Of a stretch of 64,000 bases of DNA, positions 1-64,000 are shown one piece after another. Under the pieces are notes generated by a model. That model was not told the origin of the DNA and ran no database searches. It was given only the letters and a program-made list of their open reading frames with translations. The translations under genes and the position numbers were made by a program. Position 1 is the stretch's first letter. Each line of letters starts with the position of its first letter. This DNA comes from Candidatus Methylomirabilia bacterium (GTDB lineage: Bacteria > Methylomirabilota > Methylomirabilia > Rokubacteriales > CSP1-6): positions 21,112-85,111 of the forward strand of contig JBGQHJ010000002.1 of NCBI GenBank assembly GCA_041497895.1. Direction: 5' to 3'.

Positions 1-364
1 CGGCCATCTCGCAGGCGATCGAGTTACAGACGCGCACCGTGATCGCGGGCGGCACCGCGTCCCCTTCCTTGACCACGTCGAAGTGGTGGTAGAAGGTCGC
101 GACCTCGTAGACCTCGGCCATCGGGAGCTTCATCTCCTCGGCCAGCGCCACCAGATGCGCGGCGGAGAGATGACCGTAGCGGTCCTGCACGCGATGGAGG
201 TACTCGATCAGGAGGTCGCGCCGACGCGGCGCGTCTTCCAGCAGGGCCCGCACGTCCTCACGGGCCTGGGGCTCGACTTGACGTCCCTTGAGCGTGGCCC
301 GGACGCCGGTGCGTCTTGCGCGCGGCCGCGGCCCCGGTTGCGGCGAAGACCCCCGGTCGTTCAT
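1..364 (-). CDS. NAD-dependent formate dehydrogenase beta subunit (NuoE/NuoF-like), 5' part only; runs off window edge
   Basis: Not in ORF track. Manual translation from ATG 364: MNDRG...LKGRQV...RRDLLIEYLHRVQDRYGHLS...EVYEVATFYHHFDVV...VRVCNSIACEMA, a NuoE-like [2Fe-2S] N-domain typical of Fdh1B-type beta subunits. Confidence 0.85.
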   Translation of the reverse strand, partial: MNDRGSSPQPGPRPRARRTGVRATLKGRQVEPQAREDVRALLEDAPRRRDLLIEYLHRVQDRYGHLSAAHLVALAEEMKLPMAEVYEVATFYHHFDVVKEGDAVPPAITVRVCNSIACEMA

Positions 365-529
365 GGGCCCATTCTAGCGCCCGGCTCGCGGCAACCACTC
401 GACCCGAATCGGGGGGCGTGGCCTCTTCGCCTGGCGCGGCGCGTTAGCGAAGACCAAGCGTTCTCTTACACCTCGGCACCGGGCGTGAGGCTGGCCGAGG
501 CCGGCGGCCTTGGGGTAGATTCGGTTCAG

Positions 530-862
530 ATGAAGCCCAAGCTGCGGGTATGGGTCACGTTCGGCGAGGACCTCAAGTTCGGGGACGGGCGGGCCCGCCT
601 CCTCGAGCTGATCGACGAGCGCGGGTCGCTCAAGAAGGCGGCCCAGGAGCTCGAGATGTCCTACCGGAACGCGTGGGGCTACCTGCGCGATCTGGAGACC
701 GCGGCCGGCTTCAAGTTCGTCGAGCGGGTGCCGGGGGGCGGGCCCGAGAGTGGCATGAGGCTCACCAAGGCCGGCAAGCGGTTCCTCGAGCGGTACCGAA
801 AGTTCCGGAGCGGCCTCGACGAGGCGGCCCGGCGGCAGTTCGACCGCGCCTTCGGGGCGTGA
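530..862 (+). CDS. modE: ModE-family transcriptional regulator, winged-HTH only (no TOBE/Mop domains)
   Basis: FGDGRARLLELIDERGSLKKAAQELEMSYRNAWG...GGG...LT motif; 110 aa from ATG 530; Mo/W cluster context. Confidence 0.88.
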   Translation: MKPKLRVWVTFGEDLKFGDGRARLLELIDERGSLKKAAQELEMSYRNAWGYLRDLETAAGFKFVERVPGGGPESGMRLTKAGKRFLERYRKFRSGLDEAARRQFDRAFGA

Positions 863-1254
863 GCCCGTCGCCGAAGTACCTGTACCTCACGACCACCGGT
901 CGGCTGAGCGGGCGACCGCGCCGCATCGAGATCTGGTCCACCTGCCACGAGGGCCGCTACTACCTGGTCGCCGAGCACGGGCGGCGGGCGCAGTGGGTGC
1001 AGAACCTCCTCGCGAATCCGGCCGTCCGAGCGCGCGTCGGCACCCGGAGCTTCCGCGCCCGCGCCCGCGTGGTGGAGCGCGGCGCGGAGCGAGACCTGGT
1101 CGGGGCGGTACGTCGTCACTCGGAGGCCAAGTACGGCTGGGGCGACGGGCTCGTGGTCGAGCTGAGCCCCGCGCGGCGCGACGCGGCGCTCAGCCCTTCG
1201 CCGCGACCTCGATCAGCGCGCCGTCGGCGCGCGACGCCGCGACCACCCCGATGA
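859..1254 (+). CDS. Deazaflavin (F420)-dependent oxidoreductase / DDN-family protein
   Basis: LYLTTTGRLSGRPRRIEIW...WVQNLLANPAVRARVG motif; GTGA overlap with the modE stop. Confidence 0.75.
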   Translation: MSPSPKYLYLTTTGRLSGRPRRIEIWSTCHEGRYYLVAEHGRRAQWVQNLLANPAVRARVGTRSFRARARVVERGAERDLVGAVRRHSEAKYGWGDGLVVELSPARRDAALSPSPRPRSARRRRATPRPPR

Positions 1255-3424
1255 CCGCCGCAGCCGGGTCCCCGGCCGCGCGCAGCGCCCGCAGCAGGGC
1301 CTCCCCGCGCTCGGCGGGAATGCCGAGCAGCAGCCCGCCCGACGTCTGCGGATCGAAGAGCAGGTCGAGGGCGGGGCGGCGCGCCACCGCTTCGCCCACC
1401 CACATCGCGCGCCGGGCCTTGGCGTTCTCGGGATGGGCGGTGCTGCGGACGCCGCGGCCGAGCAGCGAGAGCGCGCCGGGCAGCGCGGGCAGCGCGTCGA
1501 GGTCGAGCACGGCTGAGACCTTGCTCGCGCGCAGCATCGATCCGAGGTGGCCGGCCAGGCCGAAGCCGGTCACGTCGGTGGCCGCCGAGGGGCGCAGGGG
1601 CCCGGCCGCCCGCGCGGCGGGGCCGTTGGAGCGGAGCATCGAGGCGCAGGCGGCCTCGATCCACTCGCCGCGCGCCATGCCGCGCATGTCGGCCTGCAGG
1701 AGCACGCCGGTGCCGAGCGGCTTGGTGAGCACGAGCTGGTCGCCCGGAGCGAGCCCGCCGAGGCGGATCAGCGCGTCCGGGGAGCCGACGAGCCCCCAGA
1801 CCGCGAAGCCCACCACCAGCTCGGGCCCGGTCGTGGTGTGGCCGCCCACCAGGGTGACCGCGTCCGCATCCAGGCCGGCGCGAGCGCCGGCCATGACCTG
1901 GTACAGAGTCTCCTCGGCCCTCGCCGGCTCGTCGTCGGGCACGGTGACCTGGGCCAGGGCAAAGCGCGGCGCCACGCCCTTGGCCCAGAGATCGCTGATC
2001 GCGTTGACCGCGGCCACGCGCCCGACCAGGTAGGGGTCGTCGGCGAAGGCGCGGAAGCTGTCGACGGTGGCGACCACGATCTCGCCGCGATCCGTCTCGA
2101 CCGCAGCCGCGTCGTCGGGCTGGGCCAGGCCCAGGATCACCGCCGGATGGCTCGTGGGCCCGAGGCGCTCGAGCGCGCGGGTCAGCGCGGACTCGCCCAC
2201 CTTGGCCGCGCAGCCGCCGCACAGCATGTCGCCTCCGGGCATCGGGGACGCGGCGAAGTCGGGGGCCACCGCGTCATCGGGCCCGAGAACCTGGAAGCGG
2301 CGGACGAATCTCCGGTCGATCCAATCTTTGAGAGAAAAGAGTGCGGCTCCTTCGGCCGCCACGCCCCACTTGGTGCCGATGGCGCGCCCGTCGCCCAGGT
2401 TGAGCAGCGAGAGGAAATCGCGCTGCGGGCGATACGCCGAGAGCCGCCCGCCGCGCGCGCGGGCCATCAGGTTGCGGGCGAGCACCGGGCCCTGGCGAAC
2501 CGCGTAGACCCCGGCCTTGGCGAGGGCCGGCCCGGCCGTCCACGCCGCGCAGTCGCCCACCGCGAAGACGTCGTCGCGGTCCCGGCACTGGAGCGTGGGG
2601 CGGATCCGGGCGAATCCCCACGCGTCGGTCTCGAGGCCCGATCCGACGAAGAGCGGCAGCGCCGCGGCGCCCGCCACCCACACGGTGGCGTCGGCCGCGA
2701 TGCGCTCGCCCCCCGCGAGATGCACCGCGTGGGCCTCGACGCGGGCGACGGTGGCGTCACAGCGGATCGTCACCGCGCGCGCGGCGGCCGCGGTCTCGAC
2801 CCGGCGGGCCGCGCTCGCCGCGTAACCCGGCAGGACGCGCGGGCCCGACTCCAGCAGGAGCACGTCGACGCGCCGGCCGGGCTCGGACCCGAGCCGCGCC
2901 GCGAGCGCGAACGCGACCTCCACGCCGCCCGCGCCCGCGCCGACCACCACCACCCGGAAGGCCTCCCGTCCCCGCGCGGCGGCCAGCACCTCGTCCACCC
3001 GGCGGACGAACTCGCCGATGGGGCGGGTGGGCATCGCGTGCTCGCGCGCACCGGGGATCTCGAGGCCCGCGACGGTCGAGCCCACGTCGAAGGACACGGT
3101 GTCGTAGGTGATCGGTGGACGGTCGGCGAGCAGGAGCCGGCGCGCGTCCGGGTCGACGCCGGTCGCCGCCGCGACGATGCAGCGCGCTCCGGCGCGCAGG
3201 GCCAGCGGCCGCACGTCGATCTCGAGGCCTTCCCGCGAATACTGCCCGGCCACGAAGCCCGGCACCATGCCGGAGTAGACCGCGATCGGCCGATCCACCA
3301 CGAGGGTGAGGCGCGCGCCGGGCACCGGGGCCATGGCCCAGCGCTTGAGCACCTGGATGTGGGCGTGGCCGCCGCCCACCAGGACCACGTCGTGCCGGAT
3401 GCCAGGAGCGGACGGCGAGCGCAT
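1190..3424 (-). CDS. selD: Selenide,water dikinase fused to an N-terminal FAD/NAD-dependent oxidoreductase domain
   Basis: N-terminal VVLVGGGHAH and VVVGAGAGG Rossmann motifs; SelD motifs CGGCAAKV, DDAA, GGHT, LTKPLGTG, DVTGFGLAGH, DPQTSGGLL; active-site residue is Cys (TGC). Confidence 0.92.
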   Translation of the reverse strand: MRSPSAPGIRHDVVLVGGGHAHIQVLKRWAMAPVPGARLTLVVDRPIAVYSGMVPGFVAGQYSREGLEIDVRPLALRAGARCIVAAATGVDPDARRLLLADRPPITYDTVSFDVGSTVAGLEIPGAREHAMPTRPIGEFVRRVDEVLAAARGREAFRVVVVGAGAGGVEVAFALAARLGSEPGRRVDVLLLESGPRVLPGYAASAARRVETAAAARAVTIRCDATVARVEAHAVHLAGGERIAADATVWVAGAAALPLFVGSGLETDAWGFARIRPTLQCRDRDDVFAVGDCAAWTAGPALAKAGVYAVRQGPVLARNLMARARGGRLSAYRPQRDFLSLLNLGDGRAIGTKWGVAAEGAALFSLKDWIDRRFVRRFQVLGPDDAVAPDFAASPMPGGDMLCGGCAAKVGESALTRALERLGPTSHPAVILGLAQPDDAAAVETDRGEIVVATVDSFRAFADDPYLVGRVAAVNAISDLWAKGVAPRFALAQVTVPDDEPARAEETLYQVMAGARAGLDADAVTLVGGHTTTGPELVVGFAVWGLVGSPDALIRLGGLAPGDQLVLTKPLGTGVLLQADMRGMARGEWIEAACASMLRSNGPAARAAGPLRPSAATDVTGFGLAGHLGSMLRASKVSAVLDLDALPALPGALSLLGRGVRSTAHPENAKARRAMWVGEAVARRPALDLLFDPQTSGGLLLGIPAERGEALLRALRAAGDPAAAVIGVVAASRADGALIEVAAKG

Positions 3425-3443
3425 GCCCGTCCGCTGTCGCGGC

Positions 3444-5756
3444 TCAGCGCTTGCCGTTGACGAAGGCCAGCGCGATGCGCTCCGGGCTCATGGGCAGCTC
3501 GGTCAGGCGCGCCCCGGTCGCGTTCTGGATGGCGTTGGCGATCGCGGCGGGCGCCGGGATGATCGGCGGCTCGCCCACCCCGCGCGCGCCGAAGGGACCG
3601 GCCGGCGCGGGCACCTCGACGATGATGGTCTCGAGGTTCGGCAGGTCCGCCGCGGTCAGCTTGCGATAGTCGAGCAGGCTCGGGTTGGTGAGCCGGCCGC
3701 CGTCGTCGAACATGAGCCCCTCGGTGAGCGCCATCCCGAGGCTCTGCACCGCGCCGCCCTGCATCTGGCCTTCCACCCCGAGCGGGTTGATGGCCTTGCC
3801 CACGTCCTGGACGATCACGAAGTCCTGTAGAGTCACCTCGCCGGTGTCCGGATCCACCTCGATCCGCGCGAGCTGGGCCGCGAAGCCGGGCGCCTGCTGG
3901 GTGAACGCCGGGTTGGCCTTGCCGAGCACCGGCGGCGTCTTGGACATGTAGAGGTTGCCCTTCTTGCCGATGGTGGCCAGCGTGATGCCCTTGTCCGGCA
4001 TGCCGCGCACCGTGACCTTGCCGTCCACCAGCTCGAGGTCGTGCACCGAGGCCTCCAGCTCCGCGGCCGCGATCTCGAACGTCTGCCGCCGGGCGTCTTC
4101 CGCCGCCTGTAGCACCGCCGCCCCGACGGTGTAGATGGTCTTGCTGCCCGCGCTGAGCCCGGTCATCGGCGCGACGTCGGTGTCGCCGGTGGTGATGCGC
4201 ACCAGGTCGGTGTCCACGCCGTAGGCGGAGGCCGCGATCTGGGCCAGCGCGATGTTGGTCCCCGCGATGTCCACCTGCCCGGTGAGCACCGCGAGCGAGC
4301 CGTCCGGATTCAGGCGCACCGTCGCCCCGGTGGGCTGGAGCCCGCCGAGCCAGCCGCCGAGCGCCAGGCCCACGCCGCGACGCTTGCCGTTCTTCCCCGC
4401 GGCGGCCACCCACTGCTTGCGGCTCTTCCAGTGCGGGTGCTCGGCGATGCGGGCGAGCACCTGCTTGGCCCCGTTCGACTGCCAGGGCTGCCCGTTCACC
4501 ATCGGATCGCCTTCCTGGATCAGGTGGCGCATCCGGAACTCGACCGAATCGAGATCGAGGTCGCGCGCGATCTGCTCCATGTGCGACTCGATCGCGAAGA
4601 TGGTCTGCGGGGCCACCGGCGCGCGATACGCGGCCACGCTCGGCTTGTGGGTCAGCACCTCGAAGCCGCGGATGTCGAACGAGGGCCACTTGTACATGCT
4701 GCCGAGGAACACTGCGCTCACCGCGAGCACCGCGCCCGAGAACGCGCCGGAGTCGATCACCGTCTCCGCGTCGAGGGCCATCAGCGTCCCGTCGCGCTTC
4801 ACCCCGGTCTTGAGCTTGATGATGACCTGCGGGGCGGGCATGCCCGCCTGCAGCTCCTCCCGCCGCGTCATGACGTAGCGGACCGGGCGCTTGGTCACCT
4901 GCGCCAGCACCGCGGTGATGGGCTCGCAGAGCGCGCGGATCTTGCCCCCGAAGCCGCCGCCGCACTCCACCGGGATCACCCGGATCCGGTTCTCGGGGAT
5001 GCCGAGCACGTCCGCGACCTCGGAGCGCGTGTTGAACGAGCCCTGGGTGCTGGCCCACAGGGTGAGAAGCCCGTTGCGGTCCCATTCCGCCAGGACCGCG
5101 TGCGCCTCGAGATAGCCCTGGTGCACCATCGGCACCCGGTAGGTCTTCTCGAGCACGTGATCGGATTCGGCGAAGCCCTTGGCCGGGTCGCCGCGCTGCA
5201 GCCGCGCCTGCTGGGAGATGTTCACCGCCTTGGCGGGCGCCGCGCTCTTGGCGATGGCGACCGCGGAGTGGGCGAGGGCCTCGCTGGTGTCGGCCTCGGT
5301 GCCCGCGTCGGCCACCGGCGGCGCCCCGGGCAGCATCGACTTGAGCGGATCGATCGAGGCGGGCAGCACCTGGTACTCGACCTTGATGAGGTCGAGCGCT
5401 TCCTCCGCGATCGACAGCTCGTCGGCGGCCACCGCGGCCACCGGCTGGCCCATGAACACCGCGCGATCGATGGCGAGGACCGCGTGCGCGCGGGTGGGGG
5501 CCTTCTTCTTCAGATGCGGGATGTCCTTGGCGGTCAGCACCGCGCGGACGCCGGGCAGCGCCTTGGCCGCGCTCACGTCGATCGAGACGATCTTCGCGTG
5601 CGCGTGCGGGCTGCGCAGCAGCTTGGCGTGCAGCAGGCCCTTGGGCTGGATGTCAGCCACGTACTGCACGCGGCCGGTGACCTTCTCGGGGCCGTCCGGC
5701 CGCGGGATCGAGACTCCCACTCCCTTGACGTCGCGCGTGGTCTTCATCGTGCTCAT
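3444..5756 (-). CDS. Xanthine dehydrogenase-family molybdopterin-binding large subunit
   Basis: RSPHAHA, GGGFGGK, AYRAP, QMQGG, GVGEPP motifs; start re-set to ATG 5756 (ATGA overlap with Fe-S subunit). Confidence 0.92.
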   Translation of the reverse strand: MSTMKTTRDVKGVGVSIPRPDGPEKVTGRVQYVADIQPKGLLHAKLLRSPHAHAKIVSIDVSAAKALPGVRAVLTAKDIPHLKKKAPTRAHAVLAIDRAVFMGQPVAAVAADELSIAEEALDLIKVEYQVLPASIDPLKSMLPGAPPVADAGTEADTSEALAHSAVAIAKSAAPAKAVNISQQARLQRGDPAKGFAESDHVLEKTYRVPMVHQGYLEAHAVLAEWDRNGLLTLWASTQGSFNTRSEVADVLGIPENRIRVIPVECGGGFGGKIRALCEPITAVLAQVTKRPVRYVMTRREELQAGMPAPQVIIKLKTGVKRDGTLMALDAETVIDSGAFSGAVLAVSAVFLGSMYKWPSFDIRGFEVLTHKPSVAAYRAPVAPQTIFAIESHMEQIARDLDLDSVEFRMRHLIQEGDPMVNGQPWQSNGAKQVLARIAEHPHWKSRKQWVAAAGKNGKRRGVGLALGGWLGGLQPTGATVRLNPDGSLAVLTGQVDIAGTNIALAQIAASAYGVDTDLVRITTGDTDVAPMTGLSAGSKTIYTVGAAVLQAAEDARRQTFEIAAAELEASVHDLELVDGKVTVRGMPDKGITLATIGKKGNLYMSKTPPVLGKANPAFTQQAPGFAAQLARIEVDPDTGEVTLQDFVIVQDVGKAINPLGVEGQMQGGAVQSLGMALTEGLMFDDGGRLTNPSLLDYRKLTAADLPNLETIIVEVPAPAGPFGARGVGEPPIIPAPAAIANAIQNATGARLTELPMSPERIALAFVNGKR

Positions 5757-6244
5757 CGAGCGCTCCTCTGCGAGGCGAGCGTGCCGGCCGCCTCGCTGAT
5801 CGCGGCCACCATCTTGGTGTAGCCGGTGCAGCGGCAGAGATTGCCCGCGATGCCGTAGCGGATCTCTTCCTCCGAGGGCCGCGGGTTCTCCTCGAGCAGG
5901 GCCGCGGCCGCCATCAGCACGCCCGGGATGCAGAACCCGCACTGGGGCACGCCGTGGCGGACGAACGCGTCCTGCAGTGGATGAAGCGTGGAGTCCGCGG
6001 CCGCCAGGCCCTCGATGGTGCGGATCTTCCGGCCGCGGGCCTGCATGGCCAGCATCAGGCAGCTCGCGACGACTTTGCCGTCCACGTGGACGGTGCAGGC
6101 GCCGCAGTCGCCGGTGCCGCAGCCTTCCTTGGGGCCGGTGAGGCCCATGTCCTCGCGCAGGGCATCGAGGAGGGTGACGTAGGGCTGGACGAGCACCTCG
6201 ACCGGCTCGCCGTTCACGGTGCAGCTCAGGATCTGCTTGGCCAC
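5753..6244 (-). CDS. Xanthine dehydrogenase-family [2Fe-2S] small subunit
   Basis: GCGTGDCGACTV, QCGFCIPG, GNLCRCTGY. Confidence 0.95.
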   Translation of the reverse strand: MAKQILSCTVNGEPVEVLVQPYVTLLDALREDMGLTGPKEGCGTGDCGACTVHVDGKVVASCLMLAMQARGRKIRTIEGLAAADSTLHPLQDAFVRHGVPQCGFCIPGVLMAAAALLEENPRPSEEEIRYGIAGNLCRCTGYTKMVAAISEAAGTLASQRSAR

Positions 6245-6260
6245 GGGATGTGCCTCCGGA

Positions 6261-7121
6261 TCAGGCGTTCGCGCGTGCGAGCGCGGTCGTGAGCGTGCGA
6301 CGCGTGAGGACGCGGACCAGGTGCTTGCGGAACTCGATGGAGCCGCGCTGGTCGTTGATGGGCCTGGCCGCCTCGATCGCCAGGGTGGCCGCGCGTTCGA
6401 TGGCCTCGGGCGTCACCGGCTGGCCCTCGAGCGACCGCTCGGCCGCGGTGGCGCGCACCGGCGTTGGCGCCACCGAGGCGAGCGCGATGCGCGCCTTGGT
6501 GCAGCGGCCGTCGGCCATCGTCAGCTGAGAAGCCACCCCTACCACGGCAATATCGAGCTCGCGCCGGGGCGTGTGCCGCAGGTACTGGCCGCCGCTGTGG
6601 GCCCCCGGCGGGGGCACGACCAGCTCGATCAGCATCTCGTTCGGCGCGAGCACCGTCTGCCGGACCCCGGTGAAGAAGTCGGCCATCGGTACGCGCCGCT
6701 CGCCCTTCGGCCCCCCGATCACCGCCTGGGCCTCCAGCGCGACCAGCGGCGGCGCCATGTCGGCCGACGGGGCCGCGTTGCAGAGGTTGCCGCCCACGGT
6801 GGCGAGGTTGCGCACCTGCAGCGAGCCGACCATGGCCGCGCTCTCCGCGATGGCCAGATACGCCCCGCGGAGCGCCGGGCTCAGCTCGAGCTCTCGGGCG
6901 GTGACCGCGGCGCCGATGCGGAGGCCGTTGCCGTTCTGAACCTGGCGGATCCGAGCGATGCCCGAGAGGTCCACGACCACCGCCGGCTTCAGGACGCCGT
7001 TCTTCATCTGGGGCAGGAGGTCGGTGCCTCCCGCCACCAGCTTGGCCTGCGCCCCGCGCTCGGCGAGGATCTTGAGGCAATCTTCGAGGGTGTTCGGCAG
7101 AACGAGATCGAATCGTCGCAT
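6261..7121 (-). CDS. Xanthine dehydrogenase-family FAD-binding medium subunit
   Basis: AGGTDL, QVRNLATVGGNLCNAAPSAD; SD-like GGAGA before ATG 7121. Confidence 0.93.
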   Translation of the reverse strand: MRRFDLVLPNTLEDCLKILAERGAQAKLVAGGTDLLPQMKNGVLKPAVVVDLSGIARIRQVQNGNGLRIGAAVTARELELSPALRGAYLAIAESAAMVGSLQVRNLATVGGNLCNAAPSADMAPPLVALEAQAVIGGPKGERRVPMADFFTGVRQTVLAPNEMLIELVVPPPGAHSGGQYLRHTPRRELDIAVVGVASQLTMADGRCTKARIALASVAPTPVRATAAERSLEGQPVTPEAIERAATLAIEAARPINDQRGSIEFRKHLVRVLTRRTLTTALARANA

Positions 7122-7198
7122 GTTGTCTCCCGGGGGTTTGGCGCGCGCTGGCCATGATACACCGAGTGGCGGCCGAGCGAAGGTGAGTCTGTCGGACA

Positions 7199-7239
7199 TT
7201 GACTATGCTCGGCGGAGCCTGTATGCTCCCGGACGCATA
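7199..7239 (+). promoter_or_regulatory. sigma70-type promoter of tupA with overlapping inverted repeat (candidate ModE operator)
   Basis: TTGACT(7199-7204)-N17-TATGCT(7222-7227); TATGC-N8-GCATA inverted repeat 7222-7239. Confidence 0.6.
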
Positions 7240-8073
7240 ATGGCTCGATTCCTCTCGCTCGTCTGGCTGATCGCGCTGTCGCTCGGGACGGGCGGACCCG
7301 TCCCGGCCCAGTCCAACGTGGTCATCGTCTCGACCACCACGAGCACCCAGGACTCGGGCCTCCTCGACGTGCTGGTGCCGCTCTTCGAGAAGAAGACCGG
7401 GCTCACCGTGAAGACCATCTCGGTCGGCACCGGTCAGGCCCTGGCCCTGGCCGCACGGGGCGAGGCCGACGTGACCCTGGCCCACGCGGCGAGCCTCGAG
7501 AAGAAGTACGTCGCCGAGGGCAAGATGACGAACCGCCGCCTGGTCATGTACAACGACTTCGTGATCATCGGGCCGCCCGACGATCCCGCGAAGATCAAGG
7601 GCTTGCCGAAGGCGCTCGACGCCCTCAGGCGCATCGCGGAGAGCCAGTCGCGCTTCGTCTCGCGGGGCGACAAGTCGGGCACCCACGTGCTCGAGCTGGC
7701 CCTGTGGAAGCAGGCGGGCATCGAGCCCAAGGGCGCCTGGTACATCGAGTCCGGTCAGGGGATGGGCCAGACGCTCGGCATCGCCAACGACCGCCGCGCC
7801 TATACCCTGACCGATCGCGCGACCTACCTCGCGTTCGGCAAGCGGGTGGATCTCCCCATCCTGGTCGAGAAGGACCGTCCGCTGCTGAACATCTACTCGG
7901 TGATGGAGGTGAACCCGGCCAACGGCCCGCGCGTGAACGCGGCGGGAGGGAAGGCCTTCGCCGAGTTCATGCTGGCGCCCGAGACCCAGGCGGTCATCAA
8001 GGAGTTCGGGATGGACAAGTACGGCCAGGCCCTCTTCGTGCCGGTGGCCGGCAAGAAGGACGAGGACCTCTAG
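7240..8073 (+). CDS. tupA: Tungstate ABC transporter substrate-binding protein
   Basis: Signal peptide; TTTSTQDSGLL signature, GTGQAL, MYNDF, SRGDKSGTH, GQGMG. Confidence 0.93.
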   Translation: MARFLSLVWLIALSLGTGGPVPAQSNVVIVSTTTSTQDSGLLDVLVPLFEKKTGLTVKTISVGTGQALALAARGEADVTLAHAASLEKKYVAEGKMTNRRLVMYNDFVIIGPPDDPAKIKGLPKALDALRRIAESQSRFVSRGDKSGTHVLELALWKQAGIEPKGAWYIESGQGMGQTLGIANDRRAYTLTDRATYLAFGKRVDLPILVEKDRPLLNIYSVMEVNPANGPRVNAAGGKAFAEFMLAPETQAVIKEFGMDKYGQALFVPVAGKKDEDL

Positions 8074-8090
8074 GCCGGAGATCGCGCGCC

Positions 8091-8786
8091 GTGGGCCTGT
8101 TCGGGGAGGGCATCGTCGAGGCGTTCCGGCTCCTCGTCACCGGAGACCCGGAGGTCTGGCAGATCACCTGGCTCTCCATCCAGGTCTCCGCCACCGCCAC
8201 CCTGCTCTCGCTCCTCGTCGGCATCCCGGTGGGCGCGCTGCTGGCGCTCTCCCGCTTCCGGGGCCGTGCCTTCGTGGTGAGCCTGGTGAACACCGGCATG
8301 GGCCTGCCCCCGGTGGTGGTCGGCCTCTTCGTCACGATCCTGCTCTGGCGCAACGGCGCGCTCGGTTTCCTCGAGCTGCTCTACACGCCCACCGCGATGG
8401 TGACGGGTCAGCTCGTGATCGCGGCCCCGATCGTGACCGGGCTCACGCTGGCCGCGGTGCAGCAGGTACCCGAGGCCTTCCGCCTCCAGATGCTGGGGCT
8501 CGGCGCCTCCCGGGGGCAGATGATCTGGGTGCTCCTGAAGGAGGCGCGGCTGCCGATGCTGGCCGCGGTGATGGCCGGATTCGGCGGGGTGATCTCCGAG
8601 GTGGGTGCGTCCATGATGCTGGGCGGAAACATCAAGGGGTCCACCCGCGTGCTCACCACCGCCACCGTGCTCGAGACCGGCAAGGGCAACTTCGACGTGG
8701 CCATCGCACTCTCGGTGATCCTGCTGCTGATCACCTTCCTCGTGAACTGGGGGCTGAGCGTGATCCAGCAGCGCCGGCGGGGCTGA
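8091..8786 (+). CDS. tupB: Tungstate ABC transporter permease
   Basis: NTGMGLPPVVVGL, ISEVGASMMLGGNIKGSTRVLTTA; follows tupA. Confidence 0.9.
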   Translation: MGLFGEGIVEAFRLLVTGDPEVWQITWLSIQVSATATLLSLLVGIPVGALLALSRFRGRAFVVSLVNTGMGLPPVVVGLFVTILLWRNGALGFLELLYTPTAMVTGQLVIAAPIVTGLTLAAVQQVPEAFRLQMLGLGASRGQMIWVLLKEARLPMLAAVMAGFGGVISEVGASMMLGGNIKGSTRVLTTATVLETGKGNFDVAIALSVILLLITFLVNWGLSVIQQRRRG

Positions 8787-8834
8787 GTCTCCGCGGCCCG
8801 GGCCACGGGCCGGCGGTACGATGGGGATCGGGAG

Positions 8835-9620
8835 ATGACCATGCGCGCGATCGGTCGTAGCCTTTGCGTCCTCGTGCTCGTGCTCCTCGCCACGGCGGGC
8901 CGCGCCGCGCCGCAGCCGATCACGGTGTCTGCCGCCATCAGCACGAAGGACGCGGTGAGCGAGCTGGGCCGCGGCTTCGCGGCGAGCCATCCCGGCGTGA
9001 CCCTGCTCTACAACTGGGGCTCGTCCGGCGATCTGCAGAAGCAGATCGAGGCGGGCGCGCCGATCGACCTCTTCATCTCGGCGGCGGCGCTCCAGATGGA
9101 CGAGCTGGAGAAGCGCAGGCTGATCGTGCCCGGCACGCGGAAGGTCTTCGCGCGAAACCTGCTCACCGTGATCAAGCCCGCCGACTCCCGGGTCGACATC
9201 GTCAAGCCGGGTGATCTCGTCGAGACCCGCGTCGGACGCATCGTGGTGGGAAATCCCCGGACGGTTCCGGCCGGCCAGTACGCGGAGGAAAGCCTGCGCG
9301 CGCTCGGCCTCTGGGACCGGCTGCAGCCCAAGCTGGTCTTCGCGGAGAACGTCCGCCAGGCGCTCGAGTACGTGGCCCGTGGCGAGGTGGACGCGGGTTT
9401 CGTCTACACGACCGACGCGGCGACCCGCGGGCGGGCGGTCAAGGAAGCGTTCCGGCCGGCCGAGGACACGTACCGCCCCGTGGTGTATCCGGTCGCGGTG
9501 GTGGCGGATGCCCGGCAGCCCGCACTCGCTGCCGCCTTCATCGATCTGCTCCTGAGTCGCGAGGGCCAGGCCGTGCTCTCCCGCCACGGCTTTCAGCCTC
9601 CCCCGGTCGGCACCCGATAG
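8835..9620 (+). CDS. modA: Molybdate ABC transporter substrate-binding protein
   Basis: VSAAIS, GSSGDLQKQIEAGAPIDLFISA, VPAGQYA, NVRQAL, GFVYTTDA. Confidence 0.93.
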   Translation: MTMRAIGRSLCVLVLVLLATAGRAAPQPITVSAAISTKDAVSELGRGFAASHPGVTLLYNWGSSGDLQKQIEAGAPIDLFISAAALQMDELEKRRLIVPGTRKVFARNLLTVIKPADSRVDIVKPGDLVETRVGRIVVGNPRTVPAGQYAEESLRALGLWDRLQPKLVFAENVRQALEYVARGEVDAGFVYTTDAATRGRAVKEAFRPAEDTYRPVVYPVAVVADARQPALAAAFIDLLLSREGQAVLSRHGFQPPPVGTR

Positions 9621-9690
9621 ACCGTCTCCCGGTTCCGGGTCCAGTGGCGTCTCGGCGTGGCATACTACCCGGGCACCCAGGACATCCATC

Positions 9691-10356
9691 GTGAGCCCGG
9701 ACAGCATCTCCGCCCTCCGGCTGTCGCTCCAGGTGGCGGTGGCGGCCACGGCGCTCAACGCGCTCGTCGGCATTCCCATCGCCTACGCGCTGGCGCGCCG
9801 CCGCTTCTGGGGCCGGAGCCTCGTCGACCTGCTCGTGACCCTGCCGCTCATCCTGCCGCCCACCGTGGTCGGCTATTACCTGATCGTGCTGCTGGGCCGG
9901 CGCGGCGTGCTGGGCGCTCCGCTCTATCAGCTGACCGGCTGGACGGTGGCCTTCACCTGGTATGCGGCGGTGATCGCGGCCACCGTGATGGCGCTGCCAC
10001 TCCTGGTCCGCACGGTGCGCGCGGCCATCGAGTCGGTGGATCGCGACCTCGAGCGCGCGGCCTACACCCTCGGCCGCTCGGAGCTGCGCACCGCCCTCGA
10101 GGTGACGCTCCCGCTCGCCCGCAACGGCATCCTGGCCGGGCTGGTGCTGGCCTTCGCGCGGGCGCTCGGCGAGTTCGGCGCCACCCTGATGCTGGCCGGC
10201 AACATCCCCGGGCGCACCGCCACCGTGCCGCTCTCGATCTACACCGCGGTGCAGACCGGCGAGAGCGCCGAGGCCCTCGGCCTGGTGGCGGTGCTCACCG
10301 CGCTCTCCTGCCTCGTGCTGATCGCGGCCAATCGCCTGGGGGCTCGGGCGGCATGA
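9691..10356 (+). CDS. modB: Molybdate ABC transporter permease
   Basis: LPLILPPTVVGYYL, FARALGEFGATLMLAGNIPGRT. Confidence 0.93.
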   Translation: MSPDSISALRLSLQVAVAATALNALVGIPIAYALARRRFWGRSLVDLLVTLPLILPPTVVGYYLIVLLGRRGVLGAPLYQLTGWTVAFTWYAAVIAATVMALPLLVRTVRAAIESVDRDLERAAYTLGRSELRTALEVTLPLARNGILAGLVLAFARALGEFGATLMLAGNIPGRTATVPLSIYTAVQTGESAEALGLVAVLTALSCLVLIAANRLGARAA

Positions 10357-11483
10357 CGAGCCGGCTCGAGGTCGCGATCCGCAAGTCGCTGCCCGGCTTC
10401 ACCCTCGACGTCGAGTGGAGCGCGGGCGCCGGCGTCGCCGCGCTCTTCGGGCCGTCGGGCGCGGGCAAGACCCTCACGCTCCAGTGCCTGTCCGGGCTGG
10501 TGCGCCCCGACGCCGGACGGATCGTGGTCGACGGCCACGTGCTCTTCGACGCGGTGGCCGGGATCGACGTGCCGCCCCAGCGGCGGCGCGTCGGCTACGT
10601 GTTCCAGGGCTACGCGCTCTTCCCGCACCTCACGGTGCGTGGCAACGTGGGCTTCGGCCTCCGCGACCGGGGCCGGGCCGAGCGCCGGCGCCGGGAAGAC
10701 GAGGTGATGGCGCGCCTCGGGCTCGAGGCCTTCGCGGAGCGCTACCCGCGCGAGCTATCGGGCGGCCAGCGCCAGCGGGTGGCCCTCGGCCGGGCGCTCG
10801 CCACCGATCCGGCCCTGCTCCTGCTCGACGAGCCCCTCTCCGCGCTCGACCTGCCGCTGCGCCAGGCGCTGCGCGACGAGCTGCGCGGGATCCTCACCGG
10901 CTGGGGCACCGCGGCGGTGCTGGTCACCCACGACCTCGCCGAGGCCTACCGGCTGGGCGATCGCATCGTGGTCTATGAAGAGGGGCGCGTGATCCAGGCC
11001 GCGTCGCGCGCCGAGCTGCCCTGGCAGCCGTCGTCCCGGAGCGTGGCGCGCATCATGGGCATCCGGAACCTCGTGCAGGGGGTCACGCTCAAGGCCACCG
11101 CCGACCGCATCCAGTTCCGCTGGCGCGGTCAGGTGCTCGAGGCGGTCAACTCGCCGACGCGCTCCTATCTGCCCGCGCCGGACACCCCGCTCGCCTTCTT
11201 CATCCGGCCCGAGTACGTGCGCCTCATCCGCAAGGACCGCAGCCACGTGGACGGCGCGCACCACATGAACCTCATGTCGGGCACCGTGGTACGTGAGGTG
11301 GACCTGGGCGCGTCCTGGACGCTCTTCCTCCGCCTGGACGAGCCGGGACCCCCCGCGCAGGGCGACTACGACCTCGAGCTCGAGGTGCCCCGGCTCGTCT
11401 ACGAGATCCTCGAGATCGACCGGGATCGGCACTGGCAGTTCTCCCTCCACCGCGGCGCGATCCACGTGCTGCCCTCGTCTTGA
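10353..11483 (+). CDS. modC: Molybdate ABC transporter ATP-binding protein
   Basis: GPSGAGKT, LSGGQRQRV, LLLDEP; ATGA overlap with modB. Confidence 0.88.
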   Translation: MTSRLEVAIRKSLPGFTLDVEWSAGAGVAALFGPSGAGKTLTLQCLSGLVRPDAGRIVVDGHVLFDAVAGIDVPPQRRRVGYVFQGYALFPHLTVRGNVGFGLRDRGRAERRRREDEVMARLGLEAFAERYPRELSGGQRQRVALGRALATDPALLLLDEPLSALDLPLRQALRDELRGILTGWGTAAVLVTHDLAEAYRLGDRIVVYEEGRVIQAASRAELPWQPSSRSVARIMGIRNLVQGVTLKATADRIQFRWRGQVLEAVNSPTRSYLPAPDTPLAFFIRPEYVRLIRKDRSHVDGAHHMNLMSGTVVREVDLGASWTLFLRLDEPGPPAQGDYDLELEVPRLVYEILEIDRDRHWQFSLHRGAIHVLPSS

Positions 11484-12580
11484 TGGCACCGCCGCCGGTC
11501 GTCGCGCTGCACGGCATCCGGGTCGTCCACGGCGGGCGGGCCGTGCTCGAGATCCCGGAGCTGACGGTGGATACGGGTGAGGTCCTGGCGGTGATCGGCC
11601 CCAACGGGGCGGGCAAGTCGACGTTGCTCCGCGTGATGGGGCTGCTCGAGGCGCCGACCGCGGGGAGCGTGCGCTTCCAGGGCGAGCGCGTCAGCCCGGC
11701 CGGCCGCCTCGCGATTCGCCGGCGCATGGCGAGCGTCTTCCAGGACCCGCTGCTCACCGACGCCACCGTCCGGGACAACGTGGCGCTCGGCCTCCGCTTC
11801 CGCGGCGTGGGCACCGAGCGTGGCGCGCCCCGCGTGACCGAGTGGCTCGAGCAGCTCGGCATCGCCGACCTCGCCGGACGCCAGGCCCGCACCCTCTCGG
11901 GTGGGGAGGCGCAGCGCACCGCGCTGGCGCGCGCGCTGGTGCTCGAGCCCGAGCTGCTCCTGCTGGACGAGCCTTTCTCCGCTCTGGACCAGCCGACGCG
12001 GGAGGCGCTTCTCGACGACCTGGCCCGCATCCTCCGCCGGGAACGGATGACCACGGTGCTGGTCACCCACGATCGCGCCGAGGCCATGGCACTCGGGGAC
12101 CGCGTGGGCGTCCTCATGGAGGGCCGGCTCGAGCAGCTCGACGAGGCTGCCGTGGTCTTCCGGGCTCCCGCGTCGGAGGACGTGGCCCGCTTCGTCGGGG
12201 TGGAGACCATCCTGGAGGGACGGGTGGTGGAGTGGGCCCGGGACCTGGCCATGATCGAGGTGGGAGACCAAATGGTCGAGGTGGCCCAGCGGGCCGAGCC
12301 GGGCGAGCTGGTGCGCCTGTGCGTGCGTCCGGAGGATGTCACGGTATTTCCCGGAGCTCCGAAGCCGGGCGGCACCCGGGATTTCAACCGGCTCGGCGGC
12401 CGGGTGCAGCGGCTGGTTCCGAGCGGCCCGCATGTGCGCGTCGTCATTGACTGCGGGTTCCCTCTCGTCGCGCTCGTGACGCAGCGCACCGTGGAGGAGC
12501 TTCGCTTCGCCCCGGGCAGTCCGGTGACGGCGCACTTCAAGGCCACCGCGCCTCATCTGCTGCGCCATGCCAAGCCTTGA
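11483..12580 (+). CDS. tupC: Second ABC ATP-binding protein with C-terminal TOBE domain, probable tungstate ATPase
   Basis: GPNGAGKST, LSGGEAQR (TupC-like), LLLDEP, TOBE-like tail ...TAHFKATAPHL. Confidence 0.75.
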   Translation: MAPPPVVALHGIRVVHGGRAVLEIPELTVDTGEVLAVIGPNGAGKSTLLRVMGLLEAPTAGSVRFQGERVSPAGRLAIRRRMASVFQDPLLTDATVRDNVALGLRFRGVGTERGAPRVTEWLEQLGIADLAGRQARTLSGGEAQRTALARALVLEPELLLLDEPFSALDQPTREALLDDLARILRRERMTTVLVTHDRAEAMALGDRVGVLMEGRLEQLDEAAVVFRAPASEDVARFVGVETILEGRVVEWARDLAMIEVGDQMVEVAQRAEPGELVRLCVRPEDVTVFPGAPKPGGTRDFNRLGGRVQRLVPSGPHVRVVIDCGFPLVALVTQRTVEELRFAPGSPVTAHFKATAPHLLRHAKP

Positions 12581-12606
12581 CATGCCGAAGAGCCGGGGAG
12601 TATAAC
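12577..12606 (+). promoter_or_regulatory. sigma70-type promoter for DUF465-moaC-acuC
   Basis: TTGACA(12577-12582)-N18-TATAAC(12601-12606). Confidence 0.65.
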
Positions 12607-12667
12607 GCGGGTACCGCCACTGGTTGTAGGGGCAGGGTCCTGACAGACGCTTCGCAAGGAGGTCCGC

Positions 12668-12898
12668 ATGCCCGACACGGAAGCGTTCATCGAACGCCTC
12701 ACCGCCGAAAACCATGATTTCCGCAAGCTCCGCGAAGAACACCGCCAGCACGAGCTCGAGTTGGCCGACCTGAACGGCCGCGGCTTCCTCTCCCCCGACC
12801 AACAGTGGCGTGTGAGCGAGCTCAAGAAGCTCAAGCTCATCGCGAAAGACCGGATGGAGAGTCTCCTCCGGCACGCGCGCGCCGCGACCCACGTCTGA
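12668..12898 (+). CDS. DUF465/YdcH-family small protein
   Basis: FRKLREEH...LKKLKLIAKDRM pattern; strong SD AAGGAGG. Confidence 0.8.
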   Translation: MPDTEAFIERLTAENHDFRKLREEHRQHELELADLNGRGFLSPDQQWRVSELKKLKLIAKDRMESLLRHARAATHV

Positions 12899-12919
12899 CT
12901 CGGGTCCAGTACCCGACCG

Positions 12920-13465
12920 ATGTCCCCGCCGCGGGATATGCCCGGGTTCCGCGGCCTCTCGCACCTGACCCCCGCGGGTGAGGCGCGGATGGTGGACGTC
13001 TCCGCCAAGGTGGAGACCGTCCGGGAAGCCGCGGCCCGCGTCACCCTGAAGATGAAGGCGGCCACGCTCGCCGCGGTCCGCGCGGGCCAGCTCGCCAAGG
13101 GCGACGTGCTCGGGGTGGCGCGCACCGCGGGCATCATGGCGGCCAAGCGCACGCCGGACCTGATCCCCCTCTGCCATCCGCTGCGCATCACCGGGGTGGA
13201 CGTCGAGTTCGTGCTCGACTCGCGCCGCTCGACGATCACGGTGCACGCGCGCGTCCGCACGGTGGACAAGACCGGGGTCGAGATGGAGGCGCTCACCGCG
13301 GCGGCGGTGGCCGGCCTCACCGTCTACGACATGGTGAAGGCGGTGGACAAGGGCATCGTGCTGACCGACCTCTGCCTCGTCGAGAAGACGGGTGGCAAGT
13401 CCGGCGCCTGGAAGCGGGGCAGTGGATTGGCGAGGCGCAGCCGCAGGCGAGCCGAGCGGATATGA
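12920..13465 (+). CDS. moaC: Cyclic pyranopterin monophosphate synthase
   Basis: LSHL...[46 protein letters not shown]; start may be 12938. Confidence 0.95.
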
Positions 13466-14595
13466 CACTCACCACCGCGCTCATCTACTCGGACGAGTGG
13501 CGCCACTTCGACTACGGGAGCGAGCATCCGCTCCGCATGGAGCGGCTCGGGCTCACGTGGCGTCTCATGGAGGCCTACGGCCTCACCGCGCTGCCGGGCG
13601 CCAAGGTGCTCGCGCCGGAGCCCGCTTCGATCGAGGAGATCGCCCGCTTCCACACCCGCGACTACATCGAGATCTTGCGCGCGGTGAGCGCGGGCGACTG
13701 GGTGCCCCACGCCGGACGTTACGGGCTCGGGCCCGGCGACAACCCGATCTTCCCCGGCCTGTGGGAAGCGGCCCAGCTCGGGGCGGGGGGCTCGCTGGCC
13801 GCCGCGCAGCTGGTGGCCGCCGGCGAGGTCGACCGCGCGTTCCACTTCGCGGGCGGCCTGCACCACGCCATGCCCGGGCGTGCCTCCGGCTTCTGCTACG
13901 TCAACGACGCGGTGCTCGCGGTCATGCGGCTGCGCGCGCGCGGCTTCCGGGTCGCCTACGTCGACATCGACGCCCACCACGGCGACGGCGTGCAGTTCGC
14001 GTTCTACGACGATCCCCAGGTGCTCACCGTCTCGACCCACGAGCGCGGCGACCGGCTCTTCCCCGGCACCGGCTTCGTGGTGGAGATGGGCGAGGGCGAC
14101 GGCCTCGGCTACGCGGTGAACCTGCCGCTGCAGCCGCTCACCGACGACGCGGTCTACGAGGCGGCGTTCGAGGCGGTGGTGCCGCCGCTGGTGACCGCGT
14201 TCCGGCCCGACGCGCTCGTGATCCAGCTCGGCATCGACTCGCACCGCACCGATCCGCTCACCCACCTGAGCCTCACCGTGCAGGGCTTCACGCGGGCGGT
14301 CCGGCGGCTCCTGCCGCTCGCCCCCCGAGTCGTGGCCCTGGGCGGCGGCGGCTACGACCTCGCCAACGTGGCGCGGGCGTGGACGGCGGCGTGGGCGGCC
14401 ATGAACGATGTCGAGCTGCCCGACGCGCTGCCGCCCGAGAGCCACGCGGACATGCAGCGCCTGGGCCTCGCGCGACCCACGCTCAGCGATCCGGCCGAGA
14501 AGCTGCCCGACGACACGCGCCGGTGGGCCGAGGAGTACGCGCGACGCCAGGTGGGGGAGATCCAGGACAAGATCTTTCCCCTCCATGGGCTGTAG
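13462..14595 (+). CDS. acuC: Acetoin utilization protein / HDAC-family deacetylase
   Basis: [33 protein letters not shown]. Confidence 0.88.
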
Positions 14596-14601
14596 GGCCG
14601 G

Positions 14602-16059
14602 GTGAGCGTGGAGGCCTCCGCGAGCGGCTCGACCGTCCCGACGGCGTCGGAGCCGGTCGTGCCGGCGCCGCCCGAGCACGCGGCGATCCGCGTGCCGCTC
14701 AAGATCAAGCTGAGCTTGCTGATCACCGCGCTCGTGGTGCTCACGGTGGCGCTGGTCGGGCTCTTCCTCCTCCGCCAGCAGCAGCAGAGCCTCACCGCCG
14801 AGATGACCAAGCGCGGGCTCACCATGGCCGAGAACTTCGCGGCCGGGGCCAAGACCCCGCTGCTCACCAGCGACGACCTGACGCTCGGCGTGCTCGTGAC
14901 CGACGCCATGAAGGACCCCGACGTCTCTTACGTCATCGTCGCGGATCACGACGGGCGGGTCCTCGCCCACTCCGATCCTCGGGCCGCGGTGAAGAGCGCG
15001 GTGGAGCGCCCCAAGGGACTCGATCCGCTGAAAGATCGGCTGCTGGTCCAGACCTACAAGACCCCGCAGGGCCGGATCATCGACTTCGCGGTGCCGCTGG
15101 TCTACAGCGGGGTGCCGGTGGGCGCGCTCTACCTGGGCTTCAGCGAGGAGGCGATCACCGCGGCCCTCGCCAGCGCGCGCAACCAGGCGCTGCTGATCAC
15201 CCTGCTCATGGTCCTGGCCGGGCTCGGCGGGGCGGTCGGGCTCGCCGCGCTCCTCTCGCGGCCGATCTTCCGCCTCGTGCAGGCCACCGGGGCCATCGCG
15301 GCCGGCAACTTCAACATCACGCTGCCGGTGGCCTCGCGCGACGAGCTGGGCGTGCTGACCGACTCCTTCAACCGCATGGCCCGCAGCCTGCGCGAGAAGG
15401 AGATGATCAAGCGCGCGTTCACCCGCTACGTGGCGCGGGAGGTGGTCGAGGAGATCCTGAAGAATCCGGAGAACATGACGCTCACCGGTGAGCGGCGGGA
15501 AGTCACCGTGCTCTTCTGCGACGTGCGCGGCTTCACCCCGCTCTCCGAGCGCCTGAGCCCGGAGGAGGTCGTGCTCCTGCTCAACGACTTCTACAACCTG
15601 ATGATCGAGACCACGTTCAAGCACGACGGCACCCTCGACAAGTTCCTGGGTGACGCGGTGATGGCGGTGTTCGGCGCCCCCCTGGCCCATCCCGATCACT
15701 CGGCGCGGGCCATCCGCACCGCGCTCGCCATGCAGGAGGGCATCGTCGGGCTGAACGAGCGTCGCGCCCGCGACGGCAAGGAGCCGATCGCGGTCGGCAT
15801 CGGGGTGAGCGCGGGCGAGGCGGTCGCGGGCACGGTGGGCACCGAGGACCGCATGGAGTACACCGTCATCGGCGACAGCGTGAACCTGGCCGCGCGCCTC
15901 GAGTCCAACGCCAAGCCGGGCCAGATCCTGATCAGCCACCGCACCTACGAGCGCGTGCGCGACCTGGTGGAGGCGCGCCCGCTCGGGCGCATCCGCGTGA
16001 AGGGTAAGGAAGAGGAGGTCGAGGTCTACGAGGTGCTCCGGCTGGCCCCCGTAGTTTGA
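14602..16059 (+). CDS. Membrane class III adenylate/guanylate cyclase with periplasmic and HAMP domains
   Basis: Two TM segments, HAMP (DELGVLTDSFNRM), VLFCDVRGFT, DKFLGDAVMA, GDSVNLAARLE. Confidence 0.92.
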   Translation: MSVEASASGSTVPTASEPVVPAPPEHAAIRVPLKIKLSLLITALVVLTVALVGLFLLRQQQQSLTAEMTKRGLTMAENFAAGAKTPLLTSDDLTLGVLVTDAMKDPDVSYVIVADHDGRVLAHSDPRAAVKSAVERPKGLDPLKDRLLVQTYKTPQGRIIDFAVPLVYSGVPVGALYLGFSEEAITAALASARNQALLITLLMVLAGLGGAVGLAALLSRPIFRLVQATGAIAAGNFNITLPVASRDELGVLTDSFNRMARSLREKEMIKRAFTRYVAREVVEEILKNPENMTLTGERREVTVLFCDVRGFTPLSERLSPEEVVLLLNDFYNLMIETTFKHDGTLDKFLGDAVMAVFGAPLAHPDHSARAIRTALAMQEGIVGLNERRARDGKEPIAVGIGVSAGEAVAGTVGTEDRMEYTVIGDSVNLAARLESNAKPGQILISHRTYERVRDLVEARPLGRIRVKGKEEEVEVYEVLRLAPVV

Positions 16060-16093
16060 TTCGGTTCTCCGCCCGGTCGCGTAGGATATGGGG

Positions 16094-17137
16094 ATGATGA
16101 CTCGACGCGCGCGAGGACGGGCCCTCGTGGTGGGCGGGCTGGCGCTGCTGCTCGGCGCCTGCGCCACCGCTGCGCCTGCGCCCACGCCGGCTCCCGGCGC
16201 GGCCCGGCCCCCGGCCCGACCCGGCCCCCGCCCCGCCGCCTACGAGTCCGAGGACTTCGTCGTCACCTTCGCGCAGCCCGGCGACACGCCCGAGACGCTC
16301 GCCGCGCGCTACCTGGGCGGTCCCGAGCGGGCGTGGATGATCGAGGACTACTCCGGGCAGCAGGCGTTCTCCCCCGGCCAGGAGGTGGTCATCCCCCGCC
16401 GGCCGTGGAACCCCGCCGGCGTCACCCCGGGCGGCTACCAGATCGTGCCGATCCTCACCTACCACAACCTGGGCGAGCAGGCGAAGGGGCGCCTCGTGCT
16501 GGCCGCCGCCTCCTTCCGCGAGCAGATGCAGTACCTCAAGACCAACGGCTACCGGGTGGTGAGCCTCGGCGACTTCGTCGAGTTCACCCGGCTCGGCCGG
16601 CAGCTGCCGCAGAAGGCGGTGGTGCTCACCTTCGACGACGGCTATCGCTCGTTCAAGGACTTCGCCTACCCGGTCCTCAAGGACCTCGGCTTCCCCGCCA
16701 CGCTCTTCATCTACACCGACTGGGTCGGCGCCGGCCGCGGGGCGCTCTCCTGGAGCGACCTGCGGGAGCTGACCGCCGCCGGCTTCGACATCGAGGCCCA
16801 CACCAAGACGCACGCGGACCTGCGCCGGGCCCACGGCGAGACCGAGGCCCAGTACGCGCGCCGCATGCACGTCGAGCTCGAGCTGCCCCAGGAGCTGTTC
16901 AACAAGAACCTCGGCCGGCGCAGCCAGATCCTCGCCTATCCCTACGGGCGCTGGGAGGAGGGCCTCCTGCCCAAGGTGAAGGAGTACGGTTACATCGCCG
17001 CGTTCTCGGTGCGCCGCCAGGGCAATGCCTCGTTCGTGCGGCCGCTCGCCGCGCACCGCAGCCAGATCTACTCCGAGATGACGCTCGACGACTTCGTCAA
17101 GAACCTGAACGTCTTCCAGGAGGAGAACCTCCGGTGA
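16094..17137 (+). CDS. Lipoprotein with LysM-like domain and polysaccharide deacetylase (NodB/IcaB-like) domain
   Basis: Lipobox LLGAC, PGDTPETLAARYLG, PILTYH, TFDDG, HTKTH, AYPYG; start 16088 or 16094. Confidence 0.88.
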   Translation: MMTRRARGRALVVGGLALLLGACATAAPAPTPAPGAARPPARPGPRPAAYESEDFVVTFAQPGDTPETLAARYLGGPERAWMIEDYSGQQAFSPGQEVVIPRRPWNPAGVTPGGYQIVPILTYHNLGEQAKGRLVLAAASFREQMQYLKTNGYRVVSLGDFVEFTRLGRQLPQKAVVLTFDDGYRSFKDFAYPVLKDLGFPATLFIYTDWVGAGRGALSWSDLRELTAAGFDIEAHTKTHADLRRAHGETEAQYARRMHVELELPQELFNKNLGRRSQILAYPYGRWEEGLLPKVKEYGYIAAFSVRRQGNASFVRPLAAHRSQIYSEMTLDDFVKNLNVFQEENLR

Positions 17138-18315
17138 AGTCGCCCCGCCGGCGCCTGCTCGTCGCGGCGACGCTGGGCCTGGCGCTGGGCGGCTGTGCGG
17201 GAATGGCCGCGGACCCCTCCGGCGAGACCAAGGGGACGGGCCCCGCCGCGCTCGCGCGCGATCCGCTCGCGGCGCGCCACCGCCAGCAGGCCGAGGCGCT
17301 CGAGCGCGACGGCCAGCTCCGCCGCGCCGCGGAGGAGTGGAAGATCGTCCTCACGATCACGCCGACCGACGCCCGGGCGCGCGAGTCGCTGCGCGCGCTG
17401 CAGGCGCGGATCGACCAGCTCGCGGCGGAGCGCATCGACGAGGGGCGCAAGGCGCTCGCGCGCGGGGTGCAGGTCGAGGCCCGGCGCAAGTTCCTGGCCG
17501 CTCTGGCCCTCGACCCGTCGAGCCGGGCCGCCTTCGAGGCCCTGCAGAGCGACACCCGCGAGGTCGAGTTCATCAGCCACACCGTGCGGTCGGGGGATAC
17601 CCTGTCGAGCCTGGCCCAGCGCTACTACGGCGACCGCTCCCGGTCGGAGGTGATCTGGGAGACCAACCAGCTGCCGCCCAATCCGCGCCTGGCTCCCGGC
17701 ACCACGCTCAAGATCCCGGAGATCCCGGGCGTTCCGTTCGTCCATCCCGAGGCGCGCCGGCCCCCGCCGGCGGTGGCGGCGATCCCCACGCCGGACGTGC
17801 CGCGCCCGGGTCCGGCGCCCGCGCCGGGTGCGTCCCCGGCCTCTCCCGCGCCGAAGGAGGAGTACACCCCCGAGGTCAATCCGCTGCTGGCCGAGGCCCG
17901 CGAGGCCCTCGAGCGCAGCGACTACACGGACGCGCTCGGTACGGTGGACAAGTACCTCACGAGCAAGCCGGGTGACCGCGAGGGGCTGACCCTCAAGAAG
18001 CAGGCGCTCTACGGGCAGGCCAAGAGCCAGATGGAGGCCAAGCAGTATCCGGAGTCGATCCAGAGCCTGACCCTGCTCACGCGTCTGCAGCCCAACTACG
18101 AGGACGCCTCCGCCCTCCTCAAGCAGGCGCGCACCCGCCTGGTCGAGCAGCACTACACCCAGGGGGTCCGGTTCTACCGCGAGGAGAAGCTGAAGGAAGC
18201 CATCTCGGAGTGGCGGGTGGTGCTCGAGATGGATCCGGGCCACGCCAACGCGCGCCGCAACATCGATCAGGCCGAACGACTCCTGCGCGGCCTCGAGCAG
18301 CGCATGAAGAAGTAG
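17134..18315 (+). CDS. LysM and TPR-containing lipoprotein
   Basis: Lipobox LGGC, HTVRSGDTLSSLAQRYYG LysM, TPR-like helices; GTGA overlap. Confidence 0.85.
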   Translation: MKSPRRRLLVAATLGLALGGCAGMAADPSGETKGTGPAALARDPLAARHRQQAEALERDGQLRRAAEEWKIVLTITPTDARARESLRALQARIDQLAAERIDEGRKALARGVQVEARRKFLAALALDPSSRAAFEALQSDTREVEFISHTVRSGDTLSSLAQRYYGDRSRSEVIWETNQLPPNPRLAPGTTLKIPEIPGVPFVHPEARRPPPAVAAIPTPDVPRPGPAPAPGASPASPAPKEEYTPEVNPLLAEAREALERSDYTDALGTVDKYLTSKPGDREGLTLKKQALYGQAKSQMEAKQYPESIQSLTLLTRLQPNYEDASALLKQARTRLVEQHYTQGVRFYREEKLKEAISEWRVVLEMDPGHANARRNIDQAERLLRGLEQRMKK

Positions 18316-18337
18316 CGACCACCAAGGAGGACATCCG

Positions 18338-18925
18338 ATGACGATCAGACACATCCGATCGGCGGCCACGGTGCTGCCGATCATCGCGCTCACCCTGTTG
18401 CTCGCCGGCTGTCCCAAGCGTCCCGCGATGACCGCGGCCACCGCGCCGCCGCCGGTCCCGCCGGCCGCGGTGGCGCCGCCCACTCCGGCGACCCCCGCGC
18501 CCGCTCCCGCGCCGGTCGCCCCGACGCCGGTGGTGCCGCCCACCGCAGCGCCCGCGCCGCCCGCCCCTCCCAACGAGTACCGGGCCAACGACGCGCTCAA
18601 GCCGATCCACTTCGCCTTCGACAAGTCCGACATCCGGCCCGCCGATGCCGCGGTGCTGGACGGCACCGCCGCGTATCTCAAGGCCAACCCCGGTCAGCTC
18701 GTGCTGATCGAGGGCCACTGCGACGAGCGGGGGACCTCGGAGTACAACCTGGCGCTCGGCGAGCGGCGGGCGAAGGCGGCGATGAACTACCTGGTCTCCA
18801 ACGGGGTCGAGGCCGCCCGCATCACCACGATCTCCTATGGCAAGGAGCGCCCGATCTGCTCCGAGCACAACGAGGCGTGCTGGTCCAGGAACCGCAACGA
18901 CACGTTCCTGACCAAGGAGAAGTGA
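18338..18925 (+). CDS. pal: Peptidoglycan-associated lipoprotein (OmpA C-like)
   Basis: LAGC lipobox, IHFAFDKS, IEGHCDERGTSEYNLALGERRA, SYGKERP. Confidence 0.92.
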   Translation: MTIRHIRSAATVLPIIALTLLLAGCPKRPAMTAATAPPPVPPAAVAPPTPATPAPAPAPVAPTPVVPPTAAPAPPAPPNEYRANDALKPIHFAFDKSDIRPADAAVLDGTAAYLKANPGQLVLIEGHCDERGTSEYNLALGERRAKAAMNYLVSNGVEAARITTISYGKERPICSEHNEACWSRNRNDTFLTKEK

Positions 18926-18975
18926 TCGACGACTGACCGTCCTCTCACGGCCCTCACCCTCACCCGGAGGCGCGC

Positions 18976-19779
18976 ATGCCCGCTCAAGACCTGATCGTGG
19001 ACCTGGCGATCCGCTACGGATTCCAGGTCCTCGGCGCGATCGTGATCCTGTTCGTCGGGCTCCTGGCCGCGTGGTGGGTGGGCAACACGGTCGAGCGGCC
19101 GCTCACGCGCATGGCGCTCGAGCCGCCGATGCGGCGGCTGATGGTGCGGGTCGTGAGAGTGGTGGTGCTGCTGTTCGCCCTGGTGATCGCGCTCGACAAG
19201 TTCGGCTTCCAGATCGCTCCCCTCGTGGCCGGCATCGGGGTGGCCGGGCTCGGCATCGGCATCGCGCTCCAGGGCGTGCTCGGCAACGTGATCGCCGGGC
19301 TCACCATCATCTTCACCAAGCCGTTCCGGGTGGGCGAGCACATCGAGATCGTGGGCATGAAGGGCGACGTCCACACCATCGAGCTGTTCTCGACCACGCT
19401 GGTGCATCCCGACCAGTCCCGGATCATCATCCCGAACCGGAAGATCGTGGGGGAGATCCTGCACAACTTCGGGACGATGAGGCAGATTCACCTGTCGGTG
19501 GCGGTTCCGCACGGCTCCGACCTGGCAGCGGTGCTGGCCCTGACCCGCGAGGTCGTGGCCGCCAACCCGCGCGTGCTGCCCCAGCCCGCCGCGGTGATCG
19601 GGGTCGCGCAGATCGAGGCTACCGGGGTGCGGATAGGGGTCAGTCCCTGGGTGAAGGTGCCGGACGTGGTCGTCGCCGAGGCCGAGATCTACCGGGCGCT
19701 GGTCGAGCGGTTCGGCGCGGCCGGGATCGCCGTGCCGCTCCCGCGGCAGGAAGTTCAGCTCGTCAATTCAGGGCGTTAA
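18976..19779 (+). CDS. mscS: Small-conductance mechanosensitive channel
   Basis: Three TMs, GIALQGVLGNVIAG, KPFRVGE, IIIPN. Confidence 0.9.
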   Translation: MPAQDLIVDLAIRYGFQVLGAIVILFVGLLAAWWVGNTVERPLTRMALEPPMRRLMVRVVRVVVLLFALVIALDKFGFQIAPLVAGIGVAGLGIGIALQGVLGNVIAGLTIIFTKPFRVGEHIEIVGMKGDVHTIELFSTTLVHPDQSRIIIPNRKIVGEILHNFGTMRQIHLSVAVPHGSDLAAVLALTREVVAANPRVLPQPAAVIGVAQIEATGVRIGVSPWVKVPDVVVAEAEIYRALVERFGAAGIAVPLPRQEVQLVNSGR

Positions 19780-19809
19780 CGCCACCGGCCGCGTGCCGTC
19801 AATGAGTTC

Positions 19810-19845
19810 TTGACATAGCCGGTCGGAATAGTACTATTCCGACCG
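19810..19845 (+). promoter_or_regulatory. sigma70-type promoter with a 26-bp perfect palindrome (candidate operator)
   Basis: TTGACA(19810-19815)-N16-TACTAT(19832-19837); CGGTCGGAATAGTACTATTCCGACCG at 19820-19845 is its own reverse complement. Confidence 0.7.
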
Positions 19846-20048
19846 TGCATCAGGTTCTGACGAGAGAGCCCTTCGCATCCCCCGCCATCCGCTGCCAGGT
19901 CTGCGCGACCAAGATCGTCGTGCCCGGCGTGGCGGACGTGGTCGTCAAGAACGCCATCCTGCGCGTGGATCGGGCCTCCGGGCACGTGGCCGCCAAGTGT
20001 CCCCGCTGTAAAACCTGGGTGGACGTACCCCTCCGGTACGTCGGGTGA
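19845..20048 (+). CDS. Small Cys4 zinc-ribbon protein (resembles Mu Com-type IRCxxC...KCPRCK)
   Basis: IRCQVC...KCPRCKT; 67 aa; GC-rich third positions; first ORF of the sulfite reductase operon. Confidence 0.7.
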   Translation: MHQVLTREPFASPAIRCQVCATKIVVPGVADVVVKNAILRVDRASGHVAAKCPRCKTWVDVPLRYVG

Positions 20049-20080
20049 GGCACACCTAGGCAAGGCACAAGTCGCAGCAT

Positions 20081-20143
20081 CGAGACGGAAAGCCGAGCGG
20101 GGGCCGCAGCTGGAAGCGGCCCTCCTCGGCTTTCGCGTTCTCG
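20081..20143 (+). promoter_or_regulatory. Long intercistronic RNA hairpin abutting the SD of the reductase gene
   Basis: CGAGA/TCTCG, GAAAGCCGAG/CTCGGCTTTC and GGGCCGC/GCGGCCC arms, 8-nt loop; SD GGGAGG begins at 20143. Confidence 0.6.
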
Positions 20144-20155
20144 GGAGGACACGAC

Positions 20156-21853
20156 GTGAGCATAGCGGTGACGGAGACGAAGGCGCAGCGGGTGGAGCGA
20201 CTCAAGCGGGAGCTGAACCCGTGGGGCGCGTACGCGGAGATCGAGCGGTTCGCGCGCGACGGGGTGGGCTCGATCCCGCCCGAGTGGCTGGCCACCTACT
20301 TCCGCTGGTGGGGCATCTACACCCAGGGCGACGGGGTGGGAGCGATCGGCGGCAAGGGCGGGGAGGGGCGCGCGGTGCCGTACTTCATGCTGCGCATCCG
20401 CATTCCCAACGGCTTCCTCACCGCCGCCCAGCTGCGGACGGTGGCCGACCTGGCCGAGCGCCACGTGCGCGGCATCGCCGATCTCACGATGCGCCAGAAC
20501 ATCCAGCTCCACTGGGTGGCGATCGAGGCCCTGCCCGCGATCTTCTTGGCCCTGGCCGCCTGCGGCCTCTCGAGCCTCGGCACCTGTGGCGACGTGACCC
20601 GCAACATCACCGGCTGCCCGCTCGCCGGCCTCGAGGGCGACGAGCTCCTCGACGCCTCGCCGCTCGTGCAGGCCGCGACCGCGATGGTCAACGGCAGCCC
20701 CGAGTTCTACAACCTGCCCCGCAAGTACAAGGTCACGATCACCGGCTGCCGCGTGTGGTGCTCGTATCCCGAGATCAACGACGTGGGCCTCACCGCGGTG
20801 CGCGACCCGTACTCGGGACGGGTCGGCTTCTCGCTCCGGGTGGGCGGCGGGCTCTCGACCCGGCCGCACCTCGCCCCGCGTCTCGACGCCTTCGTGCGCC
20901 CCGAGCAGGCGCTGGCGGTGGTCAAGGGTGTCTCGGAGATCTTTCGCGACAGCGACGTGCTGCGCCAGAACCGCGAGAAGGCCCGGCTCAAGTTCCTCTT
21001 CCTGGATCACGGCTTCACCGTCGAGCGCTTCCAGGCCGCGCTCGAGGAGCGGCTCGGGTTTCGCCTCGATCCGGGCGTGCCCGAGGACCTGCCCGACGAG
21101 GCCTATCGCGACCACGTCGGCATTCATCCGCAGAAGCAGGCGGGACTGGTGTACGCCGGTCTGCCGATCCTGCGAGGGCGGCTCACACCGGACGAGATGC
21201 GGGCGATCGCGGACCTGGCCAGCCGCCACGGCTCGGGCGAGCTCCGCGCCACCAGCATGCAGAATCTCGTCGTCGTGAACGTGCCGGCGGCCCGCGCGGC
21301 CCGGCTCGGGCGCGACGTGACCGCGGCCGGGCTGCGCCTCGACGGCTCGCCCTTCCGCCGGGGCACCGTGGCCTGCACCGGCAGCGAGTTCTGCAAGCTC
21401 GCGCTGACCGAGACCAAGCGCTTCGCCGGCTGGCTCGTGCAGGACCTGGAGGCCCGGCTGCCTGGCTTCCAGGAGCACGTGCGCATCAACGTCACCGGCT
21501 GCCCCAATAGCTGTGGCCAGCACTGGATCGCCGACATCGGCATCGAGGGCAAGAAGGTGAAGGTGGACGGCCGCCTCGTCGACGCCTACTACTTCTGCGT
21601 GGGCGGCGCGGTGGGCCGGCACCAGACGGTGGCGCGGCCGATCGGGTACCGCGTGCCCGCGGCCCACGTGCCCGACGCGGTGGAGCGGTTGCTGCGCGCC
21701 TATCTCGCCGGGCGGCGCGACGGGCAGACCTTCCGCGCGTTCTGCGCGGTCCACACCGACGACGAGCTCCGCACCTTCCTGGCCGGGGCCGAGGTCGTCG
21801 CGGTGGCGCGGGACAGTCCCGCGGGTACGATTCCCCACGGAATCGACGGCTGA
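20156..21853 (+). CDS. Siroheme [4Fe-4S] sulfite/nitrite reductase (probably assimilatory sulfite reductase)
   Basis: MLRIRIP, TMRQNIQLH, CGDVTRN, LPRKYK, ACTGSEFC, GCPNSCGQH; adjacent to siroheme genes. Confidence 0.9.
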   Translation: MSIAVTETKAQRVERLKRELNPWGAYAEIERFARDGVGSIPPEWLATYFRWWGIYTQGDGVGAIGGKGGEGRAVPYFMLRIRIPNGFLTAAQLRTVADLAERHVRGIADLTMRQNIQLHWVAIEALPAIFLALAACGLSSLGTCGDVTRNITGCPLAGLEGDELLDASPLVQAATAMVNGSPEFYNLPRKYKVTITGCRVWCSYPEINDVGLTAVRDPYSGRVGFSLRVGGGLSTRPHLAPRLDAFVRPEQALAVVKGVSEIFRDSDVLRQNREKARLKFLFLDHGFTVERFQAALEERLGFRLDPGVPEDLPDEAYRDHVGIHPQKQAGLVYAGLPILRGRLTPDEMRAIADLASRHGSGELRATSMQNLVVVNVPAARAARLGRDVTAAGLRLDGSPFRRGTVACTGSEFCKLALTETKRFAGWLVQDLEARLPGFQEHVRINVTGCPNSCGQHWIADIGIEGKKVKVDGRLVDAYYFCVGGAVGRHQTVARPIGYRVPAAHVPDAVERLLRAYLAGRRDGQTFRAFCAVHTDDELRTFLAGAEVVAVARDSPAGTIPHGIDG

Positions 21854-21888
21854 GAACCGAACCGACCCGATCGAAAGGAGAGACGACC

Positions 21889-22548
21889 ATGACGCTACGA
21901 CTCGGTGACACCGCTCCCGACTTCCAGGCCGAGACCACCGCCGGCCCGATCCACTTCCACGAGTGGCTGGGCGACGCCTGGGGCCTGCTCTTCTCCCACC
22001 CGCGCGACTTCACGCCGGTGTGCACCACCGAGCTCGGCTACGTGGCGCGGCTGCGCCCCGAGTTCGAGCGGCGCGGGGTGAAGGCGATCGGACTCTCGAT
22101 CGACCCGGTGGACTCGCACCGGGGCTGGGCCGCCGACATCCAGGAGACGCAAGGGCACGCGGTGAACTTCCCGATCATCGCGGACCCGGACCGGAAGGTG
22201 GCCGACCTCTACGGCATGATCCATCCCGCCCACGACGAGGTCTACACTGTACGCACCGTGTTCGTGATCGATCCCAAGAAGAAGATCCGGCTCTTCATCA
22301 CGTATCCCCAGACCACCGGGCGGAACTTCGACGAGATCCTGCGGGTGATCGATTCGCTCCAGCTCACCGACCGCCACCGCGTGGCCACTCCGGTGAACTG
22401 GAAGCCGGGCGAGGACGTGATCATCGTGCCGGCGGTCTCCGACGAGGAGGCGCGCGCCAAGTTCCCGGCCGGTTGGCGGGCGTTGAAGCCCTACCTGCGC
22501 CTGACGCCCACGCCGGGACGCGAGGCGGTCGAGACCGCCAAGCGGTGA
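21889..22548 (+). CDS. 1-Cys peroxiredoxin (Prx6/LsfA-like)
   Basis: FSHPRDFTPVCTTELG, YPQTTGRNFDEILR, ATPVNW. Confidence 0.93.
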   Translation: MTLRLGDTAPDFQAETTAGPIHFHEWLGDAWGLLFSHPRDFTPVCTTELGYVARLRPEFERRGVKAIGLSIDPVDSHRGWAADIQETQGHAVNFPIIADPDRKVADLYGMIHPAHDEVYTVRTVFVIDPKKKIRLFITYPQTTGRNFDEILRVIDSLQLTDRHRVATPVNWKPGEDVIIVPAVSDEEARAKFPAGWRALKPYLRLTPTPGREAVETAKR

Positions 22549-23180
22549 GCGCGCGCGAGTACTACCCGCTCTTCCTCGACCTGGCCGATCACCCCTGCCT
22601 GGTGGTCGGGGGCGGTCCGGTAGCCGAGGGGAAGGTGGCGGGGCTCCTGGCCGCGGGCGCGCGCGTCACGGTGGTGAGTCCCACCGTGACCGCGCGGCTC
22701 GCGGGCTGGGCCGCCGAGGGGCGGCTGATCTACCTGGCGCGCGAGTACCGCGCCGGCGACGTCGACGGCCAGCGGCTCGCGCTCGTGGCCACCCACGACG
22801 CGGAGGTGACCCGGGCGGTCGTCGCGGACGGCCGCGCCCGCTCGGTGCTGGTCAACGCCGCCGACGAGCCCGCGCGCTGCGACTTCATCCTGCCCGCGGT
22901 GATCCGGCGCGGCCGCCTCGTGGTGGCGGTGTCGACGGGCGGCGCGAGCCCGGCGGCGGCGCGGGCCATCCGCGAGGAGCTGGAGGGCTACCTGACCGAG
23001 GCGCACGCGGCGCTGGTGGAGCTGGCCGCGGAGGCGCGAGAGGATCTGCGGCGGCGCGGCGTGTCGCCGGGTCCCGCCCGCTGGCGCGGCGCGCTCGACG
23101 ATCGCCTGCGACGGCTCATCGCGGACCGCCGCTACCGCCAGGCCCGCGCGCGCTTGGCGGGAAGCCTCGAGTCGGCATGA
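22545..23180 (+). CDS. Precorrin-2 dehydrogenase/sirohydrochlorin ferrochelatase (CysG N-terminal/SirC-like)
   Basis: YYPLFLDL, VVGGGPVA, VNAADEP..CDF, VSTGGASP; GTGA overlap. Confidence 0.88.
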   Translation: MSAREYYPLFLDLADHPCLVVGGGPVAEGKVAGLLAAGARVTVVSPTVTARLAGWAAEGRLIYLAREYRAGDVDGQRLALVATHDAEVTRAVVADGRARSVLVNAADEPARCDFILPAVIRRGRLVVAVSTGGASPAAARAIREELEGYLTEAHAALVELAAEAREDLRRRGVSPGPARWRGALDDRLRRLIADRRYRQARARLAGSLESA

Positions 23181-24049
23181 TCGAGCCCGGTCGCGTCTAC
23201 CTGGTCGGTGCCGGACCGGGCGATCCCGGGCTCATGACGGTGCGTGGCCTCGAGGTGCTGCGCCGCGCCCGCGTGGTCGTCTACGACCGTCTCGTCGACC
23301 CGGCCCTGCTCGACGAGGCGCCGCGGGGCGCCCTCCGTGTCTTCGCGGGCAAGCGCGCGGGCGCCCACTGCCTGCCCCAGGCGCAGATCAATGCGCTGCT
23401 GGTCGAGCAGGCGCGGCGAGGCCGCGTCGTGGTGCGCCTCAAGGGCGGCGATCCGTTCGTGTTCGGCCGCGGCGGCGAGGAGGCGCTGGCCCTCGCGGCG
23501 GCCGGGATCCCCTTCGAGATCGTGCCCGGCGTCAGTGCCGCGGTCGCGGTGGCCGCCTACGCCGGGATCCCGGTGACCCATCGGGGGCTCGCCTCGTCGT
23601 TCGCGGTGGTGACCGGACACGAGGACCCGGGAAAGGGCGCCGCGAAAGTAGACTGGGCGGGGCTGGCCACGGCGGTCGATACCCTCGTGGTGCTGATGGG
23701 AACGAAGAGCCTGCCGCGCATCGCGGCCACGCTGATGGCGCACGGTCGGCCGCCGGACACCCCGGTGGCGCTGATCCGCTGGGGGACGACCGAGGCGCAG
23801 GAGACGGTGGTCGGCACCCTCGGCGACATCGTCGCGCGCGCCGCGTCGGCCGGGCTGGTCCCGCCGGTGCTGGCGGTGATCGGAGCGGTGGTGAGCCTGC
23901 GGGAACGGCTCGGATGGTTCGGGCCGCGCGACGAGGTACTGGTTGGCGGTGCACCGGGAGATGCCGGCCAAGCTGATCATCCCGGCCACCGGGACCCGGG
24001 TGGTGTTCGGCGCCTAGCCCGCGGCGCGCAGCGCGTCCTGAAAGTTTGA
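23177..24049 (+). CDS. cobA: Uroporphyrinogen-III C-methyltransferase
   Basis: VYLVGAGPGDPGLMT, RLKGGDPFVFGRGGEE, GIPVTHRG. Confidence 0.93.
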   Translation: MIEPGRVYLVGAGPGDPGLMTVRGLEVLRRARVVVYDRLVDPALLDEAPRGALRVFAGKRAGAHCLPQAQINALLVEQARRGRVVVRLKGGDPFVFGRGGEEALALAAAGIPFEIVPGVSAAVAVAAYAGIPVTHRGLASSFAVVTGHEDPGKGAAKVDWAGLATAVDTLVVLMGTKSLPRIAATLMAHGRPPDTPVALIRWGTTEAQETVVGTLGDIVARAASAGLVPPVLAVIGAVVSLRERLGWFGPRDEVLVGGAPGDAGQADHPGHRDPGGVRRLARGAQRVLKV

Positions 24050-24075
24050 CAGTCCGCCCCGCCGGCGCCTACGCT
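24046..24075 (+). promoter_or_regulatory. sigma70-type promoter
   Basis: TTGACA(24046-24051)-N18-TACGCT(24070-24075), upstream of SD GGGAGG and ATG 24093. Confidence 0.5.
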
Positions 24076-24092
24076 CTAGGCGGGAGGGAGCC

Positions 24093-24380
24093 ATGAAGAC
24101 GCCGCTGCTCGTCCTGTCGATCCTCCTCGTGGGCGCCGGGATCGCGTCCGCCCAGGCGCCCAAGTCGGGCTCGATCGATCTCGACTACAAGCAGCGCGCC
24201 CCCGCGCTCCAGAAGGTGCCGCCCCGCAAGATCGAGGAAGACACCGCGCAGGCGCTGAGCGAGCTCGACCGCCAGCGCACCGAGAGGATGCTGCGAGAGA
24301 GCCAGCCCAGCCCGATGCGGCGCCCCGATCTCGACCGGGACGTGACGCAGGGCATCCAGTCGCGCGGCCTCGGCCGCTAG
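24093..24380 (+). CDS. Small secreted hypothetical protein
   Basis: Signal peptide MKTPLLVLSILLVGAGIASA, good SD, typical codon bias. Confidence 0.7.
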   Translation: MKTPLLVLSILLVGAGIASAQAPKSGSIDLDYKQRAPALQKVPPRKIEEDTAQALSELDRQRTERMLRESQPSPMRRPDLDRDVTQGIQSRGLGR

Positions 24381-27300
24381 CGCCGCTTCCGCGTCCCGGC
24401 CCGCTGCGCGCGGCCCCGGGTCTCTTCTCCCACCGGCACTCCGTCGCGGTAGCTCACGCGGTGGCCGAGCACGGCCGGCACCCGCGGTCCCGGCGTCACG
24501 ATGCCGACCAGGTTGAGCGGGTCACAGGCCGATACCGAGACGATCTGCCCGGCGGGCTGCTCCCGACGGATGGCGCGCAGCGCCTCGAGCGCTTCCGGCG
24601 CCGCGAACTGCTCGCCCACGAAGCCGCCCACGATGCGCCCGCCGCGGAGATCGCCCCGCATCTCGAGCCGGCGGTAGACGCGTAGCAGATCACGCCAGGC
24701 CGGGACGCCCGGCTCGCGCTGGAGCAGGTCGCGGAAGACCACCCCGTAGCGGCGGACGTACTGGCGAGCACGCGCCTCGACCAGGTCGTCGGCGGACGGC
24801 GCGACGGGCGGGACCAGTCGGGCCCAGCGACCGGTGCCGGGCGACGGACGCGCGGGAGCCGGCCGCCCCGGCCGCGGCCGCCGGCGCTTCTCGGAGTGGA
24901 GCAGGCTGCGCAGACCGGCGAAGCCGTCGCCGGTGACGAGGCCAGCGGTCACCAGCTCGCAGAGCCCTTCCTCGACCTCGATGCGGAGCCGGCGAACGCC
25001 CGCCGCGATGTCCTCGACGAACGAGGCGCCGGCGCGCTCGAGGTGGGCCAGCACGTCGAGCGCCGGGCCCGAGGGCTTGCTCGCCAGCGCGGCGGGCTCC
25101 GGCCGCGGATCGAGCAGCCACGCGAGATCGCGCCGCAGCAGCAGCGCCAGCGGCACCGCGGCAGACAGACGCCGGCCCGCGTGGCGCGCACTCTCGTGCA
25201 GGCCGAGCCGGCCCCAGGTCACCTCGCCGGAAAGGCAGAGCTCGTCGAGCCAGCCCGGCTGGTAGCCGGCCACCCGCGCCGTCAGGAGCTCGCGCTCCCA
25301 GGCTCCCGCCGCGGCCTCGAAGCCCTGCAGCCGCTCGATCACCCGCAGCAGCCCGTCGCGCCCGTGCTGCTGGCTCCCCGCCGCCACGTGCTGCCAGGAG
25401 AAGAGGAACCGCAGCAGCGCCGCGGGCGAGACCGGCTCGATCAGGCGGCGCAGCCCCTCGAGCGTCCGCCGGTGGATGCGCGCAAGCAGGCGCCGGTCGC
25501 ACCACTCCAACGTCTCGCCGGATGCCGCCCCCGGGGTGAAGCGCCCGCGCAGCACGCCGCCCTCGGCCTCGACCGCGGCGAGCGCCACGTCCACCTCGCC
25601 CGGCGTGACGCCGAGATCCTGGGCGAGGGCGGGCGCGGTGGTGGGGCCGACGAGGCCGAGCCGCGCGCGGATCACCTCCACCAGCGCGCCCTCGCGATCC
25701 GACCAGGCCGGTGCCCGCCGCGCGGGCGGCTCGGTCACGTCGGGCTCGAAGCGGCCGTGCGGCCACACGGTGGCGGCCAGCGAGCGGCGCTCGGTGGCGA
25801 CCCAGAGCACGCGGCCGTCCACGCGCAGGCGCGCGGCGCGGCCGGCCGCGATGAGCTCGTCGAGGTAGCCGGACCAATGATCAGTCCGGGGATCGGTCCG
25901 GGTGTCGGTCAGGTCCTGTGGCAGGGCGCCCAGGTCGAGCAGCAGGTCGTGCAGCTCGTCGGCCGAGCGCAGGTCGGGCCAGGCCTCCTCGACCACCGCG
26001 GCGATGGCCTCGGGATCCAGGCGGCCGATGTCGTCCGCGACCGCCGCGGGCAGTCCGCGCCGCAGCGTGACCGCGCGGGCGCGCCGCTCCTCGAGGGGCG
26101 CATCGTCGAGATACGCGTAAGGGTTCGCGTTCAGGATCTCGTGGGCGAACACGGACGGCTCCGGCGTCTCACGGGTCACCCGCTTGATCTGGCCTCCGTG
26201 GATCGCGGTGAGACAGGCGCGCAACCCGTCGATGTCCATCGCCTCGGTCAGGCAGTCGCGCAGGGTCTCGCGGACCAGCGGGTGGTCGGGCACCTCGATG
26301 GGGCCCGCCTCCATGTTGTCCTGGCAGGCGAGCTGGGCCGGGAAGACCGCGACCAGGAGGTCCTCCGCGCGCATGCGCTGCAGATACGGCGGCACGCGGC
26401 GGCCGTTCTGCCAGCGCAGCAAGGCGAGCGCCCGGTTGGCGTTCCAGCGCCAGCGGGTGTTGAACATCGGCGCCTGGAGCGCGGCCTGGGTCAGGAGCTC
26501 CTCGAGCCCGCTCGGGTGCACCATCTCGAAGACCGCCTCGAGCGGGAAGCTGTGCTGCGGGCCCAGCGACAGGAGCACGCCGTCGTCGGTGGCGGCGGCC
26601 TGCAGCTCGAAGTTGAAGCTGTGGCAGAGCCGCTTGCGAAGCGCCATGCCCCACGCGCGGTTGATGCGGCCGCCGAAGGGCGCGTGGACCACCAGCTGCA
26701 TGCCGCCCGCCTCGTCGAAGAAGCGCTCCACCACCACCGTGTCGCGCGTCGGCACCGCCCCGAGCGCGGCCCGGCCCGCCGCGATGTAGTCGCGTGCGAG
26801 CAGGGCCCCGTTCCGGTCGAGACCGGTCTCGCGCTCGAGCCACTCGACGGCCGCGTCCGGATCGTGGAGGCGGTCCGCCACCCCCTGCCGCACCGCGGCC
26901 AGCTCGGTCGACAGCTCGAGGGTGCGCGCGGGTCCCTCGCCGAGCCAGAACGGGATGGTGGACGGGGCGCCGCCCGCGTCCTCCACCCGGACCCGTCCGC
27001 TCTCGATGCGGCGGATGCGCCAGGAGGTGTTGCCGAGCAGGATGACGTCGCCCGCCATCGATTCGATGGCGAAGTCCTCGTCGAGGGAGCCGATGGTGGT
27101 CTCGTCCGGCTCGAGCACCACCTCGTAGTTGGCGTTGTCGGGGATCGCCCCGCCCGAGGTGATCGCGGCCAGCCGTGAGCCCCGGCGGGCCTTGAGCCGC
27201 CGGCCGACCGCGTCGCGGTGCAGCCGCGCCGCGTAGCGGCCGCGCCGGGTCGCGATGCCCTCGGCCAGCATGTCCACCACCTGGTCGAAGTCCTGCCGGT

Positions 27301-28621
27301 CGAGCGCCGCGTAGGGCGCGGCGCGCCGGCAGAGGGCGAAGAGCCGGTCCTCGTCCTGCTCCTCGCTCGCGCAGATGGCCACCACCTGCTGGGCCAGGAC
27401 GTCGAGCGGCGCGTCCCGCATCGCGAGCCGGTCGATCTCGCCCCGGCGCGCCGCGCGCGCGAGCGCCGCGCACTCCACGAGCTGGTCGCGGGTGAGCGGG
27501 AAGAGGCGGCCCTTGGGCGTGGCGAGCAGGGCGTGCCCCGAGCGGCCGACCCGCTGCAGCGCGGTGGCGATGGAGCGCGGCGAGCCCAGCAGGCAGGTGA
27601 GGTCCACGGTGCCCACGTCGATGCCCAGCTCGAGCGAGGCGGTGGCCACCACCAGGGACAGCTCGCCCGACTTGAGCCGCTGCTCGGCGTCGAAGCGCCG
27701 CTGGCGGCTCAGGCTGCTGTGGTGCGCGGCCACCCGCTCGGCCCCCAGGCGATCGGCGAGGTGGCGGGTCACCCGCTCGACCAGACGCCGGGTGTTGACG
27801 AACACCAGCGTGGAGCGGTGCTCCCGCGCCAGCGCGGCCACCCGGTCGTAGATCTCCTCCCACTGCTCGTTGGTGCACACCGCGCCCAGCTCGTCGCCCA
27901 GCACCTCGATGGCGAGGTCCATGTCGCGCCGCTGGCCCACGTTCACCACCTCGGGCATCGGCCGCGTCGACCCCACGAGCAGCCGCGCCGCGGTCTCGAT
28001 GGGTCGCACGGTGGCGGAGAGCCCGACCCGCTGCAGGCGCGTGCCGCCGCGCGAGACCACCAGCTCCTCGAGCCGCTCGAGGGAGAGCGCCAGGTGCGCT
28101 CCGCGCTTGTCGCCGGCCACCGCGTGGATCTCGTCCACGATCACGGTGCGCACCTGCGAGAGCCAGCCACGGCTCGACTCCGCGGTGAGCAGGATGAAGA
28201 GCGACTCGGGCGTGGTGACCAGCACGTGGGGCGGGCGGCGGCCCGCCTGCCGCCGCTCGTGAGCCGGCGTGTCCCCGGTGCGCACCGCGGTACGGATGCC
28301 CGGGGCGGGCAGGCCCGCCGCCATCGCGGCGGCCGCGAGCTCGCCGAGCGGCTCCTCCAGGTTGCGGCGCACGTCGTTGGACAGAGCCTTGAGCGGGGAG
28401 ACGTAGAGGATCGCGGTGCGACCTTCCAGGCGACCCTCCACGCCCTCGCGGAAGAGGCGGTCGAGGCAGGCCAGGAAGGCGGCCAGGGTCTTGCCGGAGC
28501 CGGTGGGCGCGGTCATCAGCACGTCCTGGCCGGCCGCGATCAGCGGCCAGGCCTGGGCCTGCACGGGGGTCGGCTCGCGGAAGCGGGAGCGGAACCAGGC
28601 GTCGACGACGGGGTGGAACAT
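24377..28621 (-). CDS. lhr: Lhr-like SF2 DEAD/DEAH-box helicase
   Basis: APTGSGKT, SPLKALSND, TTPESL, DEIH, SATV, SLELGIDVG, QRVGRSGH; long Lhr C-terminus; start re-set to ATG 28621. Confidence 0.9.
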   Translation of the reverse strand: MFHPVVDAWFRSRFREPTPVQAQAWPLIAAGQDVLMTAPTGSGKTLAAFLACLDRLFREGVEGRLEGRTAILYVSPLKALSNDVRRNLEEPLGELAAAAMAAGLPAPGIRTAVRTGDTPAHERRQAGRRPPHVLVTTPESLFILLTAESSRGWLSQVRTVIVDEIHAVAGDKRGAHLALSLERLEELVVSRGGTRLQRVGLSATVRPIETAARLLVGSTRPMPEVVNVGQRRDMDLAIEVLGDELGAVCTNEQWEEIYDRVAALAREHRSTLVFVNTRRLVERVTRHLADRLGAERVAAHHSSLSRQRRFDAEQRLKSGELSLVVATASLELGIDVGTVDLTCLLGSPRSIATALQRVGRSGHALLATPKGRLFPLTRDQLVECAALARAARRGEIDRLAMRDAPLDVLAQQVVAICASEEQDEDRLFALCRRAAPYAALDRQDFDQVVDMLAEGIATRRGRYAARLHRDAVGRRLKARRGSRLAAITSGGAIPDNANYEVVLEPDETTIGSLDEDFAIESMAGDVILLGNTSWRIRRIESGRVRVEDAGGAPSTIPFWLGEGPARTLELSTELAAVRQGVADRLHDPDAAVEWLERETGLDRNGALLARDYIAAGRAALGAVPTRDTVVVERFFDEAGGMQLVVHAPFGGRINRAWGMALRKRLCHSFNFELQAAATDDGVLLSLGPQHSFPLEAVFEMVHPSGLEELLTQAALQAPMFNTRWRWNANRALALLRWQNGRRVPPYLQRMRAEDLLVAVFPAQLACQDNMEAGPIEVPDHPLVRETLRDCLTEAMDIDGLRACLTAIHGGQIKRVTRETPEPSVFAHEILNANPYAYLDDAPLEERRARAVTLRRGLPAAVADDIGRLDPEAIAAVVEEAWPDLRSADELHDLLLDLGALPQDLTDTRTDPRTDHWSGYLDELIAAGRAARLRVDGRVLWVATERRSLAATVWPHGRFEPDVTEPPARRAPAWSDREGALVEVIRARLGLVGPTTAPALAQDLGVTPGEVDVALAAVEAEGGVLRGRFTPGAASGETLEWCDRRLLARIHRRTLEGLRRLIEPVSPAALLRFLFSWQHVAAGSQQHGRDGLLRVIERLQGFEAAAGAWERELLTARVAGYQPGWLDELCLSGEVTWGRLGLHESARHAGRRLSAAVPLALLLRRDLAWLLDPRPEPAALASKPSGPALDVLAHLERAGASFVEDIAAGVRRLRIEVEEGLCELVTAGLVTGDGFAGLRSLLHSEKRRRPRPGRPAPARPSPGTGRWARLVPPVAPSADDLVEARARQYVRRYGVVFRDLLQREPGVPAWRDLLRVYRRLEMRGDLRGGRIVGGFVGEQFAAPEALEALRAIRREQPAGQIVSVSACDPLNLVGIVTPGPRVPAVLGHRVSYRDGVPVGEETRGRAQRAGTRKRR

Positions 28622-28842
28622 CGACTCAGTATAGTCGGATTGCCTCTGCACCGCTGGCGGGCGCGCGCGCGGCCGCGATCAGCCCATGCGGCCAGGGAAG
28701 TGATTGACAGGTCGTTCACGCCCCACCTACCGCAGGCGCCGACCCGGAGCCGAGCTGCCGCAGCGATGGCGCGCACGAGGGACCAGATGGACTCTACCTT
28801 CCCATTCGCATACCGGATCACGAGGGACCGGACGTCCCCAAG

Positions 28843-28987
28843 GCCGGTGCCTTCATGGCCTACGGGGAAAGCTTTGAGGACCACATGCGGCGCCAGGCCA
28901 TCCACGTGGACAAGCCTCAAGACCGCCAAGGCGCTCCGCCTGACGATCCCGCCGCCGCTCCTACTGCGGGCCGATCAGGTCATCGAG
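28843..28987 (+). pseudogene. Remnant of an ABC transporter substrate-binding protein C-terminus
   Basis: AGAFMAYGESFEDHMRRQAIHVDK in one frame, then LKTAKALRLTIPPPLLLRADQVIE in another; the usual intervening segment is missing. Confidence 0.65.
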
Positions 28988-29083
28988 GAGCCCCCCTTTG
29001 GAGTTACTATCCCCTTGCGGACAGGGGATGCTCTCGGCGTGCTCGATGAGTTGCGGCTATCGCCTGATGAACCGAGGTCACTC

Positions 29084-29452
29084 ATGACCCTCCATGGCCA
29101 CGATCCCCGTGAAAGCATGGACCGGCTCCAGGTGGTGCTGATGCTGCTGCTGTTCCTCGTGGTTGGTGCCATCCTCGGTGCGGTCGTACTCTTCCTGACC
29201 GACATCTTCTTGGGAAGACTCGAGGACGGAGTGAGGCTGGTGGAGACTCATCTACCCCGAGCACCTGCCGCCCAAGGACTCACCATCTACGGACCGACAT
29301 TCCCGCGTCCGAGCGGTGGGTCCCACGTGCCGAGGTCCTCGGCGGTGCGCGAACGTGATGACGGACGCCACGCTGCTGCCTTGCCTTCCTCCAAGAGCAT
29401 CACCGCTGCTGGGACCTGGATGCCGGTGTCGAGCCCGCCCTCGCGTGGATGA
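29084..29452 (+). CDS. Possible small membrane protein (dubious)
   Basis: One hydrophobic stretch (LQVVLMLLLFLVVGAILGAVVLFL); weak codon bias in the C-terminal half. Confidence 0.25.
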   Translation: MTLHGHDPRESMDRLQVVLMLLLFLVVGAILGAVVLFLTDIFLGRLEDGVRLVETHLPRAPAAQGLTIYGPTFPRPSGGSHVPRSSAVRERDDGRHAAALPSSKSITAAGTWMPVSSPPSRG

Positions 29453-29521
29453 CCTGCGAGTGCGGTGCGAAGCTGGTGCGGGACCTCACAGACCGAAAGC
29501 CGCCTCAGGGACGGAGACGGA

Positions 29522-29550
29522 TTGACTAGCCCCGTGCGCCTCCGTAGCCT
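29522..29550 (+). promoter_or_regulatory. sigma70-type promoter for the flavoprotein remnant-LLM-FMN reductase unit
   Basis: TTGACT(29522-29527)-N17-TAGCCT(29545-29550). Confidence 0.55.
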
Positions 29551-29559
29551 TGTCGCACC

Positions 29560-29895
29560 ATGGAGGAGCGGCACGAGACGGTGATCGTGGGCGGTGGCCA
29601 CGCGAGGCTCGCGATGAGCCACCAGCTGAGCCGGCGCGGGCGCGCACACGTCGTGCTCGAGCGCGGGCGGGTGGCCGAGCGGTGGCGGAGCGAGCGCTGG
29701 GACTCGCTCCACTTCCAGTTCTCCAACTGGAGCCTCACCCTGCCCGGCCCGCCCTACGACGGCCCGCACCCGGACGGTTTCTCCTCCCGCGCCGACGGCG
29801 ACCATCTGGCGGAGCACATCGCGTCGCGGGCGGACGCCCCGGCGCTCGGCCCAACGCTCAGCCCAACGCTCAGCCCAACGCTCAGGAGGACATGA
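29560..29895 (+). pseudogene. Internally deleted FAD-dependent monooxygenase/oxidoreductase
   Basis: N-terminal VIVGGGHAR (degenerate GxGxxG), VLERGRVAERWRSERWDS...PDGF joined directly to a C-terminal-like LAEHIASR; only 111 aa. Confidence 0.65.
29849..29884. repeat. 12-bp tandem repeat x3 (GCCCAACGCTCA)
   Basis: Three exact copies immediately before SD GGAGGA of the LLM gene. Confidence 0.9.
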
Positions 29896-30989
29896 TGACG
29901 GTCGAGCTCATCGGCATGATCGGCGTGAGGCCCGAAGGGGCGGACGGCGCCGCGGTGCACGTGATCGGCGGTGCGATCGACCTCGGCTGGGTCCGCGACT
30001 TCTCGCGCGCCCACGAGGTGGCCGGCTTCGACAAGGTGCTGGTCGGTTACACCGCGACCTCGGCGGACGGCTTCCTCGTCTCGAGCTACGCGGCCTCGCA
30101 CACCGAGCGGCTCGGCTACCTGATCGCGCACCGCCCCGGCTTCGTCGCGCCCACGCTCGCCGCGCGCAAGGCGGCCACCCTCGACCAGCTCTCGAACGGC
30201 CGCGTCTCCCTGCACATCATCACCGGAGGCAGCGATGCCGACCAGGCGCGCGACGGCGATTACGCCGATCACGACACGCGCTACCGGCGGACCGACGAGT
30301 ACCTCGGGCTCATGCGCCGGATGTGGACCGAGGAGCGGCTGTTCGATCACGAAGGGGAGTTCTACCGGGTGACGAAGGCCGGCTCGGACGTCAAGCCGGT
30401 CCAGAAGCCGCACATCCCGCTCTACTTCGGCGGTGCCTCCGAGGCCGCGCACCGGATCGGGGCGCGACACTGCGACGTCTACATGCTCTGGGGCGAGCCG
30501 CTCGCCGCGATGCGCGACCGGATCGCGGAGGTGCGCGCCGCCGCCGCGCGCGTCGGACGGGACCCGCGCGAGCTGCGGTTCAGCGTCTCGCTGCGGCCGA
30601 TCATCGCCCCCACGGAGGCCGCCGCCTGGGCCAAGGCGCGCGGGATCCTCGAGCGCGTCCAGGCCAAGCAGGGTGACCGCACGCTGCCGCTGCCGGAGGC
30701 GGTGGGCGCCCGGCGCCTGGTGGACTTCGCCCAGCAGGCCGAGGTGCACGACAAGCGGCTGTGGACGCCGATCGCGGCCGCGGTCGGCGGCGCCGGTAAC
30801 ACCACCGCGCTGGTGGGCACGCCGGAGCAGGTGGCCGAGTCGCTCCTCGACTACTACGACCTGGGCGTCTCCACCCTGCTGATCCGCGGGTTCGATCCGC
30901 TCGCCGACGCGGCCGAGTACGGTCGCGAGCTGATCCCGCTCGTTCGCGCCGGGGCGGCCCGGCGCGATCGGGACCGGCCGGCGGCCTGA
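29892..30989 (+). CDS. LLM-class flavin-dependent monooxygenase (SsuD/MsuD-like)
   Basis: IAHRPGFVAPTLAARKAATLDQLS.GR, RYRRTDEY, YFGGAS, LWGEP, GNTTALVGTPEQVA. Confidence 0.9.
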   Translation: MMTVELIGMIGVRPEGADGAAVHVIGGAIDLGWVRDFSRAHEVAGFDKVLVGYTATSADGFLVSSYAASHTERLGYLIAHRPGFVAPTLAARKAATLDQLSNGRVSLHIITGGSDADQARDGDYADHDTRYRRTDEYLGLMRRMWTEERLFDHEGEFYRVTKAGSDVKPVQKPHIPLYFGGASEAAHRIGARHCDVYMLWGEPLAAMRDRIAEVRAAAARVGRDPRELRFSVSLRPIIAPTEAAAWAKARGILERVQAKQGDRTLPLPEAVGARRLVDFAQQAEVHDKRLWTPIAAAVGGAGNTTALVGTPEQVAESLLDYYDLGVSTLLIRGFDPLADAAEYGRELIPLVRAGAARRDRDRPAA

Positions 30990-30993
30990 GCCG

Positions 30994-31563
30994 ATGCCCC
31001 GCCTGCTCGCGGTGGTCGGGGCGGTGACCCCGCCGGGAAGGCTCGACGCGGCGGTGCGCTTCGCGGCCGACTGCGCGGGCGCGCTGCCCGATGTCTCGGC
31101 CACCGTGCTGAGCCTGGGAGCCCACCGCATCTCCTTCGCCGACGGGCGCCCGCTCGAGGGCTACGCCGACGACACCGCGCGGATCGTGAGCGCGGTCGCG
31201 GCGGCGGACGCGGTGCTGCTCGCGAGCCCGGTCTACCGCGCGTCGTTCACCGGCGCGCTGAAGAATCTGCTCGACCTCACCCCGCTGCCCGCGCTCCGCG
31301 GCAAGCCGGTGGGGATCGTGGCCATGGGAGCGACCTCGCACCACTACCTGGGAGTGGACTGGCAGCTGCGGGCCGTGCTCGCCTGGTTCGGGGCGCTGGT
31401 GGTGCCCACCAGCGTCTATCTGGAGTCCGGGCACTTCCAGGACGGGCGGCTCGCCGATGCCGGCGCGGCCGCCGCGCTGACCGACCTGGTTCGGGCCCTC
31501 GTCGCGATGACGGGCCACGCCCGGGAGCAGGCGGGGCCGCCGCCATTGGCGGCCGGGCGCTAG
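30994..31563 (+). CDS. NADPH-dependent FMN reductase (SsuE/MsuE-like)
   Basis: ASPVYRASFTGALKNLLD, GKPV, HYL; follows the LLM gene. Confidence 0.88.
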   Translation: MPRLLAVVGAVTPPGRLDAAVRFAADCAGALPDVSATVLSLGAHRISFADGRPLEGYADDTARIVSAVAAADAVLLASPVYRASFTGALKNLLDLTPLPALRGKPVGIVAMGATSHHYLGVDWQLRAVLAWFGALVVPTSVYLESGHFQDGRLADAGAAAALTDLVRALVAMTGHAREQAGPPPLAAGR

Positions 31564-31581
31564 CCGGCCGCGCGGCCGGCT
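31562..31581. terminator. GC-rich palindrome between convergent genes (possible bidirectional terminator)
   Basis: AGCCGGCCGCGCGGCCGGCT perfect palindrome; no U-tract. Confidence 0.35.
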
Positions 31582-31591
31582 GAGACAGGGG

Positions 31592-32146
31592 TTAGCGCGG
31601 GGGTGCGGTGACGAAGGCGCGCAGCATGTCCCGCGCGGCCGGACCGCTCCAGTCCTTGGCCCCGACGATGCGGCCGACGAGCCGGCCCTCGCGATCCACG
31701 AGGTACGCGGTGGGCGGACCCCACACCCCGTACTGGCGCCCGGTGACGTCGCCGCTGGCGTCCAGAAGCACGGTCGCCACGTAGCCGCGCTCGCTGACGG
31801 TGCGCTTCACCAGGTCGGCGCTCTCACGGAAACTGATCAGCACGACCGCGAGCCCCTGCTCCTTCATCTCCTGGTATAGCCGATTGACGGAAGGTAACTC
31901 CTCCCGGCAATCCGGTCACCAGGTGGCCCAGAAGAAGACCAGGAGCGCCTTGCCCCGGTAATCCTCCAGCCGCACGGTGCGGCCGTCGAGCGCGGGCAGC
32001 GCGAAGGCGGGGGCGGGCTTGGGCGACTCGTAGACCTGCACTCCCATCTTCTCCCAGGCCGCCGGCGCGGCGGCGGGCTGCGCCGCCGCGACCGTGGCCC
32101 AGAGCGCCGCCGCGATCGTGCTGCCCGCGGCGATTCGCGCGATCAT
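31592..32146 (-). CDS. Secreted TlpA/ResA-like thioredoxin-fold protein, probable selenoprotein (UxxC)
   Basis: ORFs 31916-32146 and 31592-31867 are one frame: ...FFWATW-TGA(31916-31918)-PDCREELPSVNRLY...WGPPTAYLVDREG; TGA replaces the first Cys of CxxC; signal peptide. Confidence 0.85.
31880..31915 (-). promoter_or_regulatory. SECIS-like hairpin directly 3' of the UGA
   Basis: CCG-GATTG-C-CGGGAGG-[AGTTA]-CCTTCCG-T-CAATC-GG; uses codons rare in this window (TTA, CCT, AAT). Confidence 0.65.
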
Positions 32147-32691
32147 CAGACGCCGGACTCCTTCAGCGCCTTGAGCACCTCCGCGGGATCCAGCAGGTCG
32201 AGCGGGTTGGCCTCGACCTTGATCCAGCGGACGACGCCGTTCTTGTCGATCACGTAGTACGCGCGCTTGGCGTAGCGGTAGATCGGGCTCTTGTCGTCGG
32301 TGACCAGCGCGTCATAGGCCGGAAGCATCGATCGGCGGAAATCGGAGAGGAGGAGGTAGTGGATGCTGTTCTGCTTGCCCCAGGCTTCCAGTGTTGCGAT
32401 ATGGTCGGCACTCACGCCCACGACCTGGGCGCCCGCAGCCTCGAACTGGGGCATGGCCCCCTCGAAGCTGAGCAGTTCCTTGGTTCAGGTGCCGGTGAAC
32501 GCCTGGATGAAGGTGAAGATCACGACGGGGCCCTTGGCGGTCAGGTCGGACAGCTTGACCTGCTTGCCGCCGGGAGCCGCCAGGGTGAAGTCGGGCGCTT
32601 TCTGGCCGACTTCCAGGGCGGCGACCGGGGAGGCCAGGGCCAGACTGGTCAGCAGCAGCGCTGTGACCAGCGGCAGGGTAACTCGGCGCAT
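32146..32691 (-). CDS. Secreted peroxiredoxin-like (AhpC/TSA) protein, probable selenoprotein
   Basis: MRRVTLPLV...LEVGQKAPDFTL...FIQAFTGT-TGA(32485-32487)-TKELLSF..., in frame with ORF 32146-32454; TGA sits at the peroxidatic Cys (TxxC) position. Confidence 0.82.
32443..32478 (-). promoter_or_regulatory. SECIS-like hairpin 6 nt after the UGA
   Basis: GAACTG...CAGTTC basal stem with an internal GCTTC/GGGGC stem. Confidence 0.45.
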
Positions 32692-32778
32692 GGCAATCTC
32701 CTTTCCGGAGTGTGGGGTGACGCTGTCAGAACCCCCGGCAGGCTCCCGAAGTTTCCGGGCCGCGCGCATAATGCGCCC

Positions 32779-33618
32779 ATGCGCACCGTGCCGGGGCCCG
32801 AGGCCTTCGCCGCCGCCGGGGTCGCCTGGAGAATACACCGGGAGCGGGTGCTTCTCGCCGGATGGGGTCGGGCCATCCTGCTCCAGCTCGCCCACCCTCT
32901 GGTCGCGCGGGGCGTGGCCGAGCACAGCGTCTTCACCACCGAGCCCTGGGGCTGGGCGCGGCGTCTCCACCGCACGCTCGGGGCCATGCTCGCGCTGACC
33001 TTCGGGCCCGACGAGGCCGCGGCGGCGGCGGCCGCCCGGATCAACGCGATCCACGATCGCGTCCACGGCCGCCTCGACCGGGCCGCGGGCGGCGAGCCCG
33101 CCGGCGCCCCGTACAGCGCCCACGATCCGGAGCTGCTCGCGTGGGTGCACGCCACGCTGCTGGACTCCTTCCTGGGGGCCTACCGGCTCTTCGTCGGGCC
33201 GCTCGCCATCGCCGACGCGGACCACTACTGCGCCGAGGCGAGCGCGATCGAGGCCCGACTGCGCATCCCGGCCGGCCGCCTCCCGCGCACGGAGGCCGCG
33301 CTGCGCGACTACGTGGAGGCCATGCTGGCCGGCGACACCCTCGAGGTGACCGACACCGCGCGCGCGCTCGCGCGCGAGGTGCTCGCGCCCCCGGTTCCGT
33401 ATCTGCTGCGGCCGGCCCTGCGGCTCGCCGCGCTGCCCGCGGTCGGGCTGTTGCCCCCGGCCATCCGGGCCGGCTACGGCCTGCCGTGGGACGCCCGCCA
33501 CGCGCGGGCGCTGGCGGTCGTGGCCGCGGTCAGCCGCCGGGGCCTGCCCCTCGTGCCCCCGTCGCTCCGCTTCTGGGCGGCGGCGCGCCGCGCGATCCGC
33601 CCGCGGTGCCCTCGATGA
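32779..33618 (+). CDS. DUF2236 / MpaB-like oxygenase family protein
   Basis: [46 protein letters not shown]. Confidence 0.85.
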
Positions 33619-34073
33619 GCGTCGCGATCACGCTGGTGATCGAGTCGCCCCGCCAGCCCGAGGTGGCGCGGCTGCTCGAGGCCCTCGACGCCTACCAGAG
33701 CGCGCTCTACCCGCCCGAGAGCAACCACTTCCTCGACGTGGAGGCGCTGGCCGCGCCGAACGTGCGCTTCATCGTCGCCCGTCGCGGGGCGGTGGCGGTC
33801 GGCTGCGGCGCGCTGCGGATCGACGTGGGCTATGGCGAGCTGAAGCGGATGTACGTGGTGCCGGAGGCGCGCGGCCATCGGCTCGGGCGACTCATCCTGG
33901 ACCGCATCGAAGCGGAGGCGCGCCGGGAGGGCCTGCGCTGTCTGCGCCTCGAGACCGGCATCCGCCAGCCGGAGGCGCTCGCGGTCTACCGGGCGGCGGG
34001 CTACGCGGAGCGGGAGGCCTTCGGGGAGTACGCGCCGGACCCGCTCAGCGTCTTCATGGAGAAGATCCTCTGA
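33615..34073 (+). CDS. GNAT family acetyltransferase
   Basis: YPPESNH, GELKRMYV.PEARG, LRLETGIRQPEA, DPLSVFMEK. Confidence 0.9.
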   Translation: MSVAITLVIESPRQPEVARLLEALDAYQSALYPPESNHFLDVEALAAPNVRFIVARRGAVAVGCGALRIDVGYGELKRMYVVPEARGHRLGRLILDRIEAEARREGLRCLRLETGIRQPEALAVYRAAGYAEREAFGEYAPDPLSVFMEKIL

Positions 34074-34434
34074 CGGCCCCACCACATGCCGAGCACCGCG
34101 GCGGTGCCGCCGAGCCCCACCGCGCCCATCACGGCACCGCGGCGCAACGTCTCCCAGCCGCGGCCGACCTTGACCATGACGTGGGCCGGGATGGCATCGA
34201 TGTCGGCGCGCACCCGCCACTTGGCGAACGCCAGCGGATCCGCGGGATGCCAGTACGCGCCCTCGTCGTCGACGACGCAGAGGTGCAGGTCGCACGTCTC
34301 GGGAGCGGCGCAGCGCTCGGCTTTCCAGCCGATGCCGCGGCCGCGCATTCCCAGGCCCTGAAGGGTCACGCGAGCAGCCATATCGCACCCAGTCCCACCA
34401 GCACTGCCGTCCTGATCAATCCTGCCAGGCCCAT
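34001..34434 (-). pseudogene. Hypothetical membrane protein with an apparent single-base frameshift
   Basis: SD GGGAGG, ATG 34434 gives MGLAGLIRTAVLVGLGAIWLLA then TGA; adding one base near 34369 continues as VTLQGLGMRGRG... into the GC3-rich frame of ORF 34001-34444. Confidence 0.5.
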
Positions 34435-34532
34435 GGTCACGCACCTCCCGTCCTCGTGTCGGATCGCCGCGCTACTCTCTATATCGGTCGAGATCCAACC
34501 GGGCTTGAAGCTCTCTCCTGCTCATGTGACGC

Positions 34533-34660
34533 GTCCAGCACGCTCGGCGTTTCGCGACATCTGCGTAACGCTGGACCCGAGAGCGGAGGCGGGCTCACCC
34601 CTCGCGCAGAACCGGTGTGTGGCGAGGGGTCCGTGGTTCAACCCGCGCTCCGCCTCGGGC
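34533..34660 (-). ncRNA. Candidate structured 5' leader or sRNA (two adjacent long hairpins)
   Basis: CCCGAG-A-GCGGAG-GCGGG / CCCGC-G-CTCCGC-CTCGGG with inner ACCCCTCGC/GCGAGGGGT (34576-34659); GTCCAGC/GCTGGAC (34533-34576). Confidence 0.4.
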
Positions 34661-34673
34661 AATCCAGAATCAG

Positions 34674-34689
34674 AGCAAGAGACGGGCCA
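34674..34689 (-). promoter_or_regulatory. sigma54 (-24/-12) promoter
   Basis: Minus strand TGGCCCGTCTCTTGCT; GG-N10-GC spacing exact, one mismatch to TGGCAC-N5-TTGCW. Confidence 0.6.
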
Positions 34690-34833
34690 CGAGGGAAACA
34701 AGGTAAATCTCCGGGTCCGGTACGGGTTCGCTGCTCTGCGTTAGGAAAGGCGGTTGCAGTACTGTGGAACGAATTTCCCTGAGGTGGCCAGCGCCGTGGC
34801 GACGACCCTCCCAATCGGTGTTAGAGTACGCGC

Positions 34834-35472
34834 ATGCGCGGGGCGCTGATCACCGTCGAGGGCGTGGAAGGCTCCGGTAAATCCACCCAGTGCGCGCGAT
34901 TGGCGCAGTACCTGACGAGCCGCGGCATCGAGGTGGTCCAGACCAGCGAGCCCGACGGCACCCCCCTTGGGCTCCGGATCCGGGCCCTGTTCGAGACCGA
35001 CGGGCCGACCCCGACCCCCCTCACCCAGACCTTCCTCTTCATGGCAGCCCGGCAGGAGCACGTCACCCGGGTGATCGCACCAGCCTTGACGCGAGGCGCC
35101 GTGGTCATCTCCGATCGCTACGCGGATGCGACGGTTGCCTACCAGGGCCACGGGCAGGGGGTGGACGTCCAGACGATCGGCGAGCTGAACATGCTCGCGA
35201 CGGGCGGGGTGCTGCCGGACCTCACCCTCGTGCTCGACCTGGACCCGGTGGCGGGCATGCAGCGCATCCGGGGCCGCGCACTCGACGCCTTCGAGAAGAT
35301 GGACCTGGCCTTCCACCGGCGCGTGCGCGAGGGCTATCTCGAGATCGCCCGCAGCGACAAGAGCCGGGTGACGGTGCTCGACGCGGGCCGCGACCCGGAC
35401 GTCTTGCACGCCGAGGTGACCCGCGCGGTGGACGAGTGCCTGGCGCGGCGGGGAGGCGGCCGTGGCGCTTGA
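34834..35472 (+). CDS. tmk: Thymidylate kinase
   Basis: EGVEGSGKSTQ, SDRYADATVAYQG, PDLTLVLD. Confidence 0.95.
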   Translation: MRGALITVEGVEGSGKSTQCARLAQYLTSRGIEVVQTSEPDGTPLGLRIRALFETDGPTPTPLTQTFLFMAARQEHVTRVIAPALTRGAVVISDRYADATVAYQGHGQGVDVQTIGELNMLATGGVLPDLTLVLDLDPVAGMQRIRGRALDAFEKMDLAFHRRVREGYLEIARSDKSRVTVLDAGRDPDVLHAEVTRAVDECLARRGGGRGA

Positions 35473-36349
35473 CGGCATCCGCGACCAGCCCGAGGCGGTG
35501 ACGCTGCTGCGTCGGGCCCTCGATACCGGGCGCGTGGCCCACGCCTATGCCTTCGTGGGACCCGAGGGCTCGGGCCGGAAGGCGACCGCCCTGGCCTTCG
35601 CCGCCGCGCTGGTGGCGCCGGACGGCGGGCCCGCGGCCGAGCGGGCCGCCCGGGGTCGCCATCCCGACGTGCACCTGCTGGGGCCGACGCCGCCCGCCGG
35701 CAATCCCAAGGGAGCCCAGGCCCTGCGCGTCGAGACGATCCGGGAGCTGGAGCGGCTGGCCGCGCTCAAGCCGATGGAAGCGCGCGTGAAGGTATTCGTC
35801 GTGGACGAGGCGGAGAAGATGACCCTGGCCACGCCCCAGGCCTTCCTCAAGACCCTGGAGGAGCCGCCGGCGCAGACGGTGATCGTGCTGATCCTCACCC
35901 AGCTGCGGGCGCTGCCGCCGACGGTGCTCTCGCGCTGCCAGGTGGTGCGCTTCCGCCCCCGCCTCACCGAGGGCGTGCCGGCGCTCCTGCCCGACGTGCA
36001 GACCGAGGCCCACGCCCAGAGCCTGCGCCAGCTCGCCCTCGCCCGGACGCAGGGTGCGGAGGCCATTGTCAAGCTGGGCGACCAGGTGGGTCGCGACCGG
36101 CAGGCGGCGGAGACCTTCGTCCAGGCGTGCTGGCTGTGGCACCGCGACCTGCTGTGCGCGCTGGCCGGCGGCCCCGCGCGGCTCGCCGTCTTCGGCGAGG
36201 CGGCGATGGCGGCGGGGCGGGAGCGCTCGCTCGACTCGGTGCTGCGCGCGCTGCGCGATTGTCGCGAGGCCTGGCTGGCAATTCAGGGAAACGTCTCCCC
36301 GCGTCTCAGCGTGGAGGTGCTGCTCGGGCGCCTCGTGGAGGTGGCGTGA
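35462..36349 (+). CDS. holB: DNA polymerase III delta' subunit
   Basis: HAYAFVGPEGSGR, HPDV, FLKTLEEPP, TVLSRC; follows tmk. Confidence 0.88.
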   Translation: MALDGIRDQPEAVTLLRRALDTGRVAHAYAFVGPEGSGRKATALAFAAALVAPDGGPAAERAARGRHPDVHLLGPTPPAGNPKGAQALRVETIRELERLAALKPMEARVKVFVVDEAEKMTLATPQAFLKTLEEPPAQTVIVLILTQLRALPPTVLSRCQVVRFRPRLTEGVPALLPDVQTEAHAQSLRQLALARTQGAEAIVKLGDQVGRDRQAAETFVQACWLWHRDLLCALAGGPARLAVFGEAAMAAGRERSLDSVLRALRDCREAWLAIQGNVSPRLSVEVLLGRLVEVA

Positions 36350-36353
36350 GGCC

Positions 36354-37250
36354 ATGAGCGAGCCGACCGAGCCGGCGATCCCCGAGGCGCTCGAGGTCCC
36401 CGTCGACGACACGCCCCGCTACCTGATCGGGGTGCGCCTGCGCGAGCCGCTCCTGACCGAGGACTACCAGACCACCGATCCTGACCTGCACGTCGGCGAC
36501 TTCGTGCTGGTGGAGACCGGCGGGGGATCCGTGCCGGGCGAGGTGCGCCGACCCAAGCGGCCGGTGCCGTCGTTCAAGCTCGACCGCGTGTACCGCCGGG
36601 TCGTGCGCCGGGCGACCGCGCGCGAGGTGGCCGACTGGCGCGAGCGCCGGGGCCTCGAGGTGAAGGGGGTCGAGACCTGCGCGCGCACCGCGCGGGCGCG
36701 CGGCCTCGCCATGAAGATCGTGGACGTGGAGATGGACGCCTCCCGCCGCCGCGTCACCGTGTTCTTCAACTCCGAGGAGCGCGTGGACTTCCGCGACCTG
36801 GTCCGCGACCTGGCCCGCGAGTTCCACGCTCGCATCGAGATGCGGCAGATCGGGGCCCGCGACACCACCAAGCTGCTCGACGGCATCGGCCCGTGTGGCC
36901 GGCAGCTCTGCTGCTCGTCGCACCTGCGCAAGTTCGACCCGATCTCGGTGAAGATGGCCAAGGCGCAGGACATGCCGCTCACCGACAGCCGGCTCCTCGG
37001 CAACTGCGGGCGGCTCAAGTGCTGCCTGCTCTACGAGTTCTCGACCTACGAGGCGCTGCGCTCGCGGCTGCCGCGGGTGAACACCCCCTGCTCGGCCTCC
37101 TGCGGGGGCGGTGGCTGCATGACCGGCAAGGTCCGTTCGCTGCGGGTGCTCAAGCAGTCGGTGGTGGTCGGCTTCCCCGACGGCACCGAGGCGGAGGTGC
37201 CGCTCGACCAGCTCACCTGGGAGGGGCGCGACCACATCAAGCCGGCCTGA
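36354..37250 (+). CDS. ricT: PSP1/YaaT/RicT family Fe-S regulatory protein
   Basis: RVDFRDLVRDLA, RIEMRQIGARD, GPCGRQLCC, GNCGRLKCCLLYE. Confidence 0.88.
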   Translation: MSEPTEPAIPEALEVPVDDTPRYLIGVRLREPLLTEDYQTTDPDLHVGDFVLVETGGGSVPGEVRRPKRPVPSFKLDRVYRRVVRRATAREVADWRERRGLEVKGVETCARTARARGLAMKIVDVEMDASRRRVTVFFNSEERVDFRDLVRDLAREFHARIEMRQIGARDTTKLLDGIGPCGRQLCCSSHLRKFDPISVKMAKAQDMPLTDSRLLGNCGRLKCCLLYEFSTYEALRSRLPRVNTPCSASCGGGGCMTGKVRSLRVLKQSVVVGFPDGTEAEVPLDQLTWEGRDHIKPA

Positions 37251-37270
37251 CGGGCCGGCCCACCCGACCC

Positions 37271-39175
37271 ATGAGCACCTTCTACCTCACCACCCCGATC
37301 TATTACGTCAACGCCCGGCCGCATCTCGGGCACGCCTGCACCACGATCATGGCCGACGCGATGTGCCGCTACCGGCGCCTGCGGGGCGACCGCGTCTACT
37401 TCCTGACCGGGACCGACGAGCACGGCGAGCGGATCGCCCAGGTGGCGGCCCAGGCCGGGAAAACCCCGCAGGCCTACGCGGACGAGATCTCGGCGTCGTT
37501 CCGGGAGACGTGGCGCCGCTTGGGCATCACCAACGACGACTTTATCCGCACCACCGAGCCGAGGCACCAGAAGGTGGTTCGGGAGATCCTGCAGCGTCTG
37601 TACGATGCGGGTGAGATCTACTTCGGCGAGTACGGCGGCTGGTACTGCTACGGCTGCGAGCGCTTCTACACCGAGAAGGAGATCGTGGACGGCAAGTGTC
37701 CCGATCACCAGACCGCGCTGACCTTCATCAAGGAGAAGAACTACTTCTTCAAGATGTCGAAGTACCAGGCGTGGCTGATCAAGTATCTCGAGGAGAACCC
37801 GGGCTTCATCCAGCCCGAGCGGTATCGCAACGAGGTCCTGGGCTTCCTGCGCGAGCCGCTCCAAGATCTCTCGATCAGCCGGCCCAATTCGCGTGTTCAG
37901 TGGGGCATCCCACTGCCCTTCGACGACCAGTACGTGACCTACGTGTGGTTCGATGCGCTCATCAACTACTACTCGGCGGTCTCGGACGGCAGCGAGAAGA
38001 CGCGCGGGTTGTGGGAGCACGTCGAGCACCTGACTGGCAAGGACATCCTGAAGCCCCACGGGGTGTACTGGCCCACCATGCTGAAGGCGGCCGGCATCCC
38101 GCTCTACCGCCGGCTCAACGTCCATGGGTACTGGTCGCTCGGCGGCAGCAAGATGTCCAAGTCCGTCGGCAACGTGGTGGAGGCGTTCCAGCTCACCGAC
38201 AAGTACGGGCACGACGCGTTCCGCTACTTCTTGCTGCGGGAGATGAACTTCGGTCTCGACGCCAACTTCAGCGAGGAGGCCCTGGTCGACCGGCTCAACG
38301 CCGACCTCGCCAACGACCTGGGCAATCTGGCGAGCCGAGCCACCACTCTGATCGCGGCGGGCGGCCCCGTGGCGCAGGTGACCGCGCCGGTCGAGGCCGC
38401 GGACCGGGAGATCGGGATCTCCGCGGCGGAGACCAAGAGTGCGGTCGAGCACGAGATGCAAGAGTTCGCGTTCCAGAAGGCGCTGGCCGCGATCTGGAGC
38501 TTCATCGGCGCGGTGAACCGCTATGTCGATGCGAATGCGCCCTGGGCCCTGGCGAAGGATCCGGCAAAGCGGCCCCGCCTCGAGCGCGTGCTGTGCACGC
38601 TCACCGACTCGCTCGGTTTCCTCGGGATCATGCTGGAGCCCTTCCTGCCCGACGCGGCCCGGAAGATCCGTGAGGCGATCGGCGCGAGGGGTCCGCTCAC
38701 CCTCGAGGCGGCGGTGGTGGGACGGCTCACGTCGGTGCCGCGGGTGAGCAAGATCTCCGGCCTCTTCCCGCGCGTGGATACCAGGGCGCCTGCCGGCGCG
38801 CAGGCCCCTCACCCCGGCCCTCTCGCCTCCGGGGAGAGGGAGGCGGGAGGGGGCAAGATCGCGATCGGCGACTTCCAGAAGGTGGAGCTGCGGGTCGCGG
38901 AGGTGCTGGCCGCCGAGCGCGTGCCGAAGTCCAAGAAGCTGCTGAAGCTCTCGATCCGGGTGGGCGAGGAGACCCGCACGCTGGTGGCGGGCGTGGCCGA
39001 GCACTACGAGCCGGCCGCCCTGGTCGGGCGCAAGGTGGTGATCGTGGCCAACCTCGAGCCGGCCACGCTGATGGGGGTGGAGTCCAACGGCATGGTGCTG
39101 GCGGCGTCGCACGAGGGCACGGTGTCGCTGCTCACCCTGGACAAGGACGTGCCCTCGGGCTCCAAGGTCAAGTAG
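37271..39175 (+). CDS. metG: Methionine--tRNA ligase with C-terminal tRNA-binding domain
   Basis: TTPIYYVN, HLGH, CYGC...CPDH, YVWFDAL, KMSKS, ESNGMVL. Confidence 0.96.
   Translation: MSTFYLTTPIYYVNARPHLGHACTTIMADAMCRYRRLRGDRVYFLTGTDEHGERIAQVAAQAGKTPQAYADEISASFRETWRRLGITNDDFIRTTEPRHQKVVREILQRLYDAGEIYFGEYGGWYCYGCERFYTEKEIVDGKCPDHQTALTFIKEKNYFFKMSKYQAWLIKYLEENPGFIQPERYRNEVLGFLREPLQDLSISRPNSRVQWGIPLPFDDQYVTYVWFDALINYYSAVSDGSEKTRGLWEHVEHLTGKDILKPHGVYWPTMLKAAGIPLYRRLNVHGYWSLGGSKMSKSVGNVVEAFQLTDKYGHDAFRYFLLREMNFGLDANFSEEALVDRLNADLANDLGNLASRATTLIAAGGPVAQVTAPVEAADREIGISAAETKSAVEHEMQEFAFQKALAAIWSFIGAVNRYVDANAPWALAKDPAKRPRLERVLCTLTDSLGFLGIMLEPFLPDAARKIREAIGARGPLTLEAAVVGRLTSVPRVSKISGLFPRVDTRAPAGAQAPHPGPLASGEREAGGGKIAIGDFQKVELRVAEVLAAERVPKSKKLLKLSIRVGEETRTLVAGVAEHYEPAALVGRKVVIVANLEPATLMGVESNGMVLAASHEGTVSLLTLDKDVPSGSKVK
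38805..38842 (+). repeat. REP-like palindromic element (family A), in frame within the metG linker
   Basis: CCCCTCACCCCGGCCCTCTCGCCTCCGGGGAGAGGGAG encodes PHPGPLASGERE; near-identical to the reverse complement of 43867-43901. Confidence 0.7.
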
Positions 39176-39930
39176 TGCGTGCCGTGCTCGGGGAGACGTT
39201 CCGGCTCCTCGGCCACCACCTGCACCTGTTCACGCTGCTGTCGCTCACGGTGTGGCTGCCGACGCACATCCTGCTCAACTACCTCGAGTTCTTCGAGCCC
39301 GGGGAGGACGCGGCCGGACGCGCCCTGCGAATCGTGCTCACCGCCCAGGTGGTGCTCGACCCCTTCGTGGTGAGCGCCATGCTCTCCGCGCTGCTGCGCA
39401 TCAAGCGGGGGGCGCCCGTCGGCTACTGGCAGGTCCTCGCCGAGGGCTTCAACGCGTGGCCCCGCCTGATGCTGGTGCGCTTCATGGTGATCTGGGTGCT
39501 CCTGATGCCCTCGCTCGGCTGGCTCGCGGTGTACACCGCGGGGCCGGCGGTGCAGCTGGTGGGCGGCGCGGCGCTGGTCGGGCTCTCGCTCCTCATCCTC
39601 GTCCTCCTGGTCCGGTTCGCCCTCGTCGACTCGGTGGTGGTGCTCGACGGGGCGTCGCCGCTCACCGCGTGGCGCCGGGCCGCGGCGGTCACCGCCGGCC
39701 AGCGCTGGAGCATCCTCGGAACCGCCACCGTGCTCTTCGTGCTGATCTTCGGGCTCGCGGTGGCGGGCGGCCAGGCCTTCCGTGCGGTGCCGGAGGCCAA
39801 TCACTTCGTGGTCCGGGTCCTCTTCGACTGCGTGCTCGCGGTCAGCCAGTCCCTCTTCACGATCTCGCTCTTTCTCTTCTACTGGCGCAAGCAGGGGATC
39901 CCGGCCCCGGCGGTTCCCGCGGCCACGTGA
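39175..39930 (+). CDS. Hypothetical multi-pass membrane protein
   Basis: About six hydrophobic segments; coupled to the metG stop. Confidence 0.7.
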   Translation: MRAVLGETFRLLGHHLHLFTLLSLTVWLPTHILLNYLEFFEPGEDAAGRALRIVLTAQVVLDPFVVSAMLSALLRIKRGAPVGYWQVLAEGFNAWPRLMLVRFMVIWVLLMPSLGWLAVYTAGPAVQLVGGAALVGLSLLILVLLVRFALVDSVVVLDGASPLTAWRRAAAVTAGQRWSILGTATVLFVLIFGLAVAGGQAFRAVPEANHFVVRVLFDCVLAVSQSLFTISLFLFYWRKQGIPAPAVPAAT

Positions 39931-40946
39931 CCGAGCCGCCGGCTCCGTCCGCGGCCCGCCTGCCGATCGTCGGCTGGCTCGGCGGCTGGCCGATCTCGAT
40001 CGTCTCGCTGGCCCTGGGGCTGGTCGCCCTCCTCGTGTTCCGGCGGGGCCTGCCGCACGTGGGCTGGATCGTCGGCTACCTGCTGCTGCTGTGGCTGCTC
40101 TTCGTGCTGATCACCGAGCTGCGGGCGCCGCTCCTCGAGCGCGGCCAGCGGCTCGTGCTGACCGCGGCCGACTACACGATCCAGACGCTCTACCATAACC
40201 TGCTGCTCTTCGTGCTCCCCGCCTACTACGCGGCGGCCACCCTCGACTCGCCCAACGTGGTCTTCCCGGTGGCGGTGGCCGCGGGCGCGCTGGTGACCGC
40301 GATCGACCCGCTCTATCGGCGGCTGGTGCACCCGCGCCCCTGGCTGAACCACGGCCTCCTGGGCTTCTCGATCTTCGCCGCGCTCAACGTCGCGCTGCCG
40401 CTGGTCGGGGTGCGGCCCATCCTCGCCCTCGAGGGTGGCGCGGTGCTCTCCGCCCTCGCGCTGGCCCCCGCGTTCCGCCGGGGCGGCGCCGCGGGATGGG
40501 CACGCGCCCACGCCCGCGCGCTGGGCGCGGCGGTGCTCGCGATCGGTCTGGTGTGGGCCGGGCGCATCCTCGTCCCGCCCGCGCCCCTCTTCCTGGCCCG
40601 CGCGGTGGTGGCGCGTGCCGTCACCGAGATGCAGCCGGTGGAGCCGGTGGAAGACGGCGTGCTCACCGCCGCGACGGTGATGGAGTGGGGTGAGCTGGCG
40701 GCCTACACTGCCGTCTATGCACCGGCCGGCGTCCGGCAGGCCATCGGGCACGTCTGGTGGCGCGACCACGAGCGGGTGGCCTACGTGGCCCTGCCCACCC
40801 CGGTGCAGGGCGGCCGCCGGCGCGGCTTCCGCACCTACTCGCGCTACACCGATCTCCAGCCCCCGATCGCGGGCCACTATCGCGTCGACGTCATCACCGC
40901 CTCCGGCCAGCTCATCGGCCGACTGCGGTTCACCGTGATTCCCTGA
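39927..40946 (+). CDS. Membrane protein with C-terminal DUF2914-like domain
   Basis: Multiple TMs, LFVLPAYY, AYTAVYAP, GGRRRGFRTYS, G.YRVDV.TASGQLIGRLRFTV. Confidence 0.7.
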   Translation: MTEPPAPSAARLPIVGWLGGWPISIVSLALGLVALLVFRRGLPHVGWIVGYLLLLWLLFVLITELRAPLLERGQRLVLTAADYTIQTLYHNLLLFVLPAYYAAATLDSPNVVFPVAVAAGALVTAIDPLYRRLVHPRPWLNHGLLGFSIFAALNVALPLVGVRPILALEGGAVLSALALAPAFRRGGAAGWARAHARALGAAVLAIGLVWAGRILVPPAPLFLARAVVARAVTEMQPVEPVEDGVLTAATVMEWGELAAYTAVYAPAGVRQAIGHVWWRDHERVAYVALPTPVQGGRRRGFRTYSRYTDLQPPIAGHYRVDVITASGQLIGRLRFTVIP

Positions 40947-40956
40947 GGACCGGGCG

Positions 40957-42264
40957 ATGGACAGCATCTGGGTGGAGGTCTTGCTCATCGGCGTGTCGAT
41001 CCTGGCCAACGCGTTCTTCGCCGGCTCCGAGATCGCGCTGGTTTCCGCGCGCCCGTCGCGGCTCGGCCAGCTCCGCGCCGAGGGCGTGCCGGGGGCGGAG
41101 ACGGCGGAGGCCCTCAAGAAGAACCCCGACGCGCTCCTCGCCGCCATCCAGATCGCGATCACCCTGGCCGGCACGCTCGCCTCCGCGGTGGGCGGTGCCG
41201 CCGGGGCGGAAGCCCTCACTCCCTGGCTCCAGGACGCGGGGTTGCCCGGCGCGTGGGGCCGGTCGGTCGCGCTGGCGATCGTGGTCCTCTCGGTCGCCTT
41301 CGTGTCGCTGGTGGTCGGCGAGCTCACGCCCAAGGCGCTGGCCCTGCGCGACCCGGAGCGGCTGGCCGCCCGGGTGGCGCGGCCCGTCGCGTGGCTGATG
41401 CGCCTGCTCGCGGGGCCGGGGCGCGTCCTCACGTGGGCGTCCCGGCTCATCCTCACCCTGATCGGCCAGGCGGACGCGCCGGCCGTCCCGCTGGTCTCCG
41501 AGGAGGAGGTGAAGTACCTCGTCCGCGAGGGCACCGCGCAGGGCATCTTCGAGGCCGGGGAGCGGGACCTGGTCAACCGCGTGTTCCAGTTCACCGACAC
41601 CCCGGTGCGCCTGGTGATGGTGCCGCGCCCGAACATCCTCGGGCTCGACATCGAGATGCCCCCCGCCGAGGTGCTCCGGCACGCGGCCCGGCTCGGTCAC
41701 ACCCGCCTGCCGGTCTACCGGGGGTCGATCGAGAACGCGCTCGGGGTCGTGGTGATCAAGGACCTGTTCCGCTGCGCGGCCCTGGAGCAGCCGGTGAGCC
41801 TCGAGCGGCTCATGCACCCGCCGCTGTTCGTGCCGGAGAGCGCGCCGGTCAGCGCGGTGCTGCGCCAGTTCCAGTCGAGCCGCTTGCACCTCGCCCTGGT
41901 GGTGGACGAGTACGGCCAGGTCGCGGGGCTCGTCACCACCGAGGATCTCCTGGAGGAGATCGTGGGCGAGATCCGGGACGAGCGGGAGAGCTCGCGGCTG
42001 CAGTCGGTGTCCCGCCTCGCCGACGGTTCCTATATGATCGACGGGACCGCGACCATCCGCGACCTGCGGGAGCAGGTCGGGCTGCCGCTCCCCGAGTCGC
42101 CGGACTACCAGACGGTCGCGGGGTTCCTGCTGCACCGCCTGGGCGCGGTCCCGCGGCCGGGCACCACGACGGCCGCGGATGGCTACCGCTGGACCATCGT
42201 GGAGATGGACGGTCCGCGGATCATGAAGGTGAGGGCAGAGCCGGAGAGACCCAGCACGCGATGA
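40957..42264 (+). CDS. Hemolysin-family CNNM/CBS/CorC protein
   Basis: NAFFAGSEIAL, VGELTPK, MVPR, VDEYG, EDLLEEIVGEI, CorC tail. Confidence 0.92.
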   Translation: MDSIWVEVLLIGVSILANAFFAGSEIALVSARPSRLGQLRAEGVPGAETAEALKKNPDALLAAIQIAITLAGTLASAVGGAAGAEALTPWLQDAGLPGAWGRSVALAIVVLSVAFVSLVVGELTPKALALRDPERLAARVARPVAWLMRLLAGPGRVLTWASRLILTLIGQADAPAVPLVSEEEVKYLVREGTAQGIFEAGERDLVNRVFQFTDTPVRLVMVPRPNILGLDIEMPPAEVLRHAARLGHTRLPVYRGSIENALGVVVIKDLFRCAALEQPVSLERLMHPPLFVPESAPVSAVLRQFQSSRLHLALVVDEYGQVAGLVTTEDLLEEIVGEIRDERESSRLQSVSRLADGSYMIDGTATIRDLREQVGLPLPESPDYQTVAGFLLHRLGAVPRPGTTTAADGYRWTIVEMDGPRIMKVRAEPERPSTR

Positions 42265-43049
42265 CGCCACCGCCGCTCTTCGATACCCACGCCCACCTGC
42301 ACTTCCCCGATCTCGTCGAGGACCTGGACGGCGTGCTCGAGCGGGCCCGCGCGGCCGGCGTCACCGGCATGGTGACGATCGGGACCGATCGGGAGACCAA
42401 CCCCGCCGCGGTGGCGCTCGCCGAGCGTCTCGACGCGGTGTACGCCACCGTGGGCATCCATCCCCACGACGCGGCGGAGGCCACCCCAGCCGACTTCGAG
42501 GCGATGGAGCGCCTCGCGCGCGGCTCCGCGAAGGTGGTGGCGCTCGGCGAGATGGGGCTCGACTTCTTCCGCAATCTCTCGCCGCCCGACGTCCAGGCCG
42601 CGGTGTTCCGCCGCCAGCTCGACATGGCGCGGCGGCTCGGCCGCCCGGTGGTGATCCACTGCCGCGACGCGCACCCGGAGGCGCTCGCGATCCTGGCCGA
42701 CGAGCGCGTCGGCCTAGTCGGCGGGGTCATGCACTGCTTCTCGGCCGACGTGGAGGTGGCCAAGCACTGCCTCGATCTGGGGCTCTTCATCTCCCTGGCC
42801 GGTCCGGTGACCTACAAGAACGCGCGCGCCCTGCCCGAGGTCGCCCGCTTCGTGCCCGACGACCGCCTCGTGCTGGAGACCGACTGCCCGTTCCTGCCCC
42901 CGCACCCGCACCGCGGCCAGCGCAACGAGCCCGCGTGGGTCGCCATCACCGCGGCCCACGTGGCCGCCCTGCGCGGGGTGACGCTCGAGACGCTCGGCCC
43001 GATGGTCACCGAGAACGCGCGCCGCCTGTTCCGCATCCACGACCGCTAA
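42261..43049 (+). CDS. tatD: TatD family nuclease
   Basis: DTHAHL, GIHPH, GEMGLDF, IHCRDA, HCFS, ETDCPFL. Confidence 0.93.
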   Translation: MTPPPLFDTHAHLHFPDLVEDLDGVLERARAAGVTGMVTIGTDRETNPAAVALAERLDAVYATVGIHPHDAAEATPADFEAMERLARGSAKVVALGEMGLDFFRNLSPPDVQAAVFRRQLDMARRLGRPVVIHCRDAHPEALAILADERVGLVGGVMHCFSADVEVAKHCLDLGLFISLAGPVTYKNARALPEVARFVPDDRLVLETDCPFLPPHPHRGQRNEPAWVAITAAHVAALRGVTLETLGPMVTENARRLFRIHDR

Positions 43050-43072
43050 CCCGTCGACGAAGGAGTCGCCCC

Positions 43073-43852
43073 ATGGCCTACACGGACATCCTCTTCGAGG
43101 TGAAGAACCAGATCGCGTGGCTCACCATCAACCGGCCCGACAAGGGCAACACCTTCCGGCGCCAGACCGTGCTCGAGATGACCCAGGCGCTCAACGAGGC
43201 GCGCAACGACGCGGGGGTGCGGGTGGTGGTGATCACCGGGGCGGGCGACCGCTTCTTCTGCATCGGGGGCGAGAAGGAGCCCAACGACGGCCAGCTGCAC
43301 TACCACAACGTGCCGCCGGTGGTGGACCTCTACACCCTGATCGACATGATGCCGGTGCCGGTCATCGCGATGGTCAACGGGTTCGCGGTGGGTGGCGGCA
43401 ACGTGCTCGCCAACATGTGCGACCTCACGGTGGCGAGCGAGCAGGCCACGTTCCGGCAGGTGGGCCCGGCCATGGGCTCCTACGACGCAGGGTTCGGGAC
43501 GTGGTATCTCGAGGACTCGGTGGGGCGCAAGCGGGCCAAGGAGATCTGGTACCTCAACCGAAAGTACACCGCCAAGGAAGCGCAGGCGATGGGCCTCGCC
43601 AACGAGGTGGCGCCCCACGCCGAGCTGCGCGCGCGCACCGAGGCGGTGTGCGAGGAGCTGAAGAAGCGCGGGCCCCAGGCTCTGGCCGCGCTCAAGGCCG
43701 CCTTCCACGCGCGGCACAACGGGGTCACCGGCATGTCCCGGCTCACCATCGACCACCTGGTCGCGAACTACTACCACACCGACGAGGCCAAGGAGATGGG
43801 CCGCGCCTTCAACAGCAAGCAGGACCCCGACCCCGACAAGTTCTATAGGTAG
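43073..43852 (+). CDS. Crotonase-family enzyme, MenB/BadI-like
   Basis: INRP..GNTFR, FCIGG, GFAVGGGNVL, QVGPAMGSYDAGFGT, KRAKEIWYL. Confidence 0.8.
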   Translation: MAYTDILFEVKNQIAWLTINRPDKGNTFRRQTVLEMTQALNEARNDAGVRVVVITGAGDRFFCIGGEKEPNDGQLHYHNVPPVVDLYTLIDMMPVPVIAMVNGFAVGGGNVLANMCDLTVASEQATFRQVGPAMGSYDAGFGTWYLEDSVGRKRAKEIWYLNRKYTAKEAQAMGLANEVAPHAELRARTEAVCEELKKRGPQALAALKAAFHARHNGVTGMSRLTIDHLVANYYHTDEAKEMGRAFNSKQDPDPDKFYR

Positions 43853-43866
43853 TTCCCACCCTATCC

Positions 43867-43935
43867 CCCTCTCCCCTCAGGGGAGAGGGCAGGGTGAGGG
43901 GTGGTAAGGGTGAGGGGTGGTGGAAGGTGAGGGGC
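43867..43935 (-). repeat. REP-like element (family A), intergenic, with partial tandem copies
   Basis: CCCTCTCCCCTCAGGGGAGAGGGCAGGGTGAGGGG followed by two further GGTGAGGGG units, between convergent genes. Confidence 0.75.
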
Positions 43936-43946
43936 GGTGAGAGGCC

Positions 43947-44273
43947 CTAAGCCCGTCGCGCCAGCACCGCGCGCGCCCGCGGCAGGTCCGCCGCGGCCAC
44001 CAGGAGCAGCACCTCGCCCTGGTCGCCCACGCTGAAGGGGTACACCGACTGGGCGAGACGGCTCTGGAGCACCACGCGGATCCCCTCGCTCTCGAGGAGC
44101 CCGCGCACCACCAGGGCTTCCGACTGATCGCGGCAGCGGCGCGCTTCTACCAGACTACCCGCGGGCAGACTCGCCGCGGGCAGGCTACCCGCGGGGAGAC
44201 TCGAGGCGGGGCCACCGCTCCGGGGCTCGGGGCGGGTGGGGAAGCGGATGATCTTGCCACGGCGCTCGGCCAT
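43947..44273 (-). CDS. DUF2007-like small protein
   Basis: EALVVRGLLESEGI, YPFSVG..GEVLLLV..DLPRAR; TAGCAT-N7-ATG start. Confidence 0.7.
   Translation of the reverse strand: MAERRGKIIRFPTRPEPRSGGPASSLPAGSLPAASLPAGSLVEARRCRDQSEALVVRGLLESEGIRVVLQSRLAQSVYPFSVGDQGEVLLLVAAADLPRARAVLARRA
44151..44195. repeat. 15-bp imperfect tandem repeat x3 encoding SLPAG/SLPAA
   Basis: CAGACTACCCGCGGG, CAGACTCGCCGCGGG, CAGGCTACCCGCGGG. Confidence 0.8.
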
Positions 44274-44278
44274 GGCGC

Positions 44279-45469
44279 TCATGCTAGCACGTCCGGCGCC
44301 CGCCTCGACCGGAGCCCCTGGAAGCACGCGAGCGCGGCGACGCCCGCCAGCGCGATCGCGGTGGCCATCGGCCGCGCGGTGCCGTCGAAGAAGTGCCCGA
44401 CCGCCATGCTGTAGAGCGCGGAGCCGGTCAGCTGGAGGAAGCCCGCCACCGCGGCGGCGAGCCCGGCCATGCGCGGGAAGGGGCCGATCGCGCCCGCCAT
44501 GCCGTTGGGCAGGGTGAGCCCGAGCCCCACCGCGAAGACGTACATCGGCGCGATCACCGCGGCCACCGTGAGGATGCCGCTCCACGCGAGCGCGGCCAGC
44601 GCGAGGCCCGCGGCCGCCCCCAGCGCCGTCCCGACCAGGATGGTCCGGTCGAGCCCGATCCGCCCCCCGAACCGGCCGGAGAGGAACGTGCCGGTCATGA
44701 TGCCGAAGGCCACCCCGCCGAAGCAGAGGCCGAAGCCGCTCGGCGAGATGCCCAGCACGCCGATCAGCACGAAGGACGAGCCCGAGATGAACGCGAACTG
44801 ACCGCCGAACATCAGGGCGTTGACCAGCACGTAGCCGAGGTAGCTCCGGTCGCCGAGCAGCACCGCGAGGTTGCGGCCCATCTGCCCCGGGTGCAGCGCG
44901 GCGGGATCGCGCCGCACGTTGGTCTCGCGCACGCCCACCGCCATCAGCACCACGAACAGCGCGCCGAGGGTGGCCAGGATCCAGAAGATCGCGCGCCATC
45001 CGAAGGCCTCGTGCACGTAACCGCCCAGGATGGGGGCCAGCATCGGGTTGAGCGACTGGGCCATGCTCATGTAGGAGAAGACGCGCGCGGCGCGCTCGCG
45101 GTCGTAGAGGTCGCGGACCACCGCCCGTGCCACCACCGGTCCGGTGCCGCCCCCCAGGGCCTGCAGCACCCGCGCGCCGATGAGCACGCCCATGCCGGGG
45201 GCCATCGCGCAGGCGAGGCCGGCCACCGCGTAGAGGGCGAGCCCCGCGAGCAGCACCCCGCGCCGGCCGTAGCGATCGGAGAGCGGGCCGTAGACGAGCT
45301 GGGAGAGCGCGAAGGCCATGAGGAAGAGGGTCACGGTGAGCTGCACGGTGGCGGGAGGCGCCGCGAAGGCGGTCGCGATCGCGGGCAGCGACGGCAGGAA
45401 CATGTCGATGGAGAGCGCGCCCAGCCCCACCACCGCGGTCAGCAGGAACTCGACACGCACCCCGCTCAT
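44279..45469 (-). CDS. Bcr/CflA-family MFS efflux transporter
   Basis: SIDMFLPSLP, QLVYGPLSDRYGRR, ARAVVRDLY, about 12 TMs. Confidence 0.9.
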   Translation of the reverse strand: MSGVRVEFLLTAVVGLGALSIDMFLPSLPAIATAFAAPPATVQLTVTLFLMAFALSQLVYGPLSDRYGRRGVLLAGLALYAVAGLACAMAPGMGVLIGARVLQALGGGTGPVVARAVVRDLYDRERAARVFSYMSMAQSLNPMLAPILGGYVHEAFGWRAIFWILATLGALFVVLMAVGVRETNVRRDPAALHPGQMGRNLAVLLGDRSYLGYVLVNALMFGGQFAFISGSSFVLIGVLGISPSGFGLCFGGVAFGIMTGTFLSGRFGGRIGLDRTILVGTALGAAAGLALAALAWSGILTVAAVIAPMYVFAVGLGLTLPNGMAGAIGPFPRMAGLAAAVAGFLQLTGSALYSMAVGHFFDGTARPMATAIALAGVAALACFQGLRSRRAPDVLA

Positions 45470-45534
45470 ATATCCCACTTGGGGGTCGAAGGGGTAGACT
45501 GTCCCGGGCCCAGGCCCGGAAAGGAGCTGCACCC

Positions 45535-46782
45535 ATGCGCGTTCCTGCAATCCTGAAGGGGGCGTTCCTGATGGGGGCCATCTCGCTGGTCGTGGGCGCG
45601 GGGCCCGCCCCCGCCGCGGCCCAGGCGCCGATCAAGATCGGGTTCCTCTCCCCGCTCTCCGGCGCCATCGCCCAGGCCGGCAAGGACATGTACAGCGGCT
45701 GCGAGCTGTACTGGCAGGAGCACGGCATGCAGATCGCGGGCCGCAAGCTCGAGGTCATCCTGGAGGACACCGAGGGCCAGCCCGCCACCGCGGTGGCGAA
45801 GCTCCGGAAGCTGATCGACAGCGATCACGTCAACCTGCTCGCCGGGGTCATCCTCTCCAACGTGGCCTACGCGCTGGTGCCGCCGATCGAGGCGGCCGGC
45901 ATCCCCACCATCTACCCGATCAACTCGGCGGACGATCTGACCCAGCGGAAGCGGCCGAAGTGGCTGATCCGCACCGGCTTCTCGGCGGGCGGCAACATGC
46001 ACCCATTCGGGGAGTACGCGGCGAAGACCCTCAAGTACAAGAAGGTGGTCACGATCGGGCTCGACTACGCGTTCGGGTGGGAGACGGTCGGCGGCTTTCA
46101 CAAGGCCTTCGAGGACAACGGCGGCCAGATCATCCAGAAGATCTGGGTGCCGCTCAACATCCAGGACTACGCGCCGTACCTGGCCCAGGTGAAGCGGGAC
46201 GCGGACGCGGTGTTCGTGGTGGCCCTCGGCCGCTGGAGCGTGCTCTTCTCCAAGCAGTACGCGGAGAGCGGCCTCAAGGAGCGGATTCCGCTGATCGCGG
46301 GCGGGACCTACAACGACGAGCACGTGCTCTCGCAGCTCGGCGACGACGCGATCGGGGTGATCAGCGCCCATCACTACTCGGCCGCGCTCGACACGCCGGC
46401 CAACCGGACCTTCCGCGCCGCCTTCGAGAAGGCCTACTCGCGCCCGCCGTCCTTCTACTCGGAGAACTGCTACACCGGCGCGCGGGTGATCGAGGAGGCG
46501 GTGAAGGCGGTGGGCGGCCGCGTGGAGGATCGGGCCGCCCTGATGGCGGCGCTGCGCCGGGTCGAGATCAAGGATGCGCCGCGCGGGCCGATCAAGATCG
46601 ATGCCTACGGCAACCCGACCCAGAACATCTACATCCGGAAGGTGGAGAAGGTCGGCGGCGCGCTCCAGAACACGGTGATCCACACGTATCCGGCCGTGAG
46701 CCAGTTCTGGACCTACGATCCCCAGAAATTCCTCGAGCAGCCGGTGTACTCGCGGGAGTTCCCGCCCTGCCGGCACTGCTAG
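45535..46782 (+). CDS. ABC transporter substrate-binding protein (LivJ-type fold, aromatic-acid-binding-like)
   Basis: Signal peptide, IKIGFLSPLSG, DYAFG.E.VGGF, GNPTQNIYIRKV. Confidence 0.88.
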   Translation: MRVPAILKGAFLMGAISLVVGAGPAPAAAQAPIKIGFLSPLSGAIAQAGKDMYSGCELYWQEHGMQIAGRKLEVILEDTEGQPATAVAKLRKLIDSDHVNLLAGVILSNVAYALVPPIEAAGIPTIYPINSADDLTQRKRPKWLIRTGFSAGGNMHPFGEYAAKTLKYKKVVTIGLDYAFGWETVGGFHKAFEDNGGQIIQKIWVPLNIQDYAPYLAQVKRDADAVFVVALGRWSVLFSKQYAESGLKERIPLIAGGTYNDEHVLSQLGDDAIGVISAHHYSAALDTPANRTFRAAFEKAYSRPPSFYSENCYTGARVIEEAVKAVGGRVEDRAALMAALRRVEIKDAPRGPIKIDAYGNPTQNIYIRKVEKVGGALQNTVIHTYPAVSQFWTYDPQKFLEQPVYSREFPPCRHC

Positions 46783-46795
46783 CCGGGCCGCCCCG

Positions 46796-47578
46796 GTGAC
46801 CGCGGCCCGCGCGGACTTCGACCTGGTCCAGACGGGCCGCGGGCCCGACCTGCTGCTGCTGCACTCCCTCCTGACCGACCGCACCGTGTTCGACTCGATC
46901 GTACCGCGCCTGGCGCGCGCGCGGCGGGTCACCGCGCTCAACCTGCCCGGGTTCGGGGCCTCGAGCCCGGCCGGCCCGCGCATCGCGGACTACGCCGACC
47001 GGGTGGCTGAGCTCTTCGCGGCGCTCCCCCTGGCCTCCGGCACGGACGTGGTCGGCATGTCCTTCGGCGGCTTCGTGGCCACCGCGCTGGCCGCGCGTCA
47101 CGGCGCCCGCATCCGCCGGCTCGCCCTCGTGGACACCGCGGCCGCCTTCCCCGAGGAGGCCAAGGCGCCGCTCCGCGGGATGGCCGAGCGCGCGCTCGCG
47201 ACCGGGATGGACGCGGTGGTCGATACCGCGGTGCGTCGCATGTTCACCGACGCGTTCATCGCGGCACGACCGGACGTGATCGAGCGGCAGGCCTCCGTCC
47301 TGCGCCGCGCCCGGCCCGAGGCCTTCGCGACCGCCTGCCGCGCGCTCGCCGACCTCGATCTCCGGCCCGCGCTCGCGGCCATCGCCAACCCCACGCTGGT
47401 CGTGGTCGGCACCCTCGACGTGACCACCCCGCCCGCGCTGGCCCGGGAGCTCGCGGCCGGGATCCGCGGCGCCACGCTGGTCGAGATCCCGGCGTGCGCA
47501 CACTGCCCGCCCATCGAGAAGCCGGCCGAGTTGCTGGCCGCGCTGGAGCCCTTTCTCGAGGCCCCCGTCCCACGATAG
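46796..47578 (+). CDS. Alpha/beta hydrolase (3-oxoadipate enol-lactonase-like)
   Basis: LHSL, GMSFGG nucleophile elbow, DVTTPP, AHCPPIE. Confidence 0.8.
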   Translation: MTAARADFDLVQTGRGPDLLLLHSLLTDRTVFDSIVPRLARARRVTALNLPGFGASSPAGPRIADYADRVAELFAALPLASGTDVVGMSFGGFVATALAARHGARIRRLALVDTAAAFPEEAKAPLRGMAERALATGMDAVVDTAVRRMFTDAFIAARPDVIERQASVLRRARPEAFATACRALADLDLRPALAAIANPTLVVVGTLDVTTPPALARELAAGIRGATLVEIPACAHCPPIEKPAELLAALEPFLEAPVPR

Positions 47579-47599
47579 AATGCGGCTGGCCGCCCGAGC

Positions 47600-48880
47600 A
47601 TGGACAAGTTCGAGTACTTCAGCGGCATCCCGGAGGTCGGCATCGTGCCGCGCGCCCCCCACGCGGGCCCGCTGCTCCGCCACGTGTGCGAGCAGGAGCA
47701 CGGCCGTGGCGGTTTCGCGGGCAAGGTCACCCACACCTACCATCTATACCCGCCGAACAACTGGCTCCCCGGCGAGACCCGCGTGCTGGACGGGTTCGCG
47801 CCGCTCTGGGAGTCGCCGCTGCGCCCCGTGGGGGGCGTCCATCATGCGCTCGGTATCGCGCGGTTCACCGAGGCACGTGACGTGTACGGTGGCATGACGC
47901 GTCTCGTGGCCAACGCCACCGTGACCATGAGCGTGACCGCGCCCGCCGCGCCGATGGACTACTTCTTCGAGCACCACTCGGCCACCCTGGTGTTCTTCGT
48001 CCACCAGGGGAGCGGCGTGCTCGAGACGCTCTTCGGTCCCATCGCCTACGGTCGCGGCGACTTCCTGGTGGTGCCCAAGGGCATCCCCCACCGCTTCGAG
48101 GCCGCGCCGGGGCCGCAGTACTACTGGGTCTACGAGAGCTTCGCGGGCGATCCCGAGAAGTCGGAGGCGGCCACCACCGGCCAGTTCATCACCCACAGCC
48201 GGAGCGACTACCGCTTCCCGCGCACGCTCGACACCCGGAACGAGGCCGGGCGCTTCGAGATCGTGTCGAAGGTGGGCTCGGTCTACACCCGGCGCGTGCA
48301 CCCGACCCATCCCTTCGACGTGGTGGGCTGGCGCGGGGAGTATCTCCCGTACCGCTTCGCGGTCGAGGACGTGCGCCCGCTCACCGCGGACCGCTCGCAC
48401 GTGCCGCCCTCGGGGCACACCGTCTTCCGCCTCCCCGGCTGCTACCTCTGCGTGTTCACGGTGCGATCGGTCGAGAAGGAAGGCATGTGGCTGCCGTTCT
48501 TCCACAAGAACCTCGACTACTGCGAGACCATCGGCTACCACTGGGGCGACTTCTTCAGCCGGGGCGGGGTGATCCGCGAGGGGATGGTGACGGTGCACCC
48601 GGTCGGGCTGCCGCACGGCCCGCAGCCGTCCGCGCTGAAGGCGTTCATGGACGGGCACCGGCCCCCGATCCACAACGAGGTCGGGATCATGGCCGACTTC
48701 GCGAACCCGGCCCAGATCTCCGATCACGCGCTCGGCCTCTCCGAGCCCGGCTACATGGCGAGCTGGGACGGCTACACCACCGACCCGCGCTTCATCCACC
48801 GCCCGGACCGGCTCGCCGAGGTGCGGGCCGCGGCGGATCGCCTGGCCGACGCGCGCGACGAGCTGAGGCCGCGGCCGTGA
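47600..48880 (+). CDS. Homogentisate 1,2-dioxygenase-like protein (divergent)
   Basis: GFAG...HTYHLYPP, HPFDVVGW.G, PFFHKNLDYCE, GDFFSR, TVHPVGLPHGPQP (His/Glu/His iron ligands). Confidence 0.8.
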   Translation: MDKFEYFSGIPEVGIVPRAPHAGPLLRHVCEQEHGRGGFAGKVTHTYHLYPPNNWLPGETRVLDGFAPLWESPLRPVGGVHHALGIARFTEARDVYGGMTRLVANATVTMSVTAPAAPMDYFFEHHSATLVFFVHQGSGVLETLFGPIAYGRGDFLVVPKGIPHRFEAAPGPQYYWVYESFAGDPEKSEAATTGQFITHSRSDYRFPRTLDTRNEAGRFEIVSKVGSVYTRRVHPTHPFDVVGWRGEYLPYRFAVEDVRPLTADRSHVPPSGHTVFRLPGCYLCVFTVRSVEKEGMWLPFFHKNLDYCETIGYHWGDFFSRGGVIREGMVTVHPVGLPHGPQPSALKAFMDGHRPPIHNEVGIMADFANPAQISDHALGLSEPGYMASWDGYTTDPRFIHRPDRLAEVRAAADRLADARDELRPRP

Positions 48881-49926
48881 ACCCGGGCCTTGCCACCCGC
48901 GACGCCCAGCTCCCCGCCGCCTACTCGGTGCGCCTCGACGCGCTCGCGGTGGCGCCGCTCTGGACGGTGCTCCACTCGCTCCTGCCGCACGAGCGGACCA
49001 CCCGCGTGCTCCCGCATCACTGGCGGTGGCGCGAGCTGCGCGAGCCCCTGCTCGAGGCGGCGCGGCTCGTGCCGATCGAGCAGGCCGAGCGCCGGGTGCT
49101 GATGCTGTGCAACCCCGGCCTCCCCGGCAACGCCTCCGCCACCGCGACGCTCTACGCGGGCTTCCAGATCATCCTGCCGGGCGAGGCGGCCCCGAGCCAT
49201 CACCACACCGCGGCCGCGCTGCGGTTGATCGTGGAGGGCGAGGGCGCCTACACCACGGTGGACGGAGTGAAGTGCGTGATGGAGCGGGGCGACCTGATCA
49301 TCACCCCGCCGATGCGCTGGCACGACCACGGCCACGAGGGACGCGACCCGGTGATCTGGCTCGACGGCCTCGACATCCCGCTCGTGCGCAGCGTGGAGGC
49401 GAACTGGGCCTCGGCCATGAAGCCGGCCTCGACGCCCGCGAGCGATGTCGACTCCTCGCAGGACGAGTTCACCGCCGCGGGCCTGGTGCCGCGGCAGTCG
49501 CGCTACGAGGAGACCGGCTACCCGCAGGTGCGCTGGCCGTGGCGCTCGGTGCGCGCGGCCCTCGCCGCGCTCGCCGCGACCGCGCCCCGGCGCACCCCGG
49601 TGGTGCTGCGGCACGTGAACCCGCGCACCGGCGAGTACCCGCTCCGGACGATGGGCTCCGAGGCACGCTGGCTGCGCCCCGGCGAGGACGTGCCCGCGGA
49701 GCGCCGCACCGGGAGCGAGGTCGTCTACGTGGTCGAGGGGCAGGGCGAGAGCCGGATCGGCGATCGGGTGATCGCGTGGGAGCCGGGCGACGTGCTCGCG
49801 GTGCCGCCGTGGCACCGGGTCGAGCATCGTAACCGATCCGGCGCCGCCCCGGCCTGTCTCTTCCACCTCAACGACGAGCCCGCGCTGCGCGCCCTCGGGC
49901 TCTGGCACGAGGAAGCCGACGCCTAG
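48877..49926 (+). CDS. Gentisate 1,2-dioxygenase-like bicupin
   Basis: AERRVLMLCNPGL, LYAGFQIILPGE.APSHHHT, WHDHGH, WLDGLDIP; GTGA overlap. Confidence 0.85.
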   Translation: MNPGLATRDAQLPAAYSVRLDALAVAPLWTVLHSLLPHERTTRVLPHHWRWRELREPLLEAARLVPIEQAERRVLMLCNPGLPGNASATATLYAGFQIILPGEAAPSHHHTAAALRLIVEGEGAYTTVDGVKCVMERGDLIITPPMRWHDHGHEGRDPVIWLDGLDIPLVRSVEANWASAMKPASTPASDVDSSQDEFTAAGLVPRQSRYEETGYPQVRWPWRSVRAALAALAATAPRRTPVVLRHVNPRTGEYPLRTMGSEARWLRPGEDVPAERRTGSEVVYVVEGQGESRIGDRVIAWEPGDVLAVPPWHRVEHRNRSGAAPACLFHLNDEPALRALGLWHEEADA

Positions 49927-49948
49927 CGTCGTCGCTCCGGAGAGCCGC

Positions 49949-50671
49949 ATGGAATCCCGCTACGAGGCGCTGATGGACGTGGTCCGCGGCCGCATGACCA
50001 ACCGGGCGTTCGCCCCGGCCGAGATCCCGCGCGCCCACGTGGAGATGATCCTGGAGGCGGCCCGACACGCACCCTCCGGGGCCAACGCTCAGCCCTGGCA
50101 CTACGTCGTGGTCACCGACCCGGTGGTGAAGCGGGCCATCGGCCAGTGCTTCGTCGACGAGCAGCAGCGCCGTGCCCGGCTCCGCATGGGATTTCCCACC
50201 CCGAACTACCACGGGGTCAAGACCGCGCCGGGCCTCGTGGTCGTGGTCGCCGACTTCCGCTTCGTCCGGGCGTTCCCGGTGCTCAACGACGGCTCCGAGA
50301 CCGACCGGCGCTACCGCCAGAACGCGGAGCGCATCCTGCTCCAGTCGGTCGCCGCCTCCACCATGTCCGCGCACCTGGCCGCGGCCGCGCTGGGCTACGC
50401 GGTATGGTGGATCACCGCGATCGGCCAGGACGATCTCCAGCGGACGATCCGGCCCCTGGTGGGCGTCCCGGACTTCCTGTCCATCATCGACGTGATGTGC
50501 TTCGGGCCGCCGCTCAAGCCCTCCTACAAGCGGTGGAAGAAACGCCTCGACCAGATCGTGAGCTGGGATCGCATGGACCCCGACGACGTGATGACCGACG
50601 AGCAGGTCGACGAGTGGGTGAGGACCACCCGCCACAAGGTCATGTACCGGGACGAAGCGAGGGTAGACTGA
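49949..50671 (+). CDS. Nitroreductase family protein
   Basis: RMTNRAF, ARHAPSGANAQPWHYVVV. Confidence 0.85.
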   Translation: MESRYEALMDVVRGRMTNRAFAPAEIPRAHVEMILEAARHAPSGANAQPWHYVVVTDPVVKRAIGQCFVDEQQRRARLRMGFPTPNYHGVKTAPGLVVVVADFRFVRAFPVLNDGSETDRRYRQNAERILLQSVAASTMSAHLAAAALGYAVWWITAIGQDDLQRTIRPLVGVPDFLSIIDVMCFGPPLKPSYKRWKKRLDQIVSWDRMDPDDVMTDEQVDEWVRTTRHKVMYRDEARVD

Positions 50672-51612
50672 TGGCATCGCTCCGCGAGGTGGATCGCGTC
50701 TCGGTCACCACCGTGGTGGACAATTACATCGACGTCCTCCGCCAGGACGAGAAGGTCGCCCGCCGCTTCAGCGCGTTCGTGGCCCGCCAGATGCCCGACC
50801 TCCACGCCGCGCACGGGCTCGCCCACTACGTCGAGATCGTGCGCGGGAGCGAGACGGTGCGGGTCGCCTTCGACTTCGGGCCGTCCGAGGTCGCCATCAC
50901 CCACAACTTCCGGGTGCTCGGTCTCGCCCCGGGTTCCATCGATGCGCTCGCCCTGAGCCACGGGCACTGGGACCACTGGGGCGGGCTCGCCGGCCTCCTC
51001 CGGACCTACCGGCGCACCATGAAGAAGCACCTCACCTTCTACGCGGGCGAGGACCATTTCCTCCCCCGCTTCAACCAACGCGGGGCTGACCGGGTCAGCA
51101 TGGGCCGCCTGCACCGCGACGAGATCGAGCGCTACGACATCGGAATCGAGTCCGTGCGCGCCCCGCTCCTGATCGCCGACGGGGTGCTGCTGAGCGGCGA
51201 GATGCACGAGCAGGAGCCCTTCGAGCCCATCCCCGACAACCTGAAGGTGGAGCGCGACGGCGCGATCGTGCCCGACACGTTCCTCGGCGAGCAGACCCTC
51301 ATCGCCAATCTGAAGGGCCGCGGCCTCGTGGTCGTGACGTCGTGCTCGCATCGGGGCATCGTGGGCATCTGCCGCCACGCCGCCCGCATCACCGGGGTGC
51401 CCAAGGTCCACGCGGTCGTCGGCGGCTTCCACCTGAGCGGGCTCAAGGAGGAGCGGGTGACCCGAGTGGTGGACGCCTTCCGTGACCTCGAGGTGGACTG
51501 GATCGTGCCGCAGCACTGCACCGGGCTCGAGGCGATGGCCTCCATGATGCACCGACTCCCGCAGGAGATGGTGCCGAGCTCGGTCGGCTCGGTCTTCACC
51601 TTCGGGACCTGA
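50671..51612 (+). CDS. MBL-fold metallo-hydrolase
   Basis: HGLA, LSHGHWDHWGG, SCSHRG, GGFHL, PQHCTG. Confidence 0.85.
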   Translation: MASLREVDRVSVTTVVDNYIDVLRQDEKVARRFSAFVARQMPDLHAAHGLAHYVEIVRGSETVRVAFDFGPSEVAITHNFRVLGLAPGSIDALALSHGHWDHWGGLAGLLRTYRRTMKKHLTFYAGEDHFLPRFNQRGADRVSMGRLHRDEIERYDIGIESVRAPLLIADGVLLSGEMHEQEPFEPIPDNLKVERDGAIVPDTFLGEQTLIANLKGRGLVVVTSCSHRGIVGICRHAARITGVPKVHAVVGGFHLSGLKEERVTRVVDAFRDLEVDWIVPQHCTGLEAMASMMHRLPQEMVPSSVGSVFTFGT

Positions 51613-51627
51613 CGCGAGTCCGCGATC

Positions 51628-51652
51628 GGTGTCGACGGGTCCCGTCGGCGCC
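51628..51652. terminator. Hairpin between convergent genes (possible terminator)
   Basis: GGTGTCGACGGG-T-CCCGTCGGCGCC; no U-tract. Confidence 0.3.
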
Positions 51653-51668
51653 CCCGGGCGGGTCGGGG

Positions 51669-53549
51669 CTAGTCGACGACGACCGGTGCTTCCGCGCTCG
51701 CCCCGAGCCGGCCCAACGAGTCCCCGCCCGCTCCGCCGATCTCCCACTTCAGCACGTACGTTCCCGGCCGGTCCGGGGCCCGGACCGCGGCGCTGACGAG
51801 AACCCGCTCCCCCGGCCCCACGTCACAGGGGATGGACGTTCGTATCGCGGCGAATGGAAGGGGGTGGCCGAGCGCGTCGTGCCACTCGTACGTGACGAAC
51901 GGCGCGTCCGGCGTGCCGGCGTGCCAGGGGAGCGGTGAGCGATTGCGGAAGGTGAGGCTGTAGCCCGCGGTCACCGCGCGGCGCATCGAAGGCGGGTGGT
52001 GGACGTCGATCCACTCCGCAGCTTCCCCCTCCGGGGACGACCCGCCCGGGGGATCGCGCTGATAGATCACGTAGTCGGTGTCGGCACGAAACGGGAGACG
52101 GGCCTTCGGCCTGTAGTGCAGCGCGAACGCGCACTCCCGGAAGATCGCCCGGGCCACCGGCCACGTGCCGGTGCCGTTCTCGATGGAGAAGACGTAGGCG
52201 GGGCGGTCGCGGATCGCCCAGGTGAGATCGCCGTCCTGGAGGTGCCGTCGGGCGTCCGGATCGGTGAGACCGAGAAGGTCGACGGTTCTCAATCCGGTCC
52301 GGTACGCGAGCATGCCGACTTCGAAGGCCACGACCGTGTCGCCCGGGGCGGCGTGCTCTCGTAGCCATCCGGCGGCCATCGCGAGAGTCCGTTCTCGAGC
52401 TCGGGGTCCTTCCCCGGACCGGAGTGTCCCGGCGACCATTCCGCCGAGCATGAGCGCCGCGATCGTCCACACCGCCAGCCGGCCCACCGGCCCTCCACGC
52501 GGGTGGACCGCGTTCGCGCCCAGCCTGACGAGGGCGTGAAGAGCCATCCACAGGAACAGGGCGAGAACGATCGCGGGCGGACCGTAGTACCAGCCGAACT
52601 CGGGAAGTCGAAGCCACTCGTAACCGGCCAGGTAGAGCGCCAGCCACAAGGTGAGCGCCGCGATCGGCAACCGCGGTCTCACGAGAGCCAGACAGATCAG
52701 GGGTGTCGACAGCAGGAGGATGGAGAGAGCCGTCGCGCGTCTCGGATGATCCCAGAATATGGGGTCCGGGACGAGCAGGGTGGTCGGCAGCGCCTGATGA
52801 ATCAGGGCGAGAGAGAGCACGCTGAATCGACCGGATATCCCGGCCGCGTGGTGCATCTTGGCGAGCCCGCTGGTGGGCACCGGACTTCCGAAGAGCAGCG
52901 CGGCCGTCACCAGCCACGAGAGCATGAGCACCGTTCCCGGCAGGAACGTGCGCCACGACCATGCTCGACGTACCGCGACCAGGAAGCCGACCGCGACGAG
53001 GACCGCGAGGCCGTCGAGGCGCGTGATGGTGGCGAGGGCGGCCAGGGCGAGGCCGAGTGCCTCCCGGCCGCGCAGGGTCGTCCAGATGGCGCCGAGGATG
53101 AGGGCCAGGTAGAGCGACGTCTCCATGCCCTCCCACTTCCAGTAGAGCTGGGCGACGCTCGCGAGGAGAGCCGCGACGAGACCGGCGGAGAGAAAGCCGA
53201 CCTCCCACGCGATGGCAACGAGGAGGCTCAGAGCGATCGAGGTGGCCAGGATTCCCACCGAGATGCTGAAGAGGGGGATGTCCATGCCGAGGCGGCCACC
53301 GAGCGCGAGAAGCCCGGCGTAGAGTGGGGTCGAGGTGCCGAGGCTGGGTCGGTCCCCGGCATTGAAGACGAACCCACGGCCGTGCGCGAGGTTGGTGGCG
53401 TACTGGTAGGTGATGTAGGCGTCGTCGAGGCCTCTTCGCGTCCGGTCCGCGTGAGAAGCCAGCAGGGCCAACGAGCCGGCAAAGACCAGGACGATTGCCA
53501 CCCGAAGGGTGGTGACGCGAGTCGTATCCGGAGACGGTTCGAGGGCCAT
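51669..53549 (-). CDS. GT-C-like multi-pass membrane glycosyltransferase with C-terminal Ig-like domain
   Basis: LDDAYITYQYA.NLA.G.G.VFN, GTSTPLY, GMET, TRLDG, DLLGLTD; C-terminal ...VRAPDRPGTYVLKW. Confidence 0.7.
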   Translation of the reverse strand: MALEPSPDTTRVTTLRVAIVLVFAGSLALLASHADRTRRGLDDAYITYQYATNLAHGRGFVFNAGDRPSLGTSTPLYAGLLALGGRLGMDIPLFSISVGILATSIALSLLVAIAWEVGFLSAGLVAALLASVAQLYWKWEGMETSLYLALILGAIWTTLRGREALGLALAALATITRLDGLAVLVAVGFLVAVRRAWSWRTFLPGTVLMLSWLVTAALLFGSPVPTSGLAKMHHAAGISGRFSVLSLALIHQALPTTLLVPDPIFWDHPRRATALSILLLSTPLICLALVRPRLPIAALTLWLALYLAGYEWLRLPEFGWYYGPPAIVLALFLWMALHALVRLGANAVHPRGGPVGRLAVWTIAALMLGGMVAGTLRSGEGPRARERTLAMAAGWLREHAAPGDTVVAFEVGMLAYRTGLRTVDLLGLTDPDARRHLQDGDLTWAIRDRPAYVFSIENGTGTWPVARAIFRECAFALHYRPKARLPFRADTDYVIYQRDPPGGSSPEGEAAEWIDVHHPPSMRRAVTAGYSLTFRNRSPLPWHAGTPDAPFVTYEWHDALGHPLPFAAIRTSIPCDVGPGERVLVSAAVRAPDRPGTYVLKWEIGGAGGDSLGRLGASAEAPVVVD

Positions 53550-53595
53550 ATCGGGATCTCCCTCCTCCGCCCCGAGGCCGGCCCCGCGAGGCGTT

Positions 53596-54537
53596 TTACG
53601 CGAGATCGCGCGCGGCGGGTAGCCCGGCCACCGCCGTCGCCGCGCGCACGCCGCGCACGATCGCGCGGGCCACCAGGTCGGCGAGCGCGCGGCCGAGCGC
53701 CTCCACCGGGGCGCGCGCGCTGCCCACCGAGAGGCAGAAGAGCGTGTCGCCGTCGGTGGCGAGGTGCGGCGGCGACAGCGCGCGGGTGAAGCCCTCCATG
53801 GCCAGGCGGGCGACCCGCGCCGCGTCCGCCTTGTCGAGCGCGGCGGTGGTGGCCACGAGGCCGATGGTGGTGTTGACCGGCCGGAACGCGGGCGCGGGCG
53901 CGCCGGCGGCGAGGGCCGCCGCGGTGTCGATCAGTCGCCGGCCGTCGGCCGCGTCGCGCGCGCCTGCGATGAGCCGCCCGGTCTCGGGATCACGCACGTC
54001 GCCGACCGCGTTCACCGCCATGATCGCGCCCAGGTGCACGCCGTCGTGCTCCGCCACCGCGCAGCCGAGGCCGCCCTTCATGGCACGCGCCACGCCGCCC
54101 AGCTTGCCCACGGTCGCGCCGGTGCCCGCGCCCACGTTGCCTTCCTCCACCGCTCCGGGCTGCGCGGTGGTGGCGGCGCGATAGCCCATGGCGCGATCGG
54201 GGCGCGCCCGGGAATCGCCCACGCCCAGGTCGTAGAGGATGGCGCCGGCCACGTGCGGCACCACCGTCTGGCTCGTGCGGAAGCCGACCCCGCGCTCTTC
54301 CAGGTATTGCATGACACCCCAGATCGCTTCGAGGCCGAAGGCGCTCCCGCCGGCCAGGACCACGCCGTCGAGGGTGGGCACGAGGTGGCGCGGGTCGAGG
54401 AACTCGAGCCCGTGCACCCCGGCCGCCCAGCCGCGGATCTCCACCCCGCCGACCGCGGGCGCGTCGCTCAGGATCACGGTGCAGCCGGTGAGCCGCGCCG
54501 TGTCCGTCACGTGGCCGACCCGCAGCCCGGGAATCAC
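53596..54537 (-). CDS. Peptidase family S58 (DmpA/P1)
   Basis: GLRVGH.TD, TGCTV, GGSAFGL, GNVGAGTGA, NAVGDV, NTTIG, DGDTLF. Confidence 0.88.
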   Translation of the reverse strand: MIPGLRVGHVTDTARLTGCTVILSDAPAVGGVEIRGWAAGVHGLEFLDPRHLVPTLDGVVLAGGSAFGLEAIWGVMQYLEERGVGFRTSQTVVPHVAGAILYDLGVGDSRARPDRAMGYRAATTAQPGAVEEGNVGAGTGATVGKLGGVARAMKGGLGCAVAEHDGVHLGAIMAVNAVGDVRDPETGRLIAGARDAADGRRLIDTAAALAAGAPAPAFRPVNTTIGLVATTAALDKADAARVARLAMEGFTRALSPPHLATDGDTLFCLSVGSARAPVEALGRALADLVARAIVRGVRAATAVAGLPAARDLA

Positions 54538-55757
54538 GAGCGCGCGCGGCGCGCGGGGGCGCGGGTGACCTCGGCGAGACGGGCGCGCCCGACGGCGACC
54601 TCCGCGGCCATCTCGAGCCCGCGCGCGGCCAGCGCGCGCACGAACGGGATGGCAGCGGCCGCGCGATCGGCGTCGGCGAGCGCGGCCGCGGTCTGCCGCG
54701 CGAGGATGGCCGTCTCGTCGCGCCCGGTCATGGCGAAGATGTCGGTCATCTCGCGCAGCCGGCCCGCCCAGCGCAGGCGGGCGGCGGCCGGGAAGTGCGC
54801 CTCGATCACCCCGTCGAGGATGGCCGCCTCTCGCTCCGCTTTGATCTGATCCGACACCACGAGCCGGCTCTCCCGCGCCTGCAGGAGGGCGAGCGCCTCG
54901 GTCGCCACCCGCGCCGGATCGAGGAACCACCCCCCCAGCTCCGGCATCTCGAGCAGAGAGGCCGACTGCTCGAGCACGGCAGCATCCACCGCAGACACAA
55001 ACGACTGACCGCCGGACGGTTGTCCGCCGCTGGGGGAGTGCGGGGGCCATTTCCGGGCCCCCGCAGATGAAGGGTCTGAAAAGCTTGAAACGGTTGAGAG
55101 GCTTGAAACGGTCGAACTGGAGAAGGCTTTCCGCCAGCGCGCGAACTCGGGCGGCGGCACCGTGCCGAGCCGCTCGTGCAGCGCCAGGGCCTGGGCGACG
55201 AGCGCGCAGGCACGCCCGCCGTCGACCTCCACCCACGGAAGCTTCTGGCTCTCGCGGAGCCCGCGCAGCTCGGCCTCGAGTCGCTTGCGAGCGATGGGCC
55301 CCCCCGCCGCGTCCATGATGCCGGCCTCGTCGTTGAGGATGAGCGAGCAGAGCCGGAGCCCCCCGCCGAGCCCACCCTCGAAGAGGATCCACGCCGCGCG
55401 CGAGCCGCTGCCGTCGATGCCGGACAGCCAGGCGCGCACCGGGTGCTCGGCCTCGCGCGCGACCACCGGGCGGACGGGGGACGCGGCGGCCGCGCGGGCC
55501 GGCCGCTGGCCCGACTGCTCGAGCCGGTAGAGCGCGCGCCGCGCCGCGCGCCGCTCCTCCTTGCCGGGCCCCGAGCCGGCCAGCCGCTCGAGCAATGGCA
55601 CCGCGGCGGCGCCGTGCCGCCGGGTCAGGGCGCGCAGCGCCTCGTCGAGATCGACCGCGCGGGCCGGCGGCAGCGCGGGCAGCGTGGCGGCGCCGATGGC
55701 GGCTTCGAGAACGGCCAGGCAGGCGGCCGCCGCGTCGGAGGGAGCGGACGCGGTCAT
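54534..55757 (-). CDS. Conserved-looking hypothetical protein carrying an in-frame repeat insertion
   Basis: Coding-like GC3 on both sides of an atypical ~100-nt insert; ATGA/GTGA overlaps with neighbours. Confidence 0.7.
   Translation of the reverse strand: MTASAPSDAAAACLAVLEAAIGAATLPALPPARAVDLDEALRALTRRHGAAAVPLLERLAGSGPGKEERRAARRALYRLEQSGQRPARAAAASPVRPVVAREAEHPVRAWLSGIDGSGSRAAWILFEGGLGGGLRLCSLILNDEAGIMDAAGGPIARKRLEAELRGLRESQKLPWVEVDGGRACALVAQALALHERLGTVPPPEFARWRKAFSSSTVSSLSTVSSFSDPSSAGARKWPPHSPSGGQPSGGQSFVSAVDAAVLEQSASLLEMPELGGWFLDPARVATEALALLQARESRLVVSDQIKAEREAAILDGVIEAHFPAAARLRWAGRLREMTDIFAMTGRDETAILARQTAAALADADRAAAAIPFVRALAARGLEMAAEVAVGRARLAEVTRAPARRARS
55016..55117. repeat. REP-like element (family B), in frame inside a CDS
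   Basis: GCTGGGGGAGTGCGGGGGCCATTTCCGGGCCCCCGCAGATGAAG, near-identical to 56805-56848; followed by GCTTGAAACGGT x2. Confidence 0.75.
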
Positions 55758-56305
55758 TCGGCGAGCAGCGCGCGGAAGAGCGGATCGGCGGGCCACGAGG
55801 CGGCGGGCACCGCGTCCGCGCGGAAGTAGACCTTCCGGGTGTAGGTGAGCGCGCCGGCGAACATCTCGAAGCGCTCGGCGAGACGGCGGTAGAGGGAGGC
55901 GTCGACCTCGGCCCGCGCGCGCGCCAGCTCGGCCACGAAGCGGTAGGCGCGACGGCCCTCGTGCTCGTAGTAGCCGGTGACCGCGAGGCGGTCCACGTAG
56001 TCCCGGAAGATCCCGGTCATGAAGAGGGTGTAGTCGCCGATCTGGCGCCGGAGCGCCCGCTCGGTGCCCGGATTGAAGCCGGGCGCCTGCCAGTCCCACA
56101 CGTGCTGGATCTCGAGCAGGGAGTCGGTGACCGAGTCGAGGCGCGGGCCGGGCAGCTCGCGGAGCGTGCGCAGGGTCTCGGTGCGGACGAAGCGGATCAG
56201 GAGCTCGGTGAGGTAGCGCAGGGCGGGCGCGTCGTCGATCGCCAGATCACCGAAGGCCTGCCGGGTCACGCTCTCGAAGAAGCGCGGGAGCAGTCCCGTC
56301 TGCAC
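55754..56305 (-). CDS. Hypothetical protein
   Basis: 183 aa, RQIGDYTLFMTGIF...YYEHEGRRAY; TAGAGT-N6-GTG start; typical codon bias. Confidence 0.75.
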   Translation of the reverse strand: MQTGLLPRFFESVTRQAFGDLAIDDAPALRYLTELLIRFVRTETLRTLRELPGPRLDSVTDSLLEIQHVWDWQAPGFNPGTERALRRQIGDYTLFMTGIFRDYVDRLAVTGYYEHEGRRAYRFVAELARARAEVDASLYRRLAERFEMFAGALTYTRKVYFRADAVPAASWPADPLFRALLAE

Positions 56306-56448
56306 GGCCTCACTCTATCAGATCGGTCGGCTCAGGGGCGGTCCCGCCGGTCCCCGGAGATCGTCGATCTCCTCGAGGTTGGGGGCGGTCGGGCGATCAT
56401 AGCGCAAACCTTTGGCCAGGCCGCGCCCCGGGTGGTAGGCTTCCCGGC

Positions 56449-56778
56449 ATGAAGCCGGATGGCGTGGCCCTTCCCGCGATCGGATCGATGGCATCCCGGC
56501 TCGCCCGCCGGATCCGCCCGCGCCGGCCGTGGACCCTGATCGCCTCGTGCCTGCTGCTGGTGGTGCTGACCGTGACCCTGTGGGGGAAGTGGGTGGAGAG
56601 CCGGGAGCGCGCCGATCGCCTCTCCGCCGAGCTGAAGAAGGTCTACGTGGAGGCCGAGAAGCTCCGGACCGAGGGCACCGCCGCCAGGCAACGTATCACC
56701 CAGCTCGAGCGCCAGCTCCGCGGCCGCGGCGCCCGCGCCATCGCCCCGTCACCAACCGGCCCCCCAGACCGCCGCTAG
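56449..56778 (+). CDS. Hypothetical single-TM coiled-coil protein
   Basis: One TM (WTLIASCLLLVVLTVTLW) then heptad-like segment. Confidence 0.6.
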   Translation: MKPDGVALPAIGSMASRLARRIRPRRPWTLIASCLLLVVLTVTLWGKWVESRERADRLSAELKKVYVEAEKLRTEGTAARQRITQLERQLRGRGARAIAPSPTGPPDRR

Positions 56779-56790
56779 CGAAAGCAGTAC

Positions 56791-56875
56791 ACGGTCGTCC
56801 GCCAGCTGGGGGAGTGCGGGGGCCATTTCTGGGCCCCCGCAGTTGAAGAGCTTGAAGAAGTAGACGGTCGTCCGC
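56791..56875. repeat. REP-like element (family B), intergenic, flanked by 12-bp direct repeats
   Basis: ACGGTCGTCCGC at 56791-56802 and 56864-56875 flanking the TGCGGGGGCC-ATTTCTG-GGCCCCCGCA hairpin. Confidence 0.75.
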
Positions 56876-57984
56876 TAAGTCCGCCCGATGACCCCGCCCA
56901 GCGTCCGGTCCCAGGCCTCGAGCAGCCGCGCGTTCTGCTCCGCGGTCCCCACCGCGATGCGCAGGTGCCCGGGGAATCCCACGCCCGCGCCGTCGCGCAC
57001 CAGGATGCCGGCCTGGAACAGGGCGGCCCGTAGCGCGCCCGCCCGATCGCCCACCTTGACCAGGATGAAGTTGGCCTGCGACGGAGGCGAGGGCGCTCCG
57101 CGCTCGGCCAGCGCGGCCTGCAGCCGCGGCCGCTGCTCCAGCACGACCGCGCGCGTGCGCTCGAGGTGCTCGGGGTCGCCGAGTGCGGCCACCGCCGCGA
57201 CCTGGGCCAGGCGGTTGACGTTGTACGGCGCGCGCACCCGGTTGAGCCGCTCGATGTGCTCGGGTCGCGCGACCGCGTAGCCCACCCGCAGCCCGGCCAG
57301 GCCCGCGATCTTGGAGAAGGTCCGCAGCGAGAGCAGGGTCGGGTAGCGCCGCTGCAGCACCACCCCGTCGGCGGTGTCGTCGTCGTCGCAGAAGTCCCGG
57401 TAGGCCTCGTCGAGGATCACGAGCGGAGGATCCGAGCCGAGCGAGTCCAGGAAGCGCTCGAGCGGCCGGCGCCGCACGATGGTCGCGGCCGGGTTGTGCG
57501 GGGTGCAGAGGATCACGCACTTGGTCCGCGGCGTGACGCGGCCGCGCATGTCCTCGAGGTCCTGGTCGTAGCCGCGGAGCGGGCTCGCCACCACCACCGC
57601 GCCGGAGAGCGTCGCCTCGGTGCCGTAGGGCTCGAAGGCCGGGTGGGGGATCAGCACCTCGTCGCCGGGGTCGAGCGCGGCCCGCGCCAGCATGGCCAGG
57701 AGCTCGTCGGCGCCGTTGCCCACCACGATCGACTCGGGGGAGACGCCGAGCCGGCTCGCCAGGCCCTGCCGCACCTCGGTGCAGCCGCCGTCCGGATAGA
57801 GATGGACGCGCGGCGCCTCGCGCCGGATGGCCTCGATCACCCGCGGCGAGGGGCCGAGCGGGTTCTCGTTGGCCGACAAGCGCAGCACCGCGTCCACGCC
57901 GAGCTCGCGTGCCACCGTCTCGAGCGATTTGCCCGCGTCGTAAGGCGCCACCTGATCGAGCACGCTCCGCCAGAGCCGTCGCAT
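56875..57984 (-). CDS. hisC: Histidinol-phosphate aminotransferase
   Basis: LSANENPLG, YPD, GNGADE, PHNP, DEAY, RTFSK..GLAGLRVGY. Confidence 0.92.
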   Translation of the reverse strand: MRRLWRSVLDQVAPYDAGKSLETVARELGVDAVLRLSANENPLGPSPRVIEAIRREAPRVHLYPDGGCTEVRQGLASRLGVSPESIVVGNGADELLAMLARAALDPGDEVLIPHPAFEPYGTEATLSGAVVVASPLRGYDQDLEDMRGRVTPRTKCVILCTPHNPAATIVRRRPLERFLDSLGSDPPLVILDEAYRDFCDDDDTADGVVLQRRYPTLLSLRTFSKIAGLAGLRVGYAVARPEHIERLNRVRAPYNVNRLAQVAAVAALGDPEHLERTRAVVLEQRPRLQAALAERGAPSPPSQANFILVKVGDRAGALRAALFQAGILVRDGAGVGFPGHLRIAVGTAEQNARLLEAWDRTLGGVIGRT

Positions 57985-58037
57985 AGGGCGCCCCATTGTA
58001 ACTGCGAGAGTTACTGCGATACAAGTTCGCGCCAAGT

Positions 58038-58066
58038 TTGACTTTCTTCTCGCTCCACGCTACCGT
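58038..58066 (+). promoter_or_regulatory. sigma70-type promoter of glnD (leaderless geometry)
   Basis: TTGACT(58038-58043)-N17-TACCGT(58061-58066)-N6-ATG; no SD. Confidence 0.55.
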
Positions 58067-58072
58067 TTCGCC

Positions 58073-60781
58073 ATGTCCGCGGAACTGCTGCGACAGGTCC
58101 GCCGGGTCGAGACGCAGGCCGAGAAGGGATTCGACGGCGGCGCGGCCGAGCTGGCGGAGCGTCGGCGCCGCCTGAGGCTCGAGGTGCTGCGGCAGCACCT
58201 GGCCTCCAACGTGGACTTCCTGCGCGCCGCGCACCTGGGCGGCGCGTCGGGCCAGCAGTCGGTCCAGGCCTACGCGGCCTTCATGGACGGCTTCCTCGGG
58301 ACCCTCTATCGCCTCGCGGTGGACGACGCGCGGCGCGAGGGGCTCACCCCGACCCCGCTGGTGCTGGTGGCCCTCGGCGGCTACGGCCGCGGCGAGCTGC
58401 ACCCGCTCTCCGACCTCGACCTGATGCTGATCTACGACGGCGAGATGGGGCCCTACGTGCAGCGCGCGACGCAGGGGCTGCTCTACGCGCTCTGGGATCT
58501 GGGGCTGCAGGTCGGCCACGCGCTGCGCAGCCTGCCCGACTGCCTGGCGATGGCGCGCACCGACTTCCCCAGCCGCACCTCGATGCAGCAGGCACGCTTC
58601 CTGGTGGGCGATCGCCGCCTCTTCAATCGCTTCCGCAAGGTGCTCGCCGAGAACGTCTACCAGAAGGACTTCGCCCAGTTTCTCGAGACCACGATGACCG
58701 AGCGCGACCAGCGCTACCGCAAGTTCGGGGGGTCGCCCTACATGGGCGAGCCCAACGTGAAGGAGTCGGCGGGCGGGCTGCGCGACATCCACACCGCGAT
58801 GTGGCTGGCCTCCACCAAGTTCGGCACCCGGACCCTCCGCGAGCTCGCGGACAAGCGGCTCATCACCGCGCGCGAGCAGAAGGCGGCCGACGAGGCGCTC
58901 ACCTTCCTGTGGCGGGTACGCAACGAGCTGCACTTCCTCTCCGGCCACAAGAACGACGTGCTCTCGCGCGACATCCAGCCCCAGATCGCCAAGAACTTCG
59001 GCTACACCGCCGACGAGCTGTCGCTCGGCGTCGAGAAGTTCATGCGCGACTACTATCTGCACGCGCGGGTCATCCACCGGGTGTCCCGGCGGCTGATCGC
59101 GCGCTGCCGCGAGACCCTCTCGCGCCGCGCCAGCGTGCAGCGCCGCCTGCGCCAGGAGGCCCTCGCCGACGGGCTCATCGTGATCGACGAGCGGCTGCAC
59201 CTGGCCCAGCCGGACGGGCGCGCCTTCCGCGAGGATCCGCTGCGGCTCCTGAAGGTGTTCTGGCACAGCCACCAGCTGGGATTCGAGCTGGGCATCGACG
59301 TGGAGCGGGCCATCGAGGACTCGCTCGACCTGATCGACGACGCCTTCCGCGCCTCGGCCGAGGCGCGGGATCTCTTCCTCGGCATCTGTCGCACCTGGGG
59401 CCGCGCCGCCCAGACCTTCCGCGAGATGCACGAGCTCGGGGTGCTGGGCCGCTACCTGCCGGAGTGGGGCGCGCTCACCTGCCTCGTGCAGTACGACGTC
59501 TACCACAAGTTCAGCGCGGACCAGCACTCGCTGATCGCAGTGCAGAACCTGGAGGCGCTCGCGCCGGGGCAGTCGGCGGACTCGGAGGGCAACGCGCAGG
59601 TGGTGAGCGAGCTGGAGCGGCCCGGCCTGCTGATGCTGGGCATGCTCCTGCACGACATCGGCAAGGGGCGCGGCCACGGCCACGTGGCCAAGGGCATCCC
59701 GCTGATCGAGACGCTCACCGCGCGCATGGGGCTCGAGGCGGAGGACGCCGACAAGGTGATCTTCCTCGTGGCCCACCACCTGACCATGTCGCACATCGCC
59801 CAGCGGCGCGACATCGACGATCCCAAGACCGTCGAGTCGCTCGCCCTCGTCTGCCGGACGCCGGAGCGCCTGCGCATGCTCTACCTGCTGACCTGCGCCG
59901 ACATGCGCGCGGTGGGCCCCGGGGTCATGACCGGCTGGCAGGCCCAGATCCTCTGGGACCTCTACGCGCGCACCCTCGCCCACCTCACCGGCGGCCAGCG
60001 GGAGCGGCCCACCCGCGAGGCGGTGGCCCAGCGGGTGATCGAGGCCATGCGCGGCGAGGTGCCGCGCACCACGCTGGCCGCGCACCTCGCGATGCTCTCC
60101 GAGCGCTACCTCGCCACCACCTCGCCCCAGCGCATCGCGGCCCATCTGCGGCTGCTGGACCGCCTGGCCGAGGAGGGGGTGCTCGCCACCGAGCTCTTCC
60201 ACCACCCGGACCTCGGCTCCTCCGAGCTGGTCGTCGCCACCCGCGACGTGCCGGGCCTCTTCTCGCTGATCGCGGGCAGCCTCGCCGCGCAGGGCATCAA
60301 CATCCTCTCGGCCCAGATCCACACCCGGGCCGACGGCATCGTCATCGACACCTTCCAGGTGAACGATCCGTTCGGGGAGGCGGTCACCGAGGAGGCGCGC
60401 TGGCGGAGGACGCTCGAGGCCCTGCGCCGCGTGCTGCGCGGCGAGGTGAGCGTGGAAGAGCTGCTCGCCCGGCGGCGCGCGGTGCACCCGGGTGCCGAGG
60501 GCGTGGCCGGGCCGCCCAAGATCTCGCTCGACAACCAGCTCTCCGACAGCCACACCGTGCTGGAGGTCAAGTGCCCGGACCGCGTCGGGCTGCTCTACGT
60601 CATCACCCGCACGCTCTCGGCCCACGGCCTCGACATCGCGAGCGCGCGCATCGCCACCGAGATCGACCAGGCCTACGACACGTTCTACCTGACCGACCGG
60701 CAGGGCCGGCGGCTCGAGGACGAAGCCGCGATGGCCCGGGTGCGCGAGAGCCTCGAAGACGCCTTGCTGAAGCCGCTCTAG
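58073..60781 (+). CDS. glnD: [Protein-PII] uridylyltransferase/uridylyl-removing enzyme
   Basis: ALGGYGRGELHPLSDLDL, EPNVKESAGGLRD, LLHDIGKG, two ACT domains. Confidence 0.95.
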   Translation: MSAELLRQVRRVETQAEKGFDGGAAELAERRRRLRLEVLRQHLASNVDFLRAAHLGGASGQQSVQAYAAFMDGFLGTLYRLAVDDARREGLTPTPLVLVALGGYGRGELHPLSDLDLMLIYDGEMGPYVQRATQGLLYALWDLGLQVGHALRSLPDCLAMARTDFPSRTSMQQARFLVGDRRLFNRFRKVLAENVYQKDFAQFLETTMTERDQRYRKFGGSPYMGEPNVKESAGGLRDIHTAMWLASTKFGTRTLRELADKRLITAREQKAADEALTFLWRVRNELHFLSGHKNDVLSRDIQPQIAKNFGYTADELSLGVEKFMRDYYLHARVIHRVSRRLIARCRETLSRRASVQRRLRQEALADGLIVIDERLHLAQPDGRAFREDPLRLLKVFWHSHQLGFELGIDVERAIEDSLDLIDDAFRASAEARDLFLGICRTWGRAAQTFREMHELGVLGRYLPEWGALTCLVQYDVYHKFSADQHSLIAVQNLEALAPGQSADSEGNAQVVSELERPGLLMLGMLLHDIGKGRGHGHVAKGIPLIETLTARMGLEAEDADKVIFLVAHHLTMSHIAQRRDIDDPKTVESLALVCRTPERLRMLYLLTCADMRAVGPGVMTGWQAQILWDLYARTLAHLTGGQRERPTREAVAQRVIEAMRGEVPRTTLAAHLAMLSERYLATTSPQRIAAHLRLLDRLAEEGVLATELFHHPDLGSSELVVATRDVPGLFSLIAGSLAAQGINILSAQIHTRADGIVIDTFQVNDPFGEAVTEEARWRRTLEALRRVLRGEVSVEELLARRRAVHPGAEGVAGPPKISLDNQLSDSHTVLEVKCPDRVGLLYVITRTLSAHGLDIASARIATEIDQAYDTFYLTDRQGRRLEDEAAMARVRESLEDALLKPL

Positions 60782-61459
60782 ATGCTGAGCCACTACAAGA
60801 CGCCGCTCGCCCGGCTCGGCGACCCCGTCGCGCGGTTGCTGCTCCAGGCTCATGTGCGCCCGAATCACCTGACCGTGGTGGGACTCGGGGTCAGCATCGT
60901 CGCCGCCTGCGCGCTGGCGCAGGGGCGCCTGCGGTCGGGCGCGGTGCTGCTCACCCTCGCGGGGCTCTTCGACTTCTTCGACGGCTCGCTGGCGCGGCTG
61001 GCCAACCGGGTGAGTGCTTTCGGGGCCTTCCTCGACTCGGCGGTGGACCGCTACTCGGACCTGGCGGTGCTGCTGGGCGTCGTGCTCTTCTATCACCTCG
61101 CCGCCGACACCCCGGGCGTCCTGCTCACCATGCTCACGGTCATCGGCACGGTCATGGTCAGCTACACGAAGGCGCGCGCCCAGTCGATCGGCCTGTCCTG
61201 CGAGATCGGCCTCATGGAGCGGCCCGAGCGGCTCATCACGCTGATCGCAGGCGCCACGTTCAACCTGCTCACCCCGGCCATGGTGGCGCTCGCGGTGTTG
61301 ACCAACCTGACCGCGCTCCAGCGCATCCTCTACATTCGCGGGGCCTCGGCGCGCGAATCGACGCGGGAGATCGACGCGGCGGCGGCGCCCATCGTGGCGC
61401 CGGGGCCGGCGCGGGCTCCCGCGGACCACGACGCGACGCGCCTTCGCCCCTCGCCCTAG
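60782..61459 (+). CDS. CDP-alcohol phosphatidyltransferase family protein
   Basis: PNHLT, DFFDGSLAR...GAFLDSAVDRYSD, VSYTKARA, ERPER. Confidence 0.9.
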   Translation: MLSHYKTPLARLGDPVARLLLQAHVRPNHLTVVGLGVSIVAACALAQGRLRSGAVLLTLAGLFDFFDGSLARLANRVSAFGAFLDSAVDRYSDLAVLLGVVLFYHLAADTPGVLLTMLTVIGTVMVSYTKARAQSIGLSCEIGLMERPERLITLIAGATFNLLTPAMVALAVLTNLTALQRILYIRGASARESTREIDAAAAPIVAPGPARAPADHDATRLRPSP

Positions 61460-61522
61460 GCCGGCCAGGGCGCTGTTCCGGGTAGGCGAGGCCCACCCCG
61501 GGTGCTTGGTACACTGACCGCC

Positions 61523-63586
61523 ATGAGAGGGTTGACCGCGGCGGTGTGCCTGGTCTCGGTGGTGCTGCTGGGCGCCGCGCCCGCCGGGCTGCCTCCCGAC
61601 GTGCGGGAGCGATTCTCCCTGGCGGTGGCCGCGCACAAGGCCGGGGACTGGAGCGCGGCGGCCCGGGAGTTCGCCGATCCGGTGTGGTCGGGGACACCGC
61701 TCGAGGACTACGCGCTCCTCTACCGGGCGGACAGCATGCTACGCCAGGGCGATACCGCGGCGGCCCGGGCCCTCGCCACGCAGGCGACCGATCGCACCCC
61801 CGAGAGTGGCCTCACCCCCTCGGCGCTGATCTGGGCCGCCTCCGTGCAGAGCACCGCGGGCGATCCGAACGCCGCGGTGGGCCTGCTGCAGCGGGTGCTC
61901 GCGAGCCATCCCGATCGACCGGACGTGCCGCGGACCCGCTATCTCCTCGGCGCGGCGTTGCTGGCCGCCGGCGACCAGCAGGAGGCGGCGAAGGTCTTCG
62001 CGGCGCTCTGGCTGCAGGCACCCGCCTCCTACGGCGACGCGGCCGAGGCGCAGCTCAAGGCGCTGGCCGACGCGGGCGTGACGGTGGCGGGAGCGTCCTC
62101 GGCCGAGCGCGCCCTGCGGGCCGAGCGCCTCCTCGCGGGCGGCCTGCTCGAGCGGGCCCGCGGCGAGGCGGAGGCGCTGGTGGCCGAGAACCCGGCGCCC
62201 GACGTCCGCGAGCGCGCGCTGCGCGTGGTGATGAACGCCTCGCGCCGGCTCGGGCGCGACGAGGCCGCGCTGGCCGCCGCCGGCGACGGCCTCGCGATCG
62301 CGCCCGCGGAGCGGCGCCCGGCGTGGCTCCTCGAGCTGGGGCGGCTCCGCCAGCGGCGAGACCGCGAGGCCGCGCTGGCCACGCTCGACCGGCTGGTGCG
62401 CGAGCACCCGAAGAGCCCCGACGCCGCGGAGGCGCTCCTGCTGAAGGCGGACCTGCTCGAGGCCGCCAACCGGCCCGCGGAGGCGGAGAAGACCTACGTC
62501 CGGCTGGCCGCCGACTACCCGGACGAGGACGCGGCCGCCGCCGCCCTCTGGCGGCTCGGCTGGGCCGGGTGGTTCCGCGGCAACCTGCTCGAGACCACCG
62601 CGCGCTGGACGCGGCTGCAGACCGCGCGCGGAGGACAGAGCCTGCGCGACTCCGCGACCTACTGGCTCGGGCGCACGTGGGAGCGCCGTGGCGACCGCGA
62701 GCAGGCCGCGCGTCAGTTCGGCGCCCTCGTGCGCGACGCGCCGCGCACCTACTACGGGCTCCTCGCGGCCAAGCGCGCCCCGGGCTCAGCACCGGGCGGG
62801 GCGGCGCCCGCCTTCGCCTTCCCCGCCGATCCCCTCGAGGCCCTGCAGGGCGACGCCCGCTTCGCGCGCGCGGAGGCGCTGCGCGGCGTCGGGCTGCGCG
62901 AGTTCGCGGACGAGGAGCTGGACGACCTCACCCGCCGCTCGATGGGCGAGCCGCGCCGCCTGTACGCGCTGTCCGCGGCGTACGTGGCCGACGAGCGCTA
63001 CCACATGGCGCTGCGCATCCTGCGCCGGAGTTTCCTCGGCGTGGCCCGCAGCGGCACCGGCTCGCCACGCGAGTTCTGGGAGATGTTCTACCCGCTGGGC
63101 TGGCGCGACGCGCTCACCGCGGCGGCGGGCCGCGCCGCGGTCGACCCGTTCCTGGTCGCGGCGGTGGTGCGCGAGGAGTCGTCGTTCTACCCGGGGGCGC
63201 GCTCCCGCGTGGGCGCCCGCGGGCTCATGCAGCTCATGCCGGACACTGGACGCGCGGTGGCCCAGGCACGGCAGATCCCCTTCCCGGACGTCGACGTGCT
63301 CGACCAGCCGGTGACCAACCTCGAGCTCGGCAGCACGTTCTTCGCCGGCCTGCTGCGCGAGTTCGGCGACCCGCGGCTGGCCGCCGCGGCCTACAACGCC
63401 GGGCCCACCCGCGTGCGCGAGTGGTGGGCGGGGCGCCGCTCCGACGACCTCGAGGTCTGGGTGGACCAGATCCCCTACAACGAGACGCGCGCCTTCGTGA
63501 AGCGGGTGATGCTCTCGTACGAGGAGTACCGGCGCGTTTACGGGGAGAAGCCGGGCGACAAGCCCCGGGGCGGGAGGGAGTCCTGA
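61523..63586 (+). CDS. Soluble lytic murein transglycosylase (Slt-like, TPR plus SLT domain)
   Basis: Signal peptide, REESSF, GARGLMQLMP, AYNAGP, IPYNETRAFVKRV. Confidence 0.9.
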   Translation: MRGLTAAVCLVSVVLLGAAPAGLPPDVRERFSLAVAAHKAGDWSAAAREFADPVWSGTPLEDYALLYRADSMLRQGDTAAARALATQATDRTPESGLTPSALIWAASVQSTAGDPNAAVGLLQRVLASHPDRPDVPRTRYLLGAALLAAGDQQEAAKVFAALWLQAPASYGDAAEAQLKALADAGVTVAGASSAERALRAERLLAGGLLERARGEAEALVAENPAPDVRERALRVVMNASRRLGRDEAALAAAGDGLAIAPAERRPAWLLELGRLRQRRDREAALATLDRLVREHPKSPDAAEALLLKADLLEAANRPAEAEKTYVRLAADYPDEDAAAAALWRLGWAGWFRGNLLETTARWTRLQTARGGQSLRDSATYWLGRTWERRGDREQAARQFGALVRDAPRTYYGLLAAKRAPGSAPGGAAPAFAFPADPLEALQGDARFARAEALRGVGLREFADEELDDLTRRSMGEPRRLYALSAAYVADERYHMALRILRRSFLGVARSGTGSPREFWEMFYPLGWRDALTAAAGRAAVDPFLVAAVVREESSFYPGARSRVGARGLMQLMPDTGRAVAQARQIPFPDVDVLDQPVTNLELGSTFFAGLLREFGDPRLAAAAYNAGPTRVREWWAGRRSDDLEVWVDQIPYNETRAFVKRVMLSYEEYRRVYGEKPGDKPRGGRES

Positions 63587-64000
63587 GCGGAGGACGGCCG
63601 CCCGCGCTCTGGCGCATGACGGCCGCCGCGGTCGCCGACGCCCTGGTGGGCGTGATCGCCTGGACCCTGGCCGGGATGTGGCTCTCGATCGCGGTGCTCC
63701 TGTTCCGCCGCGAGCCGGACGTGCTCGATGCCGTCTTCCTCGTCCTCGGCGTGCTGCTGCTCGGGGTCGCGCTGCACGTCGCCTACCACACCGTGCTGGT
63801 GGGCGGCTGCGGGCAGACCCTGGGCAAGATGCTACTGGGGGTGGTGGTGGTGCGCCGCGACGGCGCGCCCGCCGGCTACGGCCGCGCGCTCCTGCGCTGT
63901 GCGGGTGGAGGCCTGTGCCTGCTGACGCTCGGGGTCGGCCAGCTACCGGTGCTCTGGAGCCGCGAGCGGCGCGGGCTCGCGGACCTCGTCGCGGGCACCC
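63583..64000 (+). CDS. RDD family membrane protein, runs off window edge
   Basis: Manual translation: PPALWRMTAAAVAD...GQTLGKMLLGVVVVRRDG...ALLR...RRGLADLVAGT; start CTG 63583 or ATG 63616. Confidence 0.75.
   Translation, partial: MSGGRPPALWRMTAAAVADALVGVIAWTLAGMWLSIAVLLFRREPDVLDAVFLVLGVLLLGVALHVAYHTVLVGGCGQTLGKMLLGVVVVRRDGAPAGYGRALLRCAGGGLCLLTLGVGQLPVLWSRERRGLADLVAGT

Follow-up and report, generated by a model that had tools for sequence, protein, structure and literature searches.

The analysed window, a 64,000-nucleotide stretch of DNA from a Candidatus Methylomirabilia bacterium, carries on its forward strand a sulfite reductase/siroheme operon. The reductase gene (sir, 20156..21853) encodes a ferredoxin-type enzyme of the NirA/Sir class, with the Pfam domains NIR_SIR and NIR_SIR_ferr; its NCBIfam matches are of the NirA/CysI type and all fall under the equivalog cut-offs. 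Its substrate is probably sulfite, judging from the cysH-sat neighbours in a related locus (L020). Downstream lie genes for a 1-Cys peroxiredoxin (prx, 21889..22548), for the N-terminal, dehydrogenase/ferrochelatase part of siroheme synthase (cysG, 22554..23180, start approximate; NAD_binding_7 and Sirohm_synth_M) and for a uroporphyrinogen-III C-methyltransferase (cobA, 23177..24049; TP_methylase). These are the Prx6 and siroheme genes that a first-pass annotation of this DNA had placed behind the reductase. The first cistron of the operon precedes sir and codes for a 67-residue Cys4 zinc-ribbon protein (19845..20048; RCxxC ... KCPRCK), which we label ZR.

The promoter of this cassette consists of a -35 hexamer TTGACA (19810..19815) and, after a 16-nt spacer, a -10 hexamer TACTAT (19832..19837), both on the forward strand; 7 nt further begins the GTG of ZR at 19845. 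The same organization recurs in related loci. An exact TTGACA precedes ZR in 77 of 88 distinct loci. The spacer motif is kept in all of the first 36 loci examined, and 60 of the 88 have their first in-frame start 6-7 nt past the -10. The leaderless geometry described in the first-pass annotation is thus present here and widely shared and, going by this spacing, the ZR ORF would stand at the very 5' end of its transcript. A position weight matrix of the promoter, scanned over the 5.1-Mb genome of the window, gives 31.0 bits at ZR and 24.6 bits for the runner-up, making it the sole high scorer and a single-copy signal. The -10 hexamer sits within a perfect 26-nt palindrome (19820..19845), which had previously been missed; it appears as a self-inverted BLAST match, reaches the start codon, and is possibly an operator for some factor. 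Contigs from RNA libraries (four runs, from relatives 90-99% alike) do not cover positions 19746-19786 and start at 19818-19820 and at 19855, although such contigs do not reveal where an RNA ends, and one of them starts upstream of the predicted transcript start. One contig of a relative (X1 record 4, 19926-20199) bridges ZR, the following hairpin and the start of sir, which is weak evidence.

ZR has the attributes of a genuine protein. It has 152 homologues at E<=0.01, among which residues other than the cysteines are also invariant, and its median dN/dS of 0.32 indicates purifying selection. The AlphaFold2 (AF2) model is all-beta with a pLDDT of 86.8, in line with a Cys4 zinc-ribbon fold; the two knuckles are spaced by 31 residues, and the protein is basic, with a net charge of about +6 as counted from the sequence. 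The reality of the small ORF, assumed in the first-pass annotation, is therefore well established by homologues, residue conservation and predicted fold. Its family is less easily placed. Among curated family profiles none reaches its cut-off for ZR, and a Foldseek search of the model against the PDB returned nothing at E<=0.001. A wide structure search (VIA) with the same model retrieved only generic zinc ribbons (ELOF1, RPB9, NrdR; best Z 3.2), and the ESM Atlas only unnamed clusters.

The earlier proposal that ZR belongs to the Com family of phage Mu finds no support. The Pfam model Zn_ribbon_Com (PF10122) has no match to ZR at E<=1, and the same model detects Mu Com at 2.7e-9. Profile alignment with hhalign gave a probability of 28.9% over 18 columns covering one knuckle only, and only 4 of 52 distant ZR relatives have knuckle matches to the model, all of them sub-threshold (E 0.003-0.009).

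Between ZR and sir lies an RNA element made of two overlapping parts. The first is an imperfect hairpin of the form GGC-N4-GUC ... GAC-N4-5-GCC, in which box 1 (GGC-ACAA-GUC, 20064..20073) is predicted to pair with box 2 (GAC-GGAAA-GCC, 20084..20094) through an outer GGC/GCC and an inner GUC/GAC helix. The second resembles an intrinsic terminator (20087..20135). Box 2 is the base of its 5' arm; GAAAGCCGAG/CUCGGCUUUC forms its conserved base, the GC-rich top varies, a U-containing tail follows, and the extended stem spans 20080-20144. A folding energy of -65.8 kcal/mol is predicted for 20040-20170; 200 shuffled versions give -49.3 +/- 3.7, and none of them does as well (z -4.5). Across loci the terminator stem is GC-rich, with a median of -36 kcal/mol, and its top differs in sequence while the pairing is always kept; compensatory changes affect three of the nine modelled base pairs of the element. 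Relatives have tails of U5-6 behind the stem, and the tail in the window is poor (UUUCGCGUUCUC). Of the best 29 loci of the phylum, 26 have the element immediately after ZR, including one from an unpublished genome (L113 in G058), and distant ZR genes on contigs of 46-65% GC are followed by it as well. The hairpin is not a dispersed repeat, since it occurs once in the 5.1-Mb genome, where the covariance model of the element (R1) also has a single match. No Rfam covariance model matches the leader, the only hit being a miRNA model on the minus strand at E 0.86. The hairpin base AAGCCGAG/CUCGGCUU was considered as a ZR-specific site, a notion weakened by a Trp leader of the same lineage (L135) that has the same base.

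What does this stem do? The first-pass annotation saw a hairpin adjoining the Shine-Dalgarno (SD) sequence of the reductase gene, and this holds: the last two paired G's of the extended stem are the first two bases of GGGAGGA (20143-20149), ahead of the GTG at 20156..20158, and the structure is conserved and unique in the genome. ZR could then act as Com acts on mom, binding next to the hairpin and opening it to expose the sir SD and start codon on a constitutive transcript. The gene order is that of com-mom, and folding predictions for several loci pair the SD with bases lying 6-18 nt past the ZR stop codon. Yet over 22 loci the SD, though often predicted to be paired, is so inconsistently and with partners that change, most of its core is left unpaired in the window, and ZR has no detectable sequence relation to Com. 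The stem also has the A-tract/GC/U-tract build of a terminator. Translational control of this kind is therefore very improbable, and the hairpin is best read, from its build and predicted pairing, as an intrinsic terminator rather than chiefly as a mask of the SD, as had been supposed.

The box hairpin is a weaker structure. Of 64 parsed sequences, 56 have it as the minimum-free-energy fold when the segment is taken in isolation; the median is -5.9 kcal/mol, no better than shuffles (median z -1.0). Its pairs are nearly invariant, the variants seen being one helix variant and two G-U variants, so that covariation support is slim. By sequence and predicted pairing it overlaps the 5' arm of the terminator, which makes it a candidate antiterminator, albeit a weak one. 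The distance between the ZR stop codon and box 1 varies from about 12 to 28 nt, and thus a terminating ribosome would not always cover box 1.

The cassette of promoter, ORF, box and terminator stands ahead of a sulfite reductase in most loci. Among 35 genome loci, sir begins 28-170 nt past ZR in 24, and the association was seen again in metagenome and phylum loci. Leaders of cysH-sat carry the same promoter and RNA element as the ZR cassette. The link of ZR homologues to sulfur genes, which the first-pass annotation had left as a check, is thus borne out, and conservation together with the sir and cysH-sat linkage favours its suggestion of a conserved post-transcriptional control unit for sulfur assimilation. 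If cysteine is the amino acid sensed, most structural genes belong to its pathway (sir, siroheme genes, cysH, sat). The exceptions are a beta-carbonic anhydrase, which lies behind ZR paralogues that share this promoter and element, and TonB genes, which follow a distant ZR relative; neither is obviously a cysteine gene. The closest match of the beta-carbonic anhydrase is M. tuberculosis Rv1284 (3.8e-64). Its likeness to COS hydrolase covers the N-terminal part only, which leaves a role in sulfur metabolism conjectural.

The proximity of ZR and sir might have another cause. ZR could serve the ferredoxin-type reductase, as an accessory protein or by carrying electrons, with the hairpin ending or stabilising the ZR transcript and setting the ZR:Sir ratio. 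A precedent is CysX of Corynebacterium glutamicum; this small protein has four conserved cysteines, its gene lies beside cysI, and its deletion is described as slowing growth on sulfate and sulfite (PMC1266029). Other small accessory proteins of CysI, DUF2849 and DUF934, have been described (10.1101/072470). Moreover, ZR stays beside sir where the element sits further upstream (L020) and where it is deleted (G031 and G035, with ZR right before sir). A complex prediction for Sir and ZR scored 0.00, which speaks neither for nor against binding. Such a role does not explain why three congeners retain sir without any ZR, why a beta-carbonic anhydrase gene follows ZR paralogues that share the promoter and element, with TonB genes behind a distant ZR, or why the conservation of box 1 tracks ZR (see below). 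Nor is there space for a promoter between the hairpin and sir, and therefore sir must be transcribed through the hairpin. Taken together, these points make an accessory role decidedly unlikely as the explanation of the cassette.

The three congeners belong to the genus of the window (G127, G106 and G033), are 86-92% complete and have no ZR anywhere, but keep the promoter, the terminator and sir. The ZR slot is filled in them by leaderless mini-ORFs (MKKAVVSRRAHRCCCPGCCPGAPQAF, MKKATGRALEHRCCCPGAA and MKQVMISVAQHFCCCPAGDRGAF) rich in cysteine (CCC, CCCPGCC), that is, by the runs of Cys codons typical of attenuator leaders (loci L112, L114 and L122). Leaders of cysH(-sat) encode MRCSCIGRCPG or MLHSCPGELPS ahead of the same element. 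TGT makes up 16 of the 17 Cys codons in the mini-ORFs and a decayed ZR remnant, against 6.7% in the genome. Four other congeners that lack both ZR and the element also lack sir. A leader rich in tryptophan (WWWRRWW) with a similar terminator occurs in the same lineage (L135), and two leaders have no Cys codon at all, one reading "MD-stop" (G043) and one having no ORF (L127). A scan of the window's genome for runs of Cys codons was uninformative, with 455 matches that are mostly out of frame.

ZR itself has no such run: its four Cys codons are scattered. The codon usage of its second knuckle is nonetheless peculiar. The stretch TGT-CCC-CGC-TGT-AAA (19998..20012) contains rare codons and is a candidate site for ribosome slow-down or sensing. 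Among 85 ZR sequences, TGT is used at Cys3 in 61 and at Cys4 in 47, at Cys1 in 11 and at Cys2 in one, and AAA encodes Lys56 in 42; the genomic background is 6.7% for TGT and 2.2% for AAA. The presence of a poly-Cys mini-gene in the slot of ZR in sister genomes points to cysteine-dependent control. The first-pass annotation had listed Cys-dependent leader translation as an alternative, and these mini-ORFs and the rare TGT codons now give it strong comparative support.

Attenuation could even be purely ribosome-mediated, the ribosome stalling where the second knuckle has its rare UGU codons and the ZR protein itself being unrelated to regulation. The replacement of ZR by poly-Cys mini-ORFs, the concentration of the TGT bias at Cys3 and Cys4, the conserved leaderless geometry and the Trp-type leader of the same lineage all fit this idea, as does a precedent: leaderless poly-Cys sORFs are described as experimentally demonstrated cysteine attenuators in mycobacteria (Canestrari et al., bioRxiv 10.1101/834739). 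In the poly-Cys leaders one can also draw classical attenuator segments, with AGAAGGCC on the 5' side, GGCCUUCU by the stop codon and a GGAGGCC that belongs to the terminator arm. The ZR leaders fit less well. Their last Cys codon lies about 80 nt ahead of the terminator arm. A search for alternative pairing gave nothing significant, the duplexes between the 3' coding region of ZR and the terminator arm being no better than shuffles (z about 0, with crude hairpin picking). A ribosome acting alone also fails to account for the strong protein-level conservation of ZR, and for a box 1 that is invariant in genomes with ZR, cysH leaders included, and altered in all genomes without it. We thus regard it as unlikely that the ribosome is the only sensor.

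This last pattern merits closer attention. Box 1 is intact in all 62 distinct elements of ZR-carrying genomes and altered in all five elements of ZR-less genomes. The intact set comprises 59 of 59 elements with ZR upstream, where both boxes are preserved and three have a compensatory GGUUCG/CGAAC inner helix, and 3 of 3 cysH leaders whose genomes carry ZR elsewhere. The five altered elements come from three independent lineages, and these are the only ZR-loss lineages. Since box 1 is kept only where ZR exists, the pattern suggests that ZR acts on the box RNA. The association is looser in the other direction: G031 and G035 have lost the element, and the ZR-only genome G065 has a decayed one behind its ZR paralogue, so that ZR is not tied to an intact element everywhere. 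The co-occurrence also bears on the idea that the box hairpin and terminator form a small metabolite-binding riboswitch with ZR as a passenger. The element is kept in two leaders without a Cys-coding ORF (L131 and L127) and has a purine-rich symmetric internal loop, as a riboswitch might. Against this, the putative aptamer is shorter than 35 nt, it matches nothing in Rfam, and box 1 decays exactly where ZR was lost, all of which renders a riboswitch extremely improbable.

Our preferred reading is that the region is the leader of the sulfite reductase/siroheme operon, and that it works as a cysteine-linked transcription attenuator with two inputs, the translation of the ORF and the ZR protein. 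We give this reading a probability of roughly 0.55. It draws on the conserved parts, the sulfur-gene linkage, the exchange of ZR for poly-Cys ORFs, the codon bias and the co-occurrence of box 1 and ZR. The strong and conserved sigma-70-type promoter would start the mRNA at or beside the GTG of ZR. About 40 nt past the ZR stop codon, the intrinsic terminator would gate the entry of RNA polymerase into sir, prx, cysG and cobA. The weak, imperfect box 1/box 2 hairpin just ahead of it could serve as the antiterminator, because it shares the first ten bases of the terminator 5' arm. Translation of the leader ORF, presumably sensitive to Cys-tRNA through the rare UGU codons, would provide the first input, and ZR acting in trans on box 1 the second. 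Termination at the hairpin, the antiterminator role of the box hairpin and the binding of RNA by ZR are what the arrangement of the leader leads us to propose, as is the polarity, with the operon probably ON when cysteine is scarce. The whole would amount to a cysteine-linked variant of transcription attenuation.

A bolder version, which we hold tentatively and with the odds somewhat against it, makes ZR the founder of a new family, zinc-ribbon proteins that control attenuation by binding RNA. ZR would bind a quasi-symmetric, RAT-like hairpin (GGC-GAAA-GUC / GAC-GAAA-GCC) overlapping the terminator, and would couple read-through into sir, cysH-sat and the beta-carbonic anhydrase gene to cysteine, either through its own Cys/UGU-dependent synthesis or through its Cys4 metal site. 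In one genus it would have been swapped at least once for poly-Cys ribosome sensors. Our limited literature search found no paper on this system of ZR, leader and sulfite reductase.

If our preferred reading is correct, cysteine-responsive leader-ORF attenuation would extend from mycobacteria to an uncultivated soil phylum (Methylomirabilota/Rokubacteria), in a form based on a terminator. The genus of the window provides a rare natural experiment, since the same promoter-terminator frame encloses either a folded zinc ribbon or a poly-Cys mini-ORF. Should ZR bind the box hairpin, it would represent a new class of small attenuation protein, in which the "leader peptide" is itself the regulator. 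The system is compact, with about 350 bp of DNA and a protein of 67 residues, which suits direct reporter and binding assays. The covariance model R1 also offers a sequence signature for annotating sulfur regulons in these genomes.

Several known systems resemble parts of this one. Phage Mu Com is a Cys4 zinc finger that binds a structured mRNA site and activates the translation of mom. As in Mu com/mom (AF083977), ZR is a small Cys4 zinc-ribbon gene directly before its putative target with structured RNA in between, and both proteins have an RCxxC ... RCPRCK-like motif. Unlike com, ZR is a chromosomal, sulfur-linked gene without detectable homology to it, followed by a terminator-like hairpin; its knuckle spacing of 31 residues is a further difference, and its binding to RNA is a proposal. 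ZR would thus be Com-like only in so far as a small zinc-ribbon protein targets mRNA downstream of the gene that encodes it. LicT and SacY with their RAT sites, HutP and TRAP are RNA-binding proteins of attenuation or antitermination. The likeness to them is the weak quasi-symmetric hairpin overlapping the terminator 5' arm, and the hut operon also has the same order, with the regulator as first cistron, then a terminator and the structural genes. In contrast to LicT, HutP and TRAP, ZR is a zinc ribbon of 67 residues, and a search of family profiles found no CAT/PRD, HutP or TRAP domain in it.

Two other comparisons concern small proteins. Both CysX and ZR are four-Cys proteins encoded beside a ferredoxin-type sulfite reductase, a likeness of description only; cysX is placed downstream of cysI and is not known to have a leader or terminator role (PMC1266029), whereas ZR lies upstream of sir. 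The peTrpL peptide of Sinorhizobium meliloti, as described in PMC7298713, is the product of an attenuator leader ORF that also works in trans, as we propose for ZR; it is, however, a short Trp leader peptide that operates together with an sRNA and antibiotics, and ZR is predicted to be a folded, metal-binding protein. There is also a parallel in arrangement with the mycobacterial poly-Cys attenuators, in which, as described, a leaderless ORF with Cys codons comes first and is followed by cysteine or sulfur genes (10.1101/834739), and whose true CCC and CCCPGCC equivalents occupy the same slot in the sister genomes. The mycobacterial model locus is reported to unmask a ribosome-binding site (10.1101/834739), whereas here, at the sequence level, an intrinsic terminator separates the leader ORF from the structural genes. 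And unlike the mycobacterial sORFs, the leader ORF of this different phylum encodes, in most genomes, a conserved and folded zinc ribbon of 67 residues.

The predicted arrangement of promoter, leaderless zinc-ribbon ORF, box hairpin and terminator forms a conserved cassette that appears to control sulfur-assimilation genes, that comparative evidence links to cysteine, and that would represent a new form of transcription attenuation. The first-pass annotation had noted a Com-like zinc-ribbon ORF of leaderless geometry and a hairpin before a sulfite reductase gene in this high-GC Methylomirabilota/Rokubacteria genome. This observation is confirmed, because predicted folding of the hairpin region is much more stable than that of its shuffles (z -4.5, 0/200 as good) and hairpin and promoter each occur once in the genome; beyond being genuine, the arrangement has more structure than was first seen. 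The -35 (TTGACA, 19810-15) and -10 (TACTAT, 19832-37) boxes lead, after 7 nt, to the GTG (19845) of the 67-aa zinc-ribbon ORF (ZR), which ends at 20048. A 107-nt spacer containing the long hairpin separates it from the NirA/Sir-type reductase gene (sir; SD GGGAGGA at 20143-49, GTG at 20156), itself followed by genes for a 1-Cys peroxiredoxin, the N-terminal part of siroheme synthase and uroporphyrinogen methyltransferase. All 36 of the first loci have the -35 and the -10 with a conserved spacer in between, and in 60 of 88 distinct loci 6-7 nt separate the -10 from the first in-frame start codon, so the predicted leaderless geometry is conserved. A perfect 26-nt palindrome (19820-45) spans the -10 up to the start codon and looks like a candidate operator of some DNA-binding factor; a PWM scan found no second site in the genome, and the conserved spacer of other clades lacks the palindrome.

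The RNA element behind ZR consists of box 1 (GGC-N3-7-GUC; 20064-20073), box 2 (GAC-N3-7-GCC; 20084-20094), which starts 4-17 nt further on across loci, and a long GC-rich hairpin starting within box 2, with a conserved base (GAAAGCCGAG/CUCGGCUUUC) and a top that varies between loci and is always paired. The predicted build is that of an intrinsic terminator: the median energy is -36 kcal/mol, 3 of 9 modelled pairs show compensatory changes, and the stem runs into a U-rich tail, with U5-6 in several relatives and a poorer stretch in the window. Since there is no room for a promoter between hairpin and sir, the latter must be read through the hairpin. A covariance model found the element once in the window's genome and in 45 of the 151 genomes of the phylum sample; ZR is likewise present in 45 of 151, a tally that takes in the unpublished genomes G058 and G047. 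The element lies directly 3' of ZR in 26 of the model's best 29 loci (another ends at a contig edge), and is also kept behind distant ZR genes on contigs of 46-65% GC. Rfam had no match to it; that it is a small riboswitch seems very improbable. Within the end of ZR (20026-20045, codons D-V-P-L-R-Y-V), a perfect 8-bp inverted repeat (GACGUACC ... GGUACGUC) includes GTA, a rare codon for Val in this genome (2.2% of GTA+GTG), and is kept in close relatives, in part via G-U pairs; it is perhaps a candidate pause hairpin.

Among 35 species-representative loci, sir starts 28-170 nt downstream of ZR in 24, and in one ZR is followed by siroheme genes and a distant sir-like gene. The other ten carry a ZR paralogue in front of the gene for a beta-carbonic anhydrase of 163 aa, which matches Rv1284 best in the PDB. 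Both contexts keep the conserved spacer behind ZR, and the anhydrase-type loci that share promoter and RNA element are L015, L016, L019, L021, L022, L024-L026, L028, L035 and L051-L059. Several continue with a luciferase-like monooxygenase and a CREG/PNPOx-DUF2470 protein; this unit may serve sulfur scavenging, e.g. COS hydrolysis. Metagenome loci show the same contexts, plus a rhodanese-ZR-TauE-sir cluster, a Prok-JAB-ZR pair, and ZR before TonB and a TonB-dependent receptor beside NikR. In the latter (L085:2311-8153, GC 59%), a distant ZR homologue with the same 3' element has NikR on one side and TonB, the receptor and an SBP_bac_5 protein on the other, a context of metal uptake rather than sulfur. 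The place of the peroxiredoxin gene (21889-22548 here; also noted in L012, L030, L032, L033, L104 and L113) differs between clades: in the window's own it separates sir from the siroheme genes, in others it is divergent, upstream of the ZR promoter, or further downstream, and in genome G019 (L106) it immediately follows ZR and the element. Near-identical cassettes in MAGs filed as Verrucomicrobiia and Binatia (L004, L031) probably reflect mis-binned Rokubacteria contigs, not gene transfer. CysH and ATP-sulfurylase queries (from L020) had no tblastn match at E<=1e-10 in the window's genome (87% complete), where sir is present; a luciferase-like monooxygenase and an NADPH-dependent FMN reductase (29550-31563) might be a candidate sulfite source from sulfonates.

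ZR encodes a genuine protein. Of its 152 homologues at E<=0.01, almost every one is 57-90 aa long, and an exhaustive profile search gave 120 representative clusters at E<=0.001, 48 of them reaching E<=1e-10. Besides the four cysteines, R16, N36, A37, V41, K51, R54, W58, V59, P62 and Y65 are invariant; the pairwise median dN/dS of the core is 0.32, and AlphaFold models an all-beta zinc ribbon (pLDDT 86.8). Such a protein could be a CysX-like accessory of Sir, for which there is precedent (PMC1266029, 10.1101/072470); with ZR paralogues also standing before carbonic anhydrase genes, we consider this improbable. No curated Pfam or NCBIfam family matched ZR at cut-off, and a generic TFIIB zinc-ribbon model hit one of 52 distant relatives, just over threshold. 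The proposal that ZR is a Com-like RNA-binding sensor finds no support at the family level: the Pfam Com model, which matches Mu Com at 2.7e-9, does not match ZR, and hhalign with Mu Com yields 28.9% probability, covering a single knuckle. ZR thus belongs to an unnamed zinc-ribbon family, and translational unmasking of the Com type is quite unlikely.

The other initial proposal, Cys-dependent leader translation, is best considered with the relatives that lack ZR. Three genomes of the window's genus (L112 and L114, the last two of the best 29 loci, and L122) have no ZR anywhere (genomes 86-92% complete) and carry the same promoter, a leaderless mini-ORF with CCCPGCC or CCC, the same terminator and sir. 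In genomes with ZR still beside sir, MRCSCIGRCPG or MLHSCPGELPS precedes the element and cysH(-sat); other leaders hold a decayed ZR remnant, "MD-stop" or, before one cysH, no ORF. Four congeners without ZR and element also lack sir. In mycobacteria, leaderless short ORFs of this poly-Cys type have been proven to act as cysteine attenuators (10.1101/834739). The lineage does employ classical attenuation, as a Trp leader (MTRSESLWWWRRWWCPEGGRTAPA; L135, G045:C6:17800-18700, equivalent to L010:2709-2783) precedes a similar terminator whose base is the same (AAGCCGAGGG/CCCTCGGCTTTTTTT). TGT encodes Cys3 in 61 and Cys4 in 47 of 85 distinct, related and hence not independent, ZR sequences (Cys1 in 11, Cys2 in one), and AAA the Lys after Cys4 in 42, against genome backgrounds of 6.7% and 2.2%; the pattern recurs in both ZR subfamilies, and 16 of 17 Cys codons in mini-ORFs and the decayed remnant are TGT. 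Purely ribosome-mediated attenuation could account for these leaders; given the behaviour of box 1, we regard it as unlikely, if the least so of the alternatives.

Boxes 1 and 2 are predicted to pair into a quasi-symmetric hairpin (outer GGC/GCC, inner GUC/GAC, purine-rich 4x4 loop) that takes up ten bases at the start of the terminator arm. Across 67 distinct elements, the pattern is intact in all 59 with ZR upstream (three with a compensatory GGUUCG/CGAAC inner helix, two with G-U variants) and in all three cysH leaders of genomes that carry ZR; each of the five elements from genomes lacking ZR departs from it (GCC in three, GAC in one, GUC to GAC in one), and these five come from three independent lineages. 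This comparison argues that box 1 is retained for ZR, even without ZR in cis, although the correlation is limited by only three ZR-loss events. Against a tie between ZR and the element, two genomes (G031, G035) have lost the element but retain ZR in front of sir, and a third ZR-only genome (G065) has just a decayed element behind a ZR paralogue. The weakness of the box hairpin alone (-5.9 kcal/mol, z -1.0) also counts against ZR acting on RNA. RNA binding by ZR is well motivated but unproven.

A LicT/RAT-like antiterminator role would be the structurally natural reading, since the weak box hairpin would need stabilising to outcompete the terminator. A TRAP-like role, in which ZR, abundant whenever cysteine is, covers box 1, would fit the physiology better. 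As for Com, membership of its family is not demonstrable for ZR, but the two are alike in motif and gene position.

What the first reader, a model, noticed from the sequence alone, without database searches (positions are those of the whole stretch)
31592..32691. Two-gene exported selenoprotein redox relay
Seen: both TGA-containing redoxins are adjacent, translationally coupled (TGATG overlap at 32144-32148) and carry signal peptides. Two independent nonsense mutations both at catalytic Cys codons are implausible. Inference: a periplasmic Sec-peroxidase and Sec-reductase pair, a system standard annotation would miss as four fragments.
Basis: inference. Interest (0 to 1): 0.8.

Follow-up and report, generated by a model that had tools for sequence, protein, structure and literature searches.

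The report
Exported selenocysteine peroxiredoxin–TlpA gene pair
Two overlapping genes encode a secreted peroxiredoxin-like protein and a secreted thioredoxin-like partner that both use selenocysteine at the active site. The pair looks like a selenium version of a known cell-envelope peroxide-removal relay and is routinely annotated as four gene fragments.

Summary
On the minus strand, a 181-aa peroxiredoxin-like gene (32691-32146) overlaps by TGATG a 184-aa TlpA/ResA-like gene (32146-31592). Each carries one in-frame TGA, at the peroxidatic-Cys position (TxxU) and at the first Cys of WCxxC (UxxC). Both are genuine selenoprotein genes. The genome has tRNA-Sec, selA, selB and selD. The TGAs are kept in every listed ortholog row of the phylum search but one. 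Cys homologues exist. Each TGA is followed by a hairpin with compensatory changes. Both proteins have signal-peptide-like N-termini. A TlpA gene lies directly downstream in 115 of 150 listed peroxiredoxin rows, while other neighbours vary. The peroxiredoxin has no second Cys, so it needs an outside reductant. The best reading is a selenium analogue of the Caulobacter TlpA-to-PprX envelope peroxide relay. That function is inferred, not shown: the canonical Pro is absent and the Thr is variable, 15 of 127 genomes have the genes unlinked, and no DsbD/CcdA gene lies beside the pair. Both protein kinds are known selenoprotein families. This scan has already reported the same pair in at least seven other genomes, with the same reading. 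The find is solid and moderately interesting.

The parts
32146..32691 (-). Gene 1: exported peroxiredoxin-like selenoprotein, 181 aa, motif T66-x-x-U69, no Cys anywhere; stop TGA 32148-32146
32617..32691 (-). Predicted signal peptide of gene 1 (MRRVTLPLVTALLLTSLALASPVAA, then LEVGQKAPDF at the start of the domain)
   Evidence: 25 of 25 orthologs with complete N-termini have K/R in the first 8 residues and a 12-aa hydrophobic window of KD 1.6 or more. No SignalP was run.
32485..32487 (-). UGA = selenocysteine 69, aligned with the peroxidatic Cys of solved BCP-type peroxiredoxins
32430..32474 (-). SECIS-like hairpin of gene 1; the covarying stem is 32437-32469
   Evidence: 95% of cells paired, 3 of 7 pairs with changes on both sides, 0 of 500 shuffles reach the covariation score
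32698..32703 (-). AAGGAG ribosome-binding site, 6 nt before the ATG of gene 1
   Evidence: read directly from the sequence
32144..32148 (-). TGATG: stop of gene 1 overlaps the start of gene 2; an AAGGAG lies 11 nt upstream inside the end of gene 1
31592..32146 (-). Gene 2: exported TlpA/ResA-like thioredoxin-fold selenoprotein, 184 aa, motif W-U77-P-D-C80; stop TAA 31594-31592
32081..32146 (-). Predicted signal peptide or signal anchor of gene 2 (MIARIAAGSTIAAALWATVAAA, then QP...)
   Evidence: 25 of 25 orthologs and homologues show the same n-region and h-region features
31916..31918 (-). UGA = selenocysteine 77, at the N-terminal (nucleophilic) position of the CxxC motif
31880..31915 (-). 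SECIS-like hairpin of gene 2; core stem-loop 31889-31905, GGGAGG-AGUUA-CCUUCC, starting 10 nt after the UGA
   Evidence: 100% of cells paired, 3 of 6 pairs with changes on both sides, 1 of 500 shuffles as high

Best explanation
This is a two-gene operon for an extracytoplasmic selenium-based redox pair. Both mRNAs recode one UGA as selenocysteine through a SelB-dependent hairpin just downstream. Both products are exported by N-terminal signal sequences. Gene 1 is a one-Sec peroxiredoxin of the BCP/PrxQ lineage. Its selenolate (U69) is oxidised by a peroxide to a selenenic acid. Because it has no second Cys or Sec, it must be recycled by an outside partner. Gene 2 is a TlpA/ResA-like thioredoxin-fold protein (U77-x-x-C80) and is that partner. 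U77 attacks the oxidised peroxiredoxin, C80 resolves the mixed bond, and TlpA is left as a selenenylsulfide. A CcdA/DsbD-type membrane electron carrier, drawing on cytoplasmic thioredoxin, then re-reduces TlpA. Shown here: Sec coding, export-type N-termini, and conserved pairing. Inferred: peroxidase activity, electron transfer between the two proteins, the chemistry of the mixed bond, and the upstream donor.
For: Sec decoding. The genome has tRNA-Sec at 71.3 bits, selA at 565.7 bits and selB at 359.9 bits on one contig, plus two selD genes, one of them with its own TGA. selB is found in 218 of 251 genomes of the phylum. TGA conservation. Both TGAs are kept in 18 of 18 related loci, in 150 of 150 listed peroxiredoxin rows and in 149 of 150 listed TlpA rows, down to about 55% protein identity and with conserved protein sequence on both sides. 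Cys at the same column is seen in homologues P0010, P0013, P0029 and P0057, in P0123-P0137, and at DNA level in G247 and in L107-L183. Hairpins. Both downstream hairpins covary. Fold. The Sec of gene 1 aligns with the peroxidatic Cys of 2ywn and 2cx3 (E about 1e-23). Gene 2 aligns with 3kcm, ResA and TlpA 1jfu. E72 and R143 are invariant, and no ortholog has a second Cys. Export. Signal-peptide features are present in 25 of 25 and 25 of 25 sequences. Pairing. TlpA lies immediately downstream of 115 of 150 listed peroxiredoxin rows, and 112 of 127 genomes that list both have an adjacent pair. The other neighbours differ from locus to locus. None of more than 70 distant Cys-type TlpA loci has a peroxiredoxin neighbour. 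Precedent. In Caulobacter, ScsB -> TlpA -> PprX reduces peroxide in the envelope, and PprX is a BCP/PrxQ-type peroxiredoxin with a signal sequence (passages of PMC3322552). Possible donor. One CcdA-type gene lies next to a Cys-type TlpA paralog elsewhere in the genome. RNA. Contigs from two RNA-library studies bridge both TGAs and the gene junction. This is weak evidence, because DNA can be present in such libraries.
Against: The PxxxTxxC signature is incomplete. Ile stands where the Pro should be, and the position 3 residues before Sec is T, A, N or S among orthologs. No curated NCBIfam model is reached: PrxU scores 33 against a cut-off of 270, BCP 52 against 140, ResA 93.5 against 170, and TlpA 75.5 against 230. 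15 of 127 genomes keep both genes but unlinked, 10 of them in one genus. Seven solo peroxiredoxin loci that I checked have no TlpA-like gene within about 2 kb. No DsbD/CcdA gene lies beside the pair in the 16 loci scanned, and no DsbD N-terminal domain was found in this 86.8%-complete genome. No SignalP was run, and no activity, selenium content or protein contact was measured.
Confidence: 0.58

Rival explanations
1. Both are real, exported selenoproteins and real partners, but the peroxiredoxin-like protein is not a peroxidase. On this reading the pair is a selenol/thiol-disulfide exchange module for maturing or repairing envelope proteins. Possible tasks are cytochrome c or copper-centre assembly (as for ResA, CcmG and TlpA) or reduction of sulfenylated or oxidised proteins.
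For: The canonical Pro is absent and the Thr is variable. Pfam AhpC-TSA also scores the TlpA-like gene highly, so it does not separate peroxidases from reductases. Cho et al. describe a peroxiredoxin-like ScsB substrate, PrxL, apart from the peroxidase PprX. I saw only that PrxL depends on ScsB and that a FOX assay was used 'to detect any' PrxL activity (passages), not the result. TlpA-family proteins are known for cytochrome oxidase maturation (passages).
Against: The best solved matches of gene 1 are BCP-type peroxiredoxins at E about 1e-23, against ResA at about 5e-7. It has a single redox residue in TxxU register rather than CxxC. The peroxiredoxin Glu and Arg are invariant.
Confidence: 0.2
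2. Both are real selenoproteins, but they only share an operon. Each works with other partners and no electrons pass between them.
For: The genes are unlinked in 15 of 127 genomes. Solo copies have other small neighbours. Several further TGA-bearing redoxin paralogs exist in the genome.
Against: The pair is the only conserved unit across loci whose other neighbours differ. The Cys-free peroxiredoxin needs an outside reductant. Two loci keep a decayed peroxiredoxin remnant upstream of TlpA, which suggests that the pair arrangement is ancestral.
Confidence: 0.12
3. The TGAs are true stops: pseudogenes, split genes or sequencing errors.
For: By table 11 the region reads as four fragments, and databases hold such fragments.
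Against: The same codon is TGA in all but one of 300 listed ortholog rows, with protein conservation on both sides. The downstream hairpins covary. The full Sec machinery is present.
Confidence: 0.01

Closest known systems
ScsB -> TlpA -> PprX cell-envelope peroxide-reduction pathway of Caulobacter crescentus (Cho et al. 2012, PMC3322552; passages read)
   Same: An exported BCP/PrxQ-type peroxiredoxin is recycled by an exported TlpA-type thioredoxin-fold protein, which a DsbD-family membrane protein keeps reduced.
   Different: There both proteins use Cys, PprX has the full PxxxTxxC motif and a resolving Cys, and the paper gives the two genes distant locus numbers (CC1673, CC2210). Here both catalytic residues are Sec, the peroxiredoxin has no second Cys and no canonical Pro, and the genes overlap in one operon. 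Only a CcdA-type donor was found, elsewhere in the genome, and ScsB itself was not searched for.
Sec-containing peroxiredoxin family (Prx, PF00578, TxxU), listed in the Sargasso Sea selenoproteome (PMC1088965, passages) and the 2026 review (PMC13188914, passages). That PrxU of Eubacterium acidaminophilum is the studied example is my recollection.
   Same: AhpC/TSA fold with Sec at the peroxidatic position; T-x-x-U in the window protein.
   Different: It is not an NCBIfam PrxU equivalog (33 bits against a cut-off of 270). It carries a signal peptide, is of the one-Sec type, and its Thr is not conserved among orthologs.
'Prx-like thiol:disulfide oxidoreductase' and 'thiol:disulfide interchange' selenoprotein families with UxxC (PMC1088965 and PMC13188914, passages)
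   Same: PF00578/thioredoxin-like fold with U-x-x-C, as in gene 2.
   Different: I did not compare gene 2 directly with those families' reference sequences. NCBIfam's ResA-like WAxxUGC family is not matched (51.8 bits against 300). Here the motif is W-U-P-D-C, and the gene is tied to a Sec-peroxiredoxin.
Known selenoprotein operons named in the 2026 review: grdA-grdB, prdB-prdC, frhA-frhD-hdrA, Prx with SelW-like, Prx-like with AhpD-like, SAO and Tso (passages)
   Same: Two selenoprotein genes co-located and presumed to act in one redox process.
   Different: A Prx(TxxU) plus TlpA-like(UxxC) exported pair is not among those named in the passages I read.

Membership tests
Bacterial selenoprotein gene (SelB/SECIS-dependent UGA recoding) | In-frame UGA conserved among orthologs at a catalytic position | tested here: met
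   18 of 18 loci, both genes; 150 of 150 listed rows; 149 of 150 listed rows
Bacterial selenoprotein gene (SelB/SECIS-dependent UGA recoding) | Homologues with Cys at the same column | tested here: met
   database proteins; TlpA type at DNA level. For the peroxiredoxin the Cys forms were seen only as database proteins.
Bacterial selenoprotein gene (SelB/SECIS-dependent UGA recoding) | Stem-loop just downstream of the UGA, supported by covariation | tested here: met
   No Rfam family matched.
Bacterial selenoprotein gene (SelB/SECIS-dependent UGA recoding) | tRNA-Sec, SelA, SelB and SelD in the genome | tested here: met
   The genome is a bin that is 86.8% complete with 7.2% contamination, and the machinery lies on other contigs, but selB is found in 218 of 251 genomes of the phylum.
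Bacterial selenoprotein gene (SelB/SECIS-dependent UGA recoding) | Selenium in the protein | not testable with these tools
   needs mass spectrometry or 75Se labelling
Peroxiredoxin (AhpC/TSA, BCP/PrxQ lineage) | Family HMM above cut-off, with the catalytic residue aligned to the peroxidatic Cys | tested here: met
   107 bits against a cut-off of 26; 2ywn and 2cx3 alignments
Peroxiredoxin (AhpC/TSA, BCP/PrxQ lineage) | Pro of PxxxTxxC | tested here: not met
   Ile62 (Ile, Leu or Val in orthologs) stands at that place
Peroxiredoxin (AhpC/TSA, BCP/PrxQ lineage) | Thr three residues before the catalytic residue | tested here: inconclusive
   T66 in the window protein; A, N or S in several ortholog groups
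Peroxiredoxin (AhpC/TSA, BCP/PrxQ lineage) | Conserved distal Arg | tested here: met
   R143 is invariant in 39 sequences
Peroxiredoxin (AhpC/TSA, BCP/PrxQ lineage) | Peroxidase activity | not testable with these tools
   needs an enzyme assay
NCBIfam PrxU (NF040737) and BCP (NF006960) equivalogs | Score over the curated cut-off | tested here: not met
   33.3 against 270, and 52.3 against 140
TlpA/ResA-type thiol-disulfide oxidoreductase | Thioredoxin-like fold with a W-C-x-x-C type motif | tested here: met
   W76-U77-P-D-C80, with W73, T75, U77 and C80 invariant
TlpA/ResA-type thiol-disulfide oxidoreductase | Curated NCBIfam cut-off (ResA NF002854, TlpA NF047696) | tested here: not met
   93.5 against 170, and 75.5 against 230
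TlpA/ResA-type thiol-disulfide oxidoreductase | N-terminal export signal or membrane anchor | tested here: met
   (simple charge and hydrophobicity criteria only; no SignalP or TMHMM)
Envelope TlpA -> peroxiredoxin relay (Caulobacter type) | DsbD/ScsB/CcdA-type membrane electron donor present | tested here: inconclusive
   One DsbD_TM (CcdA-type) match, next to a Cys-type TlpA paralog. No DsbD_N match. None beside the pair. ScsB was not searched for.
Envelope TlpA -> peroxiredoxin relay (Caulobacter type) | Electron transfer from TlpA to the peroxiredoxin | not testable with these tools
   The complex prediction was not accepted for read-through proteins, and biochemistry is needed.

The most novel reading that the evidence does not exclude
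The pair is a dedicated selenium-to-selenium relay in the cell envelope. The selenenic acid of the Cys-free peroxiredoxin is resolved by the Sec of its TlpA partner through an intermolecular diselenide. This would give a peroxide-scavenging system that resists irreversible over-oxidation in a compartment without repair enzymes. It is kept across much of a soil phylum (Methylomirabilota/Rokubacteria), and no protein-protein redox relay using Sec on both sides appears in the papers I searched.
Probability: 0.3. Interest if true: 0.7.

Novelty: new variant of a known kind. Interest (0 to 1): 0.45.

Why it matters
If the reading holds, a widespread soil and sediment phylum protects its cell envelope with a peroxide-reduction pathway built from two selenoproteins in series. 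That would extend the one characterised envelope peroxiredoxin pathway (Caulobacter TlpA-PprX) to selenium chemistry. It would also offer a natural system for asking why Sec is kept over Cys, for example through resistance to over-oxidation outside the cytoplasm or faster exchange. In practice, databases hold hundreds of these genes as 101-109 aa 'redoxin' fragments, or as read-throughs with Trp at the site. Selenoproteome counts and envelope redox inventories for this phylum are therefore understated.

Tried and rejected
I dropped the step, ran no structure prediction on these proteins, and so have no docking or model evidence either way.

The Rfam scan of 31400-32900 gave only four chance-level hits with E above 1.

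The promoter and terminator scan gave no promoter-like site and two terminator-like hits inside the coding region of gene 2, which I disregard.

I looked for a DsbD/CcdA gene beside the pair. Pfam on 64 flanking ORFs of 16 of the 18 related loci found none, and the neighbours differ from locus to locus. L022 and L033 were left out of that call. No DsbD_N match was found in the genome, which is 86.8% complete, so this does not show absence.

The metagenome scan with the Cys-form TlpA P0123 was meant to find Cys/Cys pairs. Only four loci had a peroxiredoxin upstream. Wherever the catalytic codon lay within the match it was TGA: the TlpA site in L104-L106 and the peroxiredoxin site in L104 and L170. 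The rest were distant Cys-type TlpA genes with no peroxiredoxin neighbour. So I could not see the genomic context of the close Cys forms.

Literature searches for this pair found no description of it: selenoprotein + Rokubacteria, selenocysteine + Methylomirabilota, selenocysteine + TlpA + peroxiredoxin + operon, and selenoprotein + signal peptide + periplasmic. The groundwater MAG study cited by the 2026 review (Deng et al.) is not in the library, and it or its supplements may list these genes.

For RNA runs, four metatranscriptome runs were laid as contigs. They cover the whole stretch, including the flanking genes, so they neither rank expression nor prove a single transcript.

The small ORFs next to unlinked copies in one genus have no Pfam match and were not pursued.

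Full report
WHAT IS THERE

Positions 31592-32691 hold two genes on the minus strand.

Gene 1 runs from ATG 32691 to stop TGA 32148-32146 and encodes 181 aa when the single internal TGA at 32487-32485 is read through. Gene 2 runs from ATG 32146 to TAA 31594-31592 and encodes 184 aa, with one internal TGA at 31918-31916.

An AAGGAG lies 6 nt before the ATG of gene 1. Another lies 11 nt before the ATG of gene 2, inside the end of gene 1.

The operon stands alone. Upstream is a divergent MpaB-family oxygenase gene on the other strand, and downstream a convergent FMN-reductase gene.

By table 11 the region reads as four ORF pieces.

WHAT THE PROTEINS ARE

Both proteins match Pfam AhpC-TSA and Redoxin far above cut-off. 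Gene 2 also matches Thioredoxin_8, Thioredoxin and Thioredoxin_2.

Against solved structures, gene 1 is closest to archaeal BCP-type peroxiredoxins (2ywn, 2cx3, 3hjp; E about 1e-23 to 1e-22). Its TGA codon aligns exactly with their peroxidatic Cys: AFTGT-U-TKEL against AFTQV-C-TKEM.

Gene 2 is closest to 3kcm, ResA and Bradyrhizobium TlpA. Its TGA sits at the first Cys of WCxxC.

Neither protein reaches a curated NCBIfam cut-off, including the selenoprotein models PrxU, WAxxUGC and SelL-related.

THE TGAS ARE SELENOCYSTEINE CODONS

Machinery. The window's genome is a bin, 86.8% complete with 7.2% contamination. It carries tRNA-Sec, selA and selB side by side on one contig. It also has two selD genes: one has its own in-frame TGA, and the other lies in this window at about 1313-2221. 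selB is found in 218 of 251 genomes of the phylum, and in 97 of 104 of the high-quality ones.

Database homologues. The large protein database holds the closest homologues mostly as 101-109 aa C-terminal fragments. Some are full-length JGI calls with Trp at the site and again at the true TGA stop, which I read as calls under a TGA=Trp code. A few are full-length proteins with Cys at that column, at 48-61% identity.

Related loci. In 18 loci from species-representative genomes labelled Methylomirabilota or Rokubacteria, both genes are present in the same order, and both have TGA at the same codon in all 18. Two of the loci carry frameshifts.

Phylum search. Across 251 genomes, the peroxiredoxin is found in 157 (E up to 1e-25), and all 150 listed rows have one TGA. 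The TlpA-like gene is found in 174 (E up to 1e-35), and 149 of 150 listed rows have the TGA.

Protein sequence is conserved on both sides of the TGA down to about 55% identity. These tallies include three to five genomes flagged as unpublished (G216, G076, G217, G044, G034). Leaving them out changes each count by at most that number.

HAIRPINS

Each TGA is followed by a stem-loop.

In gene 2, a 6-7 bp stem with loop AGUUR starts 10 nt after the UGA. All cells pair, 3 of 6 pairs show changes on both sides, and 1 of 500 shuffles reaches the observed covariation. One of these double changes goes with an amino-acid change.

In gene 1, a longer stem has 95% of cells paired, 3 of 7 pairs with double changes, and 0 of 500 shuffles as high. 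The inner part of this hairpin differs between ortholog groups.

The two hairpins share no obvious consensus, and their apical loops lie at different distances from the UGA. I recall, from no call, that both distances fall in the range reported for bacterial SECIS elements. The true TGA stop of gene 1 has no such hairpin (z-score +1.5).

EXPORT

Gene 1 begins MRR, then about 17 hydrophobic residues, then PVAA. The conserved domain start LEVGQKAPDF follows directly.

Gene 2 begins MIAR, then about 18 hydrophobic or small residues ending AAA-QP.

In 25 of 25 orthologs of each protein with complete N-termini, the pre-domain segment has K/R in the first eight residues and a 12-residue hydrophobic window. 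It has no acidic residue there except in one database entry with a long, doubtful extension. Its sequence and length vary.

This is the pattern of Sec-type signal peptides. For TlpA-type proteins an uncleaved anchor is equally possible. SignalP was not available.

THE PAIR AS A UNIT

Of 150 listed peroxiredoxin rows, 115 have the TlpA-like gene immediately downstream on the same strand. Of 127 genomes that list both genes, 112 have at least one adjacent pair, or 109 of 124 without the three unpublished genomes.

The other neighbours differ from locus to locus in 64 flanking ORFs of 16 of the 18 loci. They include GNAT and FMN-reductase genes, a cellulase, gas-vesicle genes, ABC transporters and an AAA/HTH regulator.

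Fifteen genomes have both genes unlinked, ten of them in one genus. In seven such peroxiredoxin loci no TlpA-like gene lies within about 2 kb.

Two loci keep a decayed peroxiredoxin C-terminus just upstream of a TlpA gene. One of them is a Cys-type (CSPC) paralog. This suggests that the pair arrangement is ancestral.

None of more than 70 distant Cys-type TlpA loci from metagenomes has a peroxiredoxin neighbour.

HOW IT MOST LIKELY WORKS

No ortholog of gene 1 has any Cys besides the Sec position. E72 and R143, the peroxiredoxin Glu and Arg, are invariant. The protein is therefore of the one-Sec type and must be recycled by an outside thiol or selenol. The co-transcribed, co-exported U-x-x-C protein is the obvious candidate.

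The closest characterised system is Caulobacter ScsB -> TlpA -> PprX. There an exported BCP/PrxQ peroxiredoxin is reduced by exported TlpA, which a DsbD-family protein keeps reduced (passages read).

In this genome I found one CcdA-type gene, next to a Cys-type TlpA paralog, and no DsbD N-terminal domain.

WHAT SPEAKS AGAINST A SIMPLE PEROXIDASE READING

- Ile replaces the Pro of PxxxTxxC.
- The residue three before Sec is T, A, N or S among orthologs.
- Pfam AhpC-TSA does not separate peroxidases from TlpA-type reductases, since gene 2 also scores 92 bits.
- The genes are unlinked in a minority of genomes.

I therefore rate the claims separately: Sec coding about 0.95, export about 0.85, partnership about 0.7, and peroxide reduction about 0.55.

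TRANSCRIPTION

Contigs from four metatranscriptome runs of three studies, 90-99% alike, cover the whole stretch. One contig of 651 nt spans 32063-32713, which takes in the TGA of gene 1 and the junction. One of 418 nt spans 31849-32263, which takes in the TGA of gene 2 and the junction. Such libraries can hold DNA, and contigs do not prove one transcript, so this is only a weak hint.

KNOWN OR NEW

Sec-peroxiredoxins (TxxU) and Prx-like or thiol:disulfide proteins (UxxC) have been listed as selenoprotein families since 2004-2005 (passages).

The 2026 review names several selenoprotein operons. It also notes a Methylomirabilota bin predicted to hold 63 selenoprotein genes (passages). The underlying study is not in the library.

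My searches found no description of this exported Prx-TlpA pair.

This scan itself has reported the same pair in at least seven other genomes, with the same reading. I reached my reading before opening those notes, and I tested their main claims here. One note reports a Sec-peroxiredoxin paired with a CxxC TlpA, which I did not test.

VERDICT

The finding is real. It is a new variant of a known kind, with moderate interest.

Noticed in passing
window 1313-2221 (-), = G000:C2:22424-23332: A second selD-like gene (277.5 bits, no internal stop) lies in the same window, about 30 kb from the pair. The better-scoring selD on another contig has its own in-frame TGA.
   Followed up: no
G000 contigs C5:26896-27342, C34:1900-2334, C10:9943-10299, C23:366-710, C16:9600-9953, C184:5654-6097: Six further redoxin-fold paralogs in the same genome each contain one in-frame TGA, so the bin is rich in candidate thiol-type selenoproteins.
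   Followed up: no
L092:2539-2949, L093:2633-3043, L091:1648-2037 (genus where the pair is unlinked): The solo peroxiredoxin genes are followed by an ORF of about 137 aa with a lipoprotein-like N-terminus (…SAAC…) and no Pfam match. Two of the copies are 62% identical and a third is partly alike.
   Followed up: partly
L098:2764-3168, L099:1555-1965, L102:1547-1957: The solo TlpA-like Sec genes in the same genus sit beside a molybdopterin oxidoreductase gene. They are followed by a conserved ORF of about 137 aa, rich in charged residues, with no Pfam match.
   Followed up: partly
L103:13323-13921 (G247:C110) and L101:1813-2516 (G079:C113): A short remnant of the peroxiredoxin C-terminus survives just upstream of a TlpA gene. 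In G247 that TlpA is a Cys-type (CSPC) paralog 11 kb from the intact Sec pair.
   Followed up: partly
database protein P0135 (131 aa): One predicted protein joins the C-terminal part of a TlpA-like gene to the N-terminal part of a second one that ends at FFWATW. This suggests tandem TlpA-like Sec genes in some genome.
   Followed up: no
database proteins P0004-P0009, P0012, P0014, P0017, P0127: Full-length JGI gene calls carry Trp at the Sec site. Among the peroxiredoxin calls, several also carry Trp at the true TGA stop, followed by a spurious extension. This looks like contigs called under a TGA=Trp code.
   Followed up: partly
window 31562-31581: A perfect 20-nt GC-rich palindrome (AGCCGGCCGCGCGGCCGGCT) lies between the convergent stops of gene 2 and the FMN-reductase gene. 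It may be a two-way terminator without a T-run. RNA-library contigs of related strains break or differ here.
   Followed up: no
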